The position numbers and the translations under genes are program-made. This document shows, piece by piece, positions 1-64,000 of a stretch of 64,000 bases of DNA. The stretch comes from Candidatus Heimdallarchaeota archaeon. GTDB lineage: Archaea > Asgardarchaeota > Wukongarchaeia > Wukongarchaeales > JBHIFL01. The DNA lies in NCBI GenBank assembly GCA_046761065.1, contig JBHIFL010000008.1:1-64000 (forward strand), read 5' to 3'. Position 1 is the first letter of the stretch. Each line of letters starts with the position of its first letter. The notes under the pieces were generated by a model that saw only the letters and a program-made list of their open reading frames with translations, was not told the origin of the DNA and did no database searches.

Positions 1-528
1 AAGGAGGCTTGAAATGCAGCGCGTTGGATTAGAGATATCTTGGGCAACAAGCTATCAGAAAGTTAGGAGCACTAAATTTAGTCCCTCAATTGTTCAATTA
101 AATATTCACAACAACCATCGTTAAACAAGAAGTTTTACGGTTTGAACGCATCTCTGAACGTCTAGACTGAAAGGAAGCTTTCGAATCTTGGTTGAAAATC
201 GCTACCCCTAAAAATCAACCTTAATGAAGAAATTGCAGGATCTACAAATCCACCAGGGTGAAGCAAGTATTCTTACCCTAGCAAAGGAATTGATAACTGA
301 AAAAAAGATGCTATAGGAATCATAGACGATTTAGCAGCTAGAGAAGTTGCACACGCACTCGGAATCACAGTTACAGGAACTATTGGAATTCTCTTACGAA
401 GAATGAAAACTTGGCTAATAGCCAAGAATGATTGTAAACATTTTCTGAAGAAAATTAATGAAGAAACTGATTTTCGTATGTCAATAAAAGTATATTCACG
501 TTTATTAACAGAATTAGAAGAAATTTAG
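1..528 (+). pseudogene. PIN-domain / DUF3368-type toxin remnant, 5' end outside window or lost
   Basis: Manual translation gives IHQGEASIL..IIDDLAAREVAHALGITVTGTIGILL..EEI* with an in-frame stop and a frameshift in the A-run near 300-307. Confidence 0.6.
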
Positions 529-699
529 GAACCTCAGCTTTGGTGTGCCCCTTGTTCGAGTGGTGATAAGGAGAATCTGGAAGTAGAAGCATAGAAAAGG
601 AATCTAATAACTGTTCTAATTGATTAATATATATAGATAGGATTCCATTTATTTAAGAAAAATTGTGTTTTTCAATTAAATTCTCGAGTTAGGTGGTTT

Positions 700-1536
700 T
701 CATGTCGGATTGCGCTCTTGGAGAATATCCTCCATCCGTTTTTGTATAGCCTGTTTCTCCTCCAGAGGGATAATAATATAGAATTTTTCAGCTTGGATTG
801 CGTTGAAAACCACATCAGCTACCTGCTGAGGGGGTAATCCGTTTTGTACCTCGCGACGTATGGTCTGCCAAAATTGTTCGACTTTTGGGTTCATTTTTTC
901 TTCAGTGTTATGTAGTTCAACGGGTCGATTTCGTTCGGCCTCCATAATTTGCGTGTTGACCGCTGCAGGGCAAAGAACAGATACTTTAAGCTTTGCACCC
1001 CTTTCTGCCAATTCATAATATAACGTTTCAGAAAGCGTTACCACTCCATGTTTGGTCACTCTATAAATGCCCCAACCATTACCTGGGCCAGATACTAATC
1101 CTGATACCGAAGCGGTATTAACAATGTGTCCTTCAGTCTCTTGTGCAAGCATCAGAGGGACAAATACTCGTACCCCATGAATGACTCCCCAAAGATTGAC
1201 ACCTATAATCCATTCCCAATCCGCCAGAGTGCTCTCCCAGATCGTGCTCCCACCAATAACTCCTGCATTATTGAATAGTAAGTGAACAGCCCCATATGCG
1301 TCAAGCGTCTTCTTAGCCAACATTTCAATATCTTTAACTTTTGAAACATCTGTTAAAACTGCTAAGACCGTCGCTCCTTTTGATTTCAACTCATTTTCAG
1401 CAATGGCTAATGCCGTTTCCTCAATATCTGCTAGAACGACTTTCATGCCTTCTTTCGCACATCGATCGGCGATTGCACGGCCTATCCCACTGGCAGCGCC
1501 TGTAATCACCGCAACTTTGTCTGCAAATACCTTCAT
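700..1536 (-). CDS. Short-chain dehydrogenase/reductase
   Basis: TGAASGIG, NNAG and YxxxK (YRVTK) motifs. Confidence 0.95.
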   Translation of the reverse strand: MKVFADKVAVITGAASGIGRAIADRCAKEGMKVVLADIEETALAIAENELKSKGATVLAVLTDVSKVKDIEMLAKKTLDAYGAVHLLFNNAGVIGGSTIWESTLADWEWIIGVNLWGVIHGVRVFVPLMLAQETEGHIVNTASVSGLVSGPGNGWGIYRVTKHGVVTLSETLYYELAERGAKLKVSVLCPAAVNTQIMEAERNRPVELHNTEEKMNPKVEQFWQTIRREVQNGLPPQQVADVVFNAIQAEKFYIIIPLEEKQAIQKRMEDILQERNPT

Positions 1537-1554
1537 CGTTATTCCTCATACTAC

Positions 1555-2391
1555 CTAGGAATCAATCCCCAAAATAGCTTGTAATTGGTCATTTTCGCTC
1601 AAACGATTCGACCACATGCGGCCATTGCTAAGTCCTCCATCAACAATCAACACATGTCCATTGACAAAGCTCGAGTCGTCACTCGCAAGCCAGAGTGCCG
1701 CCTGGGCCACATCTTCCGGGAGACCCGCGCGCCGAATTGGCTGATAATTCGCAAATACCGGCTTTAGACGCTCTATTGTTAAATCGATTGCTTCCAAAGG
1801 AAGGTTATAAGATCTTCCAATTATTGGCGTAACAACATATCCGGGGCAGATACAGTTCACTCGCACGCCACATTCACCCAATTCCATAGCAACTGAGCGG
1901 GTAAGGTGAATTACTGCTGCCTTAGCAGCGCTGTATATGTGAGGGGCATAACCTGTTCTAAGACCAGCTACGCTTGCATTGTTAATAATACTACCTGAAC
2001 ACTGATGCTTCATCACCGCGGCAGCATGCTTCATGCCAAGAAACACTCCACGAAGTAAAACTCCAATAGTTTGATCAAAGCCTTTCACAGGAATTGACTC
2101 AATTGCCCCGTCAACCCCTACAATCCCTGCATTGTTGAATATACAATCTAAACGTCCGAAGGTTTCTAGAGTGTGACCAATGACTGCCTTAATATCAGCC
2201 TCTTGGCTCACGTCTGTATGATGATACGTGACGTTTGTCCCAAGCTCTTCGGCAACCCGGTACCCCATCTCATCGAGGATGTCGGCTATCACAACATAAG
2301 CTCCTTGTTCGATAAACAGCCTTACAGTGGCTTTGCCAATACCACTAGCGCCACCTGTAACGATCGCAACCTTCTCCTTCAATTTTTTCAT
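1555..2391 (-). CDS. Short-chain dehydrogenase/reductase
   Basis: TGGASGIG, FNNAG, YSAAK, NCICPG motifs. Confidence 0.95.
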   Translation of the reverse strand: MKKLKEKVAIVTGGASGIGKATVRLFIEQGAYVVIADILDEMGYRVAEELGTNVTYHHTDVSQEADIKAVIGHTLETFGRLDCIFNNAGIVGVDGAIESIPVKGFDQTIGVLLRGVFLGMKHAAAVMKHQCSGSIINNASVAGLRTGYAPHIYSAAKAAVIHLTRSVAMELGECGVRVNCICPGYVVTPIIGRSYNLPLEAIDLTIERLKPVFANYQPIRRAGLPEDVAQAALWLASDDSSFVNGHVLIVDGGLSNGRMWSNRLSENDQLQAILGIDS

Positions 2392-2759
2392 GTTCGTCCC
2401 TCATTATTGGTGCATACAAAATATAACAAAAATTTTGTTAAGTTTTTAACGATCAAATATGGTACATTATAACATTTTATACACAAGCTAAGAGAAAGAC
2501 TAACACAAAACTAAAAAAAGATTCCATCTGCTTCTCCTGAAATGAAATCAAACACTATGGAATATAATATTTACCAAGTTGCCTTAAACCAATCCGAATT
2601 ACTATTCCATGGCAAACAATTCTTTCTTAGCACAGAAAATTCTGTGGATTAGAATATGGTGCGAAATAAAACAAAAAATCGAGTATCAAACCTTTGAGAA
2701 ATAATTATATTAAACTTGGGAAATATCATATCAATTAAGATGGTTTTCCTAAAGAAGGG

Positions 2760-3539
2760 TTGAACATTTTGACAAACGGATCTTTGCTTCAGAAGTTTCA
2801 AGATTTCTTCGATAAACTCTTAAATTTTAAATGGATCGATGACGGGTTTACCTTACCATTACTAATCCTTGTAGCACTTATCCTCATCATATTATTCATG
2901 GTTATTCGTATTGTCTCAGGACGAAATGCAATCAAAATCAAATTCATCACCCCCAAGTTACCTGAAGAAGCATCTCTTGTTCCACAAGAGACATTAAATG
3001 GACTAACAGCCTTGTACAATTCCACAAAAGGTGCTTTACAGATTCTTAAAACGTTTCAAGCTAGGAAAAATATTGGATCAGAAATGTATGAAAAACTCTC
3101 TTCTGGGTATAAAGCACAATTAAACAAGATTGAAAATAAATTTATAGAGGAAATAAAATCCGCTGAACATGATAGATTACAAAAAGTCTACGAAAAATCA
3201 ATTAAATCTACTACAACAGCAGCTGGTGCAACGCCCACTCCTTTTCCTTATATAAATCTTATCCCTTCAGTCGATGACACACTTTCCTCTTCCTTCAGTA
3301 GTTCTTCCAGCACTCCTCCTCCTGTTCCTAAAAGTAAATCTCCCTCTGCCCCTCCCAAGGGTCCTCCCTCCGCCCTTTCAGATACTCTTCCTTTCGCAAC
3401 TCCACCAACTCCCTCGCCCACACCCTCTCGCGGTTCCGGTGGCCCTCCCAAGGGTCCTCCCAAGGGCCCTCCCAAGGGTCCTCCCAAGGGTCCTCCTCCT
3501 CCAGCTCCTCCAAGCGAACGAAAGGGTAAAAAGGCTTGA
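2760..3539 (+). CDS. Single-pass membrane protein with helical middle and Ser/Pro-rich, (GPPK)n/polyproline C-terminal tail
   Basis: Hydrophobic stretch FTLPLLILVALILIILFMVI; C-terminus GPPKGPPKGPPKGPPKGPPPPAPP. Confidence 0.75.
   Translation: MNILTNGSLLQKFQDFFDKLLNFKWIDDGFTLPLLILVALILIILFMVIRIVSGRNAIKIKFITPKLPEEASLVPQETLNGLTALYNSTKGALQILKTFQARKNIGSEMYEKLSSGYKAQLNKIENKFIEEIKSAEHDRLQKVYEKSIKSTTTAAGATPTPFPYINLIPSVDDTLSSSFSSSSSTPPPVPKSKSPSAPPKGPPSALSDTLPFATPPTPSPTPSRGSGGPPKGPPKGPPKGPPKGPPPPAPPSERKGKKA
3441..3488 (+). repeat. 4 x 12-bp tandem repeat GG(C/T)CCTCCCAAG encoding GPPK
   Basis: Units at 3441, 3453, 3465, 3477; related copy near 3351. Confidence 0.95.
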
Positions 3540-3672
3540 ATGTACTTCTTATGAAAGCATTAAGGTAACTGTTAGAGTAAACTATCACCATATAAGGACA
3601 ATGAGTTTTATGCGAATTATAGGTATTAAAGGATTTTAATTTCATGATTATTATTAGATTTTCTTCCCATTA

Positions 3673-5166
3673 CTAAGTTCCTTTTCTTTGTAATTCAGTA
3701 ACTAATGCCTCAAAGTTCTTTTTAAACAAGTGCATGGAAAATTCCACCGAATGTTTGTGATCGGGATCATCACTGATTGGTGCAAAATATGCTGCATCAT
3801 GAAGGTGACGGAAAGTTAAATAACCTAGACATTCCACTTCCAGCTCCTTGAGCCAAAGGTCTTTAACCTCCTTTCTCACTATATCCACATAAGACGATAG
3901 GATCAATGAATTGAGTTTTTCAGCTATTTTTCGAATATTTTTTCTTTTTTGTGTTACTAGTGGTTTAATCAATTTTTCGGCTATAAATCTATTTGCTGCC
4001 ATGAGATCGGCAAGGTCTTTCGCTGCATGACACGGAATATGTTCATCCAAATCGAGTAAATAATGTCGATTCTTGTGATCGATCAGTATTTGTTTCCACA
4101 TGAGATCATGGTGAATTTCCGTTAATGGGGTATGAATTAGGACTGCGTTCCATAGATGTGAAAAGGTTTTTAACACGGGGAGTATCTCATTCTTGGTTAA
4201 CAGTCCATATTGTACCAAAACCTGCAGATTGTCTTGTAATTCGGCGAAGAATTCATCATAACATCGGGTTCCTTCAACTGCAAACTTTGGTTTTGAACGC
4301 CATTGTTGAATAGATGCTACATGAAATGGGGCAACGACTTTTTGAATACATCCCTCCACAAGACCCATCACAATTTTTTCTCTCCCCTTGTTCATCCCTT
4401 GCGCAATGGTGCTCATTTCGCGCCAAATCCGTGCTCCTGCTTCTTCAACGTTTTCTAAAAATGTACTAAAAATAACTAAAATGAGAGGTTGTTTACTAGC
4501 ATACTGTTTGCTCATGGCAGCGAGAGCCCCGTAGACTTTCGGGACAATTTTGAGGTCCTGAAGGGTCATTAATATTTCATACTCTTGATTTCCCCGGTCA
4601 ATCGGGGCTCGCGGCGTGAATCTCTTGACAAATATGCGTTCTTCCTTTCTTACTGACTTCTTTACTAGATGAAGGATGTATGTATAGTTTGTTGACGGAT
4701 ATATAGTATAAAGACACTGGATGCTTGAGATATGGATTTCACCGAGTTCTCTTGACATATCTCCAAGGAGAATCAGGTTCTTTCTCTTTTTTCCTTCCTC
4801 CAACTCATTGATCAAACCCTCCATATAGCGAGGACTTGAAAAAGCATCTACTAGAACCCTTACAGTATCTCTAACAGTAATCTGCCCAAGCACCACTTCA
4901 CTATGGCTTGCCTTTTCCTTTACGAGAATTGCCTCATAAAATCTGAAATACTTGGTTTGATCTCCTATCTTCATTTCAAGTGTTAAGAGGAAATCTAACA
5001 GGTTCATTCCACTTCTAAGAATTTCAACGTCAACATTTGTGATTTGCTTCGGATCTAACCGGTATTGACGAGGTCGATAAAATAAGCGTTCCCAATTGTC
5101 AATTATGAAACACTCCGCTTCCTTTTTATCCACAAAGAATGGGATTTCCAAGCCTTCCCTTTCCAT
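3673..5166 (-). CDS. Aminoglycoside-phosphotransferase-fold kinase, maltokinase-like
   Basis: IFVK, IHHDLMWKQIL (cf. HGDLHLGQVL), LLDLD and KDLADL motifs. Confidence 0.6.
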   Translation of the reverse strand: MEREGLEIPFFVDKKEAECFIIDNWERLFYRPRQYRLDPKQITNVDVEILRSGMNLLDFLLTLEMKIGDQTKYFRFYEAILVKEKASHSEVVLGQITVRDTVRVLVDAFSSPRYMEGLINELEEGKKRKNLILLGDMSRELGEIHISSIQCLYTIYPSTNYTYILHLVKKSVRKEERIFVKRFTPRAPIDRGNQEYEILMTLQDLKIVPKVYGALAAMSKQYASKQPLILVIFSTFLENVEEAGARIWREMSTIAQGMNKGREKIVMGLVEGCIQKVVAPFHVASIQQWRSKPKFAVEGTRCYDEFFAELQDNLQVLVQYGLLTKNEILPVLKTFSHLWNAVLIHTPLTEIHHDLMWKQILIDHKNRHYLLDLDEHIPCHAAKDLADLMAANRFIAEKLIKPLVTQKRKNIRKIAEKLNSLILSSYVDIVRKEVKDLWLKELEVECLGYLTFRHLHDAAYFAPISDDPDHKHSVEFSMHLFKKNFEALVTELQRKGT

Positions 5167-5488
5167 TTCTTTATATCAGGTGCTGAGCATTTGCATTACA
5201 ATTGCAAATTTTTTAGGATCGTTATTTATTAAACGCTTTTCTTTGAGAATTTACTTTTCAATCCAAATAGTGTTCTTATCTTACTTTTCTTCAAATCCTC
5301 GTAGATAACTAGACGCCTTCATTATGGCTAACACGAATACTAAGGACAAGGGTAAAACTCAACTTTTATGGTCATAAACCAAATTTTTGCAGATGGTAGG
5401 TTTTAAGTATAATAGAAAGACCGATAGATCAGAATTATTTTCAGCGGAAATGTAAAATTCGAACAGATTTAAATTAGAGAGGATTTTA

Positions 5489-6142
5489 ATGTCCGGAGAA
5501 TTTTTTTCGAAAATATTAAAAGAAAAGGATATCCACAAAAAAGGAACTGAACTGTTTATCAAGTTAGTTAAATCATTAGAAGTAGCTTATGTAAAATACA
5601 TCAAGGCTGTCAAAGCTTGGCGGCATCAGGATTACAATCTTGGTTATACCTTACGAGACGAGATTATTCAAATGGAAAGAGACGCAGATAAGGTTAAGGA
5701 CGTTTTCTTTGATAGTATTTTCAGAAAAAAAGCTTATCTTCCAACAATCACCGAAGAACGGCACCTAATGACTATAAACGCCGATCATATACTGGCCTCG
5801 ATCGAAAGGGCAGTTCGGATCCTTTGTATTAAAGAGCTCGATGATAGCTATTTTCCACAAGAATTGGAAGAAATCATAAAGAAAACAGAAAAGGTCTTGG
5901 ATTTATTTGTGAAAGCGAATACCTATTTCTTTAAGGACTTTGAAAAGTCCGCGAAATGTTGTCGAAAAGTTGAAAAATTACGCGACGAAGTTCGTGACCT
6001 TTATTTTGTTGTTTTAGAAAAGATTGTTAAAGATGAGGTTCCACGGGGTACAAAACGCCTGCTAGACGCTACGACTCGTATCAGCATCTTAGCAGAGGAC
6101 GCTGTTGATTATTTGAAGGTTCTCATCACCAAACACAGCTAA
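5489..6142 (+). CDS. DUF47/PhoU-like phosphate transport regulator
   Basis: E-x-x-A-D repeats (ERDADKVK), all-helical, directly upstream of PiT transporter. Confidence 0.85.
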   Translation: MSGEFFSKILKEKDIHKKGTELFIKLVKSLEVAYVKYIKAVKAWRHQDYNLGYTLRDEIIQMERDADKVKDVFFDSIFRKKAYLPTITEERHLMTINADHILASIERAVRILCIKELDDSYFPQELEEIIKKTEKVLDLFVKANTYFFKDFEKSAKCCRKVEKLRDEVRDLYFVVLEKIVKDEVPRGTKRLLDATTRISILAEDAVDYLKVLITKHS

Positions 6143-6165
6143 CCCGGTTTAATGGAGGCTTTTAT

Positions 6166-7146
6166 CTGACAGATCCCGTCCTGTTAGTTTTTGCCCTCTT
6201 TCTTGGCTCATTCGTTGCTTTTTCAGTTGGAGCTTGCGACGAAACGATGGCGCCAGCGGTAGGGGCTGGAATATTCTCATTAGGAACCGCAGTATTACTT
6301 GGGGGGATTTTTAATTTTATTGGTGTGTTCTTTATGGGAGAATCCGTCTCAAGGACGATTGGTACCAATATCTCTCACGAGACGCTTACACTACCGATGG
6401 TGTTCATCATCTTGATTACTATGGCAATTTGGCTTTTTATCGTTTCATTGAAAGGTATCCCAATAAGTACCACACAATCTATCATCGGGAGTGTTTTGGG
6501 CGTAGTATTAATTGAATGGGGATTCTGGGCTGTGAAATTTGATAGCCTCTTCTTGATTATCATTAGCTGGATTATTAGCCCGTTATTAGGACTCGTTGGT
6601 GGTTTCTGTTTTTATAAAGGAATTCTGAGAGTTCGAAGATCCTTCCAAGTAAGAGGGTATGCCGATTACGAAAGACAAGAAAAAATTGCTTCTTACTTGT
6701 TAGCATTGTTTTTACTCGTCACAGTATTTTCTCGGAGTGGAAATGATGTGGCTAAAGCAATAGGACCCATTATGGCAATTCCAGAATTTACTACCAATCC
6801 TATTCCCATCTTATTTGCCGGTGGCTTGGGGATGTGTATTGGTGTCATCATCCTAGGTCGACGAGTCGTCAAAAGGCTCTCAGTCGACATAATTGCTCTT
6901 TCTCCAATGCCGGCTTTAGCAGCTAGTATTTCTGTGTCTATAATTATGTTTTTTGGGACGTTAATGGGCATTCCACTCAGTGGTTCACATATTCTCATTG
7001 CAGCGTTCATTGGAGTCGGATATGTTAGTCAAGAATCATTTGATACAGATTATTTAAAAGAGATTGGAGCGAGTTGGGTGATAACAACGCCAGTATCCGC
7101 AGTGTTCTCAGCAGCTTTATATATAGTGGTCTTGAAAGTGATTTAA
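6166..7146 (+). CDS. pit: Inorganic phosphate transporter, PiT family; probable CTG start at 6166
   Basis: GACDET and SGNDVA signature-like motifs, PISTTQ, PLSGSH; GGAGG at 6154-6158 precedes in-frame CTG; ORF track start 6247 cuts off the first motif. Confidence 0.88.
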   Translation: MTDPVLLVFALFLGSFVAFSVGACDETMAPAVGAGIFSLGTAVLLGGIFNFIGVFFMGESVSRTIGTNISHETLTLPMVFIILITMAIWLFIVSLKGIPISTTQSIIGSVLGVVLIEWGFWAVKFDSLFLIIISWIISPLLGLVGGFCFYKGILRVRRSFQVRGYADYERQEKIASYLLALFLLVTVFSRSGNDVAKAIGPIMAIPEFTTNPIPILFAGGLGMCIGVIILGRRVVKRLSVDIIALSPMPALAASISVSIIMFFGTLMGIPLSGSHILIAAFIGVGYVSQESFDTDYLKEIGASWVITTPVSAVFSAALYIVVLKVI

Positions 7147-7667
7147 AATCTTTTATAAAAAGCTACGCGACAATTCCTTCTATTATTCTTGAAAACAATT
7201 CATTCTTACCAAATCATGATATGAAATTATTTTCTACTTGAATTTTTCTGGAATACATGCTATCTGAGATTGTAATGCTCTAAATATGAGTAGGGAATAC
7301 ATCTTTATTCAAAGAGATTAAAGGATTGGATTAATGACCTTAACTTTACACCTCACGATCGAATGAGTTGCCACAATAGTTCCGAGTCCACTCGTACCGT
7401 AAAAGGGGAGAACCTTCTTTGGGACATTTTCTGGGGTCTCTCCTACAGAAAATTATGTTAATCGATCGTAAAACTGCTAGAACTTCTCAAATTTTGCGCG
7501 GTAATACTTGCCATGCAGATATATGTTACATTTCAAACTTTACTTAGAGTTTAATTTGCTAATTGGTTATTTTTTAACGAAATAATTTTATTTTTATAAA
7601 AGAAATTATAATATATTTTTGGGGAATAAAAATAATATTTTATATAAATTAAACTGGGGTTCACATT

Positions 7668-8087
7668 TTGTCTATTCTAAAAATTAGGGAAGCCACCATT
7701 GGTCGGACAATAGATCTAGAAAAGCCTGTATTTCTACCCAAGGTCTATAAAGATGTTCTTTCTAAAATGGGTGAGACTTCAATTCTTTTCATCTGTGATT
7801 CTAATACAAAATGTATACGTATATTTTCCCATACCACTCATGCCATTTGGAGATTCTCATTGGTTTTGAATGCATCTCCGTCCCTAACTTTTCTTGAAAA
7901 ACTGAATAATATACTCCAATAAAATGATGTGAAAAAGTTTTACTCCAGTGGAATGTGTATTAGAGGACAAACTTGCTATTATGAAGGATATATTACTGAT
8001 CCCCAATATATCTCACTGGAAAAGTTGAAAAATGAGCTCAAAAACATTAGCGGTGTATTAAAAGTTACTATCGAAGCTGTCATGTAA
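7668..8087 (+). pseudogene. Small ACT-like domain protein interrupted by one in-frame TAA (7920-7922)
   Basis: Frame continues after the stop: NDVKKFYSSGMCIRGQTCYYEGYI..LKNISGVLKVTIEAVM*. Confidence 0.55.
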
Positions 8088-8102
8088 TGTTGATAAGGTC
8101 TT

Positions 8103-9452
8103 TTATGATGATGATGAAATTCCCTCGACCCAAGAGGGGCGTGTGCTGAAATTCTTGGCTTCGATGTGAAATTCAAGCGCTGTCGTGTTCACCTCATGTA
8201 GATCTTCAGAAATTATTCTCCTCTTGATGAACCGTTTTCTCAACTCCTCTGCGAAAGCTTCAGGAAATATAATCACTTCTTTTTGATCATCAAACCGCTC
8301 ATACCCGTCAAATGAGGGGCCAAGAGGATCAATACTCCATCGCATATGAAAATCTACTATGGGACCGTACCCTGCAGGTAGCTGTGTAAGACGAATGCGA
8401 CGATTTTTTGTAACTTTTAACAGATCTAAACCAAACATACCGAGCCGAAACAATTCGGCATTTCCTCTAATTTCCTCATGGGTAAGTTCTATGAAGGTTC
8501 GGACATGCCGACGAGGAACAATCTTGAGTTGAAAGTTATAAGATGGTGCAAATGCGGCACAAAGGGTTCCAAAATCATTTTCCGCAATACGCAACATTTC
8601 AAACGGCATAGGCATCCCGCCAAACTCGAAGATGCCTCCACGTTCACAATGACAACACATACATCCTTCTCCTTCTTCCTGACGTTCTTTGGCAGTCAAG
8701 ATCGCTTGTTCCATCATTGTAGAATGGCCTGAGTCCGATAAATCAGCATAGAGTTTAGCAAAAATAGGGTTATTATTTTTACTTGATGGAGTAATCAAAT
8801 TAAGGAAGATCTCAAAAGGGATCGTAGAAACATATCGTTCTTCTGGGGTGAGTTTGACCGAGTTTCCTGCGCATTCTTGAATGATGAGCTGTTGACTCTC
8901 TTTTATTGCATGAAGAATCATCTCTAACTGCTCTAGCGGCATTTGCAGAAAATCCATATAAAGATTGGTAGGAAACGTAATAAGAGAGATTCCATATGCC
9001 ATGTTGGGAATGGCAGAACTTATATTATCAACCCGGACCATTGGTGGGAATCGGTCAATTAAAGAAATGGCAGAATTAGGTTCAAATGAATATTTGTGCA
9101 AGCTCGTAGAAAACAAATCGTCGCCCATTTTGACTCTATTTTGTTGATCGATCATTAAAATTGGGAGGCAAAAAGCCGTCCCTGATACCAATTTATCAAA
9201 CTCATGGGATATTTTGGGGGGTGTTGTTTGGAGTGAAAGTGGGTTATCATTTCGCGCGGCACGAATATAGGAAACTCCCCCATGAACTTTACCTATATAT
9301 TGTCCGTTTAGTTGGATTTTTCTTGTTCTGAATGGATCATAACGCTTGATTGGAAATCGGAATGGAGGAACGCCTTGAGCGTTCTCTTCTGTTATAATGC
9401 CCCAATGCATAAACGGAATATACTTTGGCACTTCTTCATTGACTTTCCGCAC
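8103..9452 (-). CDS. GalT/HIT-superfamily protein, catalytically degenerate paralog (HxHxQ lost)
   Basis: Colinear with 10771-12127 (PIKRYDPFR, HKYSF, LYADLSD, IRLTQLP); N-x-G..GS..HxHxQ replaced by NLITPSSKNNNPIFAK; AGGTGA RBS before GTG. Confidence 0.8.
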   Translation of the reverse strand: MRKVNEEVPKYIPFMHWGIITEENAQGVPPFRFPIKRYDPFRTRKIQLNGQYIGKVHGGVSYIRAARNDNPLSLQTTPPKISHEFDKLVSGTAFCLPILMIDQQNRVKMGDDLFSTSLHKYSFEPNSAISLIDRFPPMVRVDNISSAIPNMAYGISLITFPTNLYMDFLQMPLEQLEMILHAIKESQQLIIQECAGNSVKLTPEERYVSTIPFEIFLNLITPSSKNNNPIFAKLYADLSDSGHSTMMEQAILTAKERQEEGEGCMCCHCERGGIFEFGGMPMPFEMLRIAENDFGTLCAAFAPSYNFQLKIVPRRHVRTFIELTHEEIRGNAELFRLGMFGLDLLKVTKNRRIRLTQLPAGYGPIVDFHMRWSIDPLGPSFDGYERFDDQKEVIIFPEAFAEELRKRFIKRRIISEDLHEVNTTALEFHIEAKNFSTRPSWVEGISSSS

Positions 9453-9722
9453 TCAATGTCACCTATTACGAGAAGTATTGCTCGAAAAAAGGTTTTTGCA
9501 CGCAGTATCAATGGTGCAAGAAAAATTTTGGCGTGGCTTTTTATATTTTCCCTGGTATTATTCTCACTATTAGTTATTTATGTTACCTAATGAACTCAAT
9601 TTTGTTATATTATAAAGACTGCTAGAACATGGTTTTGTGTGACATTTCCTAATTTTTCATTTAAATTCACTTGAAATCAAGCTTGCCTGGTTAAATCAAA
9701 CAGCTTCCGCTCATGGGTTGAT

Positions 9723-10502
9723 CTATTCGAACCATCGGTTTAATGGTTTAGTTTTTGAGAAAGACAGCTCGTTTCGCAATTCCCGAATGGTTTCCCATTG
9801 CTTTCGCACGAAAGTGGGAAGTGTCCCTTGGATGATCCATTTTTTAAGAATTGAACGTGTTAAAGGGTCTGAAGGATATCCACTTCCAAAATCTTCGCCA
9901 CATTCCCTCTTTAGTTTTTCAATTTGCTGATCTCTTTGGACTTTCGCTAAGATGGATGCTGCCGAAACAATAGGTATAGTCTCATCTGCTTTGTTTTTCG
10001 CTATGATTTGAAAATTATATGTTTTAACAGTGCTTCCACCACGTAGATTATTCTTCCCTCGAGTCCATTCTGAATTCCTGTGTCCTTCAAGCTGAACAAC
10101 CTCCCTAAACTTTGATTCAAATACCCGTGCATCTGGACCCAATGCATCCACGTATACTGTATTCGGCGCTAAAGAAAGACAAATCTGGACCATGTATTGC
10201 AGTTCAAGCTTGTTTAAGTTATTTTTTTCCGCCCTAATTGCAGCATCTATGCTTTGGGGAGAAATCTCAACATATTCCCACTTTGTTGCGAGTTCCTGGA
10301 TTTTTCTGTAAAGTTCATTGCGTTTTGCTGGTGATAATTGCTTCGAATCTTTTACTTTAAGTTTTTTTAACTTTTCGAGGTTTTTCTCGGGAAGAATCAA
10401 CCCTGCAATAACTAGAGGACCAATGACAGAACCTCTTCCTGCTTCATCAATTCCTCCAATCAATCTTTGCATTTCATGGGGTAGTTGAGTTTGCCTCATC
10501 AT
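9723..10502 (-). CDS. rnhB: Ribonuclease HII
   Basis: GIDEAGRG, DSK, VDA, KAD..VSAASILAKV, GSGYPSDP motifs. Confidence 0.97.
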   Translation of the reverse strand: MMRQTQLPHEMQRLIGGIDEAGRGSVIGPLVIAGLILPEKNLEKLKKLKVKDSKQLSPAKRNELYRKIQELATKWEYVEISPQSIDAAIRAEKNNLNKLELQYMVQICLSLAPNTVYVDALGPDARVFESKFREVVQLEGHRNSEWTRGKNNLRGGSTVKTYNFQIIAKNKADETIPIVSAASILAKVQRDQQIEKLKRECGEDFGSGYPSDPLTRSILKKWIIQGTLPTFVRKQWETIRELRNELSFSKTKPLNRWFE

Positions 10503-10770
10503 AGATCCCTAGTTCATGGGTCTTTTTCGATATTGCAATGAATTGTTTAAACATTCGGACATTCAGACAATTCCTTTTCGATTTAAGTGTTTTCCTAGCT
10601 ATTTTTTGCAAAGATTGATAAATAATTGTTTTCTAAAGAAAAACCTATTAAAGCTCTCAACTTTGAAGAATCTGATATTCGCTTAACCAAAAAGGTACTT
10701 AAAGCACTAGGTGAAAAACTCATTATTTTCATCTATAAAGTAAAATAGGTTCTATAAGGTGACAAGGGAT

Positions 10771-12127
10771 ATGCGACAAATTGATGAATCGACGCCTCAA
10801 GTGATTCCATTCATGCATAGAAGCGCACTCAGTCGTGTTCTTCGCAGATTGGGGAATCATCTCAAAAACTAATATGGTGGGTGTCGAACCCTGGCAGTAT
10901 CCAATTAAACGATTTGATCCATTTCGAATGCGGCCTATCCGAATTAAAGAACAGCCGATAGGAAAGATAACAGGTCGATTCACCTATATAAGTGCAGTTA
11001 GAGCGCAAAGGCCTATGACCATAACTCCCGCTTCTATAGGTGAGAAGTCCCCCACACAATTTGTGTATGAGAAGATAGTTTTAGGTCAAGACTATTGTAT
11101 CCCTATTTTGACAGTAGATGGAAACCAAGAACTCCAGATATATAACAATCTTTTTTCAACCACTGCCCATAAATACGATTTCGCGGAAGATTCGGTTATC
11201 TCAATTATCAATAAATTTCCTGCCATGGTTCGCTATGATGAATCTAACAGTGGCATCCCGAACCTTGCTCGAGGGCTTTGTTTGGTTGCGTTTCCCACGA
11301 AACATTATACACGATTATTAGATATGCCAAATGATGCTATTTCAGACCTTTTGTTGGCATTACAGGAGTCACAACGATTAATTGCTGACACAACAACGGG
11401 GAAAATCGTTCCACTGGTTCCTGAAGGGCGATACGTTGAGACTGTCACTATTGAAGTTTTCTTTAACATCGGAGCAGCTGTTGGAGGATCAATTGATCAC
11501 ATTCACGGTCAACTTTACGCTGATCTTTCAGATACTGGACATTCGATCACCACCGAATGGGCTATCTTAACGGCGCAAGACAAAGAGCTAGGGTGCATCT
11601 CATGCCGAATGATACAGGGAGATATTAAGGAACTGGGAGGCATCCCTTTCCCATTCGATCGCTTAAAGATCGCTGAAAACGCATATGGAGTCTTGTATGC
11701 GAGTTTTGCTCCGACAGCTAATTATCAGTTAAAAATTATCCCGCGCCTTCACCGCCGTTTTTTCACGGATTTCACCCCGGAGGAACTTGATGCACTTGCA
11801 GAATTGCTACGGTTAGCTTTTTTTGGCCTTGATTACCTGGAAGTTCCGGCAGATAGGAATATACGGTTGACACAACTTCCCCATGGATATGGGGCCGAGA
11901 CAGATTTCCATTGTCGATGGTCGATCGATCCATTTGATACTTTTGGGGGTTTTGAGCGGAGAGGTGATCAGAAGGTTGCAAAAGTGTTTCCAGAGCATAT
12001 AGCTTCGATGTTACGCCACCTCTTTCTCCAGCGACGCATTATTACACCCGACTTGTATCACATCAATAGTGCTGAGCTAAACAAACACATCAGAGCCAAA
12101 CGATTGAGCCAACTTCTTTCTGATTAA
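10771..12127 (+). CDS. GalT/HIT-family nucleotidyltransferase; split gene join(10771..10818,10850..12127), 441 aa
   Basis: AGGTGA RBS (10757-10762) before ATG 10771; exon 1 MRQIDESTPQVIPFMH aligns with paralog MRKVNEEVPKYIPFMH; exon 2 starts WGII; NKFPA and NIGAAVGGSIDHIHGQ active-site motifs (HIHGQ at 11498-11512). Confidence 0.85.
10819..10849 (+). other. Candidate 31-nt archaeal bulge-helix-bulge mRNA intron
   Basis: Bulges ATA (10817-19) and ATT (10848-50) flank central helix ATGC/GCAG; inner stem GAAG-C-GCAC/GTGT-T-CTTC; exon-exon stem GTGATTCC/GGAATCAT; removal restores frame and the paralog sequence. Confidence 0.8.
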
Positions 12128-12231
12128 CATCTTTCAACACAAAATGCGTTTAAGTGAGGGAATTTAATTCGCAGAAATCTTTATCTCTTGGTGCGAAAAG
12201 GAGATTCTGTCAATCTTGAATATTGGGTTGA

Positions 12232-12942
12232 TTGATTAGTATAAAAATCAGGATCTTAATATTAAAGAAAGTGGGATGTCTGATGATCGATTTTTCAACA
12301 GTTAGGGTTGTTGATCTTACAGATCCATTACGAACGGGAATGCCTGTTTATCCAGGGGATCCTGAAGTTCAGATCAATCAAATTTTCACAATCGAACACG
12401 ATGGAGAAAGTGTCTTTGAATTCCATTTGAGTTCTCAAAGTGGGACACACCTCCAAAGTGGGTATTACTTTTTACAAGATGGGCAAACGCTGGATCAGGT
12501 GAATCCTGTCTCCTTCTTCGGCTGGACGAAGATAATTGATGTTCCATTACACCTCTTCTCACTTAAGGACTTTAAGCACGTATTATTGGATCTCCACAAT
12601 GTCGATTTTGTCATTTTAAGATCTGGTTATGGCGAAAAATTGAAAAAAATCACATATGATGATATTGAGTCTCCCAATAGACCCCGATTGGATATGGATA
12701 TGGCCAAATGGTTGGTTAAAACAGGAATTAAATTGATAGGGGTTGATTCATTTGGGCTAGATCCTTATCCCGATTTTCGAGTTAACAAATATCTTTGTCG
12801 AGCTGGTATATTAATCTTGGAAGGGCTAGTGAATTTGTTTTCATTACAAACGTCCCACGTGTTTTTAATTGCTTTACCTCTTCTTGTTATAGGAACTGAA
12901 GGAGCTCCATGTCGCGTGCTTGCCTTAGAACCAATATCATGA
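12232..12942 (+). CDS. Cyclase family (kynurenine formamidase-like) protein; likely start ATG ~12283
   Basis: DLT..L..GMPVYPGDP, GTH, IGVD, ILEGL, GAPCR motifs. Confidence 0.85.
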   Translation: MISIKIRILILKKVGCLMIDFSTVRVVDLTDPLRTGMPVYPGDPEVQINQIFTIEHDGESVFEFHLSSQSGTHLQSGYYFLQDGQTLDQVNPVSFFGWTKIIDVPLHLFSLKDFKHVLLDLHNVDFVILRSGYGEKLKKITYDDIESPNRPRLDMDMAKWLVKTGIKLIGVDSFGLDPYPDFRVNKYLCRAGILILEGLVNLFSLQTSHVFLIALPLLVIGTEGAPCRVLALEPIS

Positions 12943-13033
12943 AGACTACTGGATTTTCTGGCAATTCCGTTGAAAATGGATTCATATAAGGCATGCACCC
13001 AGAAAAAATTAAGAATTACACGTCTTAAGCGCA

Positions 13034-14338
13034 TTGTTGATGATTACTTTGAATTCGACAACATCCTCACGAAAGAATGATAACTTTGCTCTCATTCATG
13101 GGCCAAGCCATGTCACGTTAACAAAGGGTTGTATGGAGGTTTTTGGAAAGATAATTGAGCAAGGAGAATCATTTATCGTGCCCTATGGGAAAACAACACC
13201 TGTTATCCTTCGATCAGAGACTCAACTCTCTGATCTTCAAGTCAAATCCGGTACAGGAGGAGCTCTCGAACATTTAACAGAGAATCCAATTCCTAAGTTA
13301 TGGGGAGATCTTGCCAATCAACTCATCATGACCCGAGAAGCTCTTTGGATGATAATCGGTGGTCCTGATACTGGTAAAACTGGACTAATCACCTTCCTTG
13401 TCAATCAATGTTTACTCAAAAACAGAAACACAGCAATCATTGATAGCGACATTGGACAGTCAAATATCGGTCCTCCCACTACCATCGGGCTTGCAATGCC
13501 TTCCTCACCAGAAATCTTTCTATCTAACCATCCAATGAAGCAAGGTTACTTTATCGGGTCAACAAGCCCTCGTAGCCATCTCCTTCAAACCTGTTGTGGT
13601 GTCCGGAAGTTGGTAGATTCTGCGTATGACCTTGGAGCTGAGATTGTTTTGCTTGATACCTCTGGCTATATTGAAGGATCTGCTGCACGAGCCTTGAAAT
13701 ACCATAAAGCAGTGCTAATTGAGCCCTCCTCCATATTAGCTCTTCAACGTGAGAATGAATTAGAACATATTCTCACGTCCTTAGATAGTTTCGCACCTAT
13801 AGTCCGCATGGACCCGCCTTTTTCAGTTCAGTTAAAAAATCATGATATTCGAGGTACCTATCGGGAAACACGGTTCAAGAAAGTCTTTGCAGGCGCCCGC
13901 TCAGTTACTTTTTCCTTTAAGGATGTCCGGTTGTTAGGAACCGCACTTGGGTATGGGACGTCCATTACAGCATATGAGAAATTAGTTAAGCTGCTTAATA
14001 CAAAAATTATATGGGCTCAGAAAAATTCTGATCGGTTGCTACTTGTAGTTCAGGAACAATTCTCCACACAAAACCTAGACTTGCTGAAAGAAGAGTATAA
14101 CGTAAAACAAATCCAATTTATATTCTATCGAGACCTTCTAGGCTTGATTGTAGGGTTATTGGCTGAAAATCACACCTTCTTAACCGTAGGTCTTCTCCAA
14201 GACATCCGATTTAATGAGAAGATAGTTATTCGCACAACAGTGAATAAACCAGAGCAAGTGAAATTCATTACATTGGGAAGGATCCAGCTTACCCAGGATG
14301 GGAAACAGATCGGTCGGATTCCTGTTGGTTATCTCTAA
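13034..14338 (+). CDS. clp1: Polynucleotide 5'-hydroxyl kinase, Clp1/Nol9/Grc3 family
   Basis: Walker A GGPDTGKT, DSDIGQSNIGPP, DTSGY motifs; N-terminal beta domain; C-terminal domain. Confidence 0.9.
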   Translation: MLMITLNSTTSSRKNDNFALIHGPSHVTLTKGCMEVFGKIIEQGESFIVPYGKTTPVILRSETQLSDLQVKSGTGGALEHLTENPIPKLWGDLANQLIMTREALWMIIGGPDTGKTGLITFLVNQCLLKNRNTAIIDSDIGQSNIGPPTTIGLAMPSSPEIFLSNHPMKQGYFIGSTSPRSHLLQTCCGVRKLVDSAYDLGAEIVLLDTSGYIEGSAARALKYHKAVLIEPSSILALQRENELEHILTSLDSFAPIVRMDPPFSVQLKNHDIRGTYRETRFKKVFAGARSVTFSFKDVRLLGTALGYGTSITAYEKLVKLLNTKIIWAQKNSDRLLLVVQEQFSTQNLDLLKEEYNVKQIQFIFYRDLLGLIVGLLAENHTFLTVGLLQDIRFNEKIVIRTTVNKPEQVKFITLGRIQLTQDGKQIGRIPVGYL

Positions 14339-14424
14339 GAAGGCAAAAATTTAGATATCTATTCAAATTATATCTCATAAGAATAATTTAAAATGCACAA
14401 AAAAAGTTCATTTCATGAGTATAA

Positions 14425-15707
14425 ATGTTGAAAGACATAGGTAACTGTTTAATTCTACGTAATTTAATGGAATCTGATCGAGAATCTTTATTAGAACATG
14501 TTAAGAACGTTTTTGATAGCAACCAAGTTGGAGGGAGTGTTGTTCTCTTAACGAAGCAATTATTGGACTACTATCCAAGATTCTCTATGCAAGATAATTT
14601 TGTAGTTTCGACACTACACGAAACAATCAAGTTGTAGCCTGGCTCTGTTTACTTCGTAAAACCTGTGTTTTTGAAGGAGTTGAGCTCATTTATGGCCAAA
14701 TGGATATGGTAGGAACCCAGAAAGAATATCGAAATCGCGGCCTTATACGTCAGCTCAGCAATGCAATTGACGAACGAGCCGCTGAATATGGTCTCCCATT
14801 CATTGTTGTTTTAGGGATTCCCTATTTTTACAAAAAACTTGGATATGATTATGCAATTGCTTTTGAAGAAAGTATTCGAATCCCTCTTGAACGCATTCCT
14901 CCTCTGCAGAAGGGTGAAGAAAAGGCGTTTAATATAGAAAAAGTCGATAATATGACTAATTTTAATCTATACTTAGCAATCCGAGCTAAACGAAATAAGC
15001 ACTTAGATCTATATCAGCAAATACCAGTATCTTCCCTCAAATTTTATAGTTCTTTTAATTTAGAAGAAACTAATGAGGTTAGGCATTTTTATTTGGTCAA
15101 AAAGGAGGGGAAACCGATTGGGAATTTCTATATTGTAATGAGGTTTGGCTTTCTGAGAATTCGAGAATGCTATGTTGAGGATATGGCTGCGATTCCCAGT
15201 ATTTTACGATTTGCAAGAGATTTAGCTGCACAATATCAATTACCCATTACAATTGCAAAACCTGCACAAGCGGCTCTTATTCCAGTTATCAAACAAATTA
15301 CTGGAACCAACTTTACTGATCCCTATGCATGGTACGTTAAAATTCCGTCTTTGAAAATGTTTTTAGAAAAAATCACTGAAGTTTTGGAAAAACGATTGGA
15401 AAAATCTCGATATCAAGGATTAGATGCTATTATTAGAATTAACAATTATAAAACAGGTATTGGTCTAATATTTCAAAATGGAAAGCTCAAATCTATCACA
15501 GAACTAAGTATGGAGGAGATACAAAATAGTAAACAGCCTTTCGATTTACAAATTCCTCCCGATATTTTTATTCAGTTACTTATGGGATATAGAACGATCG
15601 ATGAACTTGAAGCGATAACATTTGATGTTATTTGCACTAGTAAAATGAAAAGTTTACTGAATATACTCTTTCCAAAAGTAAAAGCCAGTTTGACACCTGC
15701 GATGTGA
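14425..15707 (+). pseudogene. GNAT (Eis-like) acetyltransferase with 1-nt frameshift near 14605 (pseudogene or assembly error)
   Basis: VGTQKEYRNRGL acetyl-CoA motif, GIPYFYKKLGY; two ORFs (14425-14637, 14700-15707) join on adding one T in GTTTC. Confidence 0.75.
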
Positions 15708-15847
15708 TGACCACTACTATCAGTAATAAACAAAGCCAGTTAGACAATATTTCTTTATTATAATGAATATTTAATCCTATAATAGAAATAAATGGAACTG
15801 AATAAAATTGTTACTTAACTGTTGTTAGGCATATATAGTAGCAGATT

Positions 15848-16378
15848 TTAGGTTTTAAGGGTTGATCTTCTGTCTATCGCTTCTTTTATTATACGTAAGG
15901 CGTCTTCTTGATCGCCCCATCCAATCACTTTTGTCGTCTTACCCCGTTCTAAATGCTTGTAGGTATTAAAGAATTCTTCAATTTCTCTTAACAGATGTTT
16001 TGGAATTGTAGCCAAAGATATAATTTCTTCCATCCGAGGATCATCTGTACAGACTGCCACGATTTTATCATCCTCTCCTGCTTCATCTTTCATCCGTAGT
16101 ACCGCAACAGGCCGTGCAGAAACAATACAATTCGGAATTAACTGAATACCAGCGCTAATGAGAAGTAAGACGTCTAGGGAATCCCCATCTTCACACAGAG
16201 TTTTTGGAATATACCCATATGCTGTTGGATAAACAACTGAAGAATGAAGAATACGATCGACTACAATAGTTCCGAACTCTTTATTGAACTCATATTTTAC
16301 CTTTGAACTCAGAGGGATTTCTATATGCACATAAATGACTTCTGGGGGATTGGGACCTGGGGGGATTATTTTGTTCAT
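15848..16378 (-). CDS. ppa: Inorganic pyrophosphatase, family I
   Basis: IEIP..VKYE, YPTAYGYIP, DGDSLD, DDK, FFNTYK. Confidence 0.97.
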   Translation of the reverse strand: MNKIIPPGPNPPEVIYVHIEIPLSSKVKYEFNKEFGTIVVDRILHSSVVYPTAYGYIPKTLCEDGDSLDVLLLISAGIQLIPNCIVSARPVAVLRMKDEAGEDDKIVAVCTDDPRMEEIISLATIPKHLLREIEEFFNTYKHLERGKTTKVIGWGDQEDALRIIKEAIDRRSTLKT

Positions 16379-16548
16379 TTTTATTCATTTAATCAAGCAC
16401 TCATTTTTATTTAATAATTTGGGCAATTATGAACTGTTACTCGTATTCCCCGAAACTAACATAGAAATGTAAGAACAAGCTAATCAGGATATGGAACATA
16501 GACAAAACCGAAAGATTGGGATGTTATGAATAATGGTCTTGAGATGAT

Positions 16549-18672
16549 GTGATTAGAGTGTCTCAAAACAATACCAAACATAAATTTAATCGTTTAATTC
16601 ACGAAAAAAGCCCATATCTGCTTCAACATGCCCAAAATCCAGTAGATTGGTACCCCTGGGGCGAGGAAGCTTTTGAAATAGCTCGTAAAGAAGACAAACC
16701 TTTGTTCTTATCTATTGGGTATTCAACCTGTCACTGGTGTCATGTTATGGAAAAAGAGTCTTTTGAAGACCATGAAGTAGCTCAATTGATGAATGATACC
16801 TTTGTATCCATAAAAGTTGATCGCGAAGAGCGTCCCGATATTGATAAACTCTATATGAACGTCTGTCAAATGATGACAGGCGGTGGGGGTTGGCCATTAA
16901 CCATCCTTATGACCCCTGATTTGAAACCATTTTGGGCAGGGACGTATATCCCGAAAGAATCGCGATTTGGTCGACTGGGGATGCAAGATTTTATTCCTAA
17001 GATCAAAGAAATGTGGCAAAAAAATCGTGATCAAGTAGTGAGTGCAGCCAATGAAATGATCACAGATCTTCAATGGCATTTATCAACTATTTCTGGTGGG
17101 AATGAAGACATAGGAGAATCTACTCTGAAATTTGCACATGAAATACTTGATGATCGCTATGATGAACGTTATGGAGGTTTCGGTCAAGCTCCAAAGTTTC
17201 CAACCTCTCACGTTCTTCGGTTCTTACTTCGTTATTGGAAGCGAACTGGTAAAGAGCGGGCACTTGAGATGGTTGAAAAAACCTTGCAGGCAATGCGGCA
17301 AGGTGGTATCTATGATCATGTGGGATTTGGGTTTCACAGATATTCAACTAATCCGCAATGGCTATTACCCCACTTTGAAAAGATGCTTTATGACCAAGCC
17401 CTATTGGCTATGGCCTATATTGAAGCGTATCAAGCTACACGCAACCCAGAATATAAACAAACGACGCAAGAAATTTTTACTTATGTTTTACGTGATATGA
17501 CATCTCCAGACGGAGGATTTTATTCCGCTGAGGACGCAGATAGCGAGGGAGTGGAAGGGAAATTTTACATTTGGACAGAAGCCGAAATTCATCAAATCCT
17601 CAACCAAGAAGACGCCAATTTAGTTGTTCAAGTGTTTAACCTTGCAAAAGAGGGGAATTTTGCAGAGGAGGCCACGCGTGAGAAAACTGGGGCAAATATT
17701 TTACATCTCAGGAAATCCCTTACAGAAATTGCAGGAGACTTGCAGATCCCCGAATCAGACCTAAGAACACAGTTAGAATCGATTCGCCAGAAGCTGTTTG
17801 AGGTGCGAGAGAAGCGGGTACATCCACTCAAAGATGATAAAATTCTCGTAGATTGGAATGGACTGATGATCGCAGCTCTCGCAAAAGGCGCTCAAGTTTT
17901 TGGTGAATATCAGTTTATGGAAGCGGCTAAAAATGCTGTACGGTTCCTTTTAACAACACTGCGTACACCTGAGGGCCGGCTTTTGCATCGGTATCGTGAT
18001 GGCGAAGCTGCCATTTCGGCTAACATAGACGACTACGCATTTCTAATTTGGGGTTTAATAGAGCTCTATGAGACCACCTTTGATGCCAATTACCTTCAAA
18101 CCGCTCTGGAGTTAACGAAGATGGCGCGTGAACATTTCTGGGACGAGGAAGCCGGTGGATTTTATTTTACACCTGACGACGGGGATCCCCTTCTTATTCG
18201 CCAGAAAGAAATCTATGATGGTGCAATACCCTCCGGGAACTCTGTATTTGTATTGAACTTGTTGCGACTAGGGCGGATGACAATAAATCCTGAATTCGAA
18301 GAAGAAGCTGCCCGTATTGGGCGGACATTTTCACTAACAGTCAACCAAGGCCCTGCGTCGTTTGCCCAATTATTAGTCGGCATAGACTTTGGACTAGGGT
18401 CCTCTTACGAGGTGGTCATAGCGGGGGACTCACAAGCCCAAGACACCCAAGAAATGCTACAAACCCTCAGGTCACACTTCCTACCAAATATGGTCATCTT
18501 ATTAAACCCAACAGAACAAGAATCACCGGAGATCTATCATGTTACGGAGTTTATCAAGCATCAGACGAGCCGGAACGGCAAAGCTACAGCGTATGTCTGC
18601 CTTGACTATGTCTGTAATCAGCCAACAACTAATATTGGCAAAATGTTAGAGCTGCTTGAAGTAGAGAAATAA
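16549..18672 (+). CDS. Thioredoxin-domain protein, YyaL/SPATA20 family
   Basis: [35 protein letters not shown]. Confidence 0.95.
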
Positions 18673-18827
18673 TCAAAATTTAATGATTTTCTTACGAAGA
18701 TGATGGAGTTCACAAATTCTAACGAAATCATTTAATCCATAATTTCAATTTCTTTAAGACTTATATGTTATTTGTTAAGTGTTTACTTTCTTAAAAAGCC
18801 ATTATGGACCAAAATCACTCTTTTTGC

Positions 18828-20280
18828 TCAGCAAAAGGCCCCTTTCACTATCTTTCCAACCATTACAACTACTATTAGGGTTGCAATCGCTCCCAAACCT
18901 AAACCAAGCAAGAAAGATGACCTATGTAGCTCTTCAGGAGTGATTATAATCGTTAGGACTTCGGAAGGGATAGTTGTTGGCTCGATAGTCGTTAGCTCTT
19001 CGATCGTGGGGATCTCAGGGAAAATCTTGACAGAATAGTCGGGTTCTGGTTTCGTTTGGGAGATAAGAAAAAGCCGCGTGCCATTGACAACTAAATCTAC
19101 TGGAAACACTAATTTTGAAGCTTTTGCTTCAAATGGCCGGCTATGGCGTTCATATCAAGGGAATGAACCCAATAGTTTCCATCTTGCAGACCAAATGGGG
19201 TGAGATCCAAGGAATAAGTGATGCTGCGATACTCTGAATAGAAGTTCGAGAACCCAACTAAGATCGTTTCCTCGTCCAACTTTGCCTGGGTGATCAGAAT
19301 ATTTTCATTGTCTTTTATGGAAACATTATTACTGATGTTCAAGAACTTTGCAAAGGCGCGGAAGACTTTCCTATACAGGAACCACACATCTGTCGGTTTT
19401 TCTAAATCGTAAGTTTCCCAAGTGACCCCGGGAGTTTATGACGACTTGAAAGCTCCCTAATAGAGTATCCACCCACTTTTCGGATTCAATTCATTATGGT
19501 AAAGAATGAGCGGATAATCTTCTAGCTTATGAATTGTACCATCCTCCGCTATGTGTGAAGTTGCCAATGGGGTAATAGTTCTCGTTCAACTGCTCAAGTT
19601 GAAGCCCCCAAATTTCGTGAAAGTGCCTATCGTAAGCCAGCTCTAGATCAAGGATGTTTGGCTGGGTAATGTTGATCTTTATGTCCCCCCATGTATATGG
19701 TTGAATTGTATTCTCCTCAATAGGAAATCGGTGCATTCTAGTATCGTTCGCATAGATATTCTCGAGAGGTCCAATGCCCCCCAAAAACATGAGGTTCCCT
19801 CCCTTTGCAACATACTCATTCAGCTTTGAACCGTCTTTTCGCGGTACTTAACATTAGAGAGTACAATTAACTTGTACTTGGAGAGATCTAAATCCGTCCT
19901 TGCAAAAGCTCTTTTATTTACGGCATCAAACTCGGAGCATAGCCCAACAACATCTACAAAAAACCCTGCAGAATGGCTTGGTAGAAACCCCTCACCAATC
20001 GCAAGGACTTGTGTTTTCGGTTTCAGCTCTGGTAACTTTACTAGCTCTTGGTTCTAGCGATTCCTGAATATAAAGAGCTATCTACCTTGCCTGTCTGTCC
20101 TTTCATAGGGAGGGACTAGTTCAAGAGTCCCCCACATTGGGTCTCCTTGAGATTATACGAATCCTGAGGGTGCACATTATTTTTGAGCTTGAAGTTCAAC
20201 GGTGAACTCAGAGATAAGATAGTGATGCGAAAGGAGGCTTGCAAGCCCTTGTCATCCAAGTCCTCAAGGTTTGTCATTAT
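18828..20280 (-). pseudogene. Fragmented glycoside-hydrolase-like gene (beta-galactosidase trimerisation-type domain) with C-terminal membrane anchor
   Basis: Fragments DLSKYKLIVL, EYVAKGGNLMFLGG, C-terminal hydrophobic helix; several frameshifts and stops. Confidence 0.45.
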
Positions 20281-20368
20281 TGAATGGGGGGATATTTAAA
20301 TATAATAAATGCTTATTTTTGGAAACGAGACAAATTGAGTGAATGGGATGACTGGGATATAACGTAAA

Positions 20369-20809
20369 GTGACAATATATCTTGATACCTCAATTCCAAA
20401 TGCTTTACATCATGAACCCGCCGATCGAAAAGAAACAACTTCTCTCCTGTTCTCACGAATCCTGCCGCTGTATGATGTTTTCATCTCCGAACTTATCGTG
20501 GCAGAACTTCAAGCTATCCCTGATTCCGGATTACGAAAAGAGTTAGTTGAATTGGTTAACCCATTTCACGTCTTACCCATACGTCCCAATGCTGAAGCCT
20601 TGGCGGGAGAGTATCTCAAATATCTCAACATACCGTAAGCCGATGCCCTTCATATCGCCATTGCTTCTATCGAAGGCATCAATTATCTAGTCACCTGGAA
20701 TATGCGCCATATTGCTCGAGAACGAACGCGAAGAATTGTGGATAACACAAATTTCTTATTTGGAGCCCCCAGAATCTATATCGTCACACCGGACGATTTA
20801 GTCGACTAA
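20369..20809 (+). pseudogene. PIN-domain (VapC-like) toxin with in-frame TAA at 20636-20638
   Basis: IYLDTS..E, and after the stop DALHIAIA..YLVTWNMRHI. Confidence 0.8.
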
Positions 20810-20812
20810 GAA

Positions 20813-21028
20813 GTGAGAGACATGCTATCCACCGAAGAAAAGGAGAAGTTATGGAAACAAGTGGTGAGGGAGTTCCCCTCGGATCCCATGATGCGCGACC
20901 TCCATTTCATTCGAGCCTTAATGGCTGCTTTGAAGCAACAGAAACCCAGCAAAACCTATCTGGAATTAAGTGAGATAGTTCGAACAGAATTCCTTGACTG
21001 GTTGAAAGTCTCTCATAACGTGCCGTAA
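20813..21028 (+). CDS. Small hypothetical protein, probable antitoxin partner
   Basis: 71-aa ORF directly after PIN gene (EFPSDPMMRDLHFIR). Confidence 0.5.
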   Translation: MRDMLSTEEKEKLWKQVVREFPSDPMMRDLHFIRALMAALKQQKPSKTYLELSEIVRTEFLDWLKVSHNVP

Positions 21029-21502
21029 TCGCATTTTTGCGTTAACCATGGATTAAATGGGATAATCCCTGCCGTATTGAGAAGCTTCTAATCTCAAAAT
21101 CCTACGGAAGTGGAGGAAGAATTCCATGTTAAAAGTAAACTATTGTGGTCTATAGACGCAAGACCGTCACCATTTCTTCCTCTCGTTTGAAAAGGATCAA
21201 GCGGAATTTTCGGTTTACGGTCCACTTCTGCGTCTTTTTTTTCTACGGGGTCTATCTTTTCACCCCGCGCTTCGTGTGTGTGTTCTGTGATCTCCTGCAG
21301 GTGGCATTTAACCTGCAGCTCGGAAATGGCGCGCATCCGCACGCTTTAAAACCCATACGGGGCTAAGCATTTTTACACATCCCTGTTAAAAGAAAAATCT
21401 TGTAAGAACTTTAGGAGACTCGCGAGTATAAATTAGAATAGTTATTAGAGAGCTTTTTATGATTAACGAGAGAAGAATTCCCTCTTCTTGTAATAAAAAG
21501 CA

Positions 21503-31095: not shown

Positions 31096-32568
31096 CTACC
31101 AATAACGCGCTTGAGGTAACGCATTAACTCCCATTCGTTCAGCAATCCGCTGCATGATTCCATCTAAATCAGTTTGAACATCTAAAGGAAGGGGATCTGG
31201 TATATATTCCGATAATATCGAATTAACGACTTCTTGGGCCTTGTTCCATGAGTCTTTTGCTCCTTTCTGGATCCATTGTCCCCTTTCTTGTCGGTTAAAG
31301 ACCCTCAGGTTTAGATATTGTTCTTTCCTGAACCATTCTAAGGTATGTTTTGTTTCTAAAAAACTCCCTCCCGTTCCAATTTTATTGAAGAGGTCAATAG
31401 CCAAGGTCTCTTCAGTAACGTCAATCCCCTCAATGAATCGTAGTGCAAGCCCACACATCTCGTTGTCCAGAACCAGTTTTTCAGGGCTCTCACAACTCTC
31501 AAACTCTAACATCCCTGGGCCTGCGACGAGATTGACTCCCATTAGTGCAGCAAGAAGGGTTCCACTTGCGCTTTCAAATCCCAACTGGGCATCAATTGTC
31601 TTAGAATCACTCAAACCCATGAAACTATGTGTTGGGAGGTCAAAGTGCTTTCCAATCTGAACGTAACCACAGTCAAGCAATTGAGTTTCGATTGCCCCCA
31701 TCGGAGTGGTGCCGAATTTCATATCAAAAATGGCAGGGGATCCTCCATATATCACAGGGGCCCTAGGGTTCACAAGTTGAGCTAGAACAATACCGCTTAA
31801 TGTCTCAGCAGTATGGAGGACTAAGGAGCCTGCAAGAGTTGCAGGTGCGGTCGCGCCTGCTAGGGGCATCGAGATGAATTCGACAGGCATACCGAAGGTG
31901 GCTGAGTCAATAATATTTTGTGTCACGTGTCGATCCCATTGTAAGGGAGGACTCGGACAGGCATCCACGATCAAAAAGGGCTTCTGAGCAAGGGTTTTCA
32001 GATCTCCCCGGAAAGTGAGAATCATATCTTTTAGGTCATGAAGACTCTCGACACTAAAGACACCATCAATGAGTGGTTTAGTGCTATTATTTAGAATCAC
32101 ATAGACACGCCATCGATCAATCAAAGGATGTGGAATATCCATCGGATTGATAGAGACACTTTGGGCATGGATATTTTCGAGAGCATCGACTAAATGGGCA
32201 AATTCTGCTAGATCCTTTGTGGTGGGATCTCTTGCGGCTCGAGTTTGAGAATCTAGAAATTTGATGGCTGACCCACCAGGGTGGAAATAGACTGAATTGC
32301 CCTCAAGTGTCATCCACAAGTCGCCATTTCGATCATATATTTTGATCGATTTCGGGGCTATCTTAATGGCTTCTTTAACGAGCTCTCTTGGGATCTTTGC
32401 GATTTGATGTTCGTCATTAACGTCAGCCCCCCCATCTTTCAATGCTTGAATCGCCTTTTCATTTAGAAACTTGACCCCAGTATCTTCCAAGACGGTCACT
32501 GCACCAGCAAAAATGGATGCAATCGCTTCTTCTTCAAGTACAGTGAGTGTTGGACGCAATCGCTTCAT
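31096..32568 (-). CDS. Trimethylamine methyltransferase (MttB) family, non-pyrrolysine type
   Basis: GATAPATLAG, GLSDSKTIDAQLGFES, GMLE motifs; no internal TAG. Confidence 0.92.
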   Translation of the reverse strand: MKRLRPTLTVLEEEAIASIFAGAVTVLEDTGVKFLNEKAIQALKDGGADVNDEHQIAKIPRELVKEAIKIAPKSIKIYDRNGDLWMTLEGNSVYFHPGGSAIKFLDSQTRAARDPTTKDLAEFAHLVDALENIHAQSVSINPMDIPHPLIDRWRVYVILNNSTKPLIDGVFSVESLHDLKDMILTFRGDLKTLAQKPFLIVDACPSPPLQWDRHVTQNIIDSATFGMPVEFISMPLAGATAPATLAGSLVLHTAETLSGIVLAQLVNPRAPVIYGGSPAIFDMKFGTTPMGAIETQLLDCGYVQIGKHFDLPTHSFMGLSDSKTIDAQLGFESASGTLLAALMGVNLVAGPGMLEFESCESPEKLVLDNEMCGLALRFIEGIDVTEETLAIDLFNKIGTGGSFLETKHTLEWFRKEQYLNLRVFNRQERGQWIQKGAKDSWNKAQEVVNSILSEYIPDPLPLDVQTDLDGIMQRIAERMGVNALPQARYW

Positions 32569-32592
32569 AAAATATCTCCAAATTATCCATTA

Positions 32593-33402
32593 TCACCAGA
32601 TCTTGTACATTTTTAGCGTTTTTAATGCGCCAAGTGTTGTAGAAACAGTGCGTTCTGCCCCATCTCCTGATGACCACGCTCCATCTTGCCGTTGCAACTT
32701 TATCACTTGGTCAATGCATCTTTTAACTACAGGGTCATCTTTGGAGATTCCAGCAACATAGAAACATTCTAGACACCAAGTAAGATTGGGGGGATCATTT
32801 TCCAGTTGCTCGGAGTTTCGTTCTATCACAATTAAGGCTTTTTTCACATTCTCAGAATTACTCCCTTCCAATTGACCGAATATTCCTACGGATATCCAGG
32901 TTGCTTGTAAAAACCCTACAAACTTCCCGTCCTCATCTTGATGTTTAAGAAGGAATTGGGTCGCTTTCCTCACAGCTTCAGATTCCCTATAGCCCAACTT
33001 AAGCAAATTGTTTAAGGTGCATGCAGTTAGCCACATCTTGACTTTCAAGTCGCCCGGGGTGTTCCAGAACGGGGGATTGTACTGGGATATGGCAGGGGCT
33101 TGATCCCAACTCCCATCTTTCCCTTGCACCCTCAAGAGGTATTCAAGGGTTCTTCTACAAGGGTCCGACGCAGTTAAACCCAACTCGATCATAAGGCTTA
33201 AGTTTAAACTTGTGACATTAATACAGCTTAGATTTCCTTTTTTGTTATTATAAGGAAAGCCTCCGTCTTCGTTCTGTAATCCCCTCAGATAACTTAACGG
33301 TACAACATCGTTTCTCTCTTGGGTGAGTAGATAATTTAACCTATATCTATCCATTTCAGTCCCGTTTTCTTCGATGAAGCGTATTGCTTTTTGAACATCC
33401 AA
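32593..33402 (-). CDS. Prenyltransferase/squalene-cyclase repeat protein
   Basis: Four QxxDGxF/W repeats. Confidence 0.85.
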   Translation of the reverse strand: MDVQKAIRFIEENGTEMDRYRLNYLLTQERNDVVPLSYLRGLQNEDGGFPYNNKKGNLSCINVTSLNLSLMIELGLTASDPCRRTLEYLLRVQGKDGSWDQAPAISQYNPPFWNTPGDLKVKMWLTACTLNNLLKLGYRESEAVRKATQFLLKHQDEDGKFVGFLQATWISVGIFGQLEGSNSENVKKALIVIERNSEQLENDPPNLTWCLECFYVAGISKDDPVVKRCIDQVIKLQRQDGAWSSGDGAERTVSTTLGALKTLKMYKIW

Positions 33403-33548
33403 GCTGTTACCACTCCTAATATTGCTTCTCCATTTTTTGATATAAAATCAACATCCAAGTGTTTTGTAAATCTTAAATAAACATGTCGTCAAACTATGCA
33501 AAAGATTTAACTGCTTGATTCTCTGATCGGAAAAAACGGGGTTGTTGT

Positions 33549-35030
33549 ATGAGTTTCTTTTTGGATCCACCTGCCCTCTTCCTGTTAGGAATGCTGCTGT
33601 ATATTGTGAAACAAGAACGAGCGTGGAAACCGGATCGCACCTTTTTCGTCGGTGCAATAATTGCATTGGCTTTCTTGATCGTAAGCCCCCTATTGTACTT
33701 AGATGTGCTAAGTTGGCCCCTGCCCTACACAACCGGCTCCAAATGGATGTTTCATTCGGATCAAACCGGAATTCTGATAGAAGACGTTTCAATTGCGCTC
33801 GTTATTATTATGTTTCTTTTCTACCCAGTATGGCTAATTCTTGGGTATCTAGTCGGCCGACACTTCTTCAAACCTCGACCACTGGTTGTGACCCCTGAAA
33901 TTTTCACATACACTCATGTCAAGAGTTCTCGCGAACGAGAACCTACTCACGTTGTGGTGAAAAGAGGTGCTAACAAACGACAAATGGTTCGCGAGGCCTT
34001 AGACGAACTGGGTGGCATCAAGAAATATGTTAAGAGCGGTGATAGCGTTCTGATCAAGCCAAATATTTCGGGAGGTAATCCAGAGATCCCAGGATCCTTC
34101 ACTAGCCTTGAAGTAGTTGAAACGCTAGTTGATTTGGTTCGAGAGGCAGGAGGGGTTGTTACAGCAGTTGTCGATTCAGACATGATCTGGACGGATTTCT
34201 GGCCCGTCGCAAAAGCTCAAGGCTGGAAATCTTGGGCAAAGAAGCTAGATGTGCCTCTAATAAATCTGGCAGAAACAGAGTGTGCTACTTTCGATTTTGG
34301 AGAGGGGAGCACAATCAGGAAAGCGGTCGTTTCCAAAAAATTAGTTAATGCAAATGTCATCATCTCCGTCCCGACCATGAAAACGCATTTGTTAACTGAC
34401 GTGACGCTAGGTCTGAAAAACATGTACGGAACTTTCCCAGAGCCCGATAAAGCCAAATTCCACAAGAAAGACATTGAAAATGTGATTGCTGAAGTGAACA
34501 AGGCCTTTACACCAACATTGACAATCATTGATGGGAGCATCGGGGGGGAAGCGTTCGGTCCGCTCTCGTCCAAGCCTGTCAACTTCGAGACGATTATTGC
34601 CTCGAATGACGTCGTAGCCGCCGATTCCGTCGCAGCGCAGTTAATTGGGTATGACCCATCTACGATTGACCATATTCAACGAGCACATGACCTAAAAGTT
34701 GGCGATGCCAGTGTCAGGATTGACTTTGCAGCACTGCCCTATAAACACGAAAAGGATGGTAAATGGGAACGGCCTGATGTAAAAGTCACAGACTTTTACA
34801 ACAATATGCTCGAAGCTGCGTTAAAAGTTCCTGGGATGCAAACCATGTTCAATTATTTAGCAGACTTCGCACTATATGGGACTGCGACCCTACCAGTCCT
34901 AGAAGATCTTACGCCTCTCATTGAGGAAGCTTTGAATGATATATTGAGTGCGTGCATCCGAAGTGGAAAAGTCATTACGGGCTTTTTCGGGAAAATTGCC
35001 CGGAAACTTCGCCGCATACTCCGACTGTAA
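33549..35030 (+). CDS. DUF362 domain protein with N-terminal membrane segment
   Basis: VLIKPN, PTMKTH..VTLGLKNMYG, DVVAAD. Confidence 0.88.
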   Translation: MSFFLDPPALFLLGMLLYIVKQERAWKPDRTFFVGAIIALAFLIVSPLLYLDVLSWPLPYTTGSKWMFHSDQTGILIEDVSIALVIIMFLFYPVWLILGYLVGRHFFKPRPLVVTPEIFTYTHVKSSREREPTHVVVKRGANKRQMVREALDELGGIKKYVKSGDSVLIKPNISGGNPEIPGSFTSLEVVETLVDLVREAGGVVTAVVDSDMIWTDFWPVAKAQGWKSWAKKLDVPLINLAETECATFDFGEGSTIRKAVVSKKLVNANVIISVPTMKTHLLTDVTLGLKNMYGTFPEPDKAKFHKKDIENVIAEVNKAFTPTLTIIDGSIGGEAFGPLSSKPVNFETIIASNDVVAADSVAAQLIGYDPSTIDHIQRAHDLKVGDASVRIDFAALPYKHEKDGKWERPDVKVTDFYNNMLEAALKVPGMQTMFNYLADFALYGTATLPVLEDLTPLIEEALNDILSACIRSGKVITGFFGKIARKLRRILRL

Positions 35031-35111
35031 CTCACAACGCATCAAATTATCTCATTACATATCAGCTTTGCATCAATTAATCTAGATTAACCCTTCCAAG
35101 AAGGAATATCA

Positions 35112-35285
35112 TTACAAATTAATCTTCTCAGTTTGTCTTTCAAACAATAAGTAATGATTGACAATAGTCGGAGATCCTTGAGCTTGATAGGTATGAAGTT
35201 TCCAGCCCTTCTTTTGATATTATTCGATTACTTTTCCTATCTTTTTGTGATGTCCCACTTGCACACATATGAATTCTTTCAACAT
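35112..35285 (-). pseudogene. Small DUF4177-like protein with in-frame TAA at 35220-35222
   Basis: MLKEFICVQVGHHKKIGKVIE*YQKKGWKLHTYQ..HYLLFER. Confidence 0.45.
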
Positions 35286-35389
35286 TACTTTTCCTTTTGA
35301 AACACTTGAGAATACCTTCATTATAGCTACTTTTATAGGCCTTTTGTTTTTCATGAGCAGATTGTCAGATAAGACCAGAAAATCGATCA

Positions 35390-35438
35390 GAATAAGAGGA
35401 ACATGTTTAACAATGAATAAGAAGAACATGTTTAACAA
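35390..35438 (+). repeat. 2 x 24-bp direct repeat (25-bp period) upstream of SagB-like gene
   Basis: GAATAAGA(G/A)GAACATGTTTAACAA at 35390 and 35415. Confidence 0.85.
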
Positions 35439-35458
35439 CAAAATGGAGAGCTGAAAAG

Positions 35459-36205
35459 ATGGAAGAATATCGCGAATTCCTCAAAAGTAAGTTATGGGAG
35501 GCTGTTTTTTACTCCGACAAAACTGATCAAAAAAGAAATATCCCTCATCCTCCGGTACAGAAAGAGTATCCGATAGAAGTTAAGCTAATCGATTTGATTG
35601 CACCGGAAAAGTTTACGATTGGGAAGATGTCGGTCATTGAAGCGATTCGAAGACGGAAAAGCCGCAGAAGATTTTCCGAAGAGCCATTGACTTTCGAAGA
35701 GCTCTCGTTTTTGCTTTGGGCAACACAAGGAGTCCATGAAATCTGGCGGGATGGGTCAGCTACAAGACGGACGGTTCCTTCAGCAGGATCTCGGCACCCC
35801 TTTGAAACGCACTTGGTCATCAATCGAGTCGAGGGATTAGATATCGGTTTTTACAGATATTTGGCTGTGGAACATCAACTATACCATATCCCAACTGAAG
35901 GGAATCTTGCTGAACAAGTAGGTATCGCATGTCATAACCAGAAATTCGTTGGCCAAAGTGCAGTAACGTTTGTCTGGTCTGTTATTCCTTATCGATCCGA
36001 GTGGAGGTATGACAAACTTGCACATAAGATGATCGCAATTGATGCTGGTCATCTCTGCCAGAATCTCTATCTTGTATGTGAGTCTATCAACGCGGGGATG
36101 TGCGCGATAGGGGCGTATGATCAGGAAAAGATGGACAAGTTGTTCGGCTTTGATGGCAAAGACGAATTTACTATTTATGTAGCAGCTGTTGGAAAGATCG
36201 GGTAG
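35459..36205 (+). CDS. SagB/ThcOx family FMN dehydrogenase
   Basis: RRKSRR, RRTVPSAGSRHP, DAGHLCQNLYL. Confidence 0.93.
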   Translation: MEEYREFLKSKLWEAVFYSDKTDQKRNIPHPPVQKEYPIEVKLIDLIAPEKFTIGKMSVIEAIRRRKSRRRFSEEPLTFEELSFLLWATQGVHEIWRDGSATRRTVPSAGSRHPFETHLVINRVEGLDIGFYRYLAVEHQLYHIPTEGNLAEQVGIACHNQKFVGQSAVTFVWSVIPYRSEWRYDKLAHKMIAIDAGHLCQNLYLVCESINAGMCAIGAYDQEKMDKLFGFDGKDEFTIYVAAVGKIG

Positions 36206-36356
36206 GATAACACCCGTTAATTGGTAATTCTTCCCACCAACAATTTAATTACTCATTTTAATTGCTTATGCGGCAAGAATACAAAAAATTAGGGCTGGTT
36301 TATCACTTTTCCTATGTCAGAGAAGTCGTCCCAATACTTAGTGGAACCCAAGTTTT

Positions 36357-36872
36357 TCAATTTTGCTTTTTTTTGGCGGTTCTTATCTGAAAAACCAGTC
36401 TGATTACGTAAATAGCTCCTCCACCAATGAAAGCCAAGATACAGAACGTGTAGACCTCAAAGCTAATGATCATGCTATTATTAAGAAGTGGATTAATTTT
36501 AAAGGGGTAAAATGGTCTTATATCCGAGTATAAAAATGAATCCAAGAAGATGTGGAGGTAGATACCAAAAAGAGATGCTGAGAGAATACTTTTGACTGAT
36601 TGCTCCTGATCAAGTTTAAAAATAGACATCAAAGGCGAAAGAGCGTTCCTCATATTATTCATTATCACGACGAGGAGAAATGCAACAAACATTCCTCCTA
36701 AGAAGGAGTGAAAGAACCCATGGAGCGGATAATGTAGGTTTAAAGTTAGAACTAGAAATGGCTCACTATCAACGATTATATTAGCTACTAAAAACGTAGG
36801 AAAATCGATGTAACGTAATAGGAGCAGTCCAAATAGCAATCCCGGTCCAAAATGAAATGGAGTAAAGGGCAT
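36357..36872 (-). CDS. Membrane-bound metal-dependent hydrolase (DUF4184/YdjM-like)
   Basis: MPFTPFH, HGFFHS, HIFLD motifs. Confidence 0.8.
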   Translation of the reverse strand: MPFTPFHFGPGLLFGLLLLRYIDFPTFLVANIIVDSEPFLVLTLNLHYPLHGFFHSFLGGMFVAFLLVVIMNNMRNALSPLMSIFKLDQEQSVKSILSASLFGIYLHIFLDSFLYSDIRPFYPFKINPLLNNSMIISFEVYTFCILAFIGGGAIYVIRLVFQIRTAKKKQN

Positions 36873-37019
36873 GGTAATTACAACTCTATATAACAGCTTG
36901 AGAAACGTACCATTCTTGAAATATTTTTTGGAAAATCAACAAAATCTAACAAAGTGCCATTTGATCTTTCCTGAAAAATCTAGAAAAGAGAGAACTTCAG
37001 TAGAGGGTAAGAACCTGCC

Positions 37020-37551
37020 CTATTGTTTGATTTTTCTCTTGCTTGCATTAAGGATTGTAATTCCTATAATTTCTCCTCGCTCATATCTGATGATGACATC
37101 ATCATCATTCAGTTCAGAATCATCCGCATGGCTAGGTTTTTGTAATTAATATATAAAACATCTGCTTCTTTATCGTATGCGATCCAAATTCTTGAGTGCG
37201 GTAATTCCAATAACTCTGGAACGATATCCAATATCTTTTTTTACTTCTATTTCTTCCATATCTTTCGTCTCCTTTCAAATTGCCTTTTCTGCCTCGTTAA
37301 GAAGGAAGTGATCATGAATCCGTCTACCTTACTTATTTCTTTATATACAACTACAAGGTTTTACCCGCTTCTATTTCCTTCACTGCTATAAACTCCCCAG
37401 CTTTCCCTTCATAAATGATTTCTGGTCCCTCCACTGTTTCAAGGGCTTCATAATAATAACCTGCCATCTCTGGGTGCGCTTCTGTAATATGAAGCCATCT
37501 CTCTTCTGGAAATCGAATTGTTACATTGTTTTTAGACCTGACTTCATCCAT
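37020..37551 (-). pseudogene. Decayed toxin (DUF4258/RelE-like) plus DUF2283 antitoxin pair
   Basis: ERWLHITEAHPEM; YDKEADVLYI..IIGITILNAS; frameshifts in both genes. Confidence 0.7.
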
Positions 37552-37662
37552 TTTTTTATCAAATTCCTTTCAAGGAACTTAAGATTGTTTTTTATAACCA
37601 TTTAAGAAGTTCTATGAAATATCTTCGTTATATCATGGATTAGTAAAGCATTTCAATATTAA

Positions 37663-38886
37663 ATGACCCCTATCCTCAAAAAATCAGTTCTGGAGATAAA
37701 AATGCACAAAGGTGTAGATGGAAGAAGCTCCACTCATCTTGTTGCTAACACCATAAACTTGCGATCAATGAAAAAGTTAGGTTTAATTGTCAATCCGATT
37801 GCTGGGATGGGCGGAACTGTTGGACTCAAAGGAACGGATGGTCAAGAGATTCTTAAGAGGGCACTAGCACTCGGGGCGGTTCCAACTTCATCAAGCAGAT
37901 CTATTGAAGCCTTAAAGAGAATTACTCCCATAAAAGAAAATCTTGAACTTATCACTTATCCTAATAATATGGGGGAAAAAGTGGCAATGGCGTGCAATTT
38001 TGATCCTTTAGTTATAGGATCAATCGAAAAAGAAAGGACTACTTCAGCAGACACAAAAAATGCTGCAAAAGACATGATAAGGTCACAAGTCGATCTCCTG
38101 CTCTTTGCAGGCGGAGATGGAACCGCAAGAGATATCTGTGAAATAGTGAGAGATAAACTGCCAGTTCTAGGAATTCCAACTGGGGTAAAAATCCATAGCG
38201 GGGTATTTGCAATAAATCCCCGAAGTGCGGGAGATCTAGCTGTATTGTATTTACAAGGAAAACAAACAGGAATTCACGAAGCTGAGGTTATGGATATTGA
38301 TGAGCAAGCGTTTCGAGAAAATAGAGTGTCTGCTAAGCTATATGGCTATCTGAGAGTGCCTTTCGAGAAAATGATGGTTCAAAGTTCAAAAGTCGGGGGG
38401 TTAGTAGAAGAAGAGATCGCAGTGGAAGCCATTGCTACTGAGATAGTGGAGAATCTCCAAGATAACAATCTCTACATAGTCGGTCCGGGGACGACAACAA
38501 GACCGATTTTTGAAAAACTCAAGTTGACAAAGACTTTGTTAGGAGTAGATGTCATATATAACAGAAAATTAGTGGCCACCGATGTAAATGAATCTCTATT
38601 GTTGAATTTGATTAAGGATAAACAAGCAAAGATTATAGTGACCGTGATTGGGGGACAAGGGTTCATTTTTGGTCGAGGAAATCAACAAATAAGTCCAAAG
38701 GTCATTAAAAAAGTCGGTTGTGAAAATATAATAATCATCGCTACACCGGCAAAGCTCGCGTCCTTACAGGGACGTCCATTATTAGTTGATACAGGAGACA
38801 CGGAAGTGGATCAAATGCTCAGTGGTTATATCAAAGTGGTTCAAGGATATAGACAGAGTGCTATCTATAAGGTAAGATCCCCCTAG
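37663..38886 (+). CDS. ATP-NAD kinase family protein; likely start ATG ~37768
   Basis: NPIAGMGG, GGDGTARD, GVKIHSGVF, GRGNQQ. Confidence 0.92.
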   Translation: MTPILKKSVLEIKMHKGVDGRSSTHLVANTINLRSMKKLGLIVNPIAGMGGTVGLKGTDGQEILKRALALGAVPTSSSRSIEALKRITPIKENLELITYPNNMGEKVAMACNFDPLVIGSIEKERTTSADTKNAAKDMIRSQVDLLLFAGGDGTARDICEIVRDKLPVLGIPTGVKIHSGVFAINPRSAGDLAVLYLQGKQTGIHEAEVMDIDEQAFRENRVSAKLYGYLRVPFEKMMVQSSKVGGLVEEEIAVEAIATEIVENLQDNNLYIVGPGTTTRPIFEKLKLTKTLLGVDVIYNRKLVATDVNESLLLNLIKDKQAKIIVTVIGGQGFIFGRGNQQISPKVIKKVGCENIIIIATPAKLASLQGRPLLVDTGDTEVDQMLSGYIKVVQGYRQSAIYKVRSP

Positions 38887-39045
38887 CTACTTGTGAAAAA
38901 AAATTTTCTCCTTGTGCTTTGAGAATAGTTTATGGATACGTGTTTATATATTGAAGAAGATGTGATAATGCTTATTGAGATTGAACCAGCTTTCAACCGT
39001 TATCGGTTCACCTAGCTGAATTTGGTTGATTTCAAATTTAATTGT

Positions 39046-40300
39046 TTAACTTTTACTTTTGCTAAGATAATCATAGGCTGAAAGCACAAGGATCTTCACA
39101 ATCTTGAGAAATTCTTCCACCTCAACATATTCGTCAGCTGCACCCATGTTGTGAGGAAATGGCCCGTAAACGTAAGCCGGTAGTTTCGATAACGCCAAAG
39201 GCGGCAGTCAGTGCCACCAAGGCTAATGGTGGGCTCTGGTTTTATTCCACTTACTTGAATGGCATTTGTTTGCAAGAAGTGGACCATATCCCCATTTGGG
39301 GCGCAAGAACTTGGAGGGTTGTAGATTATTTCTTTATAACTCACTTCAGGGTAGCAGGAAACGATTTTTTCCACCTCGGTTAAAACACGTTCCTTGTTCA
39401 TTCCTACTGGCAGTCGGATGCCAACTTCAAACACGCATCTCGCAGGTACCATGTTGACCTTCAATCCCCACGAATTGATCCGATATTAACAGTGATCTTA
39501 TCTAAAATCTCCGACGCTCCTTTCCCATACACCATATCATTGATTTTTGCGGTCCTCTTCAGAGTAGTCACGATATTTTCCGGGACGGATACCTCTATCA
39601 TAGTTAAGGCCTTAACCTCTTTTATTAGGCGACTTGCAATCTTAATTGCACTGGGGCTTGCATGGGTATAAGCGCCATGGGATCCAAGCGTGTGCACCTC
39701 GAAGGCAAGCCATAAGGAGCCTTTCTCTCCAAATCGTATAGTATAAGGACTCCCGGGCTCGCCGCTTAGACAACAGTCACCATGAACCTCAGGGAGGTGC
39801 ATTATCAAGTAACGGGAACCCCAAGGACCAAATGTCTCTTCATCAGAAACGCATGTCAAAGTTAATTTGCCTTTTAACTTGTCTCAAATACGATGGAGGT
39901 AAGAGAAAGTGAAAATCAAGGCAGATGTCCCGCACTTCATATCAGCCGCGCCTCTCCCATAAATTCGGCCTTTGGCGATGGTAGCAGACCAAGGCTCATA
40001 TGTCCAACCTTCAGTATCATCCACTGGGAAAACAGCTATATGACCATTTAGCACCAAATGTCGACCCGGCGCACCACACTCGAATGCGCCAACGACATTT
40101 GGCATCTCCTCCTTTGAAGCAATAATTTTGTAGGGCAGTTTTTGCTCGTCAAGGAACTGACTAATATGTTTGACAGCCGCGCGAGTGTCTCCTGGTGGAT
40201 TTGGACTCTTCGCTTGAATAAAACAACGAAAAAAATCAATTAGTTTATCCCGGTCTTCATCAATCCAGTGTAATAGCCTTTCCTTCTTCTGGTTATTCAT
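39046..40300 (-). pseudogene. M20 (ArgE/DapE) metallopeptidase broken by stop and frameshifts
   Basis: LNGH, GRGAADMK, SDEE, GEP, GGTD motifs spread over three ORFs. Confidence 0.85.
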
Positions 40301-40602
40301 GGTTATTCTCTCTATTCTAAAGCTGGAACCCAGATATGATTTAATACCAAGAATTCAGACAGATAAATTTATCTTCACAGCAATTTCATATTTTTTTGAA
40401 TCATTAAACAAGATATTTCTGTCTCATTTTGAAACCTTAACAAATCCCCCTCGAACTTTAATGTGCGTGGATTATCTTGACCAATCAACTTACTTTGTTG
40501 AATGAAAATAGTTAAGCAACACAACCAGTAAACAACAAGAACAAGCAAACCAGCAAAAATCATGATCACAAGAAGATATATGACTCCAAATTATTTCACA
40601 AG

Positions 40603-41958
40603 GTGATTGCGATTATTACAGAAACCCTTGAAAAACAGGTTCTAAGCAACATTAACGAAAAAGATGTAATTGACCTCGCCAAGGAGCTTGTAAAAATCCC
40701 AAGCTTCGCTGGTGAAGAAACACCTGTAGCAGAGTTCCTCGCCCAATGTTATAATGACCATGGCATCCATGTTAGGATGCAAGAGGTTGAGCCTAGAAGA
40801 TTTCAACCCCTAGCTACCCTTAAAGGCACTGATAGTGGAACTAGTTTACTTCTTAACGGACATATGGACATTGACCCTCTTTTCAGGGATCAAAAGGATC
40901 CATTCAAACCAATGGTCAAAGATGGACTCCTGTACGGTGCTGGTTTATGCAATATGAAGGCAGGTGTCACTGCCATGGTAATGGCGATGATAGCTATTGC
41001 CAAGGCAGGTGTAGATCTGAAAGGGGATCTCTTCTGTAACCCAGTAGTCGGTGAGCTGCAGGGAGGTGTTGGGACTCTCTATACAATTAAGCATGGACCC
41101 AGACCTGACGCTGTCGTTATTCCTGAACCTACACACCAAGCTCTGCTGCTAAAACATGGTGGGGTTTTGGATGTTGCAATCACAACATTAGGTAGGTCCA
41201 AACACATCTCGAAAAGAGAGGGGTCAATAGACGCTATGAAAAAGATGTGGGCGATCCAGCAGGCTCTTTATGAAATGGATGCGAAGAAGAAGTGGACCTT
41301 TAAATTTGATCCTGACCTTCCTGACCTCCCTCTAATGAATTTAGGCAGTATCATTGGAGGTCGAGGTAGAAATTACGAACTTCGAGGTCCGTATGATGTT
41401 TCGGATGTTTGTACTCTATTTATTGATATACGAATAAACGCTTCGCAGTCCCTTGAAACAGTAAAGAGAGATTTAACAACCCTTCTAGAGAAACTGAAAG
41501 AAATCGACCCTAAACTTGAATATGAAATTCAATTTCCGCCTGCATCTGCTGAAAATCTGGGACGTTCCATATCACCCTTCAATAAACACATAGCTGACAT
41601 AATTGGACTTTACATGCCACCATTCAGTATGTCTGAGGATGAATATCTAGTTAAAGCCGTTTCATTATCTCATGAAAAGGTTACAGGAAATCCTCCTATC
41701 AAAATTATTAGCGAAGCTACATGCCGGCTCGCAGGTGGACGTGTGGTCTATGCTGGTACAGATGCTGCCCACTATTGGAGTCGAGGAATCCCTGCATTCT
41801 GCTATGGTCCTGGATGCACGGAACAACCGTATCTTAAGATGGGACATCATCCACCAGTACCAATTATACAAATACTAACCTGCACAAAAGCCTTAGCACT
41901 TACTGCACTGGATATTTGTACAAAAACGAAAAAAGAGTATAATAGGCTAAGATCCTGA
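40603..41958 (+). CDS. M20 (ArgE/DapE) family metallopeptidase
   Basis: LNGHMD, GAGLCNMK, VGE, PEP, GTDA. Confidence 0.9.
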   Translation: MIAIITETLEKQVLSNINEKDVIDLAKELVKIPSFAGEETPVAEFLAQCYNDHGIHVRMQEVEPRRFQPLATLKGTDSGTSLLLNGHMDIDPLFRDQKDPFKPMVKDGLLYGAGLCNMKAGVTAMVMAMIAIAKAGVDLKGDLFCNPVVGELQGGVGTLYTIKHGPRPDAVVIPEPTHQALLLKHGGVLDVAITTLGRSKHISKREGSIDAMKKMWAIQQALYEMDAKKKWTFKFDPDLPDLPLMNLGSIIGGRGRNYELRGPYDVSDVCTLFIDIRINASQSLETVKRDLTTLLEKLKEIDPKLEYEIQFPPASAENLGRSISPFNKHIADIIGLYMPPFSMSEDEYLVKAVSLSHEKVTGNPPIKIISEATCRLAGGRVVYAGTDAAHYWSRGIPAFCYGPGCTEQPYLKMGHHPPVPIIQILTCTKALALTALDICTKTKKEYNRLRS

Positions 41959-42146
41959 TTCGCCTCATTAAATGGTAACATAGAATCCTCGATTAGTTAT
42001 GATTTTTATATATCTGCTCTGTTTTGATAATATGTAGATATCCCTTCTATCTGAGTGCAGGCGGTTCCAGTTGACCTTAAATAGAACTCGATAGATAGAA
42101 AGGTTTTAGAAACGGCTCGCGCGGATTTATACTGTTAGGTGGTTAA

Positions 42147-42875
42147 ATGCAGGAATTTACGACCCGCCTTTTAGAGGTAATCCCACGTACCCATTGTGAT
42201 GTATGTGCAAAGGCAATTAGTTTTCGTTTTGAAGATCCGATTGAGTTGCAGTATAAGGCAGGACAGTTCTTTGTTATTGATATCCCAGTTAATAGGGAGA
42301 AATACCGCCACCATTTTTCCTTCTCAAGTAGTCCCACAGAAAAAGGTTATCTTGAGTTTACAACAAAAATGAGCGATTCTAATTTTAAAAAGGCATTACG
42401 CGAATTGAATCCTGGCGATATTGTTAATTTAAAAGGTCCCTTTGGAAATTTTACTCTTACTGAGGGAATCAAGAAGATTGCCATGCTTGCTGGAGGGATC
42501 GGGATAACACCATTCAGAAGCATCATTAAAGATAGCATAGACAAAAATCAAGCGTTAAATTTCATTTTACTTTACGGGAATCATAGAGAAGAAGATATCA
42601 TCTTTAAGGAGGAGTTCGATAAGATTCAATCTTCGTTTCGCAATCTGAAAGTGGTTCACATACTTTTAGAACCACCAGAAGCATGGAACGGATATACAGG
42701 ATTTATAAATTCGAAAATAATACAAACAGAGATCCCGGATCTCACTGAAAGGCACTTTTATGTCTGTGGACCTCCACAAATGATCGAGGACATGAAAAAA
42801 ATACTACACGAACTTAGCATCCCGAATGAACAGATTAAAACAGAAGCTTTCACCGGATATTTAGGATCCACTTAA
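42147..42875 (+). CDS. FAD/NAD(P)-binding oxidoreductase (ferredoxin-NADP reductase family)
   Basis: FSFSSSP, GPFG, AGGIGITP, YVCGPP. Confidence 0.93.
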   Translation: MQEFTTRLLEVIPRTHCDVCAKAISFRFEDPIELQYKAGQFFVIDIPVNREKYRHHFSFSSSPTEKGYLEFTTKMSDSNFKKALRELNPGDIVNLKGPFGNFTLTEGIKKIAMLAGGIGITPFRSIIKDSIDKNQALNFILLYGNHREEDIIFKEEFDKIQSSFRNLKVVHILLEPPEAWNGYTGFINSKIIQTEIPDLTERHFYVCGPPQMIEDMKKILHELSIPNEQIKTEAFTGYLGST

Positions 42876-42966
42876 CACAATGAATCCCATCACTCGACCA
42901 TTTTCTAGTAGCAAATAATGCGGAAAAACGAACAAATAATGGTTAGTTGTCAGTAAATTTCATACC

Positions 42967-43887
42967 TTGGGAATTAAAATGAGAGTTTTCGATTTCACTT
43001 TTTTACGTCGAAAAGACTTATTTATTTTATCCGGATGTTTATTTGCATTGGCCCTTTTTCAGATCGCATTAGAACAACAAACTACTCTTCTTTCCCCACA
43101 AGCAAGAAAAAGTGAGATTCAACCGTTTTTAATTCTTAACCACTCAATTTTTGAGTATTTAGGTCTCCTTCTCCCAATATTCACAATATTATATCTATTT
43201 ATGCACAAACGGGCTGGAATGGAATATCTACATCAACTTAGAAAATGGATCGCAACAACCTTACTTATCTTTACTGCATTCGCGATCCTGATAATCATAC
43301 TCATGTTACACATATACATCCCAATGCCACCAGTACAGTTAGGTGAAATAATAACAACTGCACCAACTCCTGTTACTCCAGTCTCTCCCTCTAGCCCAGT
43401 CACATATCAATTAGATATACTCGAGTTTCTTGTCAAATATAGAAACTTCTTCCTTCTTGTTATCCTCATCTTACCTTTAATGGTTCTCATCTGGCTTCAA
43501 AGAAGTTCTCCTGATTTCTCTCTTGACAAACAAGAATTACAAGAGATTTTCCCGGGGGATAAACAGGACCAATATAAAAATCGAACGATTCTCGAATGTT
43601 ATTACCAAGCGTCTTATTCCTTAGAAGGACGAGGAGCAGATAGTTCCGAAAGCCTTACACCAACAGAATTCAGTATAGATGTTATCGCTAAAAATTTGTC
43701 CTCTATCTCATCTATTGTCGGGATTACGAATTTATTCGAGAAGGCGAAATTTTCAAATCATCTAATGCCAGCACAAGATGTCGAACGGGCTAAGATCTAT
43801 GCCTATGAGATTGTATCTAGTGATTGGTTAGGTGAGGAAGATGGAGGAGGGAACCAAAAGATAAAAACTAAGGATGAAAATGAATGA
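42967..43887 (+). CDS. DUF4129-domain membrane protein (MoxR operon)
   Basis: TM helices; SLTPTEF..LFEKAKFS. Confidence 0.75.
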   Translation: MGIKMRVFDFTFLRRKDLFILSGCLFALALFQIALEQQTTLLSPQARKSEIQPFLILNHSIFEYLGLLLPIFTILYLFMHKRAGMEYLHQLRKWIATTLLIFTAFAILIIILMLHIYIPMPPVQLGEIITTAPTPVTPVSPSSPVTYQLDILEFLVKYRNFFLLVILILPLMVLIWLQRSSPDFSLDKQELQEIFPGDKQDQYKNRTILECYYQASYSLEGRGADSSESLTPTEFSIDVIAKNLSSISSIVGITNLFEKAKFSNHLMPAQDVERAKIYAYEIVSSDWLGEEDGGGNQKIKTKDENE

Positions 43888-44384
43888 GCTTTATTGATAA
43901 TATTCTATCATTTTTAGAACTCACGAACCCTCTTGTAATAATTATTCTCCTTATATTGAGTTATCAAGCCATTTATTCTCAATGGGTTAAAGAAAAGGTC
44001 GATCCTAAAGTTTATTCCTTTAACAAAGGCAAAACTGAATATAAAGACCCTCCCCGACCGCATAGCACGATATTTAATGAGTTTTTAGAGCTTATTTTGA
44101 TGTCAACAACAAATAAACAAAGGCAACTAACACATACTTTTTCTCGCTTAATTAATGAGCAGATTGACAACGAACTTGTTTCTTTTAATATCCAGTTTAG
44201 TACGAGTCTTAAACGTCTGATCGAAGACCCAGATGCATGGTTTGCGGAGATTTATTATCAAATTCCTGAAAGAGGTATATTTCGTAAAATGCATGCATCA
44301 GAGACGCTCCATGAAAATTTTATAAAAATTTTTGAAGAATTGCAAGATTTTTTTGATTTTCCTCTACTCACAGAGTCGGAATGA
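43884..44384 (+). CDS. Hypothetical membrane-anchored protein (MoxR operon)
   Basis: ATGA overlaps on both sides; N-terminal TM helix. Confidence 0.7.
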   Translation: MSFIDNILSFLELTNPLVIIILLILSYQAIYSQWVKEKVDPKVYSFNKGKTEYKDPPRPHSTIFNEFLELILMSTTNKQRQLTHTFSRLINEQIDNELVSFNIQFSTSLKRLIEDPDAWFAEIYYQIPERGIFRKMHASETLHENFIKIFEELQDFFDFPLLTESE

Positions 44385-45349
44385 TCACAATGCAAATAGA
44401 AGACGCTGCACATCTCTGTACCCAAATCTTAGCTGAAGTTAATAGGCATATTATAGGGAAAGAAGAAACACTAAAACAAATAATGCTGGCCTTCCTTGCG
44501 GATGGACATATCCTTTTTGAGGATTTGCCAGGGCTTGCCAAATCCTTGATTTGCCGCGCTTTTGCCACGACCTTGGGCTGTGAGTTTAAAAGAATCCAGT
44601 GTACTCCAGATCTATTACCCCAAGACATCATTGGTTCAGAAATCTATAATCAGAAAACACATGAGTTCGAATTTAAGAAGGGGCCAATTTTTTCTGATAT
44701 TATCCTATCAGATGAAATAAACCGTGCAACACCAAAAACGCAGAGTGCATTACTGGAAGCAATGGCAGAATATCAAGTTACTGTAGGAAGGACCACGTAT
44801 CAACTCACTGGTCCAGGAAAACCCTTTCTTGTTGTTGCCACTCAAAATCCTATAGAACTTGAGGGAACCTTTGCACTTCCAGAAGCCCAAATAGACCGAT
44901 TTCTAGCGAAAATTAAAATAGGATACCCAACGAAGGACGCAGAACGAATTATTCTAAGTAATCGAATTAAAAGAAAACAAAAGGCATTCAATTTCATTCA
45001 AATAACAAATCGCCAGACTTTTTACGACATGCAACGTACTGTAGAAGAGGTTCATATTTCTGATGAAATTAAGGACTACATTGTAGATATCGTGCAACGT
45101 ACGCGGGACACACCAAAAGTGAAAGTCGGTGCGTCCCCAAGAGGATCTTTAGATTTGATGGCACTCGCACGCGCTAGTGCTGTACTAAATAACCGGGATT
45201 ATGTTATTCCACAAGATGTCAAAGAACTCGCACTTATTGCCCTTGATCACCGATTAATTCTAGAAGTTAGTTCTTGGTTATCTGGAACATCTTCTAGGAT
45301 GATCCTTGAAAAAATCTTGAATGGAGTTAAAGCACCAAGAAAAGAATAA
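44381..45349 (+). CDS. moxR: MoxR family AAA+ ATPase
   Basis: EDLPGLAKS, DEINRATPKTQSALLEAM, LPEAQIDRF, GASPRG. Confidence 0.96.
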   Translation: MITMQIEDAAHLCTQILAEVNRHIIGKEETLKQIMLAFLADGHILFEDLPGLAKSLICRAFATTLGCEFKRIQCTPDLLPQDIIGSEIYNQKTHEFEFKKGPIFSDIILSDEINRATPKTQSALLEAMAEYQVTVGRTTYQLTGPGKPFLVVATQNPIELEGTFALPEAQIDRFLAKIKIGYPTKDAERIILSNRIKRKQKAFNFIQITNRQTFYDMQRTVEEVHISDEIKDYIVDIVQRTRDTPKVKVGASPRGSLDLMALARASAVLNNRDYVIPQDVKELALIALDHRLILEVSSWLSGTSSRMILEKILNGVKAPRKE

Positions 45350-45391
45350 CGTTCTTGTAATAAGAAAAAGATAAGTGAAGGAGGAATTTTC

Positions 45392-46711
45392 CTGGTAAAA
45401 CGATTCAGGTTAGAATCTTTTCTTCTTATATCCTTTATTCTCCTATTTTTAGGAACTTTATTTCGAGTGTGGTTGATCACAGGAATCCTCATTCCGTTGA
45501 TGATCATATTCTTCTTCTCACTTACAACAGATGAAATATCAATTGATCAAGTTGTAATTAAACGTTGGATTTCTAGGAATAAGACTGAAAAAAAAGGGGA
45601 TCTAATCTTTGTAAACTTAATTATTCAGAATTATGGAGATCGAATCCCTATATTTGAAATCGTAGACACCGTACCTGATGAGTGTACCATTCATGAAGGG
45701 TCAAATCATTGGCTTTTAGAATTAGATCAAGATGAAGAAATTACATTTTCTTATGCTATTCGCTGTCACAAGCGAGGACGCTATCATCTCGGACCTGTCA
45801 TTACTCGTGGTTCAGATTCGTTTCAATTTAAAAGTAAAATTAAAGAACATCCTATATCAAACTCCTTTGCGGTTGTACCCCCACTTATAAAAATTAAAAC
45901 TCTGCCTATCAATCGGCAGCCATTATTACCAGAATCAGGTTACATACCTAGTGTCATATATAGAGGACGCGATTTTGATTTTCAAGGTGTTCGAGAATAC
46001 CAAGTAGGGGATGAATTAAGAGCGATCAATTGGCGAGTTACTGCAAAATTTAACAAACTCTCAACAAATGAATTTGCGCTTGATCAAACAGCCCGAATAT
46101 TTATAATATTTGATCATACGACTTCTACGCAACGTGTTCTTGAAGAAGGAGTGATGGCAGCTTTAAGTACATCTGAGTATTTAATCTCTCAGAGAAATAA
46201 GGTTGGATTTTTCAGTATAGGCGAAATTGTTGAAAAAATTCCACCAGCACCAGGAAAACGGCAGTTACTTCGAATTAATGAGTTATTAATAGATGCAAAG
46301 GCTTCAGCTCCTTTTCATGACGAGATTTTAAACCAACGAATCCAAAAAACCCTTTTACCTTCATTACCTCCTTTTGCTCAGATTTTCTTTATTAGCCCGA
46401 TATATAGTCGCCTTGTATTAGATTTTCTTATAGATTTAAAAAAAAGAGGTCACAATATCGTGTTAATTATTCCACGTCTCGAAGACGAGCGGGAAAGTCT
46501 AGCGTTCATCCCAAATGGATTACAGAATGAACATGGATCATTATTATCAGATCATGCGCACATCCACAAAGCATCACAGATTGCAAATGGGCTATTAATG
46601 CTTGATCGTATATACGTTTCAAACCAAATTGCAAAAATGGGCATCATTCCATTATATTGGTATCCTGAAGGTCCCAAATACGAAACAATTAATGTGAGAC
46701 GAGCAAGATGA
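45392..46711 (+). CDS. DUF58 domain protein; probable CTG start at 45392
   Basis: RGRY..GP, FQGVREYQVGDELRAINWRVTA; GGAGG at 45380-45384 precedes in-frame CTG. Confidence 0.88.
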   Translation: MVKRFRLESFLLISFILLFLGTLFRVWLITGILIPLMIIFFFSLTTDEISIDQVVIKRWISRNKTEKKGDLIFVNLIIQNYGDRIPIFEIVDTVPDECTIHEGSNHWLLELDQDEEITFSYAIRCHKRGRYHLGPVITRGSDSFQFKSKIKEHPISNSFAVVPPLIKIKTLPINRQPLLPESGYIPSVIYRGRDFDFQGVREYQVGDELRAINWRVTAKFNKLSTNEFALDQTARIFIIFDHTTSTQRVLEEGVMAALSTSEYLISQRNKVGFFSIGEIVEKIPPAPGKRQLLRINELLIDAKASAPFHDEILNQRIQKTLLPSLPPFAQIFFISPIYSRLVLDFLIDLKKRGHNIVLIIPRLEDERESLAFIPNGLQNEHGSLLSDHAHIHKASQIANGLLMLDRIYVSNQIAKMGIIPLYWYPEGPKYETINVRRAR

Positions 46712-47301
46712 AGCTAAAACCATTTATTTGGGGCATACAATTTATTATGATATTTACTTTTCTCCTCTTCTCCTTTTTTCCGCTTCTTTATAATTTATTA
46801 AATCGATTTCCCTCCCATTTAGGCATGATAATAATGGTCTCAATCCCATTTAGCTTGACTATTTATGGGATAATGACGTTGAAAACAAAATTGAGAGAAA
46901 TAAGCACAATTTTTTTTTCCTTTGGAATTATATTTAGTTTCTCAGATAGCTTCATACTTTCTTTTGGAATTGTTCTTACTTGGGTGTTCTATGAAATTTG
47001 GATGATCGCCTGGAGATACAATCAGCTTGACATGGAATATCTTCCTTATCCCTCAAATAGTCGAGAAAGGTTGAAACTAAATAGAACTTTTCAAAATCAG
47101 ATTATATCTATCAGTTTGCTTGCTTGGATCGTGATATCTCTATCGTGGGGGGTATTATTTGTTGCACAAAACTTCTATATTCGACTTGGAAATTATGGTA
47201 CTCTAGGTATCTCAATATCCATTGCTATGTTACTTATCCTGTACCTATTATCAAAATATTTTGGAGTTCCTCCAAAACAAAGAACTTTATACCAAGAATA
47301 A
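46708..47301 (+). CDS. Hypothetical membrane protein (MoxR operon)
   Basis: Multiple TM helices; ATGA overlap with DUF58 gene. Confidence 0.75.
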   Translation: MKLKPFIWGIQFIMIFTFLLFSFFPLLYNLLNRFPSHLGMIIMVSIPFSLTIYGIMTLKTKLREISTIFFSFGIIFSFSDSFILSFGIVLTWVFYEIWMIAWRYNQLDMEYLPYPSNSRERLKLNRTFQNQIISISLLAWIVISLSWGVLFVAQNFYIRLGNYGTLGISISIAMLLILYLLSKYFGVPPKQRTLYQE

Positions 47302-47310
47302 GTCAGATTG

Positions 47311-47347
47311 AACTATTGATACAGGTGATAACTATGATACAGGTGAT
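47311..47347 (+). repeat. Imperfect 18-19 bp tandem duplication
   Basis: AACTATTGATACAGGTGAT followed by AACTATGATACAGGTGAT. Confidence 0.8.
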
Positions 47348-47427
47348 AAATAGACGGAAATAACATTTGATAGGCAAGATTACCAATTACGCCGGCAATA
47401 ACTAAGATATTAGGTTCAATCGATTTT

Positions 47428-48357
47428 TCAGACATCTTCACCTTTCCGCTTAACAGCATGACCCCCAAATTGTTCGCGCATTATCGCCAGTAACCGATCG
47501 GAATAGGACTCTTTATCACGGGATCGTAAACGCTGGAGCAGTGCCAAAGTTATTACAGGAGCCGCTACATCTTGATTAATTGCCTCAAATACAGTCCAAC
47601 GACCCTCTCCAGAATCCTGGACGTATGGTTCGATCTCTTGTAATTCTGTATCGTCTTCCAAGGCTCTTGCGATCAAATCCAACAGCCATGATCTAACTAC
47701 ACTACCAAACCGCCAGATCTCAGCTACTTGGTGAAGGTTTAGTGCAAATTCTGCTTTATGCTTCATAATCGCAAAACCCTCTGAATAAGCCTCCATAATA
47801 CCATATTCTATTCCATTATGAACCATCTTCACGAAATGTCCTGCGCCATTAGGTCCTACATATCCCCATCCTTTATCTGGGGCAGGAGCTAAGACCTCAA
47901 AAATAGGTCGTAAATATTCAACAATTTCTTTTTCGCCACCTACCATCATGCTATAGCCCTCTGTGAGTCCCCAAACCCCACCACTCGTACCAACATCTAC
48001 AAACGCAATACCTTTCTCTTTGAGGAGGATTGCGCGATGTACTGTGTCGTTAAAATTAGAATTTCCACCATCAATGATAATGTCGCCCTTCTCTAATTTT
48101 GGGAGTAAAGCTGTAATGGTTTTGTCGACGGGATCTCCTGCGGGGATCATAAGCCAAATCACGCGTGGAGAGTCTAAGTTGTGTACTAGCTCATCTAATG
48201 AATATGCCCCCATGGCACCTTTTTCCACGATTTGATCAACTGTTGCTTTCGTTCGTGCGAATCCAATGACTTTATGCCCTCCCTGAAGAAGCCGCATTAC
48301 CATATTCGCTCCCATTCGTCCAAGTCCGATCATTCCGAGTTTCATTTTTAATCCCAC
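47428..48357 (-). CDS. gnd: 6-phosphogluconate dehydrogenase, decarboxylating (short YqeC type)
   Basis: GLGRMG, IDGGNS, GTSGG, GHFVKMVHNGIEY, DSGEGRW, QFGGH. Confidence 0.96.
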   Translation of the reverse strand: MGLKMKLGMIGLGRMGANMVMRLLQGGHKVIGFARTKATVDQIVEKGAMGAYSLDELVHNLDSPRVIWLMIPAGDPVDKTITALLPKLEKGDIIIDGGNSNFNDTVHRAILLKEKGIAFVDVGTSGGVWGLTEGYSMMVGGEKEIVEYLRPIFEVLAPAPDKGWGYVGPNGAGHFVKMVHNGIEYGIMEAYSEGFAIMKHKAEFALNLHQVAEIWRFGSVVRSWLLDLIARALEDDTELQEIEPYVQDSGEGRWTVFEAINQDVAAPVITLALLQRLRSRDKESYSDRLLAIMREQFGGHAVKRKGEDV

Positions 48358-48367
48358 TTTGTTTGTA

Positions 48368-50068
48368 TCAGTTCTGTTCTTTTATGAATCGAAGGAGTTG
48401 TGAAAGTCCACCTTTGACATCCTTTTTTAGGTTGATACGCAGGACTCGCCGGTTGCGCTGTTTTAAAGCATAATAATCTCCTAAAGCTTGAGCTTGGATA
48501 ATCTGTCCAAATGTGTAATTAACCTCAGGAACTGTTATGTCTTTGTCAGGCTCATCTATAAGTTGTAAGAAAAGGCCTTTGTTGGGTCCACCTTTATGCA
48601 ATTGTCCTGTGGAGTGAAGGTACCGCGGCCCAAATCCTAATGTTGTTGCTATTTGCAATTGATGTAATAGTTCGTTACGAATTTTTTGTAACAATTCAGT
48701 CGTCTCAGATTTCGGTTCTAGATACGCTTGGATTGCAACGTAATCCCCCTTCCTTGCTTGACTCAGCCATTTCTTAAGGTTTTCAGCTAAGACCTCAGGA
48801 TTCTCTACTAATATCGTCTCTGGTGTTTTCTCATCTGTTATCCCTTTTTCTATCTCGCTCATCATTTTCTTTGTAAGATCTTTAACCAGCTGGACATCTG
48901 GTTGGTTAAATGGATGAATACCTAAAACTGAACCAGCTGCTGCTGTTGCCATCTCCCAGCAGTACATTTCTTGACTTAGATTAATTTTCTCAGTTATGTT
49001 TATATAGACAACTGGATGTCCTGCGTCTTCCAAGGCTTTCATTAGTGTATTAAGTTCTGCCTTCTCTTTCTCATGAAAGAAATAAATGAAAAACCGATCG
49101 CTCCCATAGATCTCTGGTGGCCCAATGGGTTCATTTACAATTGGGATGATACCTTTCCCATCTTTCCCTGTACTTTCAGCAAGGAGTTGTTCTACCCATT
49201 CAGGGAAGTTTTTAATTGAAGATGAAGCGAAAAAAGTAACCTTGTCTCGACCAACTTTAGCTAATTCGCCTAAAGCAGCACCCAACGTTAATCCAGATGT
49301 CTCACGAGAGGAGACGTAGAATGCACAGTTTTCTGACATTAAAGAAGCACGATCAATGAGTTTATGTATATCTATTCCAATTAATGCTGCTGGTATCATT
49401 CCAAAATGGGTTAATGCCGAATAACGCCCCCCAACATCTGGTGGAGCTTTAAATATTCGATGAAATCCTCTTTGCTCTCCCAGTTGTATAAGAGGTGTAC
49501 CTGGGTCAGTGATTGCAATAAATTGATAATCGGGGTCTTTAGTTAATTGACTTACTTTATTCCAAAAATACTTAAAAAGGGATAAGGTTTCTAAGGTGGT
49601 TCCAGATTTACTTGTTACTATAAATAAGGATTCCCTGAGATCAATTTTGGTTTCTACTGTACGAATCGCGGAAGGATGGGTGCTATCTAAAACCATTAAT
49701 TCAGGATATCCTTCTGAGTTGCCAAAAATGTTTGAAAAGACCTTAGGTGCTAAACTCGAACCTCCCATTCCAAGGAGAACAACATGACGTATCCCTTCGG
49801 ATTTAACTTTCTTTGAAAATGAGAGAATATTCTCAATTTGAGGTTCCATGATTTCGGGTAACATCAGCCAACCTAATCGATCGGTTATTTCAGGAACTGG
49901 CTTGGAAACCCATAAGGTGGGGTCTTTTGCCCAGATTCGTCGTATGAAGTTATTTTCTTTCCAATATTCTAAACGTTTTTCTATTTGAGCTTGATACATT
50001 CCGAGTTTCATGATTCGAATATTGAATTGATTGATATCTTCGCTTGATGCCACCCAGGTCAACTCCAT
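48368..50068 (-). CDS. pgi: Glucose-6-phosphate isomerase (type found in bacterial Tal-Pgi fusions)
   Basis: GMGGSSL, SKSGTTLET, VGGRYS, QLLAESTGK, PFNQPDV, HSTGQLHKGG. Confidence 0.92.
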   Translation of the reverse strand: MELTWVASSEDINQFNIRIMKLGMYQAQIEKRLEYWKENNFIRRIWAKDPTLWVSKPVPEITDRLGWLMLPEIMEPQIENILSFSKKVKSEGIRHVVLLGMGGSSLAPKVFSNIFGNSEGYPELMVLDSTHPSAIRTVETKIDLRESLFIVTSKSGTTLETLSLFKYFWNKVSQLTKDPDYQFIAITDPGTPLIQLGEQRGFHRIFKAPPDVGGRYSALTHFGMIPAALIGIDIHKLIDRASLMSENCAFYVSSRETSGLTLGAALGELAKVGRDKVTFFASSSIKNFPEWVEQLLAESTGKDGKGIIPIVNEPIGPPEIYGSDRFFIYFFHEKEKAELNTLMKALEDAGHPVVYINITEKINLSQEMYCWEMATAAAGSVLGIHPFNQPDVQLVKDLTKKMMSEIEKGITDEKTPETILVENPEVLAENLKKWLSQARKGDYVAIQAYLEPKSETTELLQKIRNELLHQLQIATTLGFGPRYLHSTGQLHKGGPNKGLFLQLIDEPDKDITVPEVNYTFGQIIQAQALGDYYALKQRNRRVLRINLKKDVKGGLSQLLRFIKEQN

Positions 50069-50155
50069 GTATAAGTTAGATCTGGATTATCACCTTTTCA
50101 TATCTAGTACTCATACTCATTATTAAGGAGCAATCAACGTTGATCCTAAGATCCT

Positions 50156-51256
50156 TTAAAAATCACTCCACGCCGTTTCTTGGAATGCTATGGCAAAACG
50201 TGGGCAAATTGATGTGCAGAGACCACATCCGTAACATTTGTCTACATCGAGTTCTATTTCATTCTCCTGAATTGTAAGCGCGTCATAAACACAAGTTTGA
50301 ACACAGATCCCACAAAGGTTGCACGCCACATGGTCAATTACTGGAACCGCTTGAATTTTACTTATTGTAGAGGGAATATGTGCCAGTGCTAGGCCTTTAA
50401 TGTCTTCAATGGAATCATGATCATGTTGTCTTAACCAATCTTCTATATCCTTAGCAATCTTACCATAAATCGTATGACCTCGGAGAATTGCTTGTGTGCA
50501 TACCTGTATGGCTGTTGCACCAGCCATTATATATTCAACAGCATCAGCTCCAGTAGATACACCACCTACACCAATAACAGGCTTCTTGACGGCTTTACAG
50601 ATATCTGCAACACATCGTATTGCAAGGGGCTTCAGAGCCGGCCCACTTAGCCAACCGTAATTTCCAAGAAAAGGGCGACCAGTCTCGATATCTATATGAA
50701 GTGTCGGTCCGAGGGTGTTAATAGCTGTAAAACCATCAACATATTGCTCAATGGTCCTAGCGAGCTTCGCTAGATCTTCACTACTGTGTGGACTTAGTTT
50801 TGCGAAAAGAAGGACTTCAACGACTTCTCTGAGTGCTTTAGCTATTTGATCAACTTCTTTGATGTAATGAACACTAAATTCAATCGCATCACATCCTGCA
50901 GCTACCATTTGGGGCGCCAGCTCGGTCACTTCCTCCGGGGTGTATCCAACACTTCCAATCAATGGGAGCTCCGCAAGTTTTGCTTTCTTATATTCCGTTT
51001 GAAGCCATTGTTTTGCAGGGATATCGCTCCATAGCTCTGTGTTGAGCAATCCAACTGTTCTTCTTCGATTAAGAACAGCCATATTGGGACGAGGGACTTC
51101 TGCGGGTTTTAAGCTGATAGTCTTAGCTACAAGGCCTCCTGCTCCCCCTTTCGCCGCCTTTAGAAGAGTCGCCCCGTCTCGAGCCATTGGGCCAGCGGCT
51201 GTAAGGATTGGATTTCGTAGGATTAACCCTGCTAAGTTTGTAGTTAAAGTACCCAC
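50156..51256 (-). CDS. Dihydroorotate/dihydropyrimidine dehydrogenase-like flavoprotein with C-terminal 2x[4Fe-4S] (PreA-like)
   Basis: AKT, AINT, LSGPALKP, GVGG; two CxxCxxCxxxC motifs. Confidence 0.88.
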   Translation of the reverse strand: MGTLTTNLAGLILRNPILTAAGPMARDGATLLKAAKGGAGGLVAKTISLKPAEVPRPNMAVLNRRRTVGLLNTELWSDIPAKQWLQTEYKKAKLAELPLIGSVGYTPEEVTELAPQMVAAGCDAIEFSVHYIKEVDQIAKALREVVEVLLFAKLSPHSSEDLAKLARTIEQYVDGFTAINTLGPTLHIDIETGRPFLGNYGWLSGPALKPLAIRCVADICKAVKKPVIGVGGVSTGADAVEYIMAGATAIQVCTQAILRGHTIYGKIAKDIEDWLRQHDHDSIEDIKGLALAHIPSTISKIQAVPVIDHVACNLCGICVQTCVYDALTIQENEIELDVDKCYGCGLCTSICPRFAIAFQETAWSDF

Positions 51257-51409
51257 TCAATGACACCTCTTATAACTTGAAATCCTATCTCAGTAAGGTA
51301 GGAAAAACACTCTATAAATACCTCTTCTTCCTCTCGATAATGTGTCATCAAAGAGAAAGACCTTTACACGCACAATTGCATTGATTAATTTGTCGAAGGA
51401 GGTTTAATC

Positions 51410-52750
51410 ATGTCAGATATCCTTATCCGTGACGGTCTTGTTATCACAATGAATGATAGGCGAGAAATCATTGAATCCGGCTCTGTTCTCATTCAAGGAA
51501 ACAAAATCACTGCTGTAGGTAAAACAGATGAGGTCATTTCAATATCTCATGGAGATAAAGTGCTGGATGCAAAAGGCAAGATCGTGATGCCGGGGCTTTT
51601 TTGTGCCCACACTCACTTATACGCAGAGATGTTGCGGGGAGCTCCTTTACAGATCGACCCTCCCACCGATTTTATTCAGAACTTACAACGCATCTGGTGG
51701 CCTTTGGATGAAGCTTTGACCGTAGAAGCGGCCTATGCCAGTACTTTAGCTGGATGTTCTGAGCTGATTCGAACTGGCACAACGACATTCGCAGACACAT
51801 ATTCTGGACCGGAAAGCATCGAAGGAAGCCTAGATGCTATTTCAAAGGCTGTTAATGAGAGCGGCATGAGAGGAATCATCACTTTTGAAGTGACTGAACG
51901 TCATTCTCCAGAGGAAGGAGCCAAAGGATTAGAGGAGAATCGACAATTCATTGAAAAAGTAAACAAAATAAATGATTCCCGTGTGCGGGGTATGTACGCG
52001 GTTCATGCCTCTTTTACTGTTTCAAATGACCTCCTTAAAAGAACACGCGCGCTCGCGGACAAACAGCACGCAATTATAACGATTCATACATCAGAAGGTT
52101 TAGGTGATCTATACCATAATTTGAATACCTATGGGAAACGAACAGTCGAACGATTAAGGGATACGGGTATCTTGGGAGAGGATGTTGTCTTAGCCCATTG
52201 TGTCCATGTCAATAACGATGAACTCCGGCTTATCAAACAAACTGGAGCAAAGGTGGCGCATAACCCCCAAAGCAACATGCTAAATGCTGTAGGCATTTCC
52301 CCAGTCGCTAAAATGTTGGAGATGGGTATAACTGTAGGATTAGGGAATGATGGCTTTGTATTTGATGGGTTTGAGGCGATACGAGCTGCATTTCTCCTTC
52401 AAAAACTATTACACAGGGATCCACGTAAAATAACCCCTCTAGAAGCTCTTGAAATGGCTACCATTGGTGCTGCAACTTGTTATGGGATGCAAGGTGAAGT
52501 AGGCAGTTTAGAAGTAGGTAAAAAAGCCGATATAATAGTAATTAACCCATTCAAACCAACACCGTTGAATGCGAAAACAGTTCTCGGCTATCTTGTTTAC
52601 GCTTGTAGTGGACAGGACGTCGAATCAACTATCGTTAACGGACAAATTCTAATGGAACAAAAAGAACTTACGACCTTCAATCTTGAACTGGTGAATAATA
52701 TTTCCCAAGATGCTGCCCAAGACTGTTGGACAAGATTAGGCATATTATAG
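51410..52750 (+). CDS. Amidohydrolase (SsnA/MtaD-like)
   Basis: HTH, HTSE, AHCVH, GND. Confidence 0.92.
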   Translation: MSDILIRDGLVITMNDRREIIESGSVLIQGNKITAVGKTDEVISISHGDKVLDAKGKIVMPGLFCAHTHLYAEMLRGAPLQIDPPTDFIQNLQRIWWPLDEALTVEAAYASTLAGCSELIRTGTTTFADTYSGPESIEGSLDAISKAVNESGMRGIITFEVTERHSPEEGAKGLEENRQFIEKVNKINDSRVRGMYAVHASFTVSNDLLKRTRALADKQHAIITIHTSEGLGDLYHNLNTYGKRTVERLRDTGILGEDVVLAHCVHVNNDELRLIKQTGAKVAHNPQSNMLNAVGISPVAKMLEMGITVGLGNDGFVFDGFEAIRAAFLLQKLLHRDPRKITPLEALEMATIGAATCYGMQGEVGSLEVGKKADIIVINPFKPTPLNAKTVLGYLVYACSGQDVESTIVNGQILMEQKELTTFNLELVNNISQDAAQDCWTRLGIL

Positions 52751-52845
52751 AAGCATTAAATTGTCTGAATCCCGAATTTATGCTATAGTAGTATTGCCCA
52801 AGCCAAATTCCTTAATGAGACTCAAGATCACATAACTATAATTTG

Positions 52846-53898
52846 CTATTGTTTTCCTAATTTTTTAGCAAATTCTGCTAGCTCGGGGTGAACACTTTTT
52901 CCTTTATTGAGGATCTGTTTGCCATCTAACCAAACCGAAGCGTTCAGGCAGATTCCATCCGAGTGGGACGCGGCAGGCCTCCAATCCATGTTTCCGATTC
53001 CCCACTCGACACATCCCCAGACCCTCTCGTCCTCGACGATGTCTCCAGTAAGTTTCGCGCCTGGATTGAAGCCATAACAAATATGCGCCATTTTTAGCAT
53101 GTTTGGATCATTAAAGCTTCTCAGCCACGTCTCGTATTCGACAGCCTCTTTTCCGCCTTCAATTTTAACTATATCACCTTTTTCGATGGTCAACGCTATC
53201 TGCTCCTTGAGCAGTCCAATGGGAGGTACTACTGAGCCATCATAGACTATCTTACCGTTTATTGTGTCGTTTTGGATGCGCCACCAGATCTGTCCTCCCA
53301 TCATGTGAGATCCTGGTGTATGAGCATAGCCCATGGAGTAATCGCCCAACTTCTCGGGAGAGTTTTGAAACGTCACGTCCATGCCTGCAGGCGTGGTGAT
53401 GCGAACCTCATTCGCCGCCTTCGTTAGGTCAGTAATTTTTGCTGAGAACTTCTCTAAGGCTGGATAGTCAACCCTTCCTATACATCGGACCATCATGTCC
53501 GCATTCATACCCACAAGACAGAGATATCTCAGGTTAGAGTTTTCCTTCATGGCGCGATCATAGGTTGTTGAATAGAAAATCCACTGATTGTTAAACTCGA
53601 CCCAAGCATCGGTTCCCCTCAGCGCGCCGACTAGGGCTTCCTGGGGAAGCATCGGATCAGCGGCTTTGCCTACACCCAAGGCCGATGCCAGCCAGATAAC
53701 CATGGGTTTCGCACCGCAAGCGAAGGCGGCCCTAGCAGTTGCTTCTACAACTCGTTCGTCTGATTCGGTATCGGCAGTGATGATGAAGGTCTCTCCCTCT
53801 TTAAGTCTGAAGAGTTCTCGTGTTAAAATATCAGCAGCCTTTCCCAACTCAAATTCATACCATTTGGGCATATAAACACCTGTTCCATGGGAAATCAT
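52846..53898 (-). CDS. Thermophilic metalloprotease/aminopeptidase-like (M29/NicX-like) protein
   Basis: NGKIVYDGS, GFNPGAKLTGDIVEDERVWG, SHSD. Confidence 0.8.
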   Translation of the reverse strand: MISHGTGVYMPKWYEFELGKAADILTRELFRLKEGETFIITADTESDERVVEATARAAFACGAKPMVIWLASALGVGKAADPMLPQEALVGALRGTDAWVEFNNQWIFYSTTYDRAMKENSNLRYLCLVGMNADMMVRCIGRVDYPALEKFSAKITDLTKAANEVRITTPAGMDVTFQNSPEKLGDYSMGYAHTPGSHMMGGQIWWRIQNDTINGKIVYDGSVVPPIGLLKEQIALTIEKGDIVKIEGGKEAVEYETWLRSFNDPNMLKMAHICYGFNPGAKLTGDIVEDERVWGCVEWGIGNMDWRPAASHSDGICLNASVWLDGKQILNKGKSVHPELAEFAKKLGKQ

Positions 53899-54169
53899 AT
53901 GTTGATAAAAATCTTTACTCTCTTGTTGAAACCTCTTTAAACGGCACCTATAGATTATTTCCTGTTTTAAATAAGGTAATTTTTTAAGTTGCGTTTAATA
54001 AATGGTTGATCGAAGGGTGAGAGAATAATTTTCATTTGTAAGGACGATATAGTGTAAATAGATAGCTTTTTTAAAAATTTCATTTTTGAATCATTCTCGC
54101 TCCGAAAACCTATTAAAGCTGGTTCTGGCGTTTTCATTTTTGCTTCTAAAATAAATTGAGTCGTCGAAC

Positions 54170-55564
54170 TTGAACAAATCCATCTTGATAAAAAACGCAA
54201 GTTTCATTCTCACCATGAAGTCCCCTGTGAGAGAAATAATCAAAAACGGTTCTATTCTCATTGATAATGGAGCTATAGTCCAACTGGGTAAAGCATCGGA
54301 AATTAGAGAATCTGCAGATATCCATATCGATGCAAAGGGGATGATTGCTCTCCCGGGATTGATTAACACTCATGTGCATCTTGCTCAGGCAATGATTAGA
54401 GGATGTGCCGATGATCAAGGCCTGATTCCCTGGTTACGTGATTATGTGTGGCCGCTTCAGGGGAATTATTCTGCTGAAGATGGCAAGACAAGTGCCCAGT
54501 TGTGTATGATTGAGATGATCAAATCTGGAACTACAAGCTTCGTTGAAAGCATGATTGCATCTCGGTATGGAATGGATGAAATTGCAAAAGCCCTTCACGA
54601 AATTGGGATGCGTGGTGCACTCTCCAAGATTGTAATGGATGACTTTGCTTATGGAACTCAAAAGAGTATTATGCATGAAGGAATGATAGAAGACAGACAA
54701 GAGACAATTCAAGAATTTCGTCAGATGTATGCCAGATGGCATAAAAAAAACGATCAGATCTTCATCTGGTTAGGTCCACGTAGTCTTGGAGCTTGTACAC
54801 CTGACTTGTATCGTGAAATCGCAGAACTCGCCAAAGAATGCATGACAGGAGTCACAATGCACTTAGCAGAAGTCAAAGAAGATGTAACATATACCATAGA
54901 GCATTTTGGGCTGAAACCCGCCGAATTTATGAAGGATGTAGGCCTATTAGGACCAAATATCCTGTTTACGCATGCAATATGGCTTTCTGATAGGGAAATC
55001 GAAATACTGGGGCAATCCCACACGAATGTAACACACTGTCCGGCTTCGAACATGAAATTAGCATCAGGAATTGCGAAGGTTCCTAGATTGTTGAAAGAAG
55101 GGATAAATGTTACAATAGGAACGGATGGAGGGCCATCCAATAATACCTACGATATGTTGCGTGAGATGCGCCTCACCAGCTATTTGCAAAAGGTGCGAAC
55201 CCTCAATCCGACCGTTCTTCCTGCAGAAAGCGTTCTAGAAATGGCAACCATCCGGGGGGCTAAAGTCCTAGGACTTGAAGAAAAAATCGGCTCTATAGAA
55301 ATAGGAAAACGAGCTGACTTAATTTTAGTGAAATTTGCCGATAAACCTCATCTTACTCCGATGTATAATCCCGTTTCGAGTTTGGTTTATGCAGCGTGTG
55401 GTTCAGATGTAGACACAACATTAATCGATGGGCAGGTTATCATGCGGGCTCGAAAGCTTCAAACTATTGATGAACTAAAAGTCTTAGAAAAGGCACAAAA
55501 ACGTGGTATAGGAGTCACCGAAAAAGCAGGGATTGAGATTACTTCCAGATGGCCGACACTTTAG
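54170..55564 (+). CDS. Amidohydrolase (MtaD-like deaminase)
   Basis: NTHVH, HLAE, HCPASNMKLASG, GTDG. Confidence 0.93.
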   Translation: MNKSILIKNASFILTMKSPVREIIKNGSILIDNGAIVQLGKASEIRESADIHIDAKGMIALPGLINTHVHLAQAMIRGCADDQGLIPWLRDYVWPLQGNYSAEDGKTSAQLCMIEMIKSGTTSFVESMIASRYGMDEIAKALHEIGMRGALSKIVMDDFAYGTQKSIMHEGMIEDRQETIQEFRQMYARWHKKNDQIFIWLGPRSLGACTPDLYREIAELAKECMTGVTMHLAEVKEDVTYTIEHFGLKPAEFMKDVGLLGPNILFTHAIWLSDREIEILGQSHTNVTHCPASNMKLASGIAKVPRLLKEGINVTIGTDGGPSNNTYDMLREMRLTSYLQKVRTLNPTVLPAESVLEMATIRGAKVLGLEEKIGSIEIGKRADLILVKFADKPHLTPMYNPVSSLVYAACGSDVDTTLIDGQVIMRARKLQTIDELKVLEKAQKRGIGVTEKAGIEITSRWPTL

Positions 55565-55656
55565 TTTTAGAGAGGCATCTAGAAAATTAGAAAACAATTC
55601 TAAAACTTGTAATCGGTCACGAATCATTGTTCTCTATTAAAATTAGAAGCTATTTA

Positions 55657-56022
55657 TTATGCTTTTTGTGCTAGGATTGTGAAACTGCAAGAAGAGACAT
55701 TGAACTTCTTTCTGTACCTCTCTATAAGCTCTTTTGCTTGAGGTTCCTTTTCCATAGCTTCAAGAAACTTCTCAAAGGCTTCCAAATCATTGAAAACTAA
55801 CTGTTCTATGTATCTATTTCTTTTCGGAGTAACTTGGAAAGAAAAGTATTGTTTCTTAACATCTAGGGGTATGAAGAGTTCATAGCGCTTACAGCCATGC
55901 GATTCATAACATGGTTTCATTTTCTCTTCAACAAACTCAAGGAAGCTTTCCATCTTTTCCGGAGGCACATTACAAGACCATTGAACTAGGATCAAATTAT
56001 TAACCTCGTTTACATCGATCAT
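55657..56022 (-). CDS. Hypothetical protein, possibly dimeric alpha-beta barrel
   Basis: 121-aa ORF with plausible composition in intergenic gap. Confidence 0.55.
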   Translation of the reverse strand: MIDVNEVNNLILVQWSCNVPPEKMESFLEFVEEKMKPCYESHGCKRYELFIPLDVKKQYFSFQVTPKRNRYIEQLVFNDLEAFEKFLEAMEKEPQAKELIERYRKKFNVSSCSFTILAQKA

Positions 56023-56207
56023 CTGTCTGTTGATAATAAAATGAATACACCATATTGCGTTTAATAATCAATTGAAAAATTCTGATCTTTTTTTTGAATA
56101 TAAACTTTTATGCGCTTTATTTGAAAGACTGCGCGTAAGTTATGGAAGCCTCTTTCCACAAGTTTTTCTTACATTTATGTGGATAATAGGAATTCTGTCA
56201 GCAATAA

Positions 56208-56507
56208 TTGGTGATTTTCTTGCCAAAGATCACAGTCAAAGCCCTCGGGTCCTTTATTGATTACTTTGGATTTAAAAGAAAAGAAATCGAATTGACTGGA
56301 AACACTATTGCACAGCTCCTAAATGAGCTTTCCAAACAAATCCCGGAATTCTCTCAACATATTTTTGAAGACAAACAAAATAAAAAAGTGAAAGGCTTTG
56401 TAAAGATTTTAATTAATGGGCGAGGAATCGAACATCTTGGTAATCTTCAAGCTACACTGAATAAGGGGGATATCGTCGCTATTTCTCCGCCCATTGGCGG
56501 AGGATGA
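56208..56507 (+). CDS. MoaD/ThiS/SAMP ubiquitin-like sulfur carrier
   Basis: ILING..GDIVAISPPIGGG C-terminal di-glycine. Confidence 0.9.
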   Translation: MVIFLPKITVKALGSFIDYFGFKRKEIELTGNTIAQLLNELSKQIPEFSQHIFEDKQNKKVKGFVKILINGRGIEHLGNLQATLNKGDIVAISPPIGGG

Positions 56508-56585
56508 GAAGAAAAGAACTACATGCCCCTTCTCAAGAATGTTTAGTTATAAATACGAGATCTGACTTGAAGTGGAGGTTCCAGC

Positions 56586-57071
56586 ATGAGTACAAGACGA
56601 CTGATCGTCGATTTTAACAAATGCACTGGGTGTCGAATCTGCATGATTGAATGCGCCATTGAGAAAACTGGACGAATACAACTATCAAAAGCTCGGCTTT
56701 TTGTTGTGAAGCATGATAAGGATTCTCTTGACATTCCAATTGTTTGTCATCAATGTGAGATCTGCTCCGAAGTCTGTCCAGAGGAAGCCATTCAATCCAC
56801 CGAATTTGGAGCGAAGGTTGTAATATCTGAGGACTGTATTGCATGTGGTGTATGTGAGGATGTTTGTCCATTTGGCACAATATGGGTCGATAAAGATTTA
56901 GATGTTGCGGTGAAATGTGATTTGTGCGGAGGGGAGCCACACTGCGTTCAAACTTGTCCTTATGATGCGCTCTCTCTAAAGACATCCGATAAAGCAATTC
57001 TCGATAAACGAATTAATGAAAGCGAGCGAATCGCAAAACGCCTCCGCGAATCAATTCCCTATACTCACTAA
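56586..57071 (+). CDS. 4Fe-4S dicluster ferredoxin-like subunit
   Basis: Four Cys clusters incl. CTGCRIC and KCDLC. Confidence 0.93.
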   Translation: MSTRRLIVDFNKCTGCRICMIECAIEKTGRIQLSKARLFVVKHDKDSLDIPIVCHQCEICSEVCPEEAIQSTEFGAKVVISEDCIACGVCEDVCPFGTIWVDKDLDVAVKCDLCGGEPHCVQTCPYDALSLKTSDKAILDKRINESERIAKRLRESIPYTH

Positions 57072-57120
57072 ATCAGGTTACTATGTTTCACTAATTGCTT
57101 AATTAAGTTGTGAGGAATCA

Positions 57121-59010
57121 TTGATGAAAGGATATGTTAGTAAGAAGCTCTTAAGGATTGATTTGACTACAAAAACCATTAAAGAAGAGCGATTATCCAA
57201 CGAAATTTTAAAAGACTATATCGGAGGCTCAGGACTTGGTGCTAAACTCTTATTCGATGAGGTTCCTCCTGGGACCAATCCATTAGGTTCAGGTAATAAA
57301 CTCTTCCTTTTAACAGGACCTGTTACTGGTACAGGGTGGCCGACTTCTGGACGATCTTGCTTTGTCACAAAAGCGCCGCTAACGGAAATTTGGGGCGAAA
57401 GTCATGTGGGGGGGTTCTTAGGACCCGAATTGAAATATGCTGGGTTCGATGCGGTCGCAATTGAAGGGGCTTCAGAAAAACCGGTCTTCATTTATATTCA
57501 TGATGGATCTGCTGACATCCACGATGCTTCACATTTGTGGGGGAGTGATACCCATGAAACCTCTACCACACTACTGAAGGATACCCATCAAGATGCTCAA
57601 CTCGCAGTTATTGGCCCGGCTGGCGAGAAACTCGTTCGCTTTGCTGCGATCATTGTCAACTATGCGCGAGCCGCGGGACGAACAGGAATGGGAGCGGTTA
57701 TGGGCTCAAAGAAATTGAAAGCGATCGTAGTGAAGGGAACAGGGCCCATTGAAGTTGCAGATATGAAAAATTTCCGTAAATTGATGCATACAGCTCACCA
57801 GCGGGTGATAACGCATCCCCAAGCCATGGATCTACGGACTTATGGAACGCCTCTCCTTGTTGCGTATAAATCTGAGATCGGGGAACTTGTTACCAAAAAT
57901 CATCAGACAGGCATCTTTCCGGAAGCAGAGAAGCTCATGGCTGATACACTGCGGGATAACTATTGGAAGAGAACTAGAGCCTGTGCATATTGCAGTGTAG
58001 GCTGCAAAAAAGAGTACGAAGTCAAAGGCGGCCAATTTCCCTGTCGTGCTGAAGGTCCAGAGTATGAAGCGATTTATTCATTTGGCACAAATTGTTGGAA
58101 CAGTGATTTTGGCTCCATTCTTCAAGCAAACCTCTTAAGTAATAAATACGGTTTGGACTCCATTTCGACGGGATGTGTCATTGCATTTGCAATGGAGTTA
58201 TGGGAGCGTAGACTCATTACTAAGGAAGATACAGAGGGATTGGAACTTACTTGGGGAAATGCAAAGGCAATTGTTACTCTCGTGAATAAAATTGCTAAGC
58301 GCGAAGGCTTTGGGGATTTTTTGGCTGAGGGATCTTGGCGGGTCGCAAACGAGATAGGGCGAGGGGCCGATCAGAGCACCGTAACCGTAAAAAAAATGGA
58401 GATTTCCGGTCAAGATGGACGTACTCATCGGTCAATGGCATTAGGACATGCGACAGCTGCCCGAGGTGGAGACCATTTACGAAGTTTAATTACAATCGAT
58501 CAATTGGGTTATCAAGACATAGCTGCCGCCCGGTTTGGGGCAAGTAAACTCCCTGAGATTTGTGATCCCTATTCGGAAACCCATAAAGCCCTTGCAACAA
58601 AGATCACGGAGGATATTTATGCGTTGCGCGACACGCTGCTCGTATGCTGGTATACCTGCTCCTGGCCCCCTATTTTCTGGTTAGATGATTTTGGATCTGC
58701 TCTTGTGTCAGTTACGGGAGAATCAGCTTTTGGGAGTAAAGAAAATCTAGTACGTATTGCTGAACGGATTGTGACCCTCAAACGAGCATTCAACGTTCGA
58801 GAAGGAGCAAATCGCACTGATGATCAACTTCCCGATCGATTCTTTTCTCCGATGCCAGAAGGTCCAGGTAAAGGGCAAGTTGTCAACCTTGACGTCATGT
58901 TAGATGAATACTATACGCTTAGAGGGTGGGACGAGAATGGAATCCCTACTCAAGATATCTTATCACGGCTCGACCTAAAAAATGTAGTTAAATTCTTGGA
59001 GAGAGATTGA
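57121..59010 (+). CDS. Tungsten aldehyde:ferredoxin oxidoreductase family
   Basis: IGPAGEKLV, AAGRTGMGAVMGSKKLKA, GPEYE, GLDSIS. Confidence 0.96.
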   Translation: MMKGYVSKKLLRIDLTTKTIKEERLSNEILKDYIGGSGLGAKLLFDEVPPGTNPLGSGNKLFLLTGPVTGTGWPTSGRSCFVTKAPLTEIWGESHVGGFLGPELKYAGFDAVAIEGASEKPVFIYIHDGSADIHDASHLWGSDTHETSTTLLKDTHQDAQLAVIGPAGEKLVRFAAIIVNYARAAGRTGMGAVMGSKKLKAIVVKGTGPIEVADMKNFRKLMHTAHQRVITHPQAMDLRTYGTPLLVAYKSEIGELVTKNHQTGIFPEAEKLMADTLRDNYWKRTRACAYCSVGCKKEYEVKGGQFPCRAEGPEYEAIYSFGTNCWNSDFGSILQANLLSNKYGLDSISTGCVIAFAMELWERRLITKEDTEGLELTWGNAKAIVTLVNKIAKREGFGDFLAEGSWRVANEIGRGADQSTVTVKKMEISGQDGRTHRSMALGHATAARGGDHLRSLITIDQLGYQDIAAARFGASKLPEICDPYSETHKALATKITEDIYALRDTLLVCWYTCSWPPIFWLDDFGSALVSVTGESAFGSKENLVRIAERIVTLKRAFNVREGANRTDDQLPDRFFSPMPEGPGKGQVVNLDVMLDEYYTLRGWDENGIPTQDILSRLDLKNVVKFLERD

Positions 59011-59238
59011 GATAAATGATTATTTATGGAAATCCTTATTGTGAACAGAATACTGTATATGTGAAGGAGAAATGCCTTCTCACGAATTCAATTCCGATTT
59101 TCCGGGTTTTTTCTTACTATCAAATTTTAGAAACGCCTTCTAAGTTATATTCTAAGCACTATCATAAACCACATGAAAATAACCGAAGGATATACCTTAT
59201 TGAGACTTGAATGGTCCAACTTTAGAGATGTCCATGAT

Positions 59239-59632
59239 ATGAGTTCCAATAAGAGGATCTTAAAAACGACATGTAAAAGTTGTCATGGTGGTTGCGGAGT
59301 ACTCGTTACCGTAGAAAATGGTAGGATAACTCTTATTGAAGGAGATCCAGACTCACCTACCGAGGGAACAATGTGCTCTAAAGGTCTTGCAAGCACCCAG
59401 GATGTTTATAATCCGAATCGAATTTAATATCCATTGAAAAGGGAGGGAAAATATGGAGAAGGGAAATGAGAAAGGATCAGTTGAGAAGAAGCTTTAACCA
59501 TCATTGCAAAAAAAAGAAGGAAGCCATCGAAAAGTATGGTCCTACCTCCATTGGTATCAGCCAAGGAACGGGGCGAGGGTACAATAGATATACATTCAGG
59601 TTTGCAAGATCCATTGGCACACCAAATATATT
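59239..59632 (+). pseudogene. N-terminal remnant of molybdopterin oxidoreductase
   Basis: CKSCHGGC..MCSKG..PNRI*YPLKR..GEGK*ERIS*EEAL; three stops; truncated. Confidence 0.85.
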
Positions 59633-60512
59633 CCTCCCAAACGCCGTACCTACCTATAACTCCAGAATAGATAGCCGAGGAGGGTTATAAAGCGTGGAAG
59701 GCTGGTGCCTCTGTTGTTCATGTCCATGCCTGAGATCTGAAGATGGGTAAGCTTACACCGGTTCTTAATGTTTTCCGTGAGATTCTCACTCAAATCAAGG
59801 AAAAATGTGATGTGGTCATTTGTGTTACTACAGGTGGGGCTTTGGGTATGGCGAAGGAGGATCGGGTGGCGGTTGTTCCTACATTCAAGCCCGAAATGGC
59901 CTCCTTTAATATGGGTTCATAAATTTCAGTATTCACCCGGTTCTGGAGAGAATTAAGGAATGGAAATACGACTGGGAGCAGGAGTATGCCGCTTCAACCA
60001 AAGATATTGTGTTCCGTAATACATTTGAAGACTTAGAATATTTTTTGGAAACAATGAAGGAGAACGACTCTAAGCCTGAACTTGAAATTTATGATGGCGG
60101 TCACCTTTACAACGCCGCTTTCCTTGTTCGAAAAGGGATCTTGAAACCTCCTATTCATATGCAATTTGTAACTGGCGTTCTAGGCGGAATAGGTAATAGA
60201 ATCGACGACTTGTACTACCTTAAAAATACCGCAGATCGTTTGATAGGCGCCAGTAACTACTCTTGGTCAGTAATAGGGGTTGGCTATCCAGCTCAATTTC
60301 ACCTCGGTGCTATGTCGATCATGATGGGCGGCCATGCACGAGTTGGCTTGGAGGACAACATTTACATTGAAAGAAGGGTTCTCGCAAAAAGTAACACTGA
60401 AATAGTCGCTAAAATCGCTCAGATTGCAAAACTGCTTGGTCGTGAAGTAGCCACACCCAACGAGACTAGGCGAATCCTCGGATTGAAAGGAATAGATAAG
60501 GTTAATTTCTAA
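59633..60512 (+). pseudogene. 3-keto-5-aminohexanoate cleavage enzyme (BKACE) family, 5'-truncated and broken
   Basis: PYLPITPE*IAEE..GASVVHVHA*, PELEIYD, GGHARVGLEDN. Confidence 0.85.
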
Positions 60513-60806
60513 CATTATCCTTTTCCAGAATATGATCTTCTAGTATAGTATTCTAGCAACTATCAGCATGATCTGCCATTTGTATAATCAAAATATCGTG
60601 TTTCAGACAAACATTTTAAGAATTCTTGTTAGATCAGTTATCTTGGTTATACATAGTTTCTGCAGCGAAAAGAGCCTTCTTATTACTTTTTACCAAAGCA
60701 GCCCATAAATTTATTTTAGAAAGGAGAACCAATTTTGAATGGTTTAAACGAAGAGTAGAAATATGGCTTCTAAAATCCTTCTAAAAGCTTCATATTAAAT
60801 AAGGTA

Positions 60807-61298
60807 TTGAGAAAGATGTTTATCTGCGGAAACTCTTATATATGCACTGGATGCCGCGTTTGTGAAGCAATGTGTTCGTTTAAACACTTTTCTGTCATCA
60901 ATCCCTCACTTGCACGTATTCAAATCAAAAGAGATGATTTAGGCGCGGACATGATATTCACCTGTCGTCAATGCAATGAACCTGCTTGTATGGAAGAGTG
61001 TCCTGAAGGAGCACTATATTTGGAAGACGGTTATGTTAAATTCGACCGTGAGTTGTGTGCTGGCTGCTTTGTATGTGTGGAGGCGTGTCCCTACGGTGGG
61101 ATTTGGACTCACCCAGATCTTGGTTATCCTTTGAAGTGTGATTTATGTGATGGTTCACCCCTGTGTGTAGATACATGTCCTGCTGATGTATTGAAACTTG
61201 TTGAAACAGAAGAAGAAGCGGAAAAGATCTGGAACCAACCTATTTCAGGGCAAGCTCTTGTTAAGGCGTATCAAAAGGGAGGTGAGGGATCAAGATGA
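60807..61298 (+). CDS. 4Fe-4S dicluster ferredoxin-like subunit
   Basis: CTGCRVC, CRQC, CAGCFVC, KCDLC. Confidence 0.93.
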   Translation: MRKMFICGNSYICTGCRVCEAMCSFKHFSVINPSLARIQIKRDDLGADMIFTCRQCNEPACMEECPEGALYLEDGYVKFDRELCAGCFVCVEACPYGGIWTHPDLGYPLKCDLCDGSPLCVDTCPADVLKLVETEEEAEKIWNQPISGQALVKAYQKGGEGSR

Positions 61299-63199
61299 GT
61301 GAAGGGTTTCCTTACAAAGGTTATGCCGGGAAACTATTATATCTGGATCTATCACATCACAAAATTTTCTCAACACAATATCCACGAGATTTAGCTGAAA
61401 ACTATCTAGGTGGCGCAGGACTAGCCTCCCGAATCTTGTATGATATGATCCAACCGGGAATTGATCCCTTAAGCCCTACCAATGTGGTAATAGTCGCTAC
61501 GGGACCTCTAACTGGCACGTTGTTTCCTCAGGCTTCACGCTACATCGTGGCAGCAAAGAGCCCCCTTACTGGGATTTGGGGCGAAAGCCATGCCGCTGGG
61601 CATTTTGGGCCAGAACTAAAATTTGCTGGCTATGATGGAGTTGTTATTACTGGTCGGAGTGAAAATCCTGTCTACTTGTTTATCGAAAATGGGAAAACCG
61701 AGCTTTTAGATGCGCGCGAGCTATGGGGGAGTACGACAAGTGAAACAGAGGATAAAATCCGAGAACTCCATGGTTCAAATAACCGAATCAAAATCGCTTC
61801 TATCGGCCCAGCGGGGGAAAAGTTAGTCCGATTTGCCGCAATTATTAATGACAAAGGCCGAGCTGCCGCCCGAAGTGGAATGGGCGCGGTTTGGGGGTCG
61901 AAAAATTTCAAAGCAATTGCTTGTGTTGGGTATGGTGAGCTTAAGGTAGCAGACCCGGAGCGATATTTAGACGTCATCAGGGCATTTCAACAAAGGATGC
62001 TAGATGACCCATTTATGCCCTCACGAGTAGAGTATGGCACTACATATCTAATAGAATTGATGCATGAGATTGGGCGCCTGCCATCATACAACCTGAAACA
62101 GGGTGTTTTTGACGAATTTGAAGCCATTGGGGGGGAAGCCATCAAACAACAATATCTGATAAAACCACGCGCGGATTTCGCCTGCCTTCAACGCTGTGAG
62201 CGCTATACGTGCGTTCCGACCGGACCATACCGCTATATTGGAGCTTCACCTGAGTTCGAGAGCCAGAGTGCTTTGGGGTCAAGATGTGGTAATAGGAACC
62301 TTGAATCAATACTGTATGCCCACTACCTCTGCAATTTATATGGACTAGATACAATAAGTACCGGAGCTGCAATCAGTTGGGCTATGGAATGTTGGGAAAA
62401 AGGCCTATTGACTGAAGAAGACACGAGGGGTATTAATTTGAATTGGGGGAGTCATGAAGTCATTATTCAATTGATTCATCAAATTGCCGCTCGAAAAGGA
62501 TTTGGAGACCTCTTGGCAGAGGGAAGCTATCGAGCTGCTCAACAACTTGGGAAGGGACAAGAATTCGTCATGCACGTCAAGAAACAGGAAATAGCCGCCC
62601 AAGAACCGCGTGCTCAGAAGAGTATGGGACTTGCTTCGGCCACTGCGGCAAGGGGAGCAGATCATTTGTATGCGTTCCCTGTGTTAGATGAGGTAGGATT
62701 TAGCGAAGCCATTAAGAAACGCTTTGGGTACGAATATCTGCCAGAGATTGGGGATCGGCTTGATCCTAAATATAAAGGATTAATGGTAGCTCGATGTGAA
62801 AACTTCATGGTTGTCGTTGAAAGTCTTGGCGTCTGTAAATACGGTACACAAATTCCTCCTCAGTTCTTCTATGATGATCTGGCTCTTGCCTTAGAAGTCA
62901 CAACAGGTCACAAATTATCATCAGAGGCGTTGGAACGGATTGGGGAACGGATCGTCAATCTAAATCGGGCATTTAATATCCGTGAAGGTATTGGACGAAA
63001 AGATGATACTTTACCAACTCGACTTACAAAAACTCCATCTCCATCAGGTCCAGCTAAAGGTCAAGTCGTCGAATTAGAGCAAATGCTTTCCGAATACTAC
63101 AACACACGCGGCTGGGATCAAGAAACTGGGTGTCCAACCCGGGAAAAACTTGTATCCCTTGGTCTTTTATACATAGCAGACGATCTAGAGGAATCTTGA
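61295..63199 (+). CDS. Tungsten aldehyde:ferredoxin oxidoreductase family
   Basis: IGPAGEKLV, ARSGMGAVWGSKNFKA, PEFE, GLDTIS. Confidence 0.96.
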   Translation: MSEGFPYKGYAGKLLYLDLSHHKIFSTQYPRDLAENYLGGAGLASRILYDMIQPGIDPLSPTNVVIVATGPLTGTLFPQASRYIVAAKSPLTGIWGESHAAGHFGPELKFAGYDGVVITGRSENPVYLFIENGKTELLDARELWGSTTSETEDKIRELHGSNNRIKIASIGPAGEKLVRFAAIINDKGRAAARSGMGAVWGSKNFKAIACVGYGELKVADPERYLDVIRAFQQRMLDDPFMPSRVEYGTTYLIELMHEIGRLPSYNLKQGVFDEFEAIGGEAIKQQYLIKPRADFACLQRCERYTCVPTGPYRYIGASPEFESQSALGSRCGNRNLESILYAHYLCNLYGLDTISTGAAISWAMECWEKGLLTEEDTRGINLNWGSHEVIIQLIHQIAARKGFGDLLAEGSYRAAQQLGKGQEFVMHVKKQEIAAQEPRAQKSMGLASATAARGADHLYAFPVLDEVGFSEAIKKRFGYEYLPEIGDRLDPKYKGLMVARCENFMVVVESLGVCKYGTQIPPQFFYDDLALALEVTTGHKLSSEALERIGERIVNLNRAFNIREGIGRKDDTLPTRLTKTPSPSGPAKGQVVELEQMLSEYYNTRGWDQETGCPTREKLVSLGLLYIADDLEES

Positions 63200-63425
63200 G
63201 ATATTTCTAAAAAAATATTGGAGTTAGATATCAAAATAAGCAACTTTTCAAAATACGATGGACATATGCTTGTATTCTGGCAGGCTAAACCCTTGTTTAA
63301 TTAAAATAATTCTATTCGTATTTTGTTTTTACTATCTTTCAAGTTTAGCTGCTCAGGCTGATTGGGTTAATATACTGATCAAAATTAATATGTATTATTT
63401 TTCAATACAATACTTTGAGAATCCA

Positions 63426-63662
63426 ATGAAACCTATAAATATTCGAATCGATGATGAAACAAAAGCAAAAATGGAATCATATCCGGATATTAATTGGTCT
63501 GAAATCATAAGACGAGCGATTAAAGAACGTCTAAAAATTTAAGAAACCCTTAGAAATAAAAAATTCAATCATTCACGAGCGTTACGTGCTGCGAAAGTAA
63601 TGAAGCAGCGTAGAGCTAAGACATCTGGAAAATGGAATGGAGCCGAGGAAATTCGAAAATGA
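63426..63662 (+). pseudogene. VapB-like antitoxin with in-frame TAA at 63540-63542
   Basis: INIRIDDETKAKM..INWSEIIRRAI; frame continues to EEIRK* overlapping toxin ATG. Confidence 0.7.

Positions 63663-64000: not shown

What the first reader, a model, noticed from the sequence alone, without database searches (positions are those of the whole stretch)
10771..10872. Candidate bulge-helix-bulge intron in an mRNA acting as a frameshift switch
Seen: RBS plus ATG 10771 encodes 16 residues (MRQIDESTPQVIPFMH) matching the paralog N-terminus position for position. Then 31 extra nt (10819-10849) shift the frame, and WGII resumes at 10850. Unspliced, translation stops at TAA 10870-72 (33 aa). The RNA folds as: exon-exon stem 10801-08/10853-60 plus C10812-G10851 and U10811.G10852; 4-bp central helix AUGC(10813-16)/GCAG(10844-47) with one A.G pair; 3-nt bulges AUA (10817-19) and AUU (10848-50) on opposite strands; intron hairpin GAAG-C-GCAC-UCAGUC-GUGU-U-CUUC. 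Known: archaeal tRNA splicing endonuclease cuts after the second nucleotide of each bulge, which here gives exactly CAU|UGG (His-Trp), as in the intron-less paralog. The established archaeal mRNA case is crenarchaeal cbf5; eukaryotic XBP1/HAC1 use tRNA-ligase-dependent non-spliceosomal splicing. Inference: EndA/RtcB-dependent mRNA splicing gates this enzyme in a probable Asgard archaeon. Gene callers hide it by starting at GTG 10835.
Basis: partly seen in the sequence, partly recalled or inferred. Interest (0 to 1): 0.95.

Follow-up and report, generated by a model that had tools for sequence, protein, structure and literature searches.

The report
tRNA-type intron inside archaeal gene
A conserved 31-base non-coding insert breaks the reading frame of an enzyme gene in a Heimdall-type Asgard archaeon, folds like an archaeal tRNA intron and is most likely cut out of the mRNA by the tRNA-splicing enzymes, which inside an archaeal coding sequence has so far been proven only for the cbf5 gene.

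Summary
ATG 10771 opens 16 codons (MRQIDESTPQVIPFMH). Then 31 nt (10819-10849) break the frame, and WGII... resumes at 10850 in a 425-codon GalT/HIT-like ORF.

Seven distinct orthologous sequences from independent assemblies carry an insert of exactly 31 nt at the same site. A sister clade (73% aa identity), the paralogue in this window and distant homologues read PFM[HEQ]WGII without interruption.

The insert evolves about three times slower than four-fold sites. Its variable positions sit in unpaired nucleotides, and one stem pair changes compensatorily.

That motif is relaxed: the central helix has an A.G mismatch, and the 3' bulge is not formed in the minimum-energy fold.

The genome encodes an (alpha-beta)2 EndA with the broad-specificity loop, plus RtcB and archease. 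Its single rpoA1 gene carries a textbook 31-nt BHB insert, and EF-2 and uS5 are also interrupted. The scan had already noted such cases elsewhere in this genome.

Best reading (about 0.8): a constitutive EndA/RtcB-spliced mRNA intron. No RNA data were available, and nothing supports a regulatory 'switch'.

The parts
10758..10762 (+). Shine-Dalgarno-like GGTGA, 8 nt upstream of the exon-1 start codon
   Evidence: Read directly. GGTGA is kept at the same distance in all intron-bearing orthologues.
10771..10818 (+). Exon 1: 16 codons, MRQIDESTPQVIPFMH
   Evidence: In all 7 orthologue variants it has 16 codons with an ATG/GTG start and no stop or indel. Its changes are conservative or synonymous. 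It matches the N-terminus of intron-less orthologues P0004/P0018 and of the paralogue.
10819..10849 (+). 31-nt intron, phase 0, between His16 and Trp17
   Evidence: Absent from L025/L045 (ATGCAC|TGGGGAATC) and present at exactly 31 nt in 7 variants. It shows 7/31 differences where 4-fold sites show 0.71.
10850..12127 (+). Exon 2: 425 codons plus stop. GalT/HIT-like enzyme (weak DUF4921 match) with an HIHGQ motif.
   Evidence: Codon-position divergence of 0.175/0.088/0.524 shows purifying selection.
10801..10812 (+). 5' strand of the exon-exon outer helix. It pairs with 10851-10860, with A10809 and U10810 unpaired.
   Evidence: All pairs are invariant in 7 sequences.
10813..10816 (+). 5' strand of the central helix (AUGC). 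It pairs with GCAG 10844-10847, with A10813.G10847 mismatched.
10817..10819 (+). 5' bulge AUA, with the predicted cut after U10818
   Evidence: It is a 3-nt bulge in the MFE fold. The third nucleotide varies A/U among orthologues.
10820..10843 (+). Intron hairpin: GAAG/CUUC and GCAC/GUGU stems with a 6-nt loop
   Evidence: Pair 10825/10838 occurs as A-U (4), G.U (2) and C-G (1). The loop and the unpaired 10824 vary.
10848..10850 (+). Proposed 3' bulge AUU, with the predicted cut after U10849
   Evidence: It forms only in the alternative conformer, 4.5 kcal/mol above the MFE. This register is the only one with BHB geometry.
10851..10860 (+). 3' strand of the exon-exon outer helix
8103..9452 (-). 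Intron-less paralogue (449 aa) with a contiguous IPFMHWGII. It lacks the HxHxQ motif.

Best explanation
The 31 nt at 10819-10849 are an archaeal bulge-helix-bulge-type intron (relaxed form) inside the coding sequence of a GalT/HIT-like enzyme gene of a Heimdall-type Asgard archaeon.

Proposed mechanism. The pre-mRNA folds so that codons 11-16 of exon 1 pair with the first codons of exon 2 and with the 3' end of the intron. The heterotetrameric (alpha-beta)2 splicing endonuclease cuts after U10818 and after U10849. RtcB, helped by archease, joins CAU|UGG and probably circularises the 31-mer. The spliced mRNA encodes a 441-aa protein (16 + 425 residues) with the family's contiguous PFMHWGII N-terminal motif.

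Shown here: the insert, its exact conservation, the selection on it, the fit of structure to boundary, and the presence of the enzymes.

Inferred: cleavage, ligation and translation of the joined message. Splicing is most likely constitutive, as for tRNA introns, rather than a switch.
For: 1. Same-site insert of exactly 31 nt in 7 distinct orthologue sequences. They come from independent assemblies: NCBI MAGs, ENA, Logan and JGI.
2. A sister clade lacks it precisely (L025, L045: ATGCAC|TGGGGAATC). In the tree the intron-bearing clade has support 100/96, the intron-less sister clade 97/95, and the intron-less paralogue group falls outside both.
3. The insert is under purifying selection. Window against L024 shows 7/31 differences where four-fold sites show 0.71 (binomial 4.5e-8).
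4. Variation respects the fold. 8 of 11 unpaired intron columns vary, against 2 of 20 paired columns, and those two form one compensated pair (A-U, G.U, C-G). Fisher p = 7e-4.
5. Only the register 10818|19 / 10849|50 has BHB geometry, with a background frequency of 2.1e-4. The fold has z = -3.0.
6. Exon 1 keeps its SD, its start codon and 16 open codons with conservative changes. PFM[HEQ]WGII is contiguous in homologues of about 30% identity.
7. In L023 frame 0 is closed by UGA right after His16, and the target frame is closed by UAG inside the insert, so a single frameshift cannot rescue the gene.
8. Machinery. Two EndA-domain genes are present. One has the Tyr/His/Lys triad and one lacks the His. 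The catalytic one aligns without gaps to A. pernix EndA alpha (3P1Z_B, E 7e-41) through the CSL, including the Lys44 equivalent (PMC3241643). RtcB and the adjacent archease gene are present. Asgard EndA is reported to be (alpha-beta)2 with this loop (PMC5829648).
9. Same genome. The only rpoA1 gene has a 31-nt frame-breaking insert whose MFE fold is a textbook hBHBh'. Pfam Rpb1_1 positions 2-27 lie before it and 31-312 after it. EF-2 is split at DTPG|H by 33 nt that contain a TAA, and uS5 is split by 35 nt.
Against: No RNA evidence: no spliced junction, no circular intron and no peptide.

The motif is not canonical. The central helix has an A.G mismatch. The 3' bulge forms only in a conformer 4.5 kcal/mol above the MFE.

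Only one pair covaries, and the column-shuffle test is not significant (80/500).

The helices that involve exons are also constrained by coding, so their invariance is uninformative.

GTG 10835 is conserved, although it lies in a stem, so a shorter protein from an internal start cannot be excluded by sequence alone.
Confidence: 0.8

Rival explanations
1. No splicing. The protein starts inside or after the insert (GTG 10835 or ATG 10883). The 16 upstream codons are a relic or a small upstream ORF. The conserved hairpin is a 5' leader element.
For: GTG 10835 is invariant in all 7 variants. Gene callers choose it or a downstream start. Exon 2 is clearly under purifying selection whichever start is used.
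Against: GTG 10835 sits in the hairpin stem, and no SD precedes it. Exon 1 keeps its SD, start, length and frame across lineages whose four-fold sites are near saturation. The N-terminal PFM[HEQ]WGII motif is contiguous family-wide, so this protein would lack a conserved element. This model does not explain why the exact 31-nt length and the exon-exon pairing geometry coincide with the homology-defined boundary. It cannot explain the rpoA1 case in the same genome.
Confidence: 0.1
2. Translational bypassing. The ribosome takes off at His16 and hops over 31 nt, as in phage T4 gene 60, landing before UGG.
For: A hairpin starts right after the take-off codon. In two of the seven variants (L023, L024; L039 and L027 carry the same sequences as these) a UGA stop follows CAU directly.
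Against: There is no matching landing codon: the last codon of the gap is GAU in all variants, not CAU/CAC. The stop after the take-off codon is missing in the window and in 4 other variants. Bypassing does not need the exon-exon helix or the bulge geometry. No bypassing system is known in archaea (own knowledge).
Confidence: 0.04
3. A dead insertion. The 31 nt are an insertion scar or mini-element, and the gene is a pseudogene or an assembly artefact.
For: The insert breaks the frame. AU dinucleotides flank it on both sides.
Against: It is present in four separately assembled runs at depth 16-36 and in several independent MAGs and metagenomes. Exon 2 shows strong purifying selection. The insert itself is conserved. 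No other copy exists in the genome. Real decay in this family looks different: paralogue B in L023 carries a nonsense codon plus a 1-nt frameshift.
Confidence: 0.03
4. A regulated switch. Splicing happens but is conditional, and it gates enzyme production as IRE1 does for HAC1/XBP1.
For: The intron lies 48 nt into the ORF, where ribosomes and EndA could compete. The unspliced message yields only a 16-33 aa peptide.
Against: No regulator or sensor is evident. No Ire1-type RNase domain was found, although that search has no positive control. Similar inserts in housekeeping genes (rpoA1, EF-2, uS5) argue for constitutive removal.
Confidence: 0.08

Closest known systems
cbf5 pre-mRNA intron of Crenarchaeota (Desulfurococcales, Sulfolobales; Watanabe 2002, Yokobori 2009, PMC2738675)
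   Same: A short intron (16-44 bp there, 31 nt here) inside a coding sequence. The BHB motif is often relaxed. The host has a hetero-oligomeric EndA with broad specificity. The intron was gained and lost among close relatives. Gene callers mis-annotate the gene.
   Different: Different phylum (Asgard, Heimdall-type) and a different host gene (GalT/HIT-like enzyme, not cbf5). Here the intron sits at codon 16/17 rather than at the catalytic residue. Splicing is not yet shown experimentally here.
BHB intron in the 5' UTR of HVO_1309 mRNA, Haloferax volcanii (PMC7714728)
   Same: An mRNA substrate of the archaeal splicing endonuclease outside tRNA and rRNA.
   Different: That intron is in the untranslated leader and does not interrupt the reading frame. 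The host enzyme is the alpha'2 type.
Non-canonical tRNA introns of Asgard and TACK archaea (PMC5829648; PMC11291895; bioRxiv 10.64898/2026.10.13.758758)
   Same: Same predicted machinery and motif, and a similar length. This genome also looks tRNA-intron-rich: ARAGORN recognises only 19 tRNAs, 16 of them with introns.
   Different: The host RNA is a translated mRNA, so removal must restore a reading frame and has to coexist with translation.
HAC1/XBP1 unconventional splicing (IRE1 + tRNA ligase/RtcB)
   Same: Non-spliceosomal excision of a short frame-changing intron from an mRNA, with ligation by a tRNA ligase (RtcB in metazoa).
   Different: The endonuclease there is IRE1, which recognises twin 7-nt loops and is stress-regulated. 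No Ire1 RNase domain was found here. Here the cut sites sit in a BHB-like motif.
Phage T4 gene 60 translational bypass
   Same: A short untranslated gap inside an ORF, with a hairpin at its start.
   Different: Bypassing requires matched take-off and landing codons, which are absent here. It involves no RNA cleavage.

Membership tests
Archaeal BHB intron (EndA/RtcB substrate) | [quoted passage not shown] | tested here: inconclusive
   The 5' bulge AUA is in the MFE fold. The 3' bulge AUU forms only in a conformer 4.5 kcal/mol above the MFE. The central helix has 3 pairs plus an A.G mismatch. This fits the 'relaxed' class that CSL-bearing enzymes cut (PMC3241643, PMC2738675).
Archaeal BHB intron (EndA/RtcB substrate) | Flanking helices: exon-exon (h) and intron-internal (h') | tested here: met
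   The outer helix has 2+8 pairs and the inner hairpin 4+4 pairs, all kept in 7 sequences.
Archaeal BHB intron (EndA/RtcB substrate) | Cuts after the second bulge nucleotide give the functional junction | tested here: met
   The predicted cuts 10818|19 and 10849|50 give CAU|UGG. That is the junction of the intron-less orthologues and paralogues.
Archaeal BHB intron (EndA/RtcB substrate) | Host encodes a splicing endonuclease able to cut relaxed motifs, and an RNA ligase | tested here: met
   EndA alpha and beta are present. The CSL with the Lys44 equivalent is kept. RtcB and archease are present.
Archaeal BHB intron (EndA/RtcB substrate) | Structure conserved by selection (covariation) | tested here: inconclusive
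   One compensated pair was found. Variable sites concentrate in unpaired columns (p = 7e-4). The shuffle test is not significant (80/500).
Archaeal BHB intron (EndA/RtcB substrate) | Intron absent from mature RNA; circular intron formed | not testable with these tools
   No RNA run was listed for this DNA.
cbf5-type pre-mRNA intron | Located in the cbf5 (pseudouridine synthase) gene | tested here: not met
   The host gene is GalT/HIT-like with a weak DUF4921 match. The case works like the cbf5 intron but is not a member of that orthologous intron.
Translational bypass element (gene 60 type) | Identical take-off and landing codons flank the gap | tested here: not met
   The take-off codon is CAU. 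The codon before UGG is GAU in all 7 variants.
IRE1-type unconventional splicing | Ire1 kinase-RNase present | tested here: inconclusive
   PF06479 was not found in the 91%-complete genome, but the control genomes have none either.

The most novel reading that the evidence does not exclude
This intron is one member of a genome-wide population of about 30-36-nt BHB introns in protein-coding genes of a Heimdall-type Asgard lineage, including essential ones (RNA polymerase A', EF-2, uS5). Under that reading, splicing of mRNAs by the tRNA-splicing machinery is routine in close prokaryotic relatives of eukaryotes, with consequences for how transcription and translation are coordinated there.
Probability: 0.6. 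Interest if true: 0.92.

Novelty: new member of a known kind. Interest (0 to 1): 0.8.

Why it matters
In the literature I could search, cbf5 of Crenarchaeota has since 2002 been the only confirmed intron inside an archaeal coding sequence, and the Haloferax case lies in a 5' UTR (PMC2738675, PMC7714728). I found no paper that reports BHB introns in protein-coding genes of Asgard archaea.

This case is a clean comparative example. Intron-bearing and intron-less orthologues both exist. The intron is under selection. The right enzymes are encoded.

It lies in a genome where essential genes look interrupted in the same way. If confirmed, it shows that mRNA splicing by EndA/RtcB is not a crenarchaeal oddity. 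It would give a tractable substrate for testing how an organism with coupled transcription and translation handles introns in messages. It would also expose a systematic blind spot of prokaryotic gene callers, which truncate or split such genes.

Tried and rejected
RNA evidence: the run search listed no RNA holder for this DNA. Only DNA contigs of one hydrothermal-vent study could be laid.

Genome-wide census: a structure-plus-ORF-merging scan over both strands was compared with a mirror-repeat decoy. It gave no enrichment (for example 170 real against 181 decoy hits for a 4-bp central helix, at least 4 inner and at least 3 outer pairs, and a 24-44 nt spacing). Ordinary gene junctions swamp it, so it says nothing about the number of introns.

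More relatives: the genome-contig scan found none. A search with the N-terminal 80 residues of the intron-less orthologue for short spliced fragments found nothing.

Mobile-element idea: blastn-short found no second copy of the 31-mer in the genome.

Single programmed frameshift: rejected, because in L023 both relevant frames are closed inside the insert.

Column-shuffle covariation test: not significant.

Rigid BHB geometry at the uS5 insert: not met by my function; its fold is a long hairpin.

Candidate 30-nt insert at 25403-25432: neither flanking ORF has a Pfam hit, so it is left open.

Full report
**1. What is in the sequence.**
- An SD-like GGTGA (10758-10762) precedes ATG 10771, which opens 16 codons, MRQIDESTPQVIPFMH, ending at 10818.
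- The following 31 nt (10819-10849) shift the frame.
- TGG GGA ATC ATC (WGII) at 10850 continues for 425 codons to the stop at 12125-12127.
- Read unspliced from ATG 10771, the frame stops at TAA 10870-10872 after 33 residues.
- Database gene calls for this and related DNA start at GTG 10835 (430 aa) or at a downstream ATG/GTG (416-418 aa).
- The divergently placed paralogue at 8103-9452 (-) is 47% identical and reads YIPFMHWGII without interruption.

**2. The host gene and organism.**
- The ORF matches DUF4921 weakly. It also matches galactose-1-phosphate uridylyltransferase models and structures weakly.
- It carries an HIHGQ motif of the HIT/GalT type. The paralogue lacks that motif.
- The genome has 4.42 Mb in 234 contigs, is 91% complete and is archaeal.
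- An 89%-identical orthologue lies in an NCBI MAG named Candidatus Heimdallarchaeota archaeon.

**3. Comparative evidence.**
- Protein and locus searches recovered orthologues in independent assemblies. These were four NCBI MAGs, ENA and Logan assemblies and a JGI metagenome.
- Seven distinct sequences (window, L023, L038, L026, L024, L041, L043) carry an insert of exactly 31 nt at the same site.
- Two orthologues of 73% aa identity (L025 and L045; L045 lies on an 18-kb JGI contig) read ATGCAC|TGGGGAATC with no insert.
- In a maximum-likelihood tree the intron-bearing sequences form one clade (support 100/96). It is sister to the intron-less clade (97/95). The intron-less paralogue group falls outside both.
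- One gain on the stem of the intron clade is therefore the simplest history.
- Homologues of about 30% identity in other Asgard genomes, and a third paralogue in this genome, also have a contiguous PFM[HEQ]WGII-like N-terminal motif. The insert therefore splits a conserved protein element.

**4. Selection.**
- Between the window and L024, four-fold degenerate sites differ at 0.71. Codon positions 1, 2 and 3 differ at 0.175, 0.088 and 0.524, so exon 2 is under purifying selection.
- The 31-nt insert differs at only 7 positions (0.23; binomial 4.5e-8 against the four-fold rate) and never changes length.
- Within the insert, 8 of the 11 columns that are unpaired in the proposed fold vary.
- Only 2 of the 20 paired columns vary. 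Those two are partners (10825/10838) seen as A-U, G.U and C-G. Fisher p = 7e-4.
- The formal shuffle test of covariation is not significant (80/500), because only one pair varies.
- Exon 1 always keeps an ATG/GTG start, the upstream GGTGA and 16 open codons. Its changes are conservative or synonymous: I/V/L, D/N, E/D, R/Q/K, S/T/K, plus silent Thr, Pro and Gln changes.

**5. Structure.**
- The MFE fold (-21.3 kcal/mol, z = -3.0) contains three of the described elements. These are the 8-bp exon-exon helix (10801-08/10853-60), a 3-nt bulge AUA (10817-19) and the intron hairpin.
- The 3' splice site lies in an AU/UUGG internal loop in that fold.
It has an A.G mismatch at the end of the 4-bp helix.
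- This is a relaxed motif of the kind reported for cbf5 introns. Endonucleases carrying the Crenarchaea-specific loop cut such motifs (PMC2738675, PMC3241643).
- The boundary defined purely by homology allows three equivalent cut registers. Only 10818|19 / 10849|50 shows BHB geometry.
- That geometry has a genome background of 2.1e-4 per position.

**6. Machinery.**
- The genome has two EndA-domain genes. One has the catalytic Tyr/His/Lys, and one lacks the His.
- The catalytic one aligns without gaps to A. pernix EndA alpha (3P1Z_B, E = 7e-41). The alignment runs through the loop region, including the Lys44 equivalent that is needed for broad specificity (PMC3241643).
- This agrees with the published (alpha-beta)2 plus L1-loop assignment for Asgard archaea (PMC5829648).
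- RtcB and an adjacent archease gene are present.
- ARAGORN recognises only 19 tRNAs, 16 of them with introns. This is as expected for the heavily interrupted tRNA sets described in some Asgard lineages (PMC11291895; bioRxiv 10.64898/2026.10.13.758758).

**7. Context in the same genome.**
- Earlier notes of this scan listed similar candidates elsewhere in this genome. I tested three of them.
- rpoA1: the only copy has a 31-nt frame-breaking insert at C2:18012-18042 (-). Its MFE fold is a textbook helix-bulge-helix-bulge-helix: ACG/CGU, GCAG/CUGU, bulges AUC and AAA, and GGUGA/UCACU.
- In rpoA1, Pfam Rpb1 domain 1 positions 2-27 lie before the insert and 31-312 after it.
- EF-2: it is split at DTPG|HVDF by 33 in-frame nt that contain a TAA (C76:15449-15481). 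The fold is BHB-like.
- uS5: it is split by 35 nt (C19:7212-7246). These fold as a long hairpin and do not fit my rigid BHB test.
- An organism cannot do without these genes, so it must remove such inserts. This makes removal of the focal insert by the same route very plausible. It also argues against a gene-specific regulatory switch.

**8. Rivals.**
- Single programmed frameshift: excluded in L023, where UGA closes frame 0 directly after His16 and UAG closes the target frame inside the insert.
- Translational bypass: it lacks a matching landing codon, which is GAU rather than CAU in all variants.
- Pseudogene or artefact: contradicted by four separately assembled runs at 16-36x that show no variant (these may include the source sample). 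The independent MAGs and the selection data also contradict it. A genuinely decaying copy of paralogue B in L023 shows what decay looks like, namely a nonsense codon plus a 1-nt frameshift.
- Internal start at GTG 10835: it cannot be excluded by sequence alone. It leaves the conserved exon 1, the exact length and the boundary-structure coincidence unexplained.

**9. What is missing.**
- No RNA data could be found, so cleavage, ligation and the spliced protein are inferred.
- My genome-wide structure-plus-ORF scan was uninformative against a decoy.

**10. Verdict.**
- The intron interpretation is well supported by comparative evidence (confidence about 0.8).
- The 'switch' part is unsupported.
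- It is a new member (new phylum, new host gene) of the known kind represented by the crenarchaeal cbf5 intron.
- It probably belongs to a larger set of mRNA introns in this Asgard lineage.

Noticed in passing
G000 C2:18012-18042 (-) (locus L029): The only rpoA1 (RNA polymerase A') gene carries a 31-nt frame-breaking insert with an in-frame UGA. Its MFE fold is a textbook hBHBh'. Pfam Rpb1_1 positions 2-27 lie before it and 31-312 after it.
   Followed up: yes
G000 C76:15449-15481 (+) (locus L031): EF-2 is split at the G3 motif DTPG|HVDF by 33 in-frame nt that contain a TAA. The fold is BHB-like, with a 10-bp intron stem and CGGAC direct repeats at the boundaries.
   Followed up: partly
G000 C19:7212-7246 (+) (locus L028): The uS5 gene is interrupted by 35 nt inside LVQ(K)QTDAGRK. 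The insert folds as a long hairpin and does not fit a rigid BHB geometry.
   Followed up: partly
whole genome G000: ARAGORN finds only 19 tRNA genes in a 4.4-Mb, 91%-complete genome, 16 of them with introns. This suggests that most tRNA genes are too interrupted to be recognised.
   Followed up: no
window 8103-9452 (-); L023:186-1507 (-): The intron-less paralogue lacks the HxHxQ motif, so it is probably catalytically inactive. In the 89% relative (L023) it is decaying, with a TAG nonsense codon plus a 1-nt frameshift.
   Followed up: partly
window 13034-14338 (+): A CLP1 P-loop (polynucleotide 5'-kinase family) gene lies two genes downstream. The order RNase HII - intron gene - cyclase - CLP1 is conserved in L023. 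In eukaryotes Clp1 associates with the tRNA splicing endonuclease. The link here may be coincidental.
   Followed up: no
window 25403-25432 (+): A candidate 30-nt BHB-like insert (3 of 4 central, 5 inner and 4 outer pairs). Its removal would fuse two membrane-protein ORFs (24904-25431 and 25447-26004) into about 357 codons. Neither ORF has a Pfam hit, so it may be just a gene junction.
   Followed up: partly
L003 (G039:C15:102467-103621 -) and L008 (G035:C105:5897-6979 +): Distant homologues of the host gene in other Asgard genomes show one internal TAA and one internal TAG in the matched frame. They were not examined for introns.
   Followed up: no
G000 C14:28843-30730 (-): The archease and RtcB genes are adjacent, in the classic tRNA-splicing ligase operon arrangement.
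   Followed up: no
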